Origin: Octopus vulgaris
Lineage: Eukaryota
Assembly (NCBI GenBank): GCA_951406725.2
Contig: OX597831.1
Location: forward strand, 37,634,001 to 37,698,000
Length of the DNA: 64,000 nucleotides
Direction: 5' to 3'
Below the pieces are notes generated by a model, which saw nothing but the letters and a program-made list of their open reading frames with translations, was not told where the DNA came from and ran no database searches. Below, in pieces: positions 1 through 64,000 of this stretch. Position numbers and translations under genes: made by a program. Position 1 is the first letter of the stretch; each line of letters starts with the position of its first letter.

Positions 1-243
1 GTGTGTGTGTTTGTATAAATATATATAATATAAATAATATATAAATATATGCATATATACATACATATATGTACATACCTACATATATATGTATATATAC
101 ATGCATATATGGGTACAGGACATAAAAAAAAAACGTTGAACACAATGAGAAACGAAAATAAAAATGCAAAAACATCGAAATGAACTTATTTTTCAAGCAA
201 CGAAAAAAAACAGAGAAACGAGACATACAACATAAAAAATATT

Positions 244-304
244 CCCCTTCTTCAGTTGTCCCTGTTTCATCTACTACGCCTTACGAAGGTAAGGGCAAGA
301 TACG
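244..304 (-). ncRNA. Degenerate hammerhead-like motif, non-circular strand order (copy 1)
   Basis: Minus strand: cgta-TC-ttgccc-tta-ccttc-GTAA-ggcg...ggacaa-CTGAAGA-agggg; GAAA and stem III mutated. Confidence 0.4.
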
Positions 305-643
305 ACTTCTTTAAAATAGTCGTTCCCCAAAAGCAAATTAAATAAAATGTGAGATTTTTTGCGGAGGGTGAAAGTGCTTACAAGAACAGGACAGTGAGAA
401 CAAAACATTAAAAATAATAAAAAAGTAAAAGCATTAAAAGATGTGAACAAAATAAAAACAAACAATGAGGGTTGTTAAGTGAAGACGATGGAATAATAAT
501 TATATATGTATATATACATGCATATATGGGTACAGGACATCAAAAAACCGTTGAACACAATGAGAAACGAAAACATAAAAAGAAAAACATAGAAACGAAC
601 AACGAAAAAACATAGAAACGAGACATACAACATAAAGAATATT

Positions 644-702
644 CCCCTTCAACAGTTGTCCCTGTTTCATCTACTCCGCGTCGAAGGTAAGGACAAGACG
701 CG
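644..702 (-). ncRNA. Degenerate hammerhead-like motif, non-circular strand order (copy 2)
   Basis: Minus strand: cgcg-TC-ttgtcc-tta-ccttc-GA-cgcg...ggacaa-CTGTTGA-agggg; stems I (ttgtcc/ggacaa) and III (cgcg/cgcg) intact, core damaged. Confidence 0.45.
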
Positions 703-766
703 ACTTCTTTGAAACAGTCCTTCCCGCAAAGCAACATTTTAATAAAATCTTGAATCTATATATATA

Positions 767-1778
767 CAGTGTGCGATGGGTAAAATGTTGCACCCTTATA
801 TATTTATTTCGCTCTTGCATATTGTTTGGTTTTGATTTTTTCTACTTTAGGCACAAGGCGCGAAATGTTTGGGGAGGTGTGAGGCAAATCGTTGAGATCG
901 ACTCCCGTACGCAACTGGTACTTAATTTACCGACTCCGAAGAGGTGAAAGGCAAAGTAGGCCTCGGTGGAATTTGAACGTAAAGACCGACGAAATACCAC
1001 CAATCATTTCGCCCGGTGTGCTACCGTTTCCGCGAGCTGCCGCCTTTGTTTAGTTGTGATTTTGTCGGCCACACAGTATAGTGGGGTGAGTTGAGCACCG
1101 TCTGTAAAAAAAACAGCACCATGGCGCAATTCACTCTGCCAGAACTTTTTGAAATGTCTTCCTGTAGTGATTGGCAATCGCGCCGGAATATCCAATACGA
1201 ATATTGGATTTGTGTTTGGGTGTATCGAGAGTAAGAAATTCAAACACCCAGTCAACGTCATTTTGCTTGGAGTCATCACTGGTGTTGGCGACGTTGTGCC
1301 TCCATTCATCTTTCCACGTGGCCTCACACGTGGAGGTAGTCGTGGTGCCATGATCAACAGGGTGGCTGCTGGAAGACCCTATATCTGCCATCAGGACTGT
1401 GCACCATACCACACAAGCAGGAGAATCGTCCCGAAAATCTGGCCACTTAACTCCCCACATTGCAACCCCTTTCATTACTATGTGTGGGGCGCACTCGAGT
1501 GAGACCAACAAAACTCCTTGTAACACCAAAGATGAACTGAGGGCAAGGATTATGGTGTCTTTCACCAACCTAAAGAAGGAGACTGTCAAGAAAGGCTGCA
1601 GAAGATTCTGAAGTCACCTGGAGGCCGTGGTTGAAGCCAATAGCGATTTGATTGAAAAAATGTACTCTTTCGTATTTCAAGATATTTTCATGTAATTTTG
1701 GTAAATATGTCAAAATGAGATGTCGATGTTATTTTCATTTTTGTGCAATTTAAATAACAACTTATTCACTGCACCCTG
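767..1778 (+). mobile_element. Decayed Tc1/mariner DNA transposon with internal deletions
   Basis: TA-flanked imperfect TIRs (cagtgtgcgatgggtaaaatgtt / aacaacttattcactgcaccctg). ORF 1149-1502 has HQDCAPYH and WPLNSPHCNPFHYYVWG, matching the QDxAPxH and WPxNSPDxNPxDYxVWG transposase motifs. Confidence 0.85.
838..1045 (-). mobile_element. SINE family C copy nested in the mariner element
   Basis: Reverse complement of the family head and core (ggcggcagctcgc...gttcaaattccaccgagg...aagtaccagttgcgtacggg). Confidence 0.75.
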
Positions 1779-1821
1779 TATATGGATAGACAGATCGCTT
1801 AATTGATTGGTTGAAGCCGGC

Positions 1822-2112
1822 CTGGCAGTGTGGTAAGAAGCTTGCTTCTGAACCGCACGGTTCTGCATTCAGTCTCCTTGCTTATCAACTTAAAATAAAT
1901 GCCTTCCGTTCTAGCCTCGGGCCGACTAAAGCCATGTGACTGGATTTGGTATATGGAAACCGAAGGAAGCTCGCGTGCGCACACACTCATGTATATAAAC
2001 AGTGGGACGCATGTGTTCGTACGTGCGAGTGTGTGAGTCTTCGTGTCTGTGGTTGTCCCCATCCCACATGACAGCCGGTGTTGGTGTGTTTACGCACTCG
2101 TAATTTAGCGAT
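1822..2112 (+). mobile_element. Degraded SINE family B
   Basis: gtgtggtaagaagcttgctt...gcctcgggccgactaaagcc...ggatttggt...ggtgtgtttacg, as in the full copy at 41811. Confidence 0.7.
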
Positions 2113-2440
2113 TTTGTAATGTGTTGGCATGGTTATTTGGTATGATATTCAGAGATACAGAGAGAGAGAGAGATAGAGAGAGAGAAGGAGACAGAAAAAA
2201 GGAAGAGAGAGCGAGAAAGAGAGATAGAAGGAAAGAGAGAGGGAGATTAGAATAGAAAATGAAAAAGGAAAACATTTAACTTAAATATAAAATAGTGCGG
2301 TGCTCTTGTAACAAAATGGTAGAGTGTCTTAGAGCTGTTTGTAGAATAACCAAGTATGTGGATCATGATATTGGGTAAGGATTATATTAGTTAAGTGTTC
2401 CATCATCAGAAAGAGTCAGAAAATACCGAGACGAAGGCTA

Positions 2441-3212
2441 TTCTTCTCTACTCTAGGTAGAAGGCCCGAAATATCTGGGGCAGGGGACTAGTCGATTAGA
2501 TCGACCCCAGCGCGCAATTGGTACTTAATTTATGGATCCCGAAAGGATGAAAGGCAAAGTTGAACTCGGCGGAAATTTTAACTCAAAACGTAAAGACACA
2601 CGAAATCCTACTAAGCAATTTGCCCGGTGTGTTAACGTTTCTTATTTCTTTATTGCCCACAAGGGGTTAAACATAGAGGGGACAAAAAAGGACAGACAAA
2701 CGGATTAAGTCGATTATATCAATCCCATCGCGAAAGGATAAAAGGCAAAGTCGACCTCGGCGAAATTTGAACTCAGAACGTAACGATAGACAAATACCTG
2801 TTTCTTTACTACCCACAAGGGGCTAAATACAGAGAAGACAAACAAGGACAGACAAACAGATTAAGTCGATTATATCACCCCAGTACGTAAATGGTACTTA
2901 TTTAATCGACCCCGAAATGATGAAAGGCAATGTCGACCTCGGTGGAATTTGAACTCAGAACGTAAGGGCAGACAAAATACCTATTTCTTTATTACCCACA
3001 AGGGGCTAAACACAGAGCGGACAAACAAGGACAGACATAGGTATTAAGTCGATTACATCGACCCCAGTGCGTAACTGGTACTTAATTTATCGACCCTGAA
3101 AGGATGAAAGGCAAAGTCGACCTCGGCGGAATTTGAACTCACAACGTAACGCAGACGAAATACCGCTAAGCAATTCGCCCGGCGTGCTAACATTTCTGCC
3201 AGCTCGCTGCCT
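2441..3212 (-). mobile_element. SINE family C, internally multimerised (about 4 units of ~180 bp)
   Basis: Repeated gaaaggatgaaaggcaaagtcgacctcggcggaatttgaactcagaacgta and cccacaaggggctaaacacagag blocks; head ends gccagctcgctgcct at about 3210. Confidence 0.85.
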
Positions 3213-4098
3213 TCCCAGGCCGTCGAGATGTGAAGGCAGAATCAGAATGAAAAGTATATGCGATAGCTGCTTGCTAATTTATTGGAATTATGTAATTTTT
3301 ACTGATAGTAAGAATTTATAGACTTTTCTACTCAAAAAATTCTGAATAATTGGAATTTTATTATTTTTTCCTTTATCAAAACGTATACTTTAATATTTCT
3401 TCATTTCATGGATTAATTTTAATTAATTGTGAGCATTTTAAAAAAACTTAAACGCGTGACAGTATTTTTAAAGTCTTTCTGCATTATGCCCCCACTCTCC
3501 CTTCCCCACCTGCACCTCTCTCCGCCTCTCTCTGCCCTTATCTCTTCTTAACTCTCTCCATCTTTTTCCCTCTCTCTCTCACCATCTCAAGCTCTCTCTT
3601 TCTCTCTTTCTCTCCCTTTCTCTCTTTCCATCGTTTCTTTTTCTTTTATATTTTCCACAGGTAATTCCTTTGCTATAGCCTCCACTGTTCAAGTCAGCGT
3701 AGTTCATATGAGGATCAAGATTGAGAAAATACCATTTCCCGTCTCTGTACATTTGCTGTCGTGTATTTTACATGGGGTCGTCAATACTAAAATGTAAAGA
3801 TAAACGTCGAAGGAAAAGAAACATTTTATGCATCACGTGTCAGAACCCAGAGTACATTTTTCAATATGATTTTTTTCCAGTACTCTCCCTAACAATATTG
3901 CGATACCTTCAAAACAACAAGAGTTACGACAAATTATAAGTCTGCCATTATTTTGTAAATAAATGAAAATATTTTATTTCAATAATAAACTACCAATGGA
4001 GATATATATCTTACAAAACAAAATATAATACACATGCATCAAATGCGAATGAAATACATTTAAATACCAAACAAAATACACTCATGCACAATTAATAT

Positions 4099-4156
<58 letters not shown>

Positions 4157-4634
4157 ATAAATGAGATTGTGAAAGTATTGGGAGGAGATAATCATTGTTG
4201 AACAATGCATAAATCTACCAAACAAAGGCGAAAGAAAAAGTATAATTAAGAGAAACGACTTTTTCGACACGGGTTATCGCACTGCTGGCCGAATTAATTA
4301 AAATTCGAATTAGGCGTTAATTATTCCTTCTCCGTGAAGCAATGTCACTGTCTTATCTTCCAGAGGTCTTCTCGATCATTTCTGATTTGGTTTTAGACAA
4401 CAACAACACCAACAACAATAACAACAACAATAACGATAACTACTGACCATTACAAACGATATTATAGAAATTAGTGAACCGAACAGAATTGGAGCGCATT
4501 CGAAAATTGAGTACTAAATAGCGAATCAGAATCAGAATATATCTTCAATTTACCATTAGTAGTCGGTCGGTGGCAATATGTCAGACTAGTAGGAGACATA
4601 TTAAAAATTAGATCTCTTTCGTTATTTAGCCTGT

Positions 4635-4672
<38 letters not shown>

Positions 4673-4970
4673 TGACGCATATTTGCCATTTGAATATGGC
4701 TAACCCATAAGGGTGGATGCTACTGTAGTTTGTAGCCCCATGAAGATATCTCCTCCAGCAAATATGCGTCATGATGTGTTACCGCTACTGTTTATAACTC
4801 GCTCTGAGATTTATCATTGTTATATATCATAGTGTGCTAAATTTTTCTTGAGAACAATTCTTAGTCGTGGGGATCCTTGCGGATCTATTTCTAGCGTAAG
4901 AGCGTCTGCATAGTGGGTTCTCTCTCATATTTGTGTGTATATATATATAGACTAAATAACGAAAGAGATC

Positions 4971-5382
4971 GTTTGTCTGTCTTTGTTTGTCCCTTCTGTG
5001 TTTAGCCCCTTGTGGGTAGTAAAGAAATAGGTATTTCGTCTGGTGCTGCGTTCTGAGTACACATTCCGGCGAGGTCGACTTTACCTTTCATCCTTTCGGG
5101 GTCGATAAATTAAGTACCAGTGACGCACTGGGGTCGATGTAATCGACTTAATCCGTTTGTTTGTCCTTGTTTGTCCTCTCTGTGTTTAGCCCCTTGTAGG
5201 TAGTAAAGAAATAAGTATTTCGTTTGTCTTTACGTTCTGAGTACAAATTCCGCCGAGGTCAACTATGCCTTTCATCCTTTCGGGGTCGATGAATTAAGTG
5301 CCAGTTGCATACTATGGTTGATCTAATAGACTGACTCCTTCCTCCAAAATTTCGGGCCTTGCGCCTAATGTAGGAAAGAATA
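4971..5382 (+). mobile_element. SINE family C multimer, 5' truncated
   Basis: Two gaggtcgactt...tttcatcctttcggggtcgat units and terminal ccttgcgcctaatgtaggaaagaata. Confidence 0.85.
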
Positions 5383-5837
5383 TTTCCTGTATTGTGCAAG
5401 GATAACCGATTTTATTCCACAACATTTTTTTTAAAGTCTACCTGGACCCCCAAGGACCTTATAGATCCCGCTTCACTGCCACTTTTCCAGAGAAAATACA
5501 TCTACCTGAATATCTCTTAAACTGATTAGTCATCCACATTCCAGTCGCCGTATCCAGCCTACGGCACTGTAGAAGCAATGATTGCTTAGAGGACACAAAG
5601 TTACTAAATAATTTAGTGAACTCGGTACCACATGAATATATAATATTGAAAATGTTCTTTCGAGTATTAAAGGCATTGTTGCATGAAAAGAATTTGAAAT
5701 AATGTTCATTTGCATAGCAGAATACCTCATGGTATTTAAAGGCTTTCGTCTTTTAGTGTTGCTTTATTTTACGATGGTGATGATTAGCCAGAAATTATCT
5801 CATCTAGAGAAGACCAATAATCAAAGGCGTTCTAGTG

Positions 5838-5872
<35 letters not shown>

Positions 5873-6144
5873 TTACACACACATACACAGACACACACAC
5901 ATAGGCACACATATACACACATACATACATGCATACACACACACACATGCATGCATACGCACACAACACACACACTCATATGTATACATAGATACAGATA
6001 TGCATAATACATACTTACATGCATACACACACGCACGTTCACGCACACACACATAATATATATACATGTCAAAGAAAAATGTGTTCAATGCATATTATCT
6101 TATAAGACGGGTATGAATTAAGAGCGATTTGGCTGGTATTACTT

Positions 6145-6192
6145 GCACGCGCGGAAACCGGAAGCGGTGGATCTCGGCATAAAGATGGCGGT
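6145..6192 (+). promoter_or_regulatory. Candidate promoter motif cluster (ETS-like CCGGAAG, YY1-like AAGATGGCGG) in a CpG-rich patch
   Basis: gcacgcgcggaaaccggaagcggtggatctcggcataaagatggcgg in otherwise CpG-poor, non-repetitive DNA. Confidence 0.3.
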
Positions 6193-6993
6193 TGTGAATG
6201 GTTTTCTTAAGTCATTACTATTTGAACAGAACGCTGAACAAATATATTCCAGCCGTGAACATCCGCACCCAATTAAGACCTACGAAAAACATTATCCTAT
6301 ACAGTTCATTAGATGTTATGAATAACGTCTAACAAGTGACAACGGGAACATCCCCACAAAACCAGAGGAACTGTACAGTACTTTAAGACAGCGATTATAT
6401 TTAAATAATAAACAGCTTTAAAAGTGCAACAGAATGCGACGATATTATATTTATTTCATTGCTTTTGTTCTTCTTGCTACCAATGGTGTTATGAATATCG
6501 AATATCCGGTAATTAAATTTCTCCGTAGTGAAATTACTTGCATTTCACGGCATATATTACTTACTCCAAATGCAGAGTATACATTAATATTCATTTATCG
6601 CACGACAATACATTGAGAAATATTTTCGAAGAAAGGTAGCAATGACAACGAACTTTTCACATGTATGCCAAAACAAACTGAACACCAGTAACCAGATTCA
6701 CATGGCCAAATATAAGATGTCTTACGTAGGAAGTTAAAAGTACTTCAAATTTGCAATGTTTTCACATCACAGGAAGAACGCAGTCGCAAAATCGTTCATT
6801 ATAATTCAATGCAGGTCTATCACTCCAAGTAGCATCGAAAACATCAATAAATGTATAAATGCATGGAACCATTGAAATGAAGCGTGGGAACGTTTTCCTC
6901 TTCTCTTAAGCTTCCCTTAATATTAATCCGATTATATTCAGCCTATATTGGTAACAAACAGATATATGCATATATATATATATATATAGATAG

Positions 6994-7037
<44 letters not shown>

Positions 7038-7164
7038 TAAAAGAAATAAGGTACTCAGAAATCTGGATGGTTTTATATTTACGGATATTTATTACTAAGT
7101 CTCCTCTTTTTATAAATCATATATTAGCGCTTGCGTCCACTCTAGTGGAGTCTTCAGATTCAGA

Positions 7165-7283
7165 TTTATATATATATATATAAATATATATAGAGATATA
7201 TGTATGTATGTATATATATATATACGCATGCATATATATGTATATACATAGTGTATGTGTATGCATATATATATATATACATA

Positions 7284-7320
<37 letters not shown>

Positions 7321-7386
7321 ACATATATATGTATATATATGTATATATATATGTATATAAATATGTATATATATATATTATATATG

Positions 7387-7458
<72 letters not shown>
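7165..7458. repeat. (TA)n/(TATG)n microsatellite
   Basis: Direct inspection; source of the YIYI ORFs. Confidence 0.95.
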
Positions 7459-7460
<2 letters not shown>

Positions 7461-7655
7461 TGTTTGTTTCCCACCTGCCTTCGTCTTTTGTCTATTTTCA
7501 TAAAGCTTCCCGTTATATATATATATATTCAGGTAGAGTGAGAGAAATATACACACCCACAAGCACATATATATATGAATGTATGTATATGTATATATAT
7601 ACAAAGTGAGAGAGAGGAGAGGGAGAGAAGAAGAGAGAGATCATACGAAACATAC

Positions 7656-7848
7656 CACGAAATCCATGAGCGATAATGTTCCACATATTCTTCACGCTTC
7701 AGTTGGCATTTCCCTTTAAACATAATCTTCACTGTTACAAATACAAATACGTGAAAATCCTCACTGGCGTTTTCAATATTGAAAGATGTTCCAAGTGTCA
7801 ACACAATCAGGAGTAATGATTTGATAAAATAACAACTTTTCATGTTTC
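7656..7848 (-). other. Candidate exon with ATG and signal-peptide-like N-terminus
   Basis: tttgcag|gaaacATG...MKSCYFIKSLLLIVLTLGTS...TTCGTG|gtatgt; non-repetitive. Confidence 0.25.
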
Positions 7849-9207
7849 CTGCAAATGATGTGTCCGATTCGTTACATATTTTCGACTGTTCAAGTATCTT
7901 TTATTTCTTTGAACCTTTTTATATATTTTCTCCCACGGAAAAATTGAAAATAAATAATTTATTCGTAGAAATGGCTAATCCACGTGACCATGGAAAATTG
8001 TGAGTTAGCTCATTAATTTCTTTTTATGAAAAATCTAATTCACTACCTTAATGCTATATCCAAAAGAGACTCATAGCGCATTAATTTATTTATATAAAAG
8101 CCAAAATCACTACGGTGACGCTATGTTTAAAATAGAGGGCTAGCACATTATGAAATTTAATGAAAATTTATTATAGAAAAGAGAGAGTACAACAATATAA
8201 AAATGTAATATTAACAATATTCGGTTTTATCAAAGGCTATTTCTTTTAAATGAGTATTTCTGTATTTCCTATTATTAAATTTACTTACAAATTGTTTAAG
8301 ATCTTAAAATTATTTATTGAATTATTATTATCATTTCCTTGTAATTTTGAGTTCTTTCTTTCTTTATCTATTTTGTTAAATCTCCATTTTATTCAGAAAT
8401 TCTCTTTACAAGTTTTTTAAATAATATTATATTCATAGATTTCAATTTAAAATTTCTGAAAAATATAACGACGGTTAACAGAAAGAGAATTAAAATAAAA
8501 CAAAAGCATCGGAAACACATGATGTTATATATACCGTTTCATTCTTTTATATTATATATATTAATGTTTATTAATGTTCTTTGTACTTTTAGATAAAGAA
8601 TGTAATGGCTTGTAGTCTACACTGTGAGGTGTGCATGTTTTTGTGTGAAGTTGTTATGTGCGTATATGTGTGTATATGTGTATATGCCCCTATGCTTACG
8701 CATCGTAATGTGTTTCCATGCATTCGTACATTTGAATGCTTTTCAGTTTCTCGTAGTGCACTGCAAATCTATCTTTATTTAGATATATACAAATATGCAT
8801 ACAAAAAACATACGCATGTATGTACGTATTTATGTATGTGTAATAAGAATCCGTTGGTGGACTCTGTTGAATAGAGGGCGTTGCTTAGTTGAGAAACTGA
8901 GGTATAATAATGATAATGGCTAATTCACCTCTGTAAAATATTAGAAATAAGACACAGGTAAAATATGAATGAAGTTGGTTATACGCACACATGCATACAG
9001 ACATATATATACATATGTGTGTGTATGTGTATTAGTGTGCGCGCACCCACGTATGTGTGTATTTATATACATGTATATGCGTATGTATGCATATATATAT
9101 GTATGTATGTATATGTATGTATGTATATGTATGTATGAATATATATATGTATATATGTATGTATGTATATGTATGTATATGTATGTATGTATGCATGTAT
9201 ATGTATG

Positions 9208-9260
<53 letters not shown>

Positions 9261-9395
9261 CTGCATGTATATACATACATAAGCATATAAACAAGCGCAT
9301 ACACATACATTTTATTTTAAGCACAGCATATCCACGAGAGTTATTAAGAAAAATACGTTGATAGGTGTCTGTCTGTCTACCTCTCCTTTACACCA

Positions 9396-9433
<38 letters not shown>

Positions 9434-9703
9434 CAAGTAAGCATGTAAATGCATATATATTTATGTATATATATATGTGTTCACACACGCTCCTCATGGA
9501 CACTAGGCGCGCATGCATACTGACACATAATGGTCGAGTGTGGTTTTCGCTGATTATACTTATGCGCGGCATCATGATTAGGCTGTGATTTTGTCGGCGT
9601 GGATAGAATTGGTCATAGTCTGTCGAAGGAAGGGATTGCGGCACTGGAAGTGATATTGCTTGTGAAATGGTGAATATTGCTGTGAAAGGTGGTATTGTTA
9701 ACC

Positions 9704-10302
9704 TTTTCTACTGTAGACACAAGACGCAAAATTTGTTGAGGGTGGCCAGGCGATTAGACCGCCCCCAGTACGCAACTAGTACTTAATTTATGGATCCTGA
9801 AAGGATGAAATGCAAAGTCGACCTCCTCAGAATTTGAACTCAGAACGTAGCGGCAGACGAAATACTTATTTCTTTACTACCCACAAGGGGCTAAACACAC
9901 AGAGGACAAACAAGAACAGACAAACGGATTAAGTCGATTATATCGTCCTCAGTGCATAACTGGTACTTATTTAATCGACCTCGAAAGGATGAAAGGCAAA
10001 GTCGACCTCGGCGGAATTTGAACCCAGAACGTAGACGAAATACCGCTAAGCATTTCGCCCGGCGTGCTAACGCTTCTTATTTCTTTATTGCCCACAAGGG
10101 GCTAAACATAGAAGGGACAAACTATGACACAAGGACAGACAAGGCGATTATGTCGATTACATCGTCCCCAGTGAGTTACTGTTACTTAATTTATCTACTC
10201 TGAATGGATAAAAGGCAAATTCGACCTCGGCGGAATTTGAACCCGGAAAGTAACGGGAGACGAAATACCCCCAAGCTAACGTTTCTGCTTGCTTGCCGCC
10301 TT
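9704..10302 (-). mobile_element. SINE family C multimer (3 units)
   Basis: Three gaaagg...aaagtcgacctc...gaatttgaac blocks. Confidence 0.85.
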
Positions 10303-10574
10303 GAAAGGTGGTTCTGATATTGGCCCTACGATGCTGCACGGGTTTGTTCATGTTAGTTTGGACTCTTGCGAGTGTTGGGTGGGGGAGGTCATGCTGATTT
10401 TGGTACATGGTGCTGCAGGTATCAGGAAGTGTTGGGGAGTGTTGATGATATTTGCAGAGCCGGCGGTGGTGGTTTGAATTACATTTAGTGGTAGTTTACT
10501 AATGGTTGACTTGGCGGTGTTACTGGTGTTGGTTGTGATGTGATTGCTGGTATTGCCGGTGCAGCAGTTCACGC

Positions 10575-10735
10575 CGGACAAACTGCTTAGCGGTATTTCA
10601 TTCGTTCTTAGATTCTGAGTTCAAACTCTGATATTGCTTCATCATTTGGGCACCGATTAAATAAAGTATCAGATGGACACTGGGCTTGAGGTAATCAACT
10701 AGAACCCTTCCCACAAACTACAGGTATTGTGCCTA
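10575..10735 (+). mobile_element. Degraded SINE family C
   Basis: gcttagcggtatttc...ttctgagttcaaa...gtaatcaact. Confidence 0.55.
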
Positions 10736-10990
10736 TTATTATTATTATTACTATTATTATTATTATCATTATTATTATTATTATCATTATTATTATTATT
10801 ATTATTATTATTAGTAATAGTAGTAGTAGTAGTTGTAGAAGTAGTAGTAGTAGAGTAGTAGTAGTTTATTATTATTATTATTTTTGTTGTTGTTGTTGTT
10901 ATTATTATTATTATTATTAGTGGTGGTAGTAGTAGTAGTAGCAGTAGTATTAGTAGTAAGTAATAATAGCAGCAGTAGTAGTAGTAGTAA

Positions 10991-11030
<40 letters not shown>

Positions 11031-11124
11031 GGTGGTGGTAATAGTAGTAGTAGTTGCAGCAGCAACAGTAGTAGTAACAGTTGTTGTAGTAGTAGTAGTA
11101 GTAGTAGTAGTAGTAACAGTTGTT

Positions 11125-11160
<36 letters not shown>

Positions 11161-11188
11161 ATAGTAGTAGTAGTAGTAGTAGTAGTAG
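10735..11188. repeat. Compound (ATT)n/(AGT)n/(GGT)n microsatellite
   Basis: Direct inspection. Confidence 0.95.
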
Positions 11189-11189
11189 T

Positions 11190-11870
11190 TGGTGAACTTG
11201 CAGAATCGTTAGCATACCGGAAATTTTGTATTGCAGCGGCAGTTCTTCCGTTTCATTAAATTTTTAGTTCAAATTCAATTCTGTCGACTCAGGCTTTTAT
11301 TCCTTTCGAGGGGTGCAAAATAGAAAGTACGAATTAAGTTCTGGAGTCGATACTAAACACACACACATACACACACTTTCTCTCTCTCTTCAAAAACTGC
11401 TGGCATTGTGCGAAAATTGAAGAAAGCTTTTGATACTGGGTTTAAAGTAATGAACTGCGAAACAGGTTAGTATTTCGGGCAAAATGCTTAGCAGAATTTC
11501 TCCCGACCCTTTACGATCTGTGTTCAAGTTCGGGGTCAACTCTGCATTTCACCCCCTGTTTAGGTTTCGTTAAATACAGTACCAATTAAGCACTTGGGTC
11601 GATGTGATCGATCGACTTTCCCTCTTCTCAAGAATTGCTGGTGTTGTGTCAAAATTATAAAGGATTATTCGTTCTGGAGTTAAGGCGGTGACCTGTAAAA
11701 AACCGCAAAATACTTCGGAAAAGTTTTTGCAGTTCGAATTCCACCTAGATGAACTTCGCAAGTTGTCCTTTCAGGATCGATGAAATTAAGTACCAGCTGG
11801 GCGCTGGGGTTCGATTTAAACGACTAAGGCTTATCCATTAAATTTACTGGCCTTATGCCAGAATTTGAAG
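11190..11870 (+). mobile_element. Three successive old SINE family C-like copies
   Basis: Heads at about 11190, 11445 and 11681 (ggtgaacttgcagaatcgttagc, gaactgcgaaacaggttag, aaggcggtgacctg), each ending ...gctgg...gtg...aaaatt. Confidence 0.55.
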
Positions 11871-12623
11871 TAGTTATTGTCGCTGGAGTTTTGGTAATAT
11901 TGATGATAATGATAGGGTGGCGGGGTGTTCATAATATTGTTGTGTAGGTGCTTCTGTTTGTAGTGGTGGTCATTGTGGGAGACGCAAACTCACGCTGCTG
12001 GTTGTAGAGTTGTTTGGTGTTGTTGATAATTTTGGAAGTGGTGGTAGATGCAGCATTGACGGAGTTGATTGTGTCACGTATGCTAATTGTGGTACAGGCA
12101 GCGCTAGGTGAAGAACAAAGGCAAACAGACAGAAAATAATTAAGTTTTAAGTACGAAAGATAAAAATCTTTCCTTAGCTTAATGCTGCAAACTAACGGAT
12201 GTTTCTATTTATATGAGATAACTGATATTATAGAGAAAATGAAGCAGAGGGATTAGTGTGAGTGTGTTTTCGAATATTTCTAGGTGAAATCTTTTCTGTA
12301 TATATATTCATTTGTTTGTGTGTGTATATGTATATAAGCATATGAGTATAGGCATACACGCATAAATACATATATACATGCAAACAACAAGCATACAGAC
12401 GCTCATGTAATATATGCGTGTGTGTGTAGAGAGAGATGTTTTGCATGTGTTCATACGTTTTCCATTGTGTTTTGTTTTAGTCTGCAGTCTTTAGGGATTT
12501 CGGGCGAATCCGTCCATAATATATGTAGACACGTATATGTGTGTGTGCGAGTGTGTATCTATGTGCATATACATTAATACATGTCCGTATATATATGTAT
12601 ATAAATATTTGAACTATATATAT

Positions 12624-12885
12624 ATATATATGTAACGAGGGAAAACACACACACACACATATATATATTCATATACGTATATATAGATAAACATATACAT
12701 ATATATATAAACATATACATACATAAATATATATATATATATATATATACATATATATATGTATACACACACATATATATTTATGTATGTATATGTATAT
12801 ATATATATATGTTTATGTATATCTATATATACGTATATGAATATATATATGTGTGTGTGTGTGTTTTCCCTCGTTACATATATAT
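12624..12885. repeat. Inverted repeat, arms about 110 bp
   Basis: tgtaacgagggaaaacacac...attcatatacgtatatatagata versus tatctatatatacgtatatgaat...gtgtgttttccctcgttaca. Confidence 0.85.
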
Positions 12886-12904
12886 ACACATACACACACA
12901 TATA

Positions 12905-12946
<42 letters not shown>

Positions 12947-12968
12947 TATATATGACAGATCAGAGTAA

Positions 12969-13012
12969 AATCTGTCCGACGAACGGCAACGTGAAACTCA
13001 GAGTAACAGGTT
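12969..13012 (+). ncRNA. Minimal type I hammerhead ribozyme motif (CCGACGA core variant)
   Basis: aatctgt-CCGACGA-acg gcaa cgt-GAAAC tcaga GTA-acaggtt; 7-bp stem I, GNRA-capped stem II, predicted cut after 13005. Confidence 0.7.
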
Positions 13013-13097
13013 TTGTTGAATTTTCTGCTGCTTTAAATAAAGTATACATGTATGTATATATATATATATGTATATATATATGTGTATATATATATAC

Positions 13098-13155
<58 letters not shown>

Positions 13156-13781
13156 CGGCTTTTGTGTGTTTCTTAAATGGCTTATAAACACCTTCCACGC
13201 TGCAATTGTATATATATATATATATATATATAAACACACACGCACACACACACACAGACACACAAACGAATATATATATATATATATATATATACGCACA
13301 CAATGTATACAATATATACACATGCTTGCATACATTTGAGAAATAAATTACACAACGTTACTTCGAACGTTCACATTTCCGAAATTCAAACTTTGTTGAA
13401 AGTAGTAACATGATGTAAGGCATTGCGAAATTTCACCTTGAAATAGATTTAAAGCGATTACGTAATTTTCAGTTTTAACTACGGCATTTCTCTCTCTTTT
13501 TTCTTTCTAATTGAAACTCGAATGTTTAACACAAACAGAATCATACGCATCACTCACATGCACGCATACGTAGACATTCGTGTGTGGGTACACATATATG
13601 TATATCAGAACGTGTGTGTTTGAGTGATATGCGTGTTTGAGTATATTTGAGTGTGTATATATGTTCACGAAATTAGTCTAATAGCAATTACGAAACGAAC
13701 TGTGAAGAGATATTGTCAGTTAAAAATAAGAAATATAAACTTTCTTATCACTTTCTCATATTGGTGCGCATGTTTATGCGC

Positions 13782-13835
<54 letters not shown>

Positions 13836-13993
13836 AGCTTGTGTGTGTGTGTGCTTCTCTGTATGTATATGTACATACATATACGTCCACATATATATAC
13901 ACACAGACACACACACATATATATATATGAGCGTGTATGTGTTTTTGTGCTTGAGTGTATATATATGTACACACACACATATATATATATGTC

Positions 13994-14031
<38 letters not shown>

Positions 14032-14562
14032 CATATTTTCATACATAGACACACACATTTAAGTGTGGTATTTGTGTTTATCAATTTGCATTTTGAGTTT
14101 TACTTTTTATTTCTCTTACTTTTAAATGCTTATTGCTATTATCTTATTATCTAATTTTTGCTTCCCATTCGGTATTTAAACAAAGAGCATTAAGTATGAT
14201 TAAACTTAACTATACAAGATTCCAACTCGTCGATTGTTTAACGAGATAATCCATCAGTGAGTATTGGTGTTTAAGTGAAGAGTTAGAAAGCAGTGTGGTT
14301 AACAATGTTGTCCAAAGAATATAGGGATTTAATCCAACTATTACACATAAAGAACACTGTGTAGTCACCTCACATTCTAGAAATAGCAGTGAAATATTCA
14401 ACCAGTATATTTCATGTACTGTTAGATATGTTTTATCATTATCTTAACATTTTTAGATTACTAAATTGGTATGGCTTTTTCTTAATGTTTGAAATTTATT
14501 AATTTAGGTGTTTATTTACTCTTGTTGCCGTTGCTGTTGTAACTGTTGTTATTTGTTGTCTA

Positions 14563-14949
14563 GTGGAGGCGCAATGGCCCAGTGGTTAAGGCAGCGGACT
14601 CGCGGTTATAGGATCGCGGTTTCGATTCCCAGACCGGGCGTTGTGAGTGTTTATTGAGTGAAAACACCTAAAAGCTCCACGAGGCTCCGGCAGGGGATGG
14701 TGGTGATTCCTGCTGTACTCTTTCACTACAACTTTCTCTCACTCTTACTTCCTGTTTCTGTTGTACCTGTATTTCAAAGGGCCGGCCTTGTCACTCTCTG
14801 TGTCACGCTGAATATCCCCGAGAACTACGTTAAGGGTGCACGTGTCTGTGGAGTGCTCAGCCACTTACACGTTAATTTCACGAGCAGGCTGTTCCGTTGA
14901 TTCGGATCAACCGGAACCTTCATTGTCGTAACCGACGGAGTGCTTCCCC
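14563..14949 (+). mobile_element. Young tRNA-derived SINE family A, full length
   Basis: A-box tggcccagtgg, B-box-like gtttcgattc; TSD atttg(t/c)tgtcta at 14551 and 14950. Confidence 0.95.
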
Positions 14950-14953
14950 ATTT

Positions 14954-15170
14954 GCTGTCTATAAAGCGAGCTTCCTTAGTACGCTGATTTACGGCAGTGA
15001 GACGTGGAGCCGCTACCACAGAGAGGAACGGCGTCTCAATGACTTTCACCTTCGTAATCTCAGACGCATCTGGGATATCAAGTGTACCGACCACATAACC
15101 AACACCGAAGTACTCAACCAAGCCAAGATACCCAGCATACGCATCTGGCTCCAGCAGCGCCGTTTGCACT
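14954..15170 (+). pseudogene. RTE-clade LINE ORF fragment (region C-terminal to RT)
   Basis: VYKASFLSTLIYGSETW...LNDFHLRNLRRIWDIKCTDHITNTEVL...QRRLH. Confidence 0.9.
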
Positions 15171-15383
15171 TTCTCGTTTCAGTAATTTGACTGCGGCCAT
15201 GCTGAAAGCACCACCTTTAGTCGAACAAATCAACCCCAGGACTTATTCTTTGTAAGCCTAGTACTTATTCAATCGGTCTCTTTTGCCGACCCGCTAAGTT
15301 ATCGGGACGTAAACACACCAGCATCGATTGTCAAGCAATTTTGGGTGGGGGGCAAACACAGACACACAAACGTATACACACAC

Positions 15384-15414
<31 letters not shown>

Positions 15415-15626
15415 TATATTTATATATAAATATATGTATATATATATATATATACGTATATACATCGGGCTTCTTTCAGTTTGCGTCTACCAAATCCACT
15501 CACAAGGCTTGGGTTGGCCCGAGGCTATTGTAGAAGACACTAGCCCGAGGTGCCATGCAGTGGGACTGAACCCGGAACTATGTGGTTCGTAAGGAAGCTA
15601 CTTTCCACATAGCCACTCCTACGCCT
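15170..15626 (-). mobile_element. SINE family B, near full length
   Basis: Reverse complement of the 41811-42222 copy, with internal (CA/TA)n. Confidence 0.9.
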
Positions 15627-16396
15627 ATGTATGTAAACGCTACAAATAAACAATTCTGTCGTTAGCTTTTCAGTATTGAATTTATTATACATTTAAATAT
15701 TTAATATTTTTATCTACGTTCCTTCAGACGGGTCCTTTGTAAATCGTTGCATATTAATAAGTGGATCCTTTTTTTTTTCAGTTGTAAATCTTGACCATAA
15801 ACATGGACACTATTTACGCTGTAGAAACGAATCTTGTCTCCAATATCAGATTTTATAATTAGAAATCTAATGTGCAATTCAGTTCAATAACAGCTGGATA
15901 ATTATCAATTGTTTCTGAATTTCAAATTATAAATCTGAACAAATGCAACTTCCCTTGCATAATTAGAGAACACTGTGATATTCAATACGCACAGAGTGTG
16001 GCATGCATAATTATATGCAATAAATAAATAAATAGATAAAACCGTACTGTAATTCATATAAAGTTTGTTCAATTCAATACGACGTGTCTATAATATCAGT
16101 GTTTACGGCATGGAGAAAAAACAACAACTTCATAACGTACATGTAAGCATAGCTCAAAACGTCTTTCTGAACACTTCGAAGTCAACGGGTAACACGGAAA
16201 CTTAGGCAAAATGCATATATTCCGATATTCATAAAACACAAATTCTGCATATATATTATATGTGTGTGTATGTTTCTGTGTCTGGATGCATGTATGTGCG
16301 TTTGTGTGCCTGTGTGTTTATATATATATACATAAACATATGTATACATATATACATATATACACAGGAATATATATATATATATATATATATATA

Positions 16397-16451
<55 letters not shown>

Positions 16452-16526
16452 AATATTAGGGAATAAAACCAAACTTACAGGGAAAAATCAGATTTATGAT
16501 TGAATCCAATTTTATAGTAAAATATT

Positions 16527-16706
16527 ATATTATATTCAATTAGAGATAAAACCACTATTAGGCAAATCATACAATGAAAAACTTAAGCCAATATATCTTT
16601 TAATAATTTTGTTATATTTTTAAATAATATAAATTAAATAATCTTATGTATTGGCTTAAGTTTTTCATTGTATGATTTGCCTAATAGTGGTTTTATCTCT
16701 AATTGA

Positions 16707-16715
<9 letters not shown>
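16527..16715. repeat. Perfect 67-bp inverted repeat with 55-bp spacer
   Basis: 16527-16593 is the reverse complement of 16649-16715. Confidence 0.9.
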
Positions 16716-16737
<22 letters not shown>

Positions 16738-16749
16738 TCAGTTATTCAT

Positions 16750-16935
16750 TTTCTTGTTTCAGTAATTTGACTGCGGCCATTCTAGAGCACCACATTTAGT
16801 CCAACACATTGAACTCAGGACTTATTCTTTGTAAGCATTGTATTTATTCTATCCGTCTCTTTTGCGGAACCGCTTTATTACGGGGACGAAAACACCACCA
16901 ACCTCGGTTGTCAAGCGATGGTAAGGGACAAGCAC
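16750..16935 (-). mobile_element. SINE family B 3' half
   Basis: ttgtttcagtaatttgactgcggcca...ggacttattctttgtaagc...ggttgtcaagcgatg. Confidence 0.8.
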
Positions 16936-17110
16936 GCGCACACACACACATACACACACACACACACAAATATATACATGGTATTTATAGAATGTTAAAC
17001 ACTTTCGGTATGTAAATTAGGGACTCCTTCGGAGAGTAATTGCTGCATTTGTTGAGTATATAAACCGTTTGTCTGCTTGTTTCTCTGGAGACTGTCAAAA
17101 TGATGTGGAC

Positions 17111-17153
17111 GCCTCTGATGAAAACCTAAGAAGGTTCGAAAATCGATTCAGGT
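17111..17153 (+). ncRNA. Minimal type I hammerhead motif with palindromic stem III
   Basis: gcct-CTGATGA-a aacct aaga aggtt c-GAAA atcgat TC-aggt; AATCGATT palindrome; base of stem II mismatched. Confidence 0.7.
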
Positions 17154-17225
17154 TGTTCATCATCTTTTTCGGTTTGCAGGGAAATGGCAAACATTTTCCC
17201 GGTTTACAATTATACCATATGTTAC

Positions 17226-17260
<35 letters not shown>

Positions 17261-17325
17261 AAAAAATACAAACTGGGACAAAAACATGTAGAAGACGATA
17301 CAAAAAACACGGACGGGACATTCGA

Positions 17326-17385
17326 AGCCTTCAATCTTCAGTCAAGAACCGGATCATCCTCGCAATTTCGGCTGATTAATCTTGA
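17326..17385 (-). ncRNA. Hammerhead-like motif in non-circular order, truncated at the predicted cleavage site
   Basis: Minus strand: tcaaga-ttaatc-agcc-GAAA-ttgc...tcttga-CTGAAGA-ttgaa-ggct. Confidence 0.5.
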
Positions 17386-17404
17386 TAATATATATATATA
17401 TATA

Positions 17405-17545
17405 TACGACAGGTTTCTTTCAGTTTCCGTCTACCAAATCATTTGGCCGGTCCGAGGCTATAGTAAGAACCACTTGCCCACGGTGCCAGGGAGTGGAACT
17501 GAACCCGAAACCATGTGATTCGGATACAAGCTTCTTACCACATGC
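17405..17545 (-). mobile_element. SINE family B 5' half
   Basis: ttctttcagtttccgtctaccaaatc...gaggctatagta...actgaaccc...aagcttcttaccac. Confidence 0.8.
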
Positions 17546-17546
17546 C

Positions 17547-17962
17547 AAAATGTTTCTGAAAACCCTTCTTTACCATACCTAGGGCACCTACAATAACTGG
17601 AATATTTCTTGCTTTAAGATGCCATATCTTTTGTATTTCAATTTCCAAATCCTTGTATTCACTTAATTTATCAATTTCATTTTTATCAGTGGGACCGCTT
17701 ACATCTATTAGTCTACAAGTATTTTCTTCCCTGTCTTTAATAAGTATGTCTGGTCGACTAGGTTGGATCGTTCTGTCCGTGTAGACTGGAAAATCCCAGA
17801 GTATAGTGACATTATTACCTTCAATGACAGGTGATTCTGTACCAGTAAGTAGGAGTGCTGATTTTGTAGTGTTTGCATATTTTCCGATGAAAATACTGTC
17901 CTACCGTATCGTGACAATTTTGTATACGTTCGGTGTCAGCACAGATCATCCCGAAACGAGAT
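17547..17962 (-). pseudogene. R4/Dong-type non-LTR retrotransposon C-terminal fragment (restriction-like endonuclease)
   Basis: Minus strand reads VTILWDFPVYTDRTIQPSRPDILIKDREENTCRLIDVSGPTD...YKDLEIEIQKIWHL...IPVIVGALG, preceded by HDTVGQYFHRKICKHY. Confidence 0.85.
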
Positions 17963-17990
17963 TACCACTACTACTACTACTACTACTACG

Positions 17991-18021
<31 letters not shown>

Positions 18022-18064
18022 TTATATACATGCACACCAACACACACATATATATAGGCACACA

Positions 18065-18222
18065 CGTGGTTGTGTGGTAAAAAACCTGCTTCCCAATCAC
18101 ATGCTTTTGGGATCAGACGCACTGCGTGTCACCTTTGGCAAGTTTTTCATAATATAGTCTCTGGCCGACCAAAACACTTTGAGTGGATTTAGTAGACGAA
18201 AACTGAAAGAAGTCCGCCGTAT
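18065..18222 (+). mobile_element. SINE family B 5' half
   Basis: gtggttgtgtggtaa...tttggcaagt...gagtggatttagtagacgaaaactgaaagaag. Confidence 0.75.
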
Positions 18223-18379
18223 ATATATATATATATATATATATATAGGAGAGTATTGTAGTTCGCTTGAAGCATTGTGTATTGTTGGTAAAGAATAAAA
18301 AGATTTGAATGGTACAACAATGCACTATAATACAGACAATTGGCTATATACCAGTTGTAATTTAGTCATCCATAGTCTG

Positions 18380-18416
18380 ATATGATATTTCGGAATAATA
18401 TTCCTTCTTCAGATAT
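18380..18416 (-). ncRNA. Minimal type I hammerhead in PLE 3' pseudo-LTR
   Basis: atat-CTGAAGA-a-ggaat att attcc-GAAA ta TC-atat; same strand as the PLE ORF. Confidence 0.75.
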
Positions 18417-19532
18417 TCTTAGATGGAGTCGCTGCTATAATCAGTTTTCTAACGGGTTTTCTTTATTATTACTTTTTGGGGGGGGGCGAGCGTCTCAGCA
18501 GTGGTCTCACGAAGCCCCTTCCGGAATTCCCATGAGATGTGCGTGAGGCCAGCCATGTCTCAAACTCGTATTTGCTGGTTCATCCGTAGCGCAACTTCTA
18601 AGTTATGTATTATACGTGCAGCTTCCTTTTTGCCGTTCTTTTTTTTCTCTTCTCTTCTTTTTTGTTTTGTTATAAACCACAAATGAACCTACACGCATCC
18701 AGATGTAGCTAAATAATGCATTGATTACCGACCTCCAGCCTGTTGTTAATGTGGGGCCCTAGTCCGTGTATGAGTATAGCTTCCTTAATTCTTAAATAAC
18801 CCAAATTTCTTTAATTGGCCTCAGTTGTGCCTGTTATGCTTTTGTCAGTGTTCTGGCATCTGCTAGATGTTTTCTGAAGGAGGAAGCTCTCGTGTTCAGA
18901 GGTTCTTTGATGCGGACGTGTAACGGTCTTGTTGTGCTACCCACATAGAACTTTTTGCATTTGTTACATTGTATTCTATACACAACATTAACCCGTTGGC
19001 ATAAATCTGTGTCACGGATGGGACAGCTTGTTAGTGTACATTGATTGTTGCCCCTTGTTTGTTTCTTAGTGAGATATCCTCTCAGAGGGGGGCCGGATTG
19101 GGCTAGTTGTATGTCTAGCCCTTCTCTTCTTATGGCTCTCCGGATGGATGTAGTTATTCTCTCGCTAAACTGGGGTATTTTAAGGAAGCATGTGTTGCTG
19201 TTTTTTTTTTATATATTCGGCGTGTTGGTCGTCTTGGGTACTTAATCCGATTTACACTGGATCTAGGGTACCCATTGGTTTTCAATATATCTAGGAAGCG
19301 TGTAGTGTGGGTTACCTTTTCCTCCGTTCTACTGCATTTACCCTGGATGCGTGCAAGTTTATATCTGGTGGTATCCTGTTTTAGAAGTGCTGAATTGTAC
19401 TGGACAAATATATCTCTACTGGCTGCTTTGCTGTAGAACTCGGTGTGGATCACCTCTTCTTCCGTTATATTCAGTTTGAAGTCAAGTGGTGATACTGATC
19501 CAGTAATGTCAGGATGTTCTACAGTGATCTTA

Positions 19533-19925
19533 GTGGAGGCGCAATGGCCCAGTGGTTATGGCAGCGGACTCGCGGTCATAGGATCGCGGTTTCGATTCAC
19601 AGACCGAGCGTTGTGAGTGTTTATTGAGCGAAAACACCTAAAGCTCCACGAGGCTCCGGCAGGGGATGCTGGTGATCCCTGCTGTACTCTTTCACTACAA
19701 CTTTCTCTCACTCTTACTTCCTGTTTCTGTTGTACCTGTATTTCAAAGGGCCTGGCCTTGTCACTCTCTGTGTCACGCTGAATATCCCCGAGAACTACGT
19801 TAAGGGTACACGTGTCTGCGGAGTGCTCAGCCACTTACACGTTAATTTCACGAGCAGGCTGTTCCGTTGATTCGGATCAACCGGAACCCTCATCGTCGTA
19901 ACCGACGGAGTGCTTCCTCCTCCTC
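19533..19925 (+). mobile_element. SINE family A, full length, inserted in PLE RT
   Basis: Perfect 14-bp TSD ctacagtgatctta (19519, 19926); (TCC)n tail. Confidence 0.95.
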
Positions 19926-20511
19926 CTACAGTGATCTTAATATTCATGTCCATGTTATTAAACGTCGTGAAAATTCTGCATCTACGTACCTGGTGAAGAA
20001 GGCGCATGAGCGGCAGATTTTGAGTGCTCGACGTTCCAGATGGTTCATATAAGAGATGGTTAGTAGGCCCGAGAGACGAGATATCATAGGAGACCTGTTG
20101 TCTGTTTGTATATATGATCCTGGAAAGAGAACTAGGTGTTGTGCACGATGATGGACAAAAGTTCATGCATATCGCTCCAGCATTGAAGGCCCTCTATATA
20201 AAGTATCCTGGTTACTTTCCCACATCCTGAAACCCATACACTCCACCTTTCCTGGACACTTCAAGATCTCCGATGAAGTCATAAAAATACTGCACCAATT
20301 GCTCCTAGACCAACTCAGGCAAAACAGATATGCCTTTAGTCTTGAGATTGTCTCAATGTACACAACGGTGAGGACACACTCCGCGGTCAACCTACTTACT
20401 AACTGCATAATAGCGTCCGTCATCCAATGCTTCGGACTTAGCGCAGCTCATATGCATCAACGTTTGTCCATCATCGAGCACAACACCTACTTCTTGAAGT
20501 TATATAACATA

Positions 20512-20616
20512 TTTCTTGAAGTTATATGGCAAATTGAGAACGAGAGAAAAAAAACAGATACACATTCGAATATAAAATCTTAGATGAACAAACGCAGACA
20601 CAAGCAAGGGCGCGTG

Positions 20617-20652
<36 letters not shown>

Positions 20653-20806
20653 GATGCATACACAGAAATCCTCACACCCATATGCGCACACACTCTTACA
20701 GAGAATAGGCCATGGCGTCAATTTCTTCGACTAAAGGTGGTGCTCCTGCATGGCCGCTGTCAAATGATTGAAACGTGTAACAGAGTTATATACTATATGC
20801 ATGTAT

Positions 20807-20861
<55 letters not shown>

Positions 20862-20897
20862 TATATACGCAATGAAAAATTGTAAAAATGCAGAATG

Positions 20898-20944
<47 letters not shown>

Positions 20945-21055
20945 TCATACATATATGTATACCCACACTCATGTATATATATGTATATAAGGAGTAAATA
21001 TTCAAACGAATATGCATATAGATATTCTCATTGTTATTACTATCAGCGGCAAACA

Positions 21056-21120
<65 letters not shown>

Positions 21121-21965
21121 GGTGGTATGAAGCTATAATAGCGTTAAATAGCTAGAGAATAAAATTTATAATTATAACAGAGGGCACATGATACGCCTAC
21201 TTGCTAGAAAGTATATGAATATATATATATATGCGTGTATATGTGTGTGCTCGCGACAGTGTGTGTGTATATAGATTTATGTATGTATATATTAATATTT
21301 GTATACATGTATGTATGGATGTATGAATGAATGCATAAATATATATATATATGTTTAGTGCATGAGAGATGGGTATAGATAGATGGACACGCCTGTAATA
21401 TATCACACGAATTGCGTAATAATACCGTACGCCATTTAGCGATCAGTCTTTTCCACTCTTACCGTAATACATACTTCTTGCTCTTCACTAAACACACACC
21501 TGCTTCTTTTCTTGCCTAGAATGCACTATCTTCGTTTATTCAATAAATCTTTGCGACCAAGCAAAATACATTCATGGATTTAATAAACTACTTTATAATA
21601 TCCAATATTTCCAAAATAGAAATGTATTTGTTGAGAGTATTATGGAATACTATAGAGATTCTTTAAAGAAAATATATAATGTATGGAGAATTCCTTGAGG
21701 AATTCCTGTAATATTAATTCACACAAATATATGAAATTTGGTTCAGGTACATTTTTTTATTATTTTCTTTGGAATTTTTGAAGCAAAGATTTCTTGAAGT
21801 TATATGACAAATTGAAAACGAGAGAAAAGATAGAGACACATTCGAAGACATATGAAAGCATAGATGAACAAACGCAGACACACGCGAGAGCGCGATCGCA
21901 TATATATATACATACACACACAGATGCACACACTCAAATGCACACACACTCATACACACTCGTGC
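20512..21965 (+). repeat. Local direct duplication of about 180 bp (20512-20700 and 21791-21965)
   Basis: ttcttgaagttatatg(g/a)caaattga...acacattcgaa...tagatgaacaaacgcagacac in both. Confidence 0.8.
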
Positions 21966-22225
21966 GCACGCACACACATACATATGCATACACACACACA
22001 TATATATGCATATAGAAGTATTTGTACATATACGAACGCGGGAAAAAATATATGAAAATGGCTCTTATTATTTATTACTGAATCAATCACAAATTCAGAT
22101 GCCAGTAACGAAGGATTCTCTCTCTCTCTCTCTCTCACTCCCTCTCTCATCTCTCTCCAACTCACAAACTCACTCTCTATTCATCTATCTCTCTATCTAT
22201 CTATTTATCAATCTATCTGTCTACA

Positions 22226-22282
<57 letters not shown>

Positions 22283-22567
22283 GCATATACCATATATATA
22301 TAAATATGTGTATGTGTTTGTATTACGTATGTCTACATGTATGTGTATATTCATGTATACTCGCACGCATACAACCACATACACGCACACACACATATAC
22401 ACACTGAATCATCTATGTACGCATACATAAATATAATGATGTGCATATAATTATAGTGATATCATTATAATCATATACACTCCCTATATATGCACTATAT
22501 TCATATTTATGTATTTATTCATGTGTCCATATACAACTATTTATATATAAATGTGTATGTTATATAT

Positions 22568-22635
<68 letters not shown>

Positions 22636-22702
22636 CTGTATACATTTACATATATGCGTGCATATATACATATATATATATATGTGTGTGCATTTTTGTA
22701 TG

Positions 22703-22745
<43 letters not shown>

Positions 22746-23407
22746 TAAAATATACATACATAAATATTTATATTTATATATATATACATAAATGTCCTGA
22801 AGTTCGAGATGCACGCACTATAAATCGTTGATGTTTATTCGCTCTTGAAATGACAGCATCTCCATTGGGTAAAGCGTCAAAGGATTACGTTCTTTTAAGA
22901 ATGTTGCCGGGTTGCTATTGACTGTCTTTTATCAAAGATATATTCACAAACATTGCGTATTCCTATTTTCTCCTTTACATTTCTTAATTTCAATAAGTAG
23001 TGTATGAAAATATCGATTATCTGATCAAAAGTATTGACGCATCCTATTGTATCCTTTTAATTTCTCAGTCGTAATTCCTACCTGGGTTGCGTCAATAGTA
23101 TTTACTTTCACCAGAATTCAATGCAGATTCAAAGGATTTGGTATTAGGAATATAAGAGTCTATTTCTGTTAATTTAAGGCCAACATCCGGTCTACGACAG
23201 ATATAAAAGCTGGTCGTATAATATAATGCCTTATAAATGACTAGGAATGGTCTCTGAAATCATAATCTATCATTTTAAAATGTTGAGAAAACAACAGTAT
23301 TATTAGAATAACATGCAAACGTATGTATATAGGTTTATGCAGTTATGTGTCTGTATGTGTGTGCGTACATACACACATACATCCTCACATATATACATAT
23401 ATACATA

Positions 23408-23622
23408 GTACCGTCTGACTGGCCCTCGTGCCGGTGGCACGTAAAAGCACCCACTACACTCTCAGAGTGGTTGTCGTTAGAAAAGGTATCTAGCTGTAGA
23501 AACACTGCCAGATCAGATAGGGGTCCGGTGCAGCCATCTGGTTCGCCAGAAATCAATCAAATTGTCCAACCCATGCTAGCTTGGAAAGCGGACGTTAAAC
23601 GATGATGATGATGATGATGATA
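23408..23622 (+). mobile_element. 3' part of a retroposon with (GAT)n tail
   Basis: gtgccggtggcacgtaaaagcacc...caacccatgctagc...ggacgttaaacgatgatgatg. Confidence 0.65.
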
Positions 23623-24028
23623 TATATATATTATATATATATACATAAACATTTACGGAGATGTACCTGCATAGCAAGTGATCGGATCTGAGATCGCGTG
23701 CTGAAACCAAAACATTTGCAACGTGGAAGTTGTTTATAAGCCATTTAAACACACAGAAAAATATTTTAATTTAATTTGTTAAAAATAATATTTTCGTCGC
23801 TTTGATACCGCGAATTATTCACTGAGAAAATTCCGTGCTGCATTCCGTGTGTTGTTGTTGTATAAACATAATTTCTATATCTCACAAAGAGATATATTCA
23901 GTAACAATTATTTAAAGTAAAGCTATCGGAAATACCGTGTGGTATAGCCAGCTGACAACGATGTTTCCTAGGGCTAAACAGCAGTAACAATCGTTCCATC
24001 CAGGATAGCCACATTATGTTCGCAAATA

Positions 24029-24087
<59 letters not shown>

Positions 24088-24091
<4 letters not shown>

Positions 24092-24325
24092 GGTAAAGAC
24101 CCCCTTCGGTCATGACTGACCATGGGATTGCACCTAGAAAGTTACCCTCCTAGACACAAGTCCGGGCAAGGTTGTTTATGGAAGACCAGCAGTCGCCCAT
24201 GCATACCAGCCTCTCCTCTCCACGCCACCAGTGTTATCCAAGGGAAAGACAAAGGTTGATACAGCTTGGCACCAGTGACGTCGCAACTCATTTCTACAGC
24301 TGAGTGAACTGGAGCAACGTGAAAT
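24088..24325 (-). mobile_element. Retroposon (SINE-like) 3' fragment within (TA)n
   Basis: GC-balanced segment ending ...ggtctttacccttt on the minus strand, flanked by (TA)n. Confidence 0.5.
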
Positions 24326-24439
24326 ATATATATATATAGTATGAGTTTGGAAGGAGTTCTCGGTCCTTCTAGAATAAAGTAGAAATTACATTAACATATA
24401 TAAGAGTTAGGTAACTGGGACATTTTGTGCCTCCTGCAG

Positions 24440-24700
24440 TTGAGAGAAAGCTAGAGGTATGGTGAAAGCAAGATGGTGCGCCCACTGACTGAAGCCTTAA
24501 AGTCAATTTTTGAAAGGAAGATAGTTTCGAGAAACTCTGAATTCAATTGAACTTCGGGCTAACCTGATTCAGCTGATCCACACTTTATCTTGTAGAGATG
24601 TCTAAAAGACAGAGGTTTCCGCTCAAGCCTCGGACCGTCAAGCAATTTGAAGCCAATATCCGTGAAAAAATTTAAAGAATAAGCCAATAAACTTTATGAA
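24440..24700 (+). pseudogene. Second, highly decayed Tc1/mariner transposase remnant
   Basis: VW*KQDGAP...KIVSRNSEFN*...PD...LKDR, resembling WFQQDGAP...ISR...WP..SPD...LK. Confidence 0.55.
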
Positions 24701-24858
24701 AGATAAGGGAAGGAACATGGAGGAAAAGTGAGTGTGCCGGAAAGACAGGAAGATAGAAGAGACCTGCCAACAACATTGTGTGAGAGAGATGCAGAGATGA
24801 AAGAAATGCCGATAGAAGTAACATTAGAAGAGACTAATGATGGAAAACAGGAAGATAT

Positions 24859-25244
24859 GTGGAAGCACTCCGTCGGTTACGACGATGAGGGTTCCGGTTG
24901 ATCCGATCAATGGAACAGCCTGCTCGTGAAATTAACGTGTAAGTGGCTGAGTACTCCACAGACACGTGCACCCTTAACGTAGTTCTCGGGGATATTCAGC
25001 GTGACACAGAGAGTGACAAGGCTGGCCCCTTGAAATACAGGTACAACAGAAACAGGAAGTAAGAGTGAGAGAAAGTTGTGGTGAAAGAGTACAGCAGGAA
25101 TTACCACCATCCCCTGCCGGAGCGTCGTGGAGCTTTTAGGTATTTTCGCTCAATAAACACTCACAACGCCCGGTCTGGGAATCGAAACCGCGATCCTATG
25201 ACCGCGAGTCCGCTGCCCTAACAATTGGGCCATTGCGCCTCCAC
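24859..25244 (-). mobile_element. SINE family A, full length
   Basis: TSD acaggaagatat (24847, 25245). Confidence 0.95.
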
Positions 25245-25611
25245 ACAGGAAGATATACTAAAAGGGAAACATACGGACTATGATAAATTATTAAAAAAGT
25301 GTGAAGACTGAGAAAATAAAATAACCAAGATGAAACATGTAATTAGGATTAAATTAACGGCGAATGAGTACAACGAAGGCTACGAAGCAGACTTACTTGA
25401 GAAAGAGAGAGGAGAGAAGTTGAAAAACCTGTTTGGAGAGATAATAGAAATATCGCCGGCACAGGTTCGCTTTGACGAGTTGCCACCAGTGGTGGCATTT
25501 GAGGATTTAATACAGTATAAATGACAGTAAGTAAAAATTTTCAATAGTGACTTTTAACAAAGCTGTAAAACGAATAATGAACTGAGTGTTAATTGTTATA
25601 CATAAACAGTT

Positions 25612-26005
25612 GTGGAGGCGCAATGGCCCAGTGGTTAGGGCAGCGGACTCGCGGTCATAGGATCGCGGTTTCGATTCCCAGACCGGGCGTTGTGAGTGTT
25701 TATTGAGCGAAAACACCTAAAGCTCCACGAGGCTCCGGCAGGGGATGGTGGTGATCACACCACACCTCTTTCACCACAACTTTCTCTCACTCTTACTTCC
25801 TGTTTCTGTTGTACCTGTATTTCAAGGGGCCGGCCTTGTCACTCTCTGTGTCACGCTGAATATCCCCGAGAACTACGTTAAGGGTACACGTGTCTGTGGA
25901 GTGCTCAGCCACTTACACGCTAATTTCACGAGCAGGCTGTTCCGTTGATCGGATCAACCGGAACCCTCGTCGTCGTAACCGACGGAGTGCTTCCATTTCA
26001 TTCCA
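25612..26005 (+). mobile_element. SINE family A, full length
   Basis: TSD cata(a/t)acagtt (25601, 26006); (TTCCA)n tail. Confidence 0.95.
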
Positions 26006-27247
26006 CATATACAGTTAAATGACACTGTGTGCGAGTGGGGGCGGGTAGGTAAGACATTTCATTTCTATTTTATGATTATAATTCATAATTTCATTCGTTA
26101 TATGTTTTATGTACTCCACTGTGTTTTGTTGTGTGTCCATGTATCGTCCTTCCTTGTATGAGCCTGTGTACTTAAAATAAAGAAACAGGTGCTAGTTCGA
26201 CCATGTTGTTTAACCGTGTTAGGTCGACGTGTGTTGATTTAACAGTCGGCAGTGCAACAGTTAATACTCAGCTTCGTACCCACGATCGAGTAGTATGGAG
26301 TGCGTGCTGTTTTAACAAATATAATCGCGATACGTTATTTTTACATAACCAAGACCAACTGGTTATTTGTGTAATACTATTTTATACCAGATGCGTATAC
26401 ACACGTTATAACAGATTTGATACTATAGGGTTTTACATGCCGATTGGTATTTAGCTACTATTTCTTACAGATAGAGAAATGTCACACGTTTTCACCCATA
26501 AGCTCGCAATTCTAGTAGGCTGTTAATTGTTATTGTGACATTTCTGTTAATGAATCTCCCAAGATTTCTGCTGTATTCAGCAAAATTAATAACGGATACA
26601 CTAATTAGATGTCATTTCTTTAAATAATACCATTTTAAAACAACTTTTTCATTGAATTTTTCTTTGCAAAACGAAATCCTCATGTAGGAAATTGCTATTA
26701 AATATAACACAAAATTTTCCTGACAACACTAAAACTAATTTGTTTGTACTTTATATGTATTAATTTGTTATGTTAATTTTTGTTTTTAATTTATATTTGA
26801 AGAATTTCTAAGATGCTTTCGCCAGGAAGCTGAACGAGTTTTGAAATATTTATATGTTTTTCATGAACTTCTGGAATAACGAATAACTTCTATTTTGCCA
26901 GGAGATAACAAAGGCATCATTTCCAATTAATTCCATGAATAATTGAAACCATTTCGCATGACAGAATAATGACCTTGGTAAAGCTATTGCAGAAATATCT
27001 CTCTTTATTCACTAACAGCCCTTACAGTGTGTGCATATTTAGAAGTTAATTAATATACACGCATACACAAACATGCACACGCCTACATGTACATTAACAA
27101 ATATGTAAATATACATACATACACAAACATGTATATATATATATATATATATATATAGGGAAAGTTTACGAAAGAAACAAAAGACGAAGACAGGTGGTGT
27201 ACAAAACAAACAGATGTATTAGTATAACGTTCAGGAATAGAAAAAGT

Positions 27248-27284
27248 ATCTTACGTTTCGAGCCTACGCTCTTCAACAAAAAGG
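27248..27284 (-). ncRNA. Degenerate minimal hammerhead in PLE pseudo-LTR-like fragment (27157-27330)
   Basis: ttt-TTGTTGA-a-gagc gtag gctc-GAAAC GTA; core and stem I damaged. Confidence 0.45.
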
Positions 27285-27376
27285 TACACAGAAAAGACAA
27301 GGAGAGAAAAATGTGTGTAGTGGCTAACGATACGTATATATAAAGTTATAAATAATGGTATCTAAGAGATATTACC

Positions 27377-27807
27377 ATGCTTGAAATAGCAGTCAAACTT
27401 GACTCTCAAACCATATCATATATTCAATATATCACAAGGTGAAAAGACAAATAAATAAACTAGTGAAAATTGGATAATTCCAGACCCCTGGTTTCTGGAT
27501 CTGTATAAAAATAATTTCCCTTCGTCAATGAAATATACCAAGAATTGTACATAATTACATATATATATACACACACAAACATACGAATACTTACGTATAC
27601 GCACGCTTATATAAATATATATACACGAAAATTTCAGTTATCCGTACAATTCTTGGTTTATTTCATTGATGAAGGCAAAGTAATTTTATACAGCGTCTGG
27701 AATTATCAAATTTTCACTAGTTTATCTATCTATTTACTCTTTCACCTTGTGCTCTATTGAATAAATGATGACTTTATAGAGTCAGGTTTTGACTGCTATT
27801 ACAAGCA
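27377..27807. repeat. Old diverged inverted repeat, arms about 170 bp
   Basis: tgcttgaaatagcagtcaaa...ccaagaattgtac versus gtacaattcttgg...tttgactgctattacaagca. Confidence 0.85.
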
Positions 27808-27821
27808 CACACATACACACA

Positions 27822-27883
<62 letters not shown>

Positions 27884-28199
27884 AATATATATATATGCAT
27901 ACACAAATAATGGTGCAATTGCTAGAAAGAAGAGCTAAAAATATAACTCAAATAGCCACATGAAATCACCAACCTCATGAGATGTTCAAGGGACTGCGAG
28001 CGGCAAGTCACAGCTTCATCTCTCCTGGGAGAAGAAACTTGCAGAATGAAATAATTATTTTATTCGAGTTATATATTTTATTCGAATTATATTTTCTAGC
28101 TCCTGTTTCAAGAAATTGCAGGTGCTCTGTGCACCCTTATTTATGTATTCTAACATTTTGGTATTTAATTGTCAAATCACCTATGTTATAATGTCTTTG

Positions 28200-28590
28200 A
28201 GCAGGCAGAAACGTTAGCACACCTGGCAAAATGCGTAGCGGTATTTCGTTTGCCGTTACGTTCTGAGTTCAAATTCCGCCGAGGACGAATTTGCCTTTCA
28301 TCCTCTCGGCGTCGATTAAATAAGTACCAGTTACGCACTGGGGTCGATATAATCGACTTAATCCGTTTGTCTGTCCTTGTTTGTCCCTTCTATGTTTAGC
28401 CCCTTGTGGGTAGTAAAGAAATAGGTATTTCGTTTGTCTTTACATCATGAGTTCAAATTCCGGCGAGGTCGACTTTGCCTTTCATTGTTTTGGGATTGAC
28501 AAATTAAGTACCAGTTGCATTCTGGGGTCGATCTAATCGCCTGGCCCTCTCACCCAAAATTTCGGGCTCTGTGCCTAGAGTAGAAAAGTA
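28200..28590 (+). mobile_element. SINE family C dimer
   Basis: ggcagaaacgttagcac head, two gagttcaaattcc units, terminal gtgcctagagtagaaaag. Confidence 0.85.
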
Positions 28591-28749
28591 TATTATAATG
28601 AATTCCTTTTACCATAATATCTGTGTGTGTGAAATGATCACATTTTTACAAGTTAACACTGACTAATAAGTTTTTCAGTAGAGGAAGCAAATGGAATGAA
28701 TGGAACTTTATCTTTGAAACCGACGAATAGCAAGTCGTCATTATATCTA

Positions 28750-28985
28750 GCATTCAAAATCGCTAGATCGTGGGTTCGATTTTCACACGAGGCGGCGCAT
28801 TGTGTTCTTGAGCAAAACATTATATTTCCCGTTCCAGTCTCCCTTTTAGTTACAAGATGGGACATTTGCCCGCTCGCCTAGTCAGCTGGGTGGCGTCATT
28901 CGAATGCTAAAGCGATGCAAAGCGCATTGTAACCAGCGATATGTAACAACATTTGATAATCTGTTCGGTCGTGTAATCACGTGAT
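28750..28985 (+). mobile_element. Old tRNA-derived SINE of another family
   Basis: B-box ggttcgatt, gtgttcttgagcaaaaca core-like block, end ...tcacgtgat. Confidence 0.5.
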
Positions 28986-29879
28986 TTATAAATATGATTT
29001 ATATATATATATATATATATATGGAGATAGCTAGATAGATAGATAGACAGATAGGTAGATAGATATATAGATAGACTGAGTGAGAGATATGTCCATAGCT
29101 ATAATATATGCATACACGCATGCACATATATATCCAAAATTATATATACCAATATATTTGTATATAATGATCTCTCACTCTTTCTCCACACACACAAGCG
29201 CACACGCACACATACAACCATACACACACATACACATATATACATATATATATGTATGCTTGTTATACAGAAATGAATGTGTACATTTATAGATGCGAGT
29301 GTAATTGTGTATACGAGTATGTACGCGCAGGTGGCGTTTGTTGTTGAGTAAAATGCAATTGCTCTCAGACAATAAAAACATAAGTGTTAAGTGGTGCAAT
29401 CTAATATATTTCTGGAAAATTTCTGACGACAAAGGAAGTAATCTTTCAGACACATATACTTTCTATCATTTGATTAAATAACATTAATAAAATTATTTAA
29501 TGTTTAAATGGAAATTTAGCATTTTGAAACGTCTTACCAATTTCTTGCCAGACAAATAGATTGAGAGCAGACGGCATGTTATTTGCTATTTCCTTTCATA
29601 TATTTGTTGTGGCATTTCGACTATGGATTGCTTGCAATGATTTTTTTTTGTTCCTTGAGAATTACGCCTGATAAGGCCTGGTTTCCCTCGTGTGTAAGTA
29701 ACAGAGATCAGACTATTCCCCCTCAGCTGGACACTGATTTGTTGTTGAGTATTTGTTGCCTGTATTTTTGAGGGAAGGGGAAAGGGGATAGCATCGAACT
29801 TGACTGCTACTTTATTTTATCGATCCTGAGTGGATGAAGGGGAAAATTTGACTTCTGTACCATTTGCACGCTGAAAATT

Positions 29880-30055
29880 TTGGCACAAGGCCATCAATTT
29901 TGTGGACAGGACAAAAGATTGCATCGACTCTAGTTCTTAATTGGTACTTATTTTATCCACCTCGAAAAGATGAAAGGTGAAGTCGACCTCAGAATGAACG
30001 AAATGACGCTAAGCATTTTGCCCTTCGCGGCAACGATTCTGCAAGCTCACCACAT
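29880..30055 (-). mobile_element. Degraded SINE family C
   Basis: ggtacttatttt...gatgaaagg...gtcgacctc...gctaagcatttt. Confidence 0.6.
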
Positions 30056-30565
30056 TTTTCATACAATTAATATATTAAAATCTTAGTTATATGTATAGTA
30101 GGTAGTATTCTGAATATTCATCAATTTTCTAAAGTGTCTCTACTCTCTGAGTCTGTTATTTTGTATACTGGCAACAGAAGTCCCGGGTAGACATCTTTTA
30201 ATTTTTATTCTGTAAAGTTGTTGTAGTATTGATATATATGAAGGCAATATTGAATTTGATCAAAGTAGGAGAATTTCGAGGAAACAATAAAAAAAAACAG
30301 ACATATGAATACTGCCTGACAGAAAATACACTTAGCCAGAAATTGATACGAAACATCTAGAAGTGACATTTGTCAAATTCAGAAGATTACGGTATTTATA
30401 AAAGTTTGTGAGAAACATATGTTGTGATATCAGCTAAGAATATGAACTCAGATAACTCGTATCGGACTTTTAATTAAAATTAACTGAAATCTCTATATAC
30501 AAAGGAAATACTATATCAAACAGAAAATGTATTTTTAAAAATTTAATTTATCTATTATAATAATA

Positions 30566-30631
<66 letters not shown>

Positions 30632-30855
30632 TATTTATTTACTTTTTTATGCTGTGTATGTGATTGTAGAGAGTAACATTATCAAGTTATATCTCCGTAA
30701 GAGATTGATGGCAAATATATTGCCAACAAATTTTAAAGATATGTATATGTGTCTGCGAGTGTGTGTGTGTGCGTGCGTGTGTGAGTATATAATAAACTAT
30801 AGCACTCAATATACGTATATCTATTTACCTATCTATTTATCTATCTATCTATCTA

Positions 30856-30902
<47 letters not shown>

Positions 30903-32606
30903 ATGGTATAACATTTAATACATATATTCTATATATCTATCTGTTTATCTAACTATAATTATATATATATATATATATATATAACATTTAATACGTATAT
31001 GTTGTATGTATGTACCGAGTTCAATTGAAAGTTAATCAAAGAGAAATACAACCCATAAAATGATTGTTTTAGAGTTATGCGTGAACATGAAAGAGATTTT
31101 CTGAGGATTATGCGTATCAAAAATATTTGATTGTTTACAATCATTGAAGAAAGAAGAAATCCGACAAGACTGTTACAAAGTTTAAATCTTAACGCTAAAA
31201 TTTGTTCAAACGCTGACGTGCAAATTTCAAGGAAATACATTTCCATGAAGTAAATTTCTAACGAAAAATAATATTCAAGTAGTTGTTCTGAGAAAATACA
31301 TTTTTTCAAGTGTTTTGTTTTCTGGCGTGTTATTTATTTCGTAGAGAAGCAAATTTTCTTACATTGTAAATGAATAAAGGTTAACTGTATTAACGATGAA
31401 GAGTATTTTTAACAGTAAAGTTATTTAATACATTACGATGTTAAAGTCGATGCAGGTAAGCCGGTTTCGTGCTGTTTTCTGCCTCGAATTTCTGTTTATA
31501 ATATCAATTTACATAAAAGCTAACAGCGGATATGGATTTACGTAGATTTGTAAATACTCATTTCAGTTTAATATCATGAATGCGCTATATTTTCGAGCGA
31601 TTAATTTAGAAATTGATAACACTAGTTATTAATCCAGCGATGTTGACATACACAGTATATTTGTTTCAAAATCCCCCAGAAGAAGGTCCTAGTAAAGATT
31701 CATAATTATGCTCAAAATAAACAATTAAATATAGGAACCAAAAATATACATTTTGTTGTGTCGGATGAGGAATATACTGCCTTAACTTCTAACACACTCA
31801 CCGTTTCAATTTCCGCTTCATTTATTATTTATATTTCTTACTCTTCCAAAAGTTTCGTTGATGTTGCAACCTTGTCACTGGATGCTCAACACACGAATTC
31901 ACACAAATAATCTTACAAGCTAGACACAAAAGCGAAGTAAAAGGAAAATATACAATGTTATTTTTAATATTTATCATGTTTTATCATAAAACAGTTTCCA
32001 CGAAAATGTTGTACAGCTTTAGTTGTATCCAGTATTCATAACTATTCGTATTTGTATTTTTTAATCAACAGATAAAATTATTTGTTACTCACCCCTTGAA
32101 CAGTGTACTTGTATGCAGAATTTTAAAAAATATAGCGGCAAAAAATGGGCGACAGTTTTCAACAGACCATCGTACATTCACTTTCATATATTAGATGAAA
32201 TTTTAAAGTCACTAGCAGTAGTCAAACGCGTATTTGTTGTACAACATATCCGAAATAATAAATTTAGGAAAAGCAAGGAAGACATACGAATTATGATATA
32301 GTAAACCATTTTCATATTACGCTATACAGTTCTGTTATACAAATCTGTGTTAAATTGTTTCAACCTTATTAGGAGATTCGATTATACAGACATGATTAAA
32401 CCTCTATTCTATATCTTATCGCTTATTATCGTTAATATTTTCTTTCCTTATATATTTCCTTATTTATCTTCTCTTTTTCTCTTTTATTTTTTATAGAACT
32501 TCCTTTTTTTCCATTCCTTGTACATTTATCATGTTGTGATGTTTTTCATGAGCTCTATGGTTACACATAAACAACCCAAAACACATTAATATAAAATTTG
32601 TACATA

Positions 32607-33225
32607 AGGCGGTGAGCTGGCTGAAACGTTAGCACGCCGGGCAAAATGCTTAGCGGTATTTCGTCTGCCGATACGTTCTGTGTTCAAATTCCGCCGCGGT
32701 CGACGTTACCTTTCATCATTTCGGGGTCGATTAAATAAGTACCAGTTACGCATTGGGTTCTATATAATCGACTTAATCCGTTTGTCTGTCCTTGTTTGTC
32801 CTCACTGTGTTTACCCTCTTGTGGGTAGTAAAGAAATAGGTATTTTCGTCTGCCGCTACGTTCTGAGTTCAAATTCCACCGAAGTCGACTTTGCCTTCCA
32901 TTCTTTCAGGGTCGATTAAGTAAGTACCAGTTACGCACTGGAGTCGATATAATCGTCTTAATCCGTCTTAATCCGTTTGTCTGTCCTTATTTGTCCCCTC
33001 TATGTTTAGGCAATAAAGAAATAAGAATCGTTAGCAAGCCGGGCGAAATGCATAGCGGTATTTCGTCTATCTTTACGATCTGAGTTCAAATTCCGCTGAG
33101 GTCGACTTTACCTTCCATCCTTTCGGGTCGGTAAATTAAGGGCCATTTGCGTACTGGGGTCGCTCTAATCGACCGGCCCTTTTCCCCCAAAGCTTCGTGC
33201 CTTGTGCCTAGAGTAGAAAAGAATA
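32607..33225 (+). mobile_element. SINE family C multimer (3 units)
   Basis: Head aaggcggtgagctggctgaaacgttagc; units at about 32655, 32840 and 33030; terminal gtgcctagagtagaaaagaata. Confidence 0.9.
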
Positions 33226-34850
33226 TGCAATTCGTACATTAAGGAGTAACGTTTGTTCAATAAATGATGGAGACGAATTACTTAAGTGGCTGCAGTCCCG
33301 ATGAACTTGCTTTGTTATTTTCATACTTCTAAGGATAGAGCTTGCCCTCAATCAACAAAAGTATCTTGACTGCGATCCCTAAACCCACTGCCATCACAAA
33401 TAATGCCACTAACACCACTACCATCTCCATTTTCAGCAGCGTTGGCAGTAACATCATCTTCGTCACAACCAGTTTCATAATCGTCTTCATCGTCGCCGAT
33501 GTTGTATTGTGCAACATTATCGTAATTATCGCATTAGTAAAATATCAACATATTCTTGTCGTCGTAGTGCGCCTCTCCTTTTAATTCCTCCTCCTGCTGT
33601 ACCTCCTTATCAATATCATCATTCCTCCTCATCATTATTATAATCACCATTCCAATTTTAAGTTTTCCAGTCATTATGCCAAAGAAGTAGGCCTACAACC
33701 AAAAGCTACTCTCTCTGCCATAAAAGACCATATCTTCTCTATCGCAGATACACTCCCATTCTTGAAGGATATTATGACAAAATTGCGGTTGATTTTGCTG
33801 CTATTTCTAGCATCACAAACTATTGTATAACAACTCAATAGCTAGCCGTTTGTTGCTTTTTTTTTGTTGTATGTTATTGTTGTGAACATTGTATTGGTAT
33901 TGGCATCCTTTCTGTCTCGGGAGACAATGGAGTTGCGCATGAAGTAGTCTAGTCCGGCTTTTATATTTATATTCATGTCCTGATATATCTCCTGCTGTTG
34001 CTGTGTAGTCCTATCCTGGACAAACACTCCCAACTATTGTTGTGACCATAGCTGTAACTATTGATATAGTTGTTAAGCCCTAATCATGCCCTGATCCAGT
34101 AAACCTATCAACCCCTTTTAAGCGGAATTCGCCGCCCTTGTTTTTCCTTCTTCCCCAAAAGAAAGGCTCTATTTTGTATTTTGTCCCTTCTGTATCCAGC
34201 CCTGCGTGACAAATAAAGAAATCTGCCGTCCACCAATGCTTGTTCTGTCAGTTATTTTATTAAATTCATGTTGTTTCAATACCACATTATATATATATAT
34301 ATATATCGAAAAATTTCTTGTTTATTATGTTTACTAAAGAGACTACGCTTTGATTTGATGCCTGTTTGCTTGTTTAATCTAGATAGTTGAGCGGCACTTA
34401 GTGCTCTCCTTTATGAAGTGTTACTGGTTTCATTAGATCGGTTATCTGCAGGTGCGTCACGAACAAACAAACATTCGTTGAATTATGAAGCAAATTTCAA
34501 ACTATTCTAAATTTGTACCGTCTAATTTTCATCGACATAAGTAGATGGAGAATTTGATAAAGGTAACTGAAAACGAAACAAAGAATACAATTAAAAAAAA
34601 TAGACAAAGATAAAATAATTTTTAAGAAAATTATGCCAATTATCTAAACACTTGTCTTCGTCTGCTAAAGACCACGTATGTATGTATATATGCGTATATA
34701 TATGGTATATTCATACATGGATATTATGTATATATATATATACATATATAAATACGCACACACACATACATATATATATATATGTATATACATATAGATA
34801 TATATGCACACATATATACATATATATACATATACATACATATACACACA

Positions 34851-34882
<32 letters not shown>

Positions 34883-34931
34883 CATATATATATGCATATA
34901 TATACATCTATATATATATATACATACATCC

Positions 34932-34964
<33 letters not shown>

Positions 34965-35574
34965 CGCACATACATATATATATATATATATGCAACAATG
35001 TATCATGTATAAATATATATTCATACTTGCGTATATATGTATATATATATATATATATCGATATATGAGTGTTTGTGCGTGTTTCTGTCTGTGTTTGTAT
35101 GTATATGAAAAATTCTCAAAACAGAAATAAACCAATAAATAGATTGGTTTGTTGAGATTAGTCTTCAGTAGTTTCAAGCGATTGGTCATAAAAATAGATA
35201 GGTGAACGAGTTCGCATTAACTTGGAGCACCAACAATTATAGATATATAACATAAAATAAAGAAATATTTTTTAAAGTGGAATTGAAACGTTTAGTTCTT
35301 TAACTTTTATTAAATACTTTTCAAACCATTAAGATTTTGTTAGGAAAAGTATCTTAAACTAATCAAAGTAGGCATTGCTTGAGGATTTTCATTAAAAAAT
35401 GTTTTGGTTACCAACAGAAGAAACTGATTACCATGTCGAAAGAGAACAACTCACAAATGCAATACGTTAATAAGACAACACAATACATGAAAACAGAAAA
35501 GAGAATGATAGTGTCTAAATAGACAATGTGTTAGGCTTGTAAACAAGAAGCAACAGTTTTAAACTGATACATAA

Positions 35575-35611
<37 letters not shown>

Positions 35612-35869
35612 AACATACACAAGCACATACATAAACTTAATATTTTCGTCGCTGTCTTAAAGGTCTTACACTGACTGACACCCAGCTGCAGATGGTACAT
35701 ATAACATTGTGTGTACGTGCTTTGCGTGAATGCGTGTGTGTTTGTGTGTATGTGTGTGTATATATTGATGGGTAGATAGAGAGATAGAGAGATATAACTG
35801 TTGTTATACACATACACACATATATATATTCATACATGTATGTATATATGTGTGAAAAAATTAGTTGAG

Positions 35870-37490
35870 TTGGGTTTTTTTTAGAGGGGTAATGTTTATT
35901 TTAATCTTAATAAAATTTTTCTTCAGTGAGTTTCGATTAATATTTTTGAATAAAATATTCTTCCTTGGCCTTACGACAATTTTCAGTTTCTGTCTATAGT
36001 TTAAAGAAAGGAAGTATTTTGAACTTCCTTTTCCCACCATTTTCGAAATGTTCACTGCAAGTTGTGTTTGTAACAGAGGGGTCATGGATTTGTTACTTAT
36101 CTGCCCTTACTTTTTCATACGATCCAATGCCCGTTTCACCAATGTAGTATTATTTGCATTTGGGACATGTGGCACAATAGATTAGGTTCCTGGATTTGCA
36201 ATTCATATTTACATTTATTTTAAAAGTGTTATTGCCTTTGAAAGTAATTTGTTCTCCTTCTTCAATGAAATCAAACGTTCCACAGCAAGGGTCACCATAT
36301 TTTTGGACTCTTTTTGTTATTTCTCTATTTTTTATGTTGGATGTTTGAAATCTTCTATAGATTATTTTTGAATTTGTTACTAATTTGTTCATTTTTGATG
36401 AGTGTTGAATCATTGGGATGCCTTTTTTTTTTGCAGTACTGATAATTTATAATTTCTGTATGCTTGTTTTCCTCCGAGGTCTGCAGATGGGATGTTTTTT
36501 GCTTTGGTTATTGCTGTGACAATTAAAATATTGGGATATTTTTCGCCTTTTAGAAGTATTTTTAATTCCTGTAATCATTTATCTCTTAATTCTGCATCTA
36601 TCACTATAGTGCAAATTCGTTTTACCATATAAAAAGGTATGTTTCTTATGGTATGTGAGAAATGGAAGAAATGAAAATTCAAATATTAGTGTGGCTGTAG
36701 GTTTGTAGAAGAGATCTGTTTTTATGGTGTTATTTTTAAAATTAGAAGTATGTTTAAAAATAGTAAATCCTTTGTGTGTTCCATGGTGGATTTTATTGAA
36801 GTAAGAAAATTATTTAAAAGTGAGTAAAATATTCCTAAATCTTCTTGACTTTTGGTTCAGAATATAAAACAGTCAAACAAATACCGTTTCCAATTGTTTT
36901 TTTTTTTTTTATATAAATGGAGAATTATTCGTTAAATGTTTCTGTTAGTTGGGAATAGAGTTTGACCACTAAGGAGCCCATTACAAGCGTTACACAGAGG
37001 GGGCTACTTTGGTCCCCATTGCTGTAAAAAGAAGTTGTCAAAGAAGTTATCATTTCCCAGTAATAATTTTAATCATTCTAAATTGAAGGTTTTTTAGAAT
37101 CTTTGCGTGATGTGATTCGGGTTTTTTTGTTAACCAGAAATTTATAGCTTCAATTCGTAGCTCATGTGGAATATTGGTGTATAGACTAACAATAAATGTC
37201 CACGGGTGGACACATTTAGGTATGTAGTTTAAGAAGTCCATATCGTCCCGGAGAAAGCTTGGTATCATTTTGAATGCAGGTTATAAAACTAAATCTATTA
37301 AAGTTGCTTAAGTGTTGTGTACTGGGTGCTGGTCAGTCATTGAGGGTAGGTTCAGATGTTGCTGAATTTCGACATATGTTGATTTGGTTCCTTTTATGTT
37401 TTGGATTTCTTTTGATTTGTGTATCTTGGGTAAACCATAGAAATTACAGTTTTTACTTCGAAGTTGGTTTAATAAATAACCTCATTCTCA
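35870..37490 (-). pseudogene. Decayed Penelope-like element RT + GIY-YIG (Neptune-like)
   Basis: Minus strand: FLRDDMDFL...SLYTNIPHE, MGTKVAP, WKRYLFDCFI, FKINVNMNCKSRNLIYCATCPKCK*YYIGETG; many stops and frameshifts. Confidence 0.85.
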
Positions 37491-37513
37491 GTTAGGTTAT
37501 TACGATATATAAA

Positions 37514-37565
<52 letters not shown>

Positions 37566-37909
37566 TATATATACAAATAAGAAAACGGAGGAACCGATTC
37601 CTTTCAGTCATCAACTTACAGATAATACCAATTCATATTATTTATTAACTACTTAAATAGGAACATCCAAATCCAACAGAATAAAACAATATACATCAAT
37701 AAGTATATATATATATATATATATATATAATTATATGTATATGTATATATATATATACATATGTATGTATGTATATATATATGTATGTATGTATATATGT
37801 ATGTGTGTATATATATGTGTGTATGTGTGTGCATGTATGTATGTATTACGTGTGCATGTATGTTCTTATGTATTTGTGTATGATGAACCAGTAGAAAGCT
37901 AAGGAATTT

Positions 37910-38095
37910 TGATCTTCATGTGTGTGATTTTTCGGAAGCTGTGCTGACGACGTGCAGGCTTCATCAGCCACGAAATAAGCCACAGGAATCGACACCTTGT
38001 AAATTATGATACAGTTATTGCTGACAACAGAACATGTGTAAACTGTGAAAAGGTGTGCCGTTCAATTGGAGGGTTAAAAAGGCATGAAAAACACT
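37910..38095 (+). pseudogene. Degenerate C2H2 zinc-finger pair, probably an RTE LINE C-terminus
   Basis: KLC*RRAGFISHEISH and CVNCEKVCRSIGGLKRHEKH. Confidence 0.5.
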
Positions 38096-38555
38096 TCGTA
38101 CTATGGCAGCAGTTCCTTCTGCCAGAAAAAAAAAAAAAAAAACTGTGCATTATGATGAACAAATATTTGGCCTGCCTGAAGAGTTATATAACGGCCTCAC
38201 ATTGCAGCATCAATAACTCGTTTCAGTGATACGTTGTAACAATGGTCTTGGTCTTATACGAGAAAGCTGCGCATATATGTATGTAAATGCACGCACGTTT
38301 ACAAATAATTCGAAACATAACAGAGGCACGCACACTCACGTTACTTTGTGTGCATGCACACAAATCAAGGGAAGGACAAGTATTTTGCCAAGAGGTCAGA
38401 AAAGGCCACGCACAAGGCCTCCATGATGATGATAATACAATTCAGTGGAAAGGTCTGGAGGATACAGTGAAGATGATATATGTAGTACATGAATGTATAT
38501 ATACTGATAATATGTTTGTATATATATTTTTTTCTGTATGTGTTTACGCATAAAT

Positions 38556-38759
38556 ACATGTATGTATGTATGTATGTATGTATGTATGTATGTATGTATG
38601 TATGTATGTATGTATGTATGTATTTATGTATGTATGTATGTATGTATGTATGTATGTATGTATGTATGTATGTATGTATGCCTTCCCTTTTCTATTTCTA
38701 TTTAAATTCCTTTTTCGAAGAAGGAGTTTGTTTCTAAAAATGATACAAAACTCCATCGT

Positions 38760-38812
<53 letters not shown>

Positions 38813-38825
38813 ATATATATATATG

Positions 38826-38857
<32 letters not shown>

Positions 38858-39114
38858 TATGTATGTATGTATATATATATATATATGTATGTATGTATAT
38901 ATATATTTGTATGTATGTATATATATATGTATGTATGTATATATATGTATGTATGTATATATATATATGTATATATATATGTATGTATATATATATGTAT
39001 GTATGTATATATATATATGTATGTATGTATATATATATATATTTATATATATATATGTATATGTATGTATGCATATATATATATACATGCTTATATTATA
39101 TATATATATGCATA

Positions 39115-39146
<32 letters not shown>

Positions 39147-39635
39147 CAGCTGTATGTATATATATATATATATATACACACATATGTATGTATGTGTATA
39201 TATGTGTGTGTAGATAGATAGATAGATGAATAGCTACAAAGAAACGCTTATATTTCAGCACAAACATGCATATGCACATCTAGGAAGCATTCATTAGACC
39301 TATAATTATTTACAAATCAATAAATGTTTATTACATATTTCATATAATCATCATGAATATCCATTCTCTCTGATAACTCTGTCCCTTTCCCTCTACACCT
39401 CTACCTTATCCAACCATTACTTTCACTCTCTAGTTTGTTTTTCCTTTTTCTTCCTGTTCGTTTTCCGGTTGCTTCCATCCAACATATTGTATTAGACAAT
39501 TTCTGTCTTATATGACAATTTGTAGGAAGTAATTGCTGAATTAGTTGTAGTTCATTCTGTTTATCTACTTATAAAACGAAGTACATACGTCTCTGTCAAT
39601 TAATGCAAGTATCTATCTATATATGTACCTACTTT

Positions 39636-39728
<93 letters not shown>

Positions 39729-39841
39729 ATATCATTCTGTGTGTATATATATATGTATTAGTGTATGTGTATATATATATATATATGTGTGTGTATATAT
39801 GTGTATGTATATATATATACATACATATATATATATATGTA

Positions 39842-39891
<50 letters not shown>

Positions 39892-40005
39892 AATACATAT
39901 ATATATATGTATATGTGTGTATATATGTATGTACACATACATATGTTATATGTATATATACATACATATATATATGTATATATATTTATGTACATATATA
40001 TGTAC

Positions 40006-40060
<55 letters not shown>

Positions 40061-40087
40061 CGTGTGTGAGGTATGTGTGTGTTTGCA

Positions 40088-40146
<59 letters not shown>

Positions 40147-40148
40147 AT
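38556..40148. repeat. Blocks of (TATG)n, (TA)n and (TATC)n microsatellites
   Basis: Direct inspection. Confidence 0.9.
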
Positions 40149-40647
40149 GTATCTTCTGTATGTTACTTTATCATTATTGAATGAAAGATAAATGTTAATA
40201 TTGTATGTTATATTCTGCTACCATTTTGTTTCTCATGTAACTTTTGATATTATATTTTGTTACTTTATTGCAAACAATCTTAACATGTTTATATGCATTT
40301 TCTTACATGTGATAGATCGTCATTTTCAACACATCAACATAAACGCTGAGGTGGAAGGAGAGCTTTCTTAAAATTTTGAATTGTAGCAATCAACGGTAAA
40401 ATTAATCTCGTGATGCAGTTTAATGTATATAGGGAAATGGGTGAACATTCATGGAAAATAAGAAGGGACGAGATTCACGGCAAACTCAGCTGACTTCAAC
40501 AAAACGAGATTAGGCAAAAGGACATTTGAAGTGCCTTACATACATGCATTTATGTGAATGCTTCTGAAAGAGTGTGATTTGCGTGCGCTTTTGTGTATGT
40601 ATGTACACGTATTTATATAGGAATGTGTATGCATAGATATTCATACG

Positions 40648-40772
40648 GACCGATATAATAAGTACTAGGCTTACAAAGAATAAGTTCTGGAGTCGATTTA
40701 CTCGACTAAGGGCGGTGCTCCAGCATGACTGCAGTCGAATGACTGAAACAAGTAAAAGAGTAAAAGAATAAG
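40648..40772 (+). mobile_element. SINE family B 3' end
   Basis: aataagtactaggcttacaaagaataag...gactgaaacaagtaaaagagtaaaag. Confidence 0.85.
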
Positions 40773-41810
40773 AGATACATATACACACACGCCCACACAC
40801 AGATACACACATATGTATAAATACATGTATGTATGTATGTATGTATGTATGTATGTATGTATGTATGTATGCATGCATGTATGTATGTATGTATGTATGT
40901 ATTCCTTGCATGTGTTTAACAAATGCAAGCTTAGCTTCAAGATTTGAGAGAAAGAGTATACATGTTGCCTTTTCAGAATTGTGTTCTTTATTAAGAAAAG
41001 TACTGAGAAAATCGTGAGGGAGCTGAGGAAGGTAAATAGCGAGAAATACAGACTAAGGGATGAAACGCAGGTGGATATACTGTTGTATGCGCTTCTTGAC
41101 TGGCAACCTCTTGCATCTTTTCTTTTCGTGGCTCAAAATTCTGTTTCTAGCAGTGTCAAGCATATTTACACGTTTCTGGTTCATGTCGTTTTTTTGTACA
41201 CATACGTATTGATTCGCGCATGAAAATTTCATCCGGGTTGCTTTACGTAATGTAAATTAAATACGGAAATAAGTGTTGGAAAGGACTTAGCATCAATGCA
41301 TATTTTGAAAATGGTTTTCTGCACTATCACTACACAGCTACAGCTGTGCACGAGTAAGGATGTTTATGTACACCAGAGTAAGCTAATGGCATCGACCGCA
41401 TGCGTGATACTGTCCTTCAATCCCCATGCTGTGTGCCGATTTCTTTCCGTGTTCTTCAAGTGTTCCCAGAGATATTAATCACAGAGAAAAGAATACAAAC
41501 TCCAGTCTTTCTGAAAATGTGTTAGTCATCATAAAGAAAAGACTAGAGATATTCACTCAATGCAGATTTACAATCAAATAATGTGGCGAGGATGCGGTGA
41601 GGATAACGTAGCAAACTGTCGACTAGTGCGCCATCTTTGTTCAGCTGCTAGAAACGGTGGAAATAACACAATCATACTTGAAAACGAAAAGCTGCGTGGT
41701 CTATCGTGCGTGTAAATATATTTCAATATTTACACTGTGCTACAGAACCTGAGCTACTTCTTCGTGCGCCGCCCTGTCTACATGTATATATATACATATA
41801 TATATATAGT

Positions 41811-42222
41811 AGGAGTAAGTGGCTGTGTGGTAAGTAGCTTGCTTACCAACCAGATGGTTCCGGGTTCAGTCCCACTGCGATGTACCTAGGGCATATATCT
41901 TTTACTATACCCTCGGGCCGATCAAAGCCTTTTGAGTGGATTTGGTAGACGGAAACTGAAAAGAAGCCCGTCGTAAATGTATATATATATATATGTATGT
42001 ATATGCTTGTGTGTCTGTGTTTGTCCCCCCAACATCGCTTGACAACCGATGGTGGTGTGTTTACGTCCCTATAACTTAGCGGTTCGGCAAAAGAGGCCGA
42101 TAGAATAAGTACTAGGCTTACAAAGAATAAGTCCTGGGGTTGATTTTCTCGAATAAAGGCGGTGCTCTAGCATGGTCGCAGTTTAAATGACTGAAACAAG
42201 TCTAAGAGTAAAAGAGTAAAAG
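41811..42222 (+). mobile_element. SINE family B, full length
   Basis: A-box tggctgtgtgg, B-box-like ggttcagtcc, internal (TA/TG)n, (GAGTAAAA)n tail. Confidence 0.9.
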
Positions 42223-42588
42223 TGTAGGTCGATGATGTAACATAGAATCAAAATGTGGAATCTAGTTGGCTGAAGTAACCTATGCAAGAAAATTCAGAGA
42301 TAGAACATGTAGAAATAATAACTAAGTGGTGGAAATAGACGGACATGCCAATGATTAAGAAGCCAAAAACAGGGTTAGCAAGCTATTTTTATTAATGGAA
42401 CGGTTGATATTTCAGAAACTTCCAAGAGAAACGCTATTTCTTGAATAATGAAGAATCACGTCTTATGACACAGATGCTTCGAGAAACTTAGAAAAAGGAG
42501 GTTACTCTATAATCTTTCTTACAAGACAGATGATTCAACTATTTAGCTACCTACACCACTACATATCTATTTGACCAACTATTTGTTA

Positions 42589-42673
<85 letters not shown>

Positions 42674-43046
42674 CATATCCATCCATCTATTTACCTATCT
42701 ATTTATCTATCTATTTATCTATCTATCTATTCCGTATGTCTCTGTCTATCTATCTATCTATCTCTCTATCTCTCTATCTCTCTGCCTTCTGTCTGTTTGT
42801 TAGTCAATCTATCTCACTTGCTTACTGTATATACCTATGATTATGAGTATGTGTGTGTATATGCATGTGAATGTATATAAACGTATGTTTACATATATAT
42901 GCAAGTATGTATGTATGTATATATACTTACACATGTATAAATACGTATATATGCACATACATGTACATATACGTATATACATATATATACATATATATAC
43001 ATATATATACATTTATATAGAGACATATGTATGTATATGTATCCAT

Positions 43047-43088
<42 letters not shown>

Positions 43089-43458
43089 TTATACACACAC
43101 ACACACACACATATATACATGTACCTATGTGCATGCATCTATATTTAGGAAGAATATGCGTAATTTACCATTGTTATATATATATATATATACATTCATT
43201 TGTGTTCATGCATTTATGTACATTCATTTAACATGTAATTATTTAATGCTTAGCAATCACTAATAATAATTACATAAAGATTCCGTATGTAACGTAATAT
43301 TATTTCATTGCCATTCCCAACCATTCCCAGTCCATTTTCCGAATATTCACTTTGATTAAGCAGAAATGTATTCTTAAATCTTGCCATTATGCTAATCATT
43401 GGCTATCATCTTCATTCATTTCTTCTATAAAGGAATTGTGCAATGAAGAAGACTATTG

Positions 43459-46010
<2,552 letters not shown>

Positions 46011-46162
46011 TTTTGTTGGGTGGAACGGATTTGCGCTGAAAATATCTTTAATTCGGATAGTGTACCTTAATTTGGGAGAAACATTGGGCAGAATTGGAAA
46101 CACTACACACAGACGCAGACACACACACCGACGCAGACGCACAGACGCAGGCACACACACAC

Positions 46163-46237
<75 letters not shown>

Positions 46238-46242
<5 letters not shown>

Positions 46243-46472
46243 ACCCCTCGCCATATCGCGGTTCACCACGCGGTTCAACTACCGTGGTTTATTATTTCGG
46301 CTTACGTCGATTCCTCTGTTGTGTTGTTTTGCATTTATAAGAAAATAAATATATACGAATTATAAAATTATTTTTTAAAAATATATATAATAAAGTAGTA
46401 ATTCTTCGCGGATTTACACCTATCGCGGGGGGTTTTGGGAACGTAACATCTGCGATATTCGAGGAATTACTG
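46238..46472. mobile_element. Tc1/mariner-pogo-type MITE
   Basis: Imperfect TIRs agtaacccctcgccatatcgc / gcgatattcgaggaattactg, TA-flanked. Confidence 0.7.
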
Positions 46473-47099
46473 TATACATACACAAACACCCATATAGACA
46501 TGCACACACACGTATATAGTTACACATACACACATTGACATGTAAATTTATACTCTCAGACACTCTGATATGCCCATATATTGAAAGAAACATGGAGTCA
46601 CGCACATACTTATAACCACACAAAGATACAGACTAAGACATATATATCCATTGACATCTGCATATCGAGTCGCATATATATAAACAAACGTATATACATA
46701 CTCTTCTATTAACACACATAGAAACTCAAGCATGAAACATCACATTCACGATTTCATAATTACACATTGACATATAATAATGAGAATAAGATTTTACAAT
46801 AGAATTATGAAAATTATCATAATATGACGACCTTAAATAAGTATGTGCATTATATGTTTTAGGCAAGTGGTTAATTGCATGTTAATTGATTGCTTTAAGG
46901 GTCAATTTGAATCGAAGCGAAAATCTTCTTCTAACCCTTAATCATTTCATAACGTTAATAATTTCATTAGATTAATAATTTTAAAAAGAAAAAATATGTT
47001 ACTTAGATTTTCTTCGCAGTAAATAAGTTTTCGATGTAAGTGAGCATGACCTGTGTATGTTGCATGCTTCTAAGAGTCAAAGCTAGAAAAACTACATTG

Positions 47100-47680
47100 A
47101 TGAAACTATCTGGAATATTTACCAGCCAGATTTTCGATAAAATACACCGAGGTAACACTGCGAGTTCACCATCCGTATTTTACTACTAAAAGGCCTATCA
47201 CCAACGTCACAATTATGGGGGTAAATATCTAGCTGCACCAGGCCACACCGAAGAAGTGGAATAATCCACATGATATCATGTCTATTAATGTTTAATGCCA
47301 GCGATATACCATTTCGAATATGCCAGAACGTATTAAGAGCGAATAGAAACGGTGTACTCATATAAAAAGTACCCAGCACACACGGGATAAGATCTCGAGC
47401 TACTTTCGAACACAAAAAACCCTTTCGATGTTTAATATGTTGTGGAATGATTGTCTACGACTTCGTATATTGAACATCTGACCAATGACTATAATAATGT
47501 TACTATTCAGCGATTCCCCACCAATCGAGAGCTTAGTCAGAATGTCATGCTTACAAAAATATATTGTATCTAAAACAGCCAAAGGCTCTGCAAAATGCCC
47601 CATAAGAATAACTGGAGGGGTTTCGAATAACGGGTGTTGAATATCCGAAGTGTAAGGTAGAAGATTCCATATTCCGTCAC
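47100..47680 (-). pseudogene. Possible very old LINE endonuclease-region remnant
   Basis: NIIIVIGQMFNI resembles the APE II..GDFN motif; weak. Confidence 0.25.
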
Positions 47681-47788
47681 ACCAAAAATAAGCAGACCTG
47701 GCTGAATCTAAATGATACCAAATACCGCTGTGTTTAGTGCTCCTATAATTAGTAAAGAATCACGATATAAACTCAGTAAAATAAGGCC

Positions 47789-48066
47789 AATTATTTACAT
47801 TACTTACATTTGACGGATATTTGTCCTCCCCTTGTTTGTTGTTCACACAACGTTTAGGCTGATATACGCTCCAGCCTTCATCGGGTACCTTGGGGAAATT
47901 TCGAACCTGGATCATCCTTCTGCCCTCCTCCTACAATTCATCATCCTTATCTTCATCACCACTACTAACACCACCACCGCCGCCGCCACCACCATCACCA
48001 AAACAACCAAATATCCGTCAAATGTAAATAACGTACACAATTCCTCGTATCGTATATATAGAACTG
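47789..48066. mobile_element. Remnant of the palindromic HHR-tail element (same family as 49169-49690)
   Basis: Left arm tacatttgacggatatttgtcc...gaaatttcgaacctgg; right arm caaatatccgtcaaatgtaaataa...tagaactg; degenerate HHR at 47844-47888 (-). Confidence 0.8.
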
Positions 48067-48784
48067 AATAAAGCCAAAGTTGATGAGATAATTAGGAATA
48101 CCAATTTCATTTTCTTTACTAAAATAATAATAAAAATAAAACATTTCTACATTGTTTTACTTGCCTTCAATTTAGAAATAATATTTGTAGAGTGAACTTC
48201 ATAAGCATACAGACATAATTTTGAGTATGCCCATTTCACAAATGTATTTCTTCTCGTCCATGTTTATCGAGAACATTTCGTTTTGAATTTTAAACGAAGT
48301 CAGCATTTTTAAACACTAACTTAGGTTTATTGAGATACATTCAGCTGCTGCAATCTGTAGGGCAAGCAAATATAAATCAACTTCCTTGCTCGTTTTATGA
48401 AAATAAAGAAAAAGTATGGTGAATATATATAATTAAGGCGAATACATATATTATAGTCAGATAGATGATAGGTATCACACAAAACTAAGCTCCGCAAAAT
48501 CAAGATTGATGCCCTTATTTTATACTTAGTTCAAAATGCAATGACTATAAAGTTTTAACCTGAATTACATTACAAACTACAAATAAGTTTGATTTGAAAA
48601 CTTGGAAAGCAACCCTCCCTTATAATTCAAAGCAGATTCGCTTCAAATATTCAAATCCCTTTTGTTCAAACAATATTTCTTTGAAATCACAACGATGAAG
48701 CAAGTTATTATATTGAAGTTTGTTAAATCTACATCAGCTATTCCTCATGAAAATTATATTAGAACTACAGTTCTATATTTAAGA

Positions 48785-49168
48785 CTAGCAGTATCGCCCG
48801 GCGTTGCTCAGGTTTGTAAGAGAAATAACTATAAAGCATTTTTAGAGAGTTATAGCCAAAAAATAGCAAAAAAATGGAAAAAAAATTATGGTAAATTTTT
48901 TTGAGAGTTAAAAAAGGTGGAGTTGTGTCCCCTAGACGGTCTGTGGTTTGGGTTTCTGATTCTCGACCCCATGTCGAATTTATTGATTTTTTTTCAGAAC
49001 TGGGGGAACTTTTCAAAATTTTCGCTGCGTTAGTTTTGAATTATGACATTGGGCTATGTGTGTGTCAAGTTTCATCAGAATCGGTTGAAAGCCGTGGTCA
49101 GGGTGAGGGTACGAGAAAACAGACACACAGAAAACGCAGAGACAAACTGCCGTTTATATAGAGAGAGA
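48785..49168 (-). mobile_element. Non-autonomous Helitron (384 bp)
   Basis: Minus strand starts TC, ends CTAG, subterminal hairpin cctgagcaacgccggg, inserted between A and T, no TSD. Confidence 0.85.
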
Positions 49169-49230
49169 TATGAGGAATTAAGTACATTATTTACATTTGA
49201 CGGATATTTGTCCTCATCTTGTTTGTTGTT

Positions 49231-49276
49231 AACACAACGTTTCAGCTGATATAACCTCCAGCCTTCATCGGGTGTC
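49231..49276 (-). ncRNA. Minimal type I hammerhead (CCGATGA variant)
   Basis: gacac-CCGATGA-a-ggctg...cagct-GAAAC GTT-gtgtt. Confidence 0.65.
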
Positions 49277-49448
49277 TTGGGGAAATTTCGAACCTGGGGT
49301 CACATTTCTAAAGTATTTTTCGATGTTGTTGTTGTTATTATTATTCAGGTAGCTTGCGCTCTTAACCACTACGGGATTAGTGGCGTAGTGGTTAAGAGCG
49401 CGGGTTACTAACCCCAAGATTCCGAGTTCCATTCCAGACAGTGACCTC

Positions 49449-49504
<56 letters not shown>

Positions 49505-49577
49505 TAATAATAATAACAACAGCAATTACATCGAAAAATAACTTAGGAATGAGAACCTAGGTTCGAAATTTCCCCAA

Positions 49578-49623
49578 GACACCTGATGAAGGCTGGAGGG
49601 TAAATCAGCTGAAACGTTGTGTT
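49578..49623 (+). ncRNA. Minimal type I hammerhead with palindromic stem III (AACGTT)
   Basis: gacac-CTGATGA-a-ggctg gagggtaaat cagct-GAAAC GTT-gtgtt; predicted cut after 49618. Confidence 0.75.
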
Positions 49624-50453
49624 TACAACAAACAAGATGAATACAAATATCCGTCAAATATAAATAATGTACATAATGTATATTAGAACTAGTTTTGGGT
49701 ACGACAGTAAGATGTAGAAGTGATCGGTGGAGGTTTAGGACTTTTGATATGTTTCAACATAGCGAATATGAAATAAAAACGATTAAATTATACAACTTTG
49801 AATAAGTTATTTTTTTTCTGAAATTTAAAAAAGAAAAAAAAGATTTCTCATTTGCCTTTTCTTCTTATATTTAAATGAGAGATTTCGAGACTGATAAGAA
49901 AGTATAACACACAGTTAAGTACAGAAAGAGAGGAAGAAAAGAGAAAAGAATGTAAGAACATAAAACTCATTTCCTTTCATATGCTATCAATTTTATTTCA
50001 AATTAGATACAAACACAATTGTCGAAAATAAAACGTGCTAATCTGTATGCATCGAGTGAGCACTTAATACCTATATTATCAATTGTGAAATGTTTGTATA
50101 GAAGAGAGCGAACAATCTATCATTACAGTGCAGTGTGGTGAAGCATAGCTTTATTCTGCTTATTATTGCTACTATGATGTAATTCAATGCAAACTCTAAA
50201 TTACTTCGCAAGAGGAGGGACTGCTAGAAAGAAAAGCAATGATATATCAGATTAATAGGTTTGATGTGGTCATTTCTGGGTACCAATTGCTACTTATTGG
50301 AAAGAGAACGATATGCATGAGTGACAGCGTTTGGGTTAGGTGTGAGTAAGTGTGTACGTGTGTAATTCCAGAGTTCGTTTGTGAGAGATAAATTGAAAGT
50401 GAGTTAAATACACTAAGGTAACATGATTATGTATTTGAATATGTGTGTATATT

Positions 50454-50515
<62 letters not shown>

Positions 50516-50533
50516 TGTGTGTGTAAGTATATA

Positions 50534-50926
50534 TACTCTTTTACTTGTTTCAGTCATTTGACTGCGGCCATGCTGGAGCACCGCCTTTAGTCGAGCAAAT
50601 CGACCCCGGGACTTATTCTTTGTAAGCCTAGTACTTATTCTATCGGTCTCTTTTTGCCGAACCGCTAAGTGACGGGGACATAAACACACCAGCATCGGTT
50701 GTCAAGTAATTTTAGGGGGACAAACACAGACACACAAACACACACACATACATATATATATACATATATACGACAGGCTTCTTTCAGTTTCCGTCTACCA
50801 AATCCACTCACAAGACATTGGTCGGCCCGGGGCTATAGCAGAAGACACTTACCCAAGATTCCACGCAGTGGGACTGAACCCAGAACCATGTGGTTGGTTA
50901 GCAAGCTACTTACCACCCAGCCACTC
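50534..50926 (-). mobile_element. SINE family B, full length
   Basis: Reverse complement of the family consensus. Confidence 0.9.
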
Positions 50927-50994
50927 ATATATATATATACATATGCGTGTGTGGGTGTGCCCGCATGTATCTGTGTATACATACATACATACGT

Positions 50995-51384
50995 TTGGTA
51001 AGTAGCTTGCTTACCAACCACATGGTTCCTGGTTCATTCCCACTGCGTGGCACGTTGGGTAACTGTCTTCTTCTATAGCCTCGGGCCGATCAAATCCTTG
51101 TGAGTGGATTTGGTAGACGGAAACTGAAAGAAGCCCGTCGTATATATGTATGTTTGTGTGTATATGTTTGTGTGTCAGTGTTTGTCCCTCCAACATCGCT
51201 TGACAAACGATGGTGGTGTATTTACGACCCCGTAACTTAGCTGTTCGACAAAAGAGCCAGATAGAATAAGTACTCGGTTTACAAAGAATAAGTCCTGGGG
51301 TCGATTTGCTCGACTAAAGGCGGTGCTCCAGCATGGCCGAAGTAAAATGACAGAAACAAGTAAAAGAGTAAAAGAGTAAAAGAG
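50995..51384 (+). mobile_element. SINE family B, near full length
   Basis: tggtaagtagcttgcttaccaacc...(gagtaaaa)n. Confidence 0.9.
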
Positions 51385-51390
51385 ATATAC

Positions 51391-51612
51391 ATAATTATAA
51401 CACGGGCTTTGCTTGCTCCTCATCATGCACTGAAAAATAGACGCCAAAAGACACTATTGCAACTATAAAGTCTCCGAAAGTTATAATTCATTTCTTTCCT
51501 TTGCTAGCCTATTATGTGGTGTGCTTATTCTTTGAGAATTTGTGGTGATATTAGTGTCTTTTGACTTCTATCTTTCAGTGCGTGTTGAGGAGGAAGTCAA
51601 GCCCTTGTTATA
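51391..51612. repeat. Old diverged inverted repeat
   Basis: ctcctcatcatgcactgaaaaatagacgccaaaagacacta versus tagtgtcttttgacttctatctttcagtgcgtgttgaggag. Confidence 0.75.
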
Positions 51613-52003
51613 ATCATTTATATAATTATAAAATATTTGTAAAATTTAACTATGAGGTTTTTATTATCGCGCTGACCATCTGGTAAAAATCATTAATGAT
51701 ATTTACCCTTTATTATTATAATATATACATTACGTTAAGTCCAAATTACGATAAATGTAAACAGATATTCTAGAAATGAATCTCATGATTCTAATCCTGA
51801 AACGCGTCCATAATTAATCGAAGACTGTTTGATTTCATTATTTTACTTCTTTTTTGCTATGTGTGAGTTACACATATTGTTGTCTATGGATACATATTTT
51901 TGTAGAAAAAAGAAATAGTAGTCTTTTGGCTGCTATTTCTAAAATTTTCGGTATGTGGTCAAACAACTTGTTACTAAACCCTTATTGTTATAATTATATA
52001 TAC

Positions 52004-52076
<73 letters not shown>

Positions 52077-52078
52077 AC

Positions 52079-52124
<46 letters not shown>

Positions 52125-52164
52125 TGTATATATATATGTAAATATATATATACGTATATACATG

Positions 52165-52205
<41 letters not shown>

Positions 52206-52206
52206 G

Positions 52207-52273
<67 letters not shown>

Positions 52274-52348
52274 GTGGGTCCCTGGGTTAACCACAGTAAA
52301 TAAGGTACTCAATACATAGCAGAGTAAAGTAATTCATTTTATAGAAGG

Positions 52349-52399
52349 AGCTTCTACAGGACTAGAACTGTTTCATTCAGATGAAATCTTCAGGTAGCT
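52349..52399 (-). ncRNA. Type I hammerhead, pseudo-LTR copy 1
   Basis: agctac-CTGAAGA-t ttc atct gaa t-GAAA cag ttctagtc ctg TA-gaagct. Confidence 0.7.
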
Positions 52400-52854
52400 G
52401 GCTGTCAAAATAAGTTCTTGTATTTATGCATTTAGGCAGATTTAATGGAGTGGTGGTGGGGGACGTTTTTTGGGTAGGTTGGTATGTAGGAGATAAACAG
52501 GGCACAAGCTATTGTTCTTAGGGGAGTGGTCAAAAGGCCAGAGTGTTTTTTGAAATGAGAAGAATCAGTGAGAAAATAAATATATGAATAAATAGAACAA
52601 ATGAATAGAAACAGATATATGGGATGGGATTTTAGGTAAATTAGAAGACAATTGCTTTTTGGTGGTCAAGAAGAGGTAGGCAGTTTGTTATTGTTAGGTG
52701 GAGGGAATAAATAGATAAATATACATGAAAAACACATATAAAATAAATATACATACAAACACACATACATACACATGCGAAAATACATATGTATACATAC
52801 ATACGCACACATATATACATACATACACATACATATATACATATATATACATAT

Positions 52855-52891
<37 letters not shown>

Positions 52892-52970
52892 CACATATAC
52901 ATACATAAAACCTACATACACACACACACGCACATATATAAATATATATATATATTCATTTTATAGAAGG

Positions 52971-53021
52971 AGCTTCTAGAGGACTAGAACTGTTTCATCC
53001 AAAAGAAATCATCAGGAAGCT
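52971..53021 (-). ncRNA. Type I hammerhead, pseudo-LTR copy 2
   Basis: agcttc-CTGATGA-t ttc tttt gga t-GAAA cag ttctagtc ctc TA-gaagct; one stem III mismatch. Confidence 0.7.
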
Positions 53022-53249
53022 AGAGTAGTTTTGGCATTTATACATTTAGGCAGGTTTAAAGGGGTGGTGGTGGGGGACTTTTTGGGGTAGGCATGGCGCA
53101 AACTATCATTCTTAGGGGAGTGGTCAAAGGAATCGGTGGTAAAGTAGATAAAAGAATAAATAAAAGAATAAAAGAATAAATAGAAAAATAGAGTTTTAGG
53201 TAAATAAGGAGACTCTCACTTATACATATACATATATATATACATACAC

Positions 53250-53297
<48 letters not shown>

Positions 53298-53657
53298 GCA
53301 TGTACATATACACATACATACACACATACATATGTATACATATACATACATACATATACACACATATACATACATAGACATATACATATATACACATACA
53401 CATACGTACACATACACACATACACCCATATACACATGTACATATGTACCCATATACATGTATCTACGTACACGCCCATACCCATACTCATACATACACT
53501 TATATATGTCTACACACATATATATATAAAAGGGGATATACACCCCCATACACACACGCTCCCAAATCCATATATATATATACACATATACATATACATA
53601 TATATACACACACACCCATATACACATATATATATACATACATACATATACATACAT

Positions 53658-53722
<65 letters not shown>

Positions 53723-54957
53723 CACACACACTCACATATATATACACACACACATACATATGCATATACATGCACACACATACACACACATATATTTATT
53801 CCCTTATTTTAATTTTATTTTTACTTTTGTTTTTATTTTTATTTTTATCTTGACCTCGGTCAGCCAGCCCGGCACTGAAGTGATGTCGTCCCAAGGGATA
53901 GTCTAAAGAGTCCATTTATTGCCCTCTCCCTTCCTTTCTATCTTTCTACTCACTGATACGAACACAAACACTCACACACGCACACACACTCACACGTACA
54001 CTCATATACATACACACACGCACGTGTTATATTCATACATACATACATCTACATACATGCACGTATATACACATACGTACACGTACCTACAATTCATATC
54101 TACACGCATACACATACATACATCTATACACCCACAGAAGACTAGTCCATACATATACACAAATAAATATATATACATATACATATACACATACATACAC
54201 ATACATACACATATACATATATATCTATACATATACACATATACATATATATATATATATATATACATATATACACACATACATACACGTACGCGCATAC
54301 CTACATATACATACACACATATATACTTACACCAGTCATATACATACCTACATACCCATACATCCATATATCTATACATATACATACACGTATATATACA
54401 CAAGCACATACTAATACACACGCACACACATCTATCTACATATATAAAAAAAGAAACCCAACAAGTCCATACATGTACACACATACACATACATACATGC
54501 ATATACACATATATACCCATACACATATACACATACATACACATACACATATATATACACACATGTATATATATACATATATACACATACATATACATAC
54601 ACACATGCATACACATACACACACACACGCGCATCTATATATACACATAAGTACATACATGCATAAATGTATACATATGTTTATACATATGCATACACAT
54701 ACACACACACGCGCCTCCTTATATACATAAATACATACATGCATACATAACATATACATATATACATACATGCATACTCAAATAATAAATAATAAATAAT
54801 AAATATATATACATGCAGTTACCCATTATACAGACGGATACATACATATAAACATACACATATATACCTATTTACACATATGTATATATACATACATACA
54901 TACACATACACATAACTCTACATACCTACATATACATAAACACACAAGCGCACACAC

Positions 54958-54992
<35 letters not shown>

Positions 54993-55164
54993 CACATATA
55001 TATATCCACATACATACACATACACATATACATACACATACACATACATATACACGCACGTAAATACACGCACTCACATACATGCGTATATTCCTACTAA
55101 CACCCATACATTTCTATACATATATACAATACATATATACAAGTGTACACATACAATATGTGAA

Positions 55165-56508
55165 TAGTCTTAGGAGAAAAGGTAATTGGGGGTGCTGGGG
55201 GAACGGTGGGGGTGGGGGGTTTGTGGGTGGGGTGTCGTCAATCGGGTTGCCGGGTGGGTCTGTAGTTTTTGTAGTTTGCATAAATTTTATGCATGCAATT
55301 TGGGGAGTGTTCCGAGATCTTGTTGAGGAGAGGGCCTTTGGCGAACAAGATCTCCAGGCTCTCAGAAATGCAAAGGTCACAGCAGGTATGGCCTCCTGTG
55401 TACGAACGCGCCCTCTGTAGTAGTCTCCACTTGATCTTGAAGGGGATGGAGTCCTTTTAAGGTACCAGATGTGGGCGGCGAGGGTAGTTTGGTTGGATTT
55501 GTCAGGTCGCCGGAACGAATGTGTGTGGGCGTACCAACGAGTCTTAAAGCTGTTTGACGTCATTCCGATGTACGATTTTCTTTTATCATCGGGGCCTGAT
55601 CGTACCTCGCATGTGTAGACGAGGTCCTTCTGTAGGCAGTTGTTGTTGAGGGGGCAAGTGGTTTTATCAGGGCAGTTGCAATTGCTATCGGATGTTGGAT
55701 GGGCCTCGGAAAAAGTAGATTTATTAAGTTTTTTCACGTTATTGTTGGCTAGGTTCCTGGCTAGATTGGGCGTGGTAGAGTAGGAGAGTCTAATGGTGTT
55801 CTTATTTAGGATTGTATAGTACTTATGTTGGGTGGGGAAGTGTTTCTGTAGGAGAGTGAAGAAGATTTTAGCTACAGGTGTAGCGACCTCACGGTTGAAG
55901 GGGGGGGTTGTACCAGCTAATGTGTCTTCGCCTATTTTTCCTGGGTTGGCGTGGGGCTATGCTAGTATAGGTGATCTTATCTTTAAAGCCACTGCGGGCC
56001 AGGGCCTCGTTGTAATAGGGGGCTGCGGCATTAAAGATATCTTCAGTAGCGGACAGGCTAGATATTCTAATTGAGACACTTTTTACTAGGTTGTCTAATA
56101 TATTTTTGGGGTGGTTGGAATTAATGTCTATATATCTAAGGGATTCATTTGGTTTGTGGTACGGGTAATAAAGTGAGGTTTTTAAGTCGAGGGTAACGTC
56201 AAGGAAGTTAGCTTTGGTTAAGTTGGATTCTAAGGTAATCCTAAGGCCTAAGTTTTTAAAAAAAGTGTAAAGATTTTTCGGAACCCATCCGTGGTCCTGG
56301 GTTTTTTGTGGAGGGCAAAAAGGCCATCATCGCGGTAAAGACCACCGGAGAGGGTGAATAGGGTCTTCAGCCTATGGAGGATGAAAAGGCCCACAAGGTC
56401 ACTTATTTCAGCCGAGTCGCTAGCACCCATGCTGACGTCGAAGGGGGTCACAGATTTTTTGTTGATCCAGTTGATCCAGTGGGATCCGTCGTGGAAAAGA
56501 AAAGAAAA
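55165..56508 (-). pseudogene. PLE reverse transcriptase + GIY-YIG endonuclease, frameshifted (resembles Naiad clade)
   Basis: FDVSMGASDSAEISDLVGLFIL, GLYRDDGL, CNCPDKTTCPLNNNCL, LVYTCEV...YIGMTSNSFKTRWYAH, CDLCISE, LNKISEHSPNCMH. Confidence 0.92.
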
Positions 56509-56779
56509 GCGCGTGTGTATGGGGGTGTATATCCCCTTTGATATATATATATGTGTAGACATATATAAGTGTATGTATGAGTATGGGTATGGGCGTCTAC
56601 GTAGATACATGTATATGGGTACATATGCACATGTGTATATGTGTGTATGTGTACGTATGTGTATGTGTGTGTATGTGTATATATGTATATGTCTATGTAT
56701 GTATATGTGTGTATATGTATGTATGTATATGTATACATATGTGTATGTGTGTGTGTATGTGTATATGTACATGTGTGTG

Positions 56780-56837
<58 letters not shown>

Positions 56838-57048
56838 GTATATGTATAAGTGAGAGTCTCCTTATTTACCTAAAACTCTATTTTTCTATTTATTCTTTTA
56901 TTTATTCTTTTATCTACTTTACCACCGATTCCTTTGACCACTCCCCTAAGATTGATAGTTTGCGCCATGCCTACCCCAAAAAGTCCCCCACCACCACCCC
57001 TTTAAACCTGCCTAAATGTATAAATGCCAAAACTACTCTTGTCACCTT

Positions 57049-57097
57049 GCTTCCTGATGATTTCTTTTGAATGAAACAGTTCTAGTCCTGTAGAAGC
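57049..57097 (+). ncRNA. Type I hammerhead, inverted pseudo-LTR (best preserved)
   Basis: gcttc-CTGATGA-t ttc tttt gaa t-GAAA cag ttctagtc ctg TA-gaagc; predicted cut after 57092. Confidence 0.8.
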
Positions 57098-57180
57098 TCC
57101 TTCTATAAAATAAATTAATTTACTCTGCTATGTATTGAGTACCTTATTTACTGTGGTTAACCCCAATTCAACCCGGGACC

Positions 57181-57236
<56 letters not shown>

Positions 57237-57443
57237 CAAATACACATAAGTATACATACATAAATATACCCACGTACATATAAACATATACATAATTATG
57301 CATATATAAACACATACATAAATATACATATGTACACACAATCACACACATAAATATATACACACGTATACATACAGGCACATACATACACATACATACA
57401 CGTACATACATATACATATCTACACATATACACATATATACAC

Positions 57444-57485
<42 letters not shown>

Positions 57486-58503
57486 TATTGTGTTTAGAAT
57501 ATGAGGCCTCTTGGACAACCATCCTTTATTATAGTCTCAAATCACATTGGGTAGATATAACCAAGACGAAATTTGTCGAATCGATCATATGTGTAATTTG
57601 AACCCTTGCCACCCACTATGTCTCTCTGATTTTGGTTGACGCCTACAATTAATTGAAATAATGCTGATGAAATACGCAACACCGACGCGGTAATTCAACG
57701 AATTATCATCGTCGATAAAGGCAGAGATCCACTTACTTTTACCTACGTAGGTAGTAGTGCATTTGTTTGATTCTGTGTATGTGCTAATAGTATTAGGTTA
57801 CATTTACAACATGGAAAACTCTTGTTTGTTTTCTAAAAGTAGCTGATATGTTCCAACAAGAGAAGCAGAGGTGTATTTAGAACAACAACAATAGAGCTAA
57901 CATCTGCGAATCTACTAACAATGCACCTTAAGTAAATTATATTCTTCCGACTGTTAAAGAGCTTAAAATAAATGGATTTACAGAACAGTAAAAGACTCTA
58001 TAATTGCTTTGTATGCGTCCTGTTGAGATGATTGATATATATTAACTTGTAACATCTTCTTCATATTCGGTTTTTCGTTTACCCTCCTGGGCCTGACAAC
58101 ATTTAGAGGAGGCTGGGTGGCAAATTAACAACTGTTGTTCATCGTAACATGACACACGTGAATCTAAATGCAAGTTTTTGCTAATGTAAAAGGATAATAA
58201 TATTATCGATTCTTAACCATAGTAGAGAATTTAAGTTCTATTTCTTGATAGTAAGCCTGCGGTAGAGAAACTTGCTTAATGTAAGAGCATCCTACGATGC
58301 ACCTTAGATGGATAAAATCCACAAGATATGAACAAAATTCACAGGAAATTCTTTATTGTTATATTTATTAAGTATGTAATCACTTGGAAATATACGTATG
58401 AAATAATATTTGTTGAAATTGCGTAAATTGTAAATGGTTAATTCATATCAGTCTCAGTAAGCGAAAAGTACGCATGTATAGCAAATGTTTTTGATTAATG
58501 CTT

Positions 58504-58891
58504 ATTCCCTTAGCACTCCGTCGGTTACGACGACGAGGGTTCCGGTTGATCCGAATCAACGGAACAGCCTGCTCGTGAAATTAATGTGTAAGTGGCTGAG
58601 CACTCCACAGACACGTGTACCCTTAACGTAGTTCTCGGGGATATTCAGCGTGACACAGAGAGTGACAAGGCCGGCTCTTTGAAATATAGGTACAACAGAA
58701 ACAGGAAGTAAGAGTGAGAGAAAGTTGTGGTGAAAGAGTACAGCCGGGATCACCACCATCCCCTGCCGGAGCCTCGTGGAGCTTTAGGTGTTTTCGCTCA
58801 ATAAACACTCACAACGCCCGGTCTGGGAATCGAAACCGCGATCCTATGACCGCGAGTCCGCTGCCCTAACCACTGGGCCATTGCGCCTCCT
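58504..58891 (-). mobile_element. SINE family A, full length
   Basis: TSD attaatgctt (58494, 58892). Confidence 0.95.
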
Positions 58892-59046
58892 ATTAATGCT
58901 TTTTATGCGCTAATCAACTACAGAAATAGCTGAGACTAAATATTAGAATTTGCATCAGAGTCTAATAAGCAGATAAAATTTACAATAGGGAAGAGGAAAA
59001 GAAAGCAGCCTTTTTATGGTAAATTGTGCGAGTAAATAGCTAATGT

Positions 59047-59354
59047 GTGGAGGCACATGGCCTAGTGGTTAGAGCAACGGACTCGCGGTCGAAGGATCGC
59101 GGGTTCGAATCTCGGATCGGGCAATGCGTGTGTGTTTATGAGCGAAACGCCTAAGCACCGCCCGGCCCCGGTAGAAGGTAATGGCGAACTTCTGCTGACT
59201 CTTTCGCCACAACTTTTTCTCACACTTTTCTCCTGCATCTTGCATCACACCTGCAATGGACCGGCGTCCCGTCCAGGTGGGGAACCTATATGCCAAGGAA
59301 ACCGGGAAACCCGAACCTAATGAGTCAGGCATGGCTCGAGAAGGAACACAAAAC
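59047..59354 (+). mobile_element. tRNA-SINE with family A-like head and different body (Meta/V-domain-like)
   Basis: Head gtggaggcacatggcctagtggttagagc...ggactcgcggtc; body cctgcaatggaccggcgtcccgtccagg...ggaaaccggg; TSD aaatagctaatgt (59034, 59355). Confidence 0.9.
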
Positions 59355-59454
59355 AAATAGCTAATGTAAATATGGAGAAACATATACATACACACACATC
59401 TTAACAAATTTACTTATTGCAAATTATATTCATCGTAATATTTCTATTACAGAA

Positions 59455-59665
59455 AAGGCAGCGAGTTGGCAGAATCGTTAGCATGTCGGGTGAAATTCTG
59501 AGCAGCATTCCGTCCACCTTCGTGTTCTGAGTTCAAGTTCCACCGAGATCGAGTTTGCCTTTCATTATTTCGGGTCGATAAAATTAATACCAGTTGAATA
59601 ATGGGTCAATGTAATCGACTTACATCTTCCCGGAAATTCCTGGTCTTGCGCCAAAATTCGAAACT
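59455..59665 (+). mobile_element. SINE family C monomer
   Basis: aaggcagcgagttggcagaatcgttagc...ttctgagttcaa...gtaatcgactt. Confidence 0.75.
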
Positions 59666-59699
59666 ATTATTTCAATGATGAAAAGATTTTTCTGATGTA

Positions 59700-60310
59700 A
59701 GCACAGCCAACAACTTTCAGAGGAGGGTGACTAGTAGATAACCTTTCTTGAATGAGAGAACAGAAAATTATGGTTGTCCTCTAGATGACATTTCTCAGCC
59801 GTTTGGATTACTACTCCCAACTATGGTCACCACACAGTATAAAATTAACGACAGAACTCAAAGCAATCCACCAAGATACACAAAAGAATATCGTCTCAAT
59901 GCGGTATCTCAGATCTTTGAAGAAACTGAAAAAGTTCAGACTCTACTCGCTAGAACGACGGCGGGAAGGTTATGCAGTAATATACATCTGAAAGTCGTAG
60001 ACGAACCTGTAACTAAATTTGGCATTCTAAGTTATACAGATAACAGAACGGGCTGTCTCTGCAGAGTATTAAAATCCCCAACATCTCCATCACGATACAG
60101 GATCAGATCCTGCAATAACTTGGGTTTGAAAAGTCTACAAAAGTCTACAACTCTTCAATATGCTCCTCAATGTCTGAGGAATTTACAGGGTTTGGGTGTA
60201 GGCGGCTTCAAAACATTTTCTGGATCTCCTCTTCTCAAGAGTTCCGTGTGAACCTACCTCGCGGTAAGAAACGCAGATGAGGGCAGTAACATGAGACTCT
60301 CTCATTTAAC
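59700..60310 (+). pseudogene. CR1/L2-type LINE ORF2 C-terminal fragment
   Basis: SRLDYYSQLWSPH...LYSLERRREGYAVIYI*K. Confidence 0.8.
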
Positions 60311-60791
60311 AAATATCCCATATAAGAGGAAATTAAATGAAAGTGTAGCCAAGTTAAGGACGGTATCCCAACATGGCTGCAGCTCTCGAGCTGAAATTAG
60401 TGAAGAAAAAACAAAGAAAATAAAGAACATATATCTATATACAGAGAGAGAGAGAGAGAGGGAGAGGTGACGAGAGGGAAAGATTATGAGTGAGAAAGAG
60501 GAATTTTCCCTATATCTGGACTGGTACTTTATGGATCACTTCCTAAAGATGAGGAAATGGGCGAATTTGAAACATCCCCACGGGATTTGAGCTTAGTAAG
60601 CAAAGAACTGGTACAAATACCGCAAGACCATTCAATCCGGCGTTTAACTGCCACAAATGCAACGCCTTACTGGGTATAGAACACATGATTTGAATATATA
60701 AAGTAGCATTACCTACCTGGTCGTATTATCTACTTGAAATAGCAGCCTGATTTTCTACCAAGGAGACATTAGATACTATGTATATAGGGAT

Positions 60792-61175
60792 GGAAGCACT
60801 CCGTCAGTTACGACGACGAGGGTTCCGGTTGATCCGAATCAACGGAACAGCCTGCTCGTGAAATTAACGTGTAAGTGGCTGAGCACTCCACAGATACGTG
60901 TACCCTTAACGCAGTTCTCGGGGATATTCAGCGTGACACAGAGAGTGACAAGGCCGGCCCTTTGAAATACAGGCACAACAGAAACAGGAAGTAAAAGTGA
61001 GAGAAAGTTGTGGTGAAAGAGTACAGCAGGGATCACCACCATCCCCTGCCGGAGCTTCGTGGAGCTTTAGGTGTTTTCGCTCAATAAACACTCACAACGC
61101 CCGGTCTGGGAATCGAAACCGCGATCCTATGACCGCGAGTCCGCTGCCCTAACCACTGGGCCATTGCGCCTCCAC
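60792..61175 (-). mobile_element. SINE family A, full length
   Basis: Perfect TSD tgtatatagggat (60779, 61176). Confidence 0.95.
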
Positions 61176-61814
61176 TGTATATAGGGATACACACAACACC
61201 TGAACAAAATACAACGCGGTGAATGCTTTAATGATATTTAATGGTAGCGCGTTTGATCAATCAGGTATGACCGAGGGCTAAAACAACAACATAAATATCA
61301 AAGTCAAAATGTGTACAGAGGAAATACGATATCTACCTCACAAGATACAGTGATAAGAGAATATGGTCATCAGAGATAAAACTTAGAGCGATGGAATCAT
61401 GGAATTGCATCGATCAAAATTAAGAGATATCGAAGTATTTGTATCGGTATTTAAAGAGAAGTAATAAACGCACGAGTCAACAGGCCTTCCGAATCCAGAT
61501 CCAATGCATGCAAACTGGAATTCATTACCGAGTGATAACGTCAAATCAAAGAAAGACGACAAATAAATGAGGAATAAATTCGACGGATAGCGGTATGTCA
61601 TAAAATTTCATTGGATTGTCCAGTATTCTGAAAGGTCTCTTTGCAATTGAGTCAGCATTAGCGAGCTTTGCTTAGCGTCCATAAAGTAGCTACAGAGTAA
61701 ATCCTGTTCTATGCTCCGAGTGGTATTGATTTTTTTGTTGTTGTTGTTTAACCCTAGGTTTGCTCGGTTGAAGCTAACATAAAATCACAGGAATACTGGA
61801 CGCATTTAATTCTC

Positions 61815-61870
61815 ATATACAATGTATACTCGACTTTATTAACCAGCATCTTCAACATACATAGGTATAA

Positions 61871-61915
<45 letters not shown>

Positions 61916-62010
61916 TGTCTATATATATATATACATGTGTGTATATATGCATATCTGTATATATATATTTATATATGCATATGTATATATATATGCATGG
62001 GTATATATAA

Positions 62011-62041
<31 letters not shown>

Positions 62042-62143
62042 GTGTGTGTGTGTGTATGTGTATATATAAATAAATATATATATAAATATATATATATGCA
62101 TATATATATATATATATGTATATATTTATTTATATATACACAT

Positions 62144-62194
<51 letters not shown>

Positions 62195-62369
62195 TGCATA
62201 TATATATATACATATGCATATATAAATATATATATACAGATATGCATATATACACACATGTATATATATATATATATAGACATGCATATATATATATATA
62301 TATATATATATGCTTATACTTATGTATGTTGAAGATGCTGGTTAATAAAGTCGAGTATACATTGTATAT
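61815..62369. repeat. Near-perfect inverted repeat (about 55 bp unique ends plus mirrored microsatellite)
   Basis: caatgtatactcgactttattaaccagcatcttcaacatacata versus tatgtatgttgaagatgctggttaataaagtcgagtatacattg. Confidence 0.9.
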
Positions 62370-62509
62370 ATATATATACATTGTATATATATATATACAG
62401 ACATATGGTTAATGAGAGATGAAAGATACGAGAATTTTTTCTTAATCACAACAGTTATTTCGGCCCATCTTAAACAACTAGTTCAGTAGCATCCGATGGT
62501 GTAGATGTG

Positions 62510-62563
<54 letters not shown>

Positions 62564-63063
62564 TGTTGTGTATGTGGTCACTTATGCTTCCTCGCTCTTC
62601 TGAATATATTTCAGAAAAAACGATGGAAATGTCTTTTATTGGAATATCTTCTTTCTATGCAAACACTTGTTTCTGCTTTCTGGTACCTCATCAGCTTTGA
62701 GCAAACGCTTCTGAATGTATCAAGTTATTAAAAGATTGTATATAAAAATGATTGTTTTGTAATGAATGCGGTGATGAGGTAAGGAAGGAAAGGAGGAAAA
62801 AGAATAAGAATATAAAATAAATGTTTTTCCTTTTCCTTGTCAGTCTTTTCTTTCTTACTGTTTCTTTCAAATTTTGGCAGAGGGGCATTAATTTTGAGGG
62901 GTAGGGTTAGTGGATTACATTGAGTGATAGTTTATTTTTGTCTATCCTGAAAGAGGGGACGACAAAGTCTGCCTCTGAGCAATCAGAATTTAGAACGTAA
63001 AGGGCCGCTAATCATTTCGTCCCACGCGCTGACGATTCTCCAAACTGGTAGCCAAGCATTACT

Positions 63064-63291
63064 TACTCTTTTACTTGCTCCAGTCATTTGACTGCGGCCA
63101 GGCTGGAGCACCGCCTTTAGTCGAGCGAATCGACCCCAGGACGTATTCTTTGTAAGCCTAGTACTTATTCTACCGGGTCTTTTATCGAACCGCTATGTTA
63201 CGGAGGCGTAAATACACCAGCATCGGTTGTCAAGCGATGTTGGCGGGACAAACATAGACACAGAAACATATACACACACATAAACACACAA

Positions 63292-63360
<69 letters not shown>

Positions 63361-63524
63361 TACGACGGGCTTCTTTCAGTTTCCGTCTATGAAATCCACT
63401 CACAAGGCTTTGGTCGGCCCGAGGCTATAGTAGAAGACACTTGCCTAAGGTGCCACGCGGTGGGACTGAACCCGGAACCATGTTGTTGGTAAGCAAGCTA
63501 CTTAGCACGCAGCCACTCCTGCGC
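63064..63524 (-). mobile_element. SINE family B, full length
   Basis: Reverse complement of the family consensus. Confidence 0.9.
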
Positions 63525-63606
63525 TTTAGAAATAATATAACTCATATGGAATCTATTTTTAGAAACCCAAATAAAATTAGAATAAAAGTGAAACAACTTT
63601 AGCATA

Positions 63607-63990
63607 GACGCAGAAGTGGCTGTATGATAAGTACCTTGCTTACGAACCACAGTGTTCCGGGTTCAGTCCCACTGCGTGGCAACTTGGGCAAGTGTCTTCT
63701 ACTATAATCTCGGGCCCATCAAAGCCTTGTGAGTGGATTTGGTAGACGGAAACTGAAAGAAGCCCGTCGTATGTGTGTTTGTGTGTTTGTGTTAGTGTAT
63801 CTATATCTGTCCCCCAACATCACTTGGCAACCGATGCTAGTGTGTTTACGTCCTGTGACTTAGCAAAAGAGACCAATGGAATAAGTACTAGGCTTACAAA
63901 GTATATGTCGTGGGGACGATTTGCTCGATTAAAGACGGTGCTCCGGCATGGCCGCAGTCAAATGACTGAAACAAGTAAAAGAATAAAAGA
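63607..63990 (+). mobile_element. SINE family B, full length
   Basis: gaagtggctgtatgataag...gggttcagtcccactgcgtggc...gactgaaacaagtaaaag. Confidence 0.9.
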
Positions 63991-64000
63991 ATGTGTAGAA

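Follow-up and report, generated by a model that had tools for sequence, protein, structure and literature searches.

The stretch of DNA analysed here, a window of 64 kb in whose coordinates all positions in the window are given, carries on its minus strand (17257..17385) a copy of about 129 bp that we take, with a probability of roughly 0.75, for a 5'-truncated member of a Penelope-like repeat that is non-coding, tandem and targeted to (TA)n, starting where a permuted hammerhead ribozyme, itself likely self-cleaving, is predicted to cut, and likely reverse-transcribed from the 3' cleavage product. The fold proposed for that ribozyme is a hammerhead ring of the type SGC/CSG kind opened in its core, between A9 and G10.1/stem II, with two further helices, termed Z and H, at the junction. 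Hammerheads as such, types SGC and CSG, the hammerheads of Penelope-like elements (PLEs) and retrozymes are known already, and what the window adds is the mapping of copy ends in two subfamilies together with one compensatory change. We also lean, with rather less assurance, towards a wider proposition, namely that this is a seventh hammerhead topology in which the chain enters via the core (A9-G10.1) through the two extra helices, that it is active in vivo to judge from thousands of cDNA ends, and that it is at once the missing ribozyme of many Naiads and that of an actively spreading retrozyme-like repeat; the type CSG motif of nematodes would then be the same ring opened elsewhere, suggesting a route by tandem duplication.

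Read on the minus strand from 17385 to 17326, the window copy has the order UCAAGA-uuaa-UCAGCC-GAAA-UUGC-14 nt-UCUUGA-CUGAAGA-UUGAA-GGCU. The original prediction, which recognised both hammerhead core boxes and a perfect 6-bp stem I on this strand, is confirmed on re-reading. The 3' strand of stem I, UCAAGA (17380..17385), whose first base is both the predicted 5' end after cleavage and the boundary of the copy, makes six perfect pairs with the 5' strand UCUUGA (17342..17347); the CUGAAGA box (C3-A9) occupies 17335..17341, its first base being 17341, and the GAAA box lies with the stem III strand (A15.1-UUGC) at 17362..17369. The ribozyme 3' half further comprises UCAGCC, the stem II strand adjoining G12 (17370..17375), the strand Y' of a helix that would tie stem I to stem II (17349..17356) and the strand Z' of a closing helix (17318..17332, including GGCU at 17329-17326), and it is followed by a T-rich 3' tail (17257..17317) that ends in ...UUUUACA at the (TA)n target and has a 7-bp deletion relative to other copies, all of these features likewise lying on the minus strand. 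The predicted partner of the stem II strand (GGCUGG, at -22..-17 from the cut), that of the stem III strand (GC(A/G)AU) and residue C17 are missing from the window copy; in full copies the partners of Y' and Z' lie at -16..-9 and at -84..-70 (up to 15 bp), respectively. Lacking the cut strand (UH) and hence a scissile bond, the window copy is itself incapable of cleaving.

Homology of the window copy to full copies ends exactly at 17385, abutting a TA-rich flank (17386..17406), as had been noted for the first base of the stem I strand; the first U could just as well derive from the target, leaving an uncertainty of +/-1 nt. TA-rich sequence is found on both sides of the copy, and the (TA)n at its 3' end (17227..17256) is common to a Penelope-like end on the opposite strand. 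That Penelope-like end, tail to tail with the window copy on the same (TA)n, contains at 17111-17153 (plus strand) a canonical minimal type I hammerhead (ccu CUGAUGA, stem II, GAAA, palindromic stem III, UC agg). A canonical PLE-type hammerhead core, with stem II strands GGCUG/CAGCU that resemble X and II' of the repeat, is also present at 49583 (plus strand), and a SINE-like repeat with seven further copies in the window adjoins the 5' junction (17407-17543, plus strand). A search of Rfam gave no match in the whole window at the gathering threshold, within 16600-18100 none of its ribozyme families came up at E<=10, and the 64-kb window has no second copy of the element.

Elsewhere in the genome the element is abundant. 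An internal 25-mer has 1,554 exact matches in the 2.8-Gb assembly and its reversed control has none, so the element is not a product of chance; in the initial genome search 40 of 336 candidates were scored and gave 41 matches. An early count in which 21 of 29 copies started at the cut was discarded because the query began with TA and thus ranked such copies first, and sampling was repeated with internal patterns. The resulting main sample holds 93 copies from the first 100 among the matches listed for an internal pattern, seven having been omitted. In the remaining 8 of the 29 top copies of the TA-biased sample the repeat continues upstream, with gcaa, gcga or gtaa and then UA or UC before UCAAGA. 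The expectation that full copies would have gcaa-UH at this place was correct in substance: the sequence is gcaa/gcga-UC, and AUC precedes the cut in 56 of 58 scored full copies among the matches listed. The core (CUGAnGA, GAAA, A15.1-U16.1) is kept in 46-48 of 48 in-register copies per position, again among the matches listed, and the conservation counts of the GGCU columns and of residue 17 are forced, since the former lie in the search pattern and the latter in the filter. A younger sister subfamily, first met via contigs of 4 runs that were used as a lead alone, has 778 exact matches upstream of the cut and 1,184 downstream, with a mean identity of 98.5%; this subfamily (L281-L304, L305-L374) is very young and likely still moving. 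Its sample consists of 63 insertions that count as independent once a duplicated locus and six inner array units are removed, and leaves out nine listed loci on C2.

The strand order of full copies is Z - hairpin H - X (stem II) - Y - III'-AUC - I' - II' - GAAA - III - Y' - I - CUGAAGA - Z', with the predicted cut between AUC and I'. This order is seen as complementarity and conservation, and the three-dimensional fold is inferred from it. Per pair, stems I, II and III around the core are formed in 43-48 of 48 in-register copies among the matches listed; the same range holds for stem III, GC(A/G)AU with AUUGC, and the upstream strand X, GGCUGG at -22..-17, pairs with UCAGCC in 45-47 of 48 per pair (both likewise among the matches listed). 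Helix Y joins the strand directly after X to the bases just before stem I over 5-8 bp in three families; at one of its pairs 28 of 48 copies among the matches listed have A opposite C, a mismatch. The strand after CUGAAGA, Z', pairs to -84..-70, over 15 bp in the AATC subfamily, with hairpin H between Z and X. The pair of helices Z and H is present in 33 of 34 copies that reach this region, and no base is common to two helices. In the AATC subfamily none of 1000 shuffles matched Z with H, whereas under a loose test the same combination is at chance level in the GATC subfamily (276/1000), in family 2 (222-226/1000) and in one of two Naiad copies (528/1000). Between the old and the young subfamily one stem III pair changes from C-G to U-A and stem III gains two pairs, while stem I, X and the core are identical; covariation inside the family is a single pair. 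Nested folds with ViennaRNA, in which pseudoknots are not representable, give P=0 for stem I and P=0.01-0.58 for X:II', and yield Z, H and III with either Y or X, never stem I.

A descriptor made of stems I and III, the upstream stem II and Y matches three families in the genome, which carry unrelated helix sequences: the window repeat, the family of 244-702 and a Naiad family. It has 0 matches in 1.42 Mb of reversed or complemented controls. The second of these families is represented in the window by two decayed copies (244-702, minus strand) and in the genome by 1,844 candidates, and has the same core-opened layout and non-circular strand order S-G-C with different helices, in keeping with the earlier observation that the two motifs agree in strand order and differ in sequence. 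The assignment of stem II in the original prediction, agcc with ggcu after a 5-nt insertion, was not borne out. A downstream partner of this kind occurs in 456 of 2000 shuffles for the window repeat and in 380 and 872 of 2000 for the other families, which is chance level throughout, as compared to 8-9 of 2000 for the upstream X with Y of the window repeat and 75 and 55 of 2000 for the others. The conserved partner lies upstream, and the downstream GGCU is buried inside the longer helix Z, its pairing probability with AGCC being 0.0 in three folds; the computed energies are -4.2 kcal/mol for the downstream option, -8.3 for the upstream one and -21 for helix Z.

The downstream option, if it were the functional one, would make the element a plain type SGC hammerhead, with stem II formed by AGCC and the downstream GGCU (or by UCAG and UUGA) and the upstream pairing an off-state or by-product. 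Such an element would have the advantage of belonging to a type that is proven to cleave (HRIMA-1 and variants; Eckert et al., 2023, PMC10085705, in the sections available). The two strands are complementary and persist as AGCC/GGUU in the young subfamily, a 4-bp downstream option also exists in families 2 and 3, and family 3, known from one copy (L154:2150-2230, plus strand), has the order S-G-C with no upstream X or Y and may be a plain type SGC hammerhead or a decayed one. These points are outweighed in our judgement by the chance-level occurrence, weaker energy and burial of the downstream partner, by the upstream X, which covaries fully across families, and by the statement in the available sections of Eckert et al. 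(PMC10085705) that inserts of more than 1-2 nt after CUGAnGA are unknown, so that we hold a plain type SGC hammerhead to be improbable.

The distribution of 5' ends has a real edge, and this edge falls on the predicted bond. Among the matches listed, 24 of 93 ends lie at 0..+13, where 3.1 would be expected from the rate elsewhere, and 7 of 93 at 0..+2 against an expectation of 0.6; four of the 93 lie exactly at the cut, three of them after resetting by hand to 0, having been scored at -3 through chance flank matches. For the sister subfamily the count at 0..+13 is 21 of 63 insertions, where 2.0 would be expected; six of these end exactly at 0 (0.12 expected), and a further 9 insertions end at +14..+48. 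The 14 nt preceding the cut contain none of the 63 ends, a result that is weak alone because only about 1.4 would be expected, and 33 of 63 end further upstream, past the cut; in the main sample 60 of 93 copies among the matches listed run through the predicted site. The forecast that copy ends would pile up at the cut holds in both samples as a clear excess, and requires amendment as to the exact place, most of these ends lying 0-13 nt downstream, and as to the many copies that run through. It is clear, then, that most ends are a few bases inside the cut and that half to two thirds of copies come from RNA intact at the site. Given this accumulation of ends on the predicted cut and shortly behind it, the view that the window copy is an integrated cDNA of a cleaved RNA, as originally proposed, remains its best reading, and the genomic evidence suggests that the RNA likely cuts itself in the animal before being copied into DNA. 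At nine junctions across the genome the first 10-12 nt behind the cut have been copied again, at some of them several times, as expected if the reverse transcriptase (RT) slipped at the end of its template. At one group of 5' junctions (L251-L259) the repeated re-copying of the first 10-12 bases has the appearance of telomerase-like slippage.

The same ends might conceivably arise without cleavage, from a real RNA structure or recognition element that is not cut in vivo, by (TA)n microhomology at GAUUAAUC, by stalling of the RT or by transcription start. It is true that, of the 24 ends in 0..+13, 10 have their start on an AT/TA dinucleotide and that a lesser pile-up of 6 ends at -61..-48 is likewise on TA, both among the matches listed, and most copies run through the predicted site. 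The excess nevertheless persists away from such dinucleotides, with 14 ends per 799 nt at risk in 0..+13 at non-AT/TA positions against 29 per 9085 elsewhere, and AT/TA positions elsewhere are quiet (4 ends per 1329), these counts again being among the matches listed. An edge on the predicted bond, with the empty 14 nt upstream of it in the sister sample, and the retention of the catalytic boxes and of UH across unrelated families also speak against an uncut element, which we consider unlikely. A MITE, a DNA transposon bounded by terminal inverted repeats and inserted at TA, with the hammerhead-like motifs as passengers, would suit the TA flanks and one locus (L003) with an inverted tail copy at its far end. 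It is disfavoured, to the point of being very improbable, by the fixed 3' end with graded 5' truncation, the head-to-tail arrays and the inversions at variable points, which are retroelement traits described for PLEs in the literature available.

The repeat that carries the motif has a unit of about 720-870 bp from cut to cut, is non-coding and tandem, and has a T-rich tail. Sister arrays run head to tail with up to six units at a spacing of 843-857 bp; in the 843-bp unit the longest ORF is 57-62 aa, each unit has one hammerhead-like motif, and an ORF with GIY-YIG endonuclease and RT is absent from the unit. Among the matches listed, 76 of 93 copies run 3' into a TA/CA repeat from an internal TA stretch and 13 of 93 have a tail extension of about 40 bp. 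Inverted 5' copies and tandem copies are present, and the target is (TA)n. Comparison of the unit by blastn with 13 PLE, Naiad and other loci gave no match, and no continuation of an ORF was found at 30 loci located through the tail region. A piece of RT beside L042, considered as a parent, is a neighbour. Two young PLE families with a C-terminal endonuclease (EN) (L188-L200 and L260-L269), which we take to be Neptune-like, have near-identical long open frames and were set aside as parents, being without the core-opened motif; at the end of the L188 type stands a hammerhead-like variant with CUGUUGA, and a hammerhead core was looked for in the L260 type and none was seen. Diverged Naiad-like RT loci contained one Naiad-type motif and none of the window-repeat family, and Naiad RT matches in the genome are broken, with open frames of at most 292 aa among close matches. 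The helper is likely one of the two C-terminal-EN families, or else one that was not found.

One plausible course of events starts from a multimeric transcript in which every unit would be cleaved once, directly after AUC. An RT/endonuclease of the Penelope-like kind, provided in trans, would prime at the (TA)n target on the fixed 3' site of the unit and copy upstream. On cut, linear RNA the RT would run off at the 5' end or join within 0-13 nt, giving short copies such as that of the window; on uncut or re-joined (circular) RNA it would read through, giving long and tandem copies. The read-through or circular part of this cycle is as proposed for PLE hammerheads in the available text of PMC4209133.

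The Naiads offer the closest parallels. In the parts available of Craig et al. (2021, PMC8557442) these are described as lacking canonical hammerheads, with 'HHR_core' and 'HHR_half_core' alone listed, and as elements that target (TA)n, occur in tandem as well as inverted copies and have a tail of 30-40 bp. The consensus 3' ends of 32 of 54 Naiads in the supplement of that paper, each represented in part, were read by eye. The layout Z-H-X-Y-S-G-Y'-C-Z' is found at 10 of these 32 ends (Bfor, 3_Chem, Amil, Aacu, Anas, 2_Movir, Plae, Obim, Ovul and one further), with a stem I of 2 bp in Bfor and mismatches in Aacu. Intact type CSG motifs are found at six nematode Naiads (1-3_Nbra, Hcon, Hpol, Asuum), and in the other 16 of the 32 neither layout was seen in the stretch read. 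In type CSG, whose ring order is the same, stem II comes immediately behind CUGAnGA, and this supports X as stem II. The ends of Naiad-1_Movir, Ptep, Smim, Dst and 1-2_Chem have, in the stretches available, other structured motifs, including CCCC-CUGAnGA cores in another arrangement; the motif in Naiad-1_Movir is presumably twister-like, by resemblance. In the octopus genome a 20-mer of the published octopus Naiad end has 212 exact matches, and at one locus (L218) a Naiad-type motif is preceded, 1.5 kb upstream, by an RT frame whose E of 2e-5 does not reach the Pfam cut-off.

If the core-opened hammerhead does cleave, the stated limit of six possible hammerhead block orders falls, non-circular permutations move from anonymous environmental RNA to an animal genome with thousands of copies, and the Naiads' apparent want of hammerheads is accounted for. 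The mapped cDNA ends, for their part, offer genomic evidence that a Penelope-type ribozyme sets the 5' end of its RNA, a role previously only proposed.

A literature search over the papers available, with few subscription titles and with sections of the main text of Eckert et al., found no hammerhead opened between A9 and stem II, nor any non-circular hammerhead permutations in animal retroelements; the available parts of PMC13725137 and PMC10162972 describe other hammerhead variants only. With the Naiads, as described in the parts available, the window repeat has in common the (TA)n target, the tandem/pLTR and inverted copies and the tail of 30-40 bp, and differs from them in that it lacks an ORF and does not match the fetched Naiad loci in sequence. 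Non-LTR retrozymes are regarded as non-autonomous derivatives of PLEs, for which cleavage, circularisation and copying of more than one unit have been proposed (bioRxiv 10.64898/2026.07.22.740005; Cervera and de la Pena, 2014, PMC4209133, as far as available), and they resemble the window repeat in consisting of non-coding tandem units with one hammerhead each. Retrozymes carry type I hammerheads, whereas the window repeat has the order S-G-C rather than C-G-S, with full stems I-III; the hammerheads of non-LTR retrozymes and PLEs tolerate an unpaired base at the 5' end of stem II (bioRxiv 10.64898/2026.07.22.740005; PMC4209133, in the parts available). Type SGC, in the available description, shares with the window repeat the S-G-C order, a short linker from stem I to stem II, a full core and a helix by which stems I and II are linked at their far sides. 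In type SGC, however, block C is unbroken, whereas the CUGAnGA of the window repeat has no directly following stem II strand; its stem II and tying strands come from the 5' side, and helices Z and H sit at A9-G10.1, where Eckert et al. assumed a detour of the backbone to be impossible (PMC10085705, sections available). Type CSG, reported in those sections from two metagenome sequences alone (Eckert et al., 2023, PMC10085705), has the ring order I-C-II-Y-S-G-Y', which is that of the window repeat, and the two differ in where the chain is opened, between stem III and Y' in type CSG and inside block C in the window repeat.
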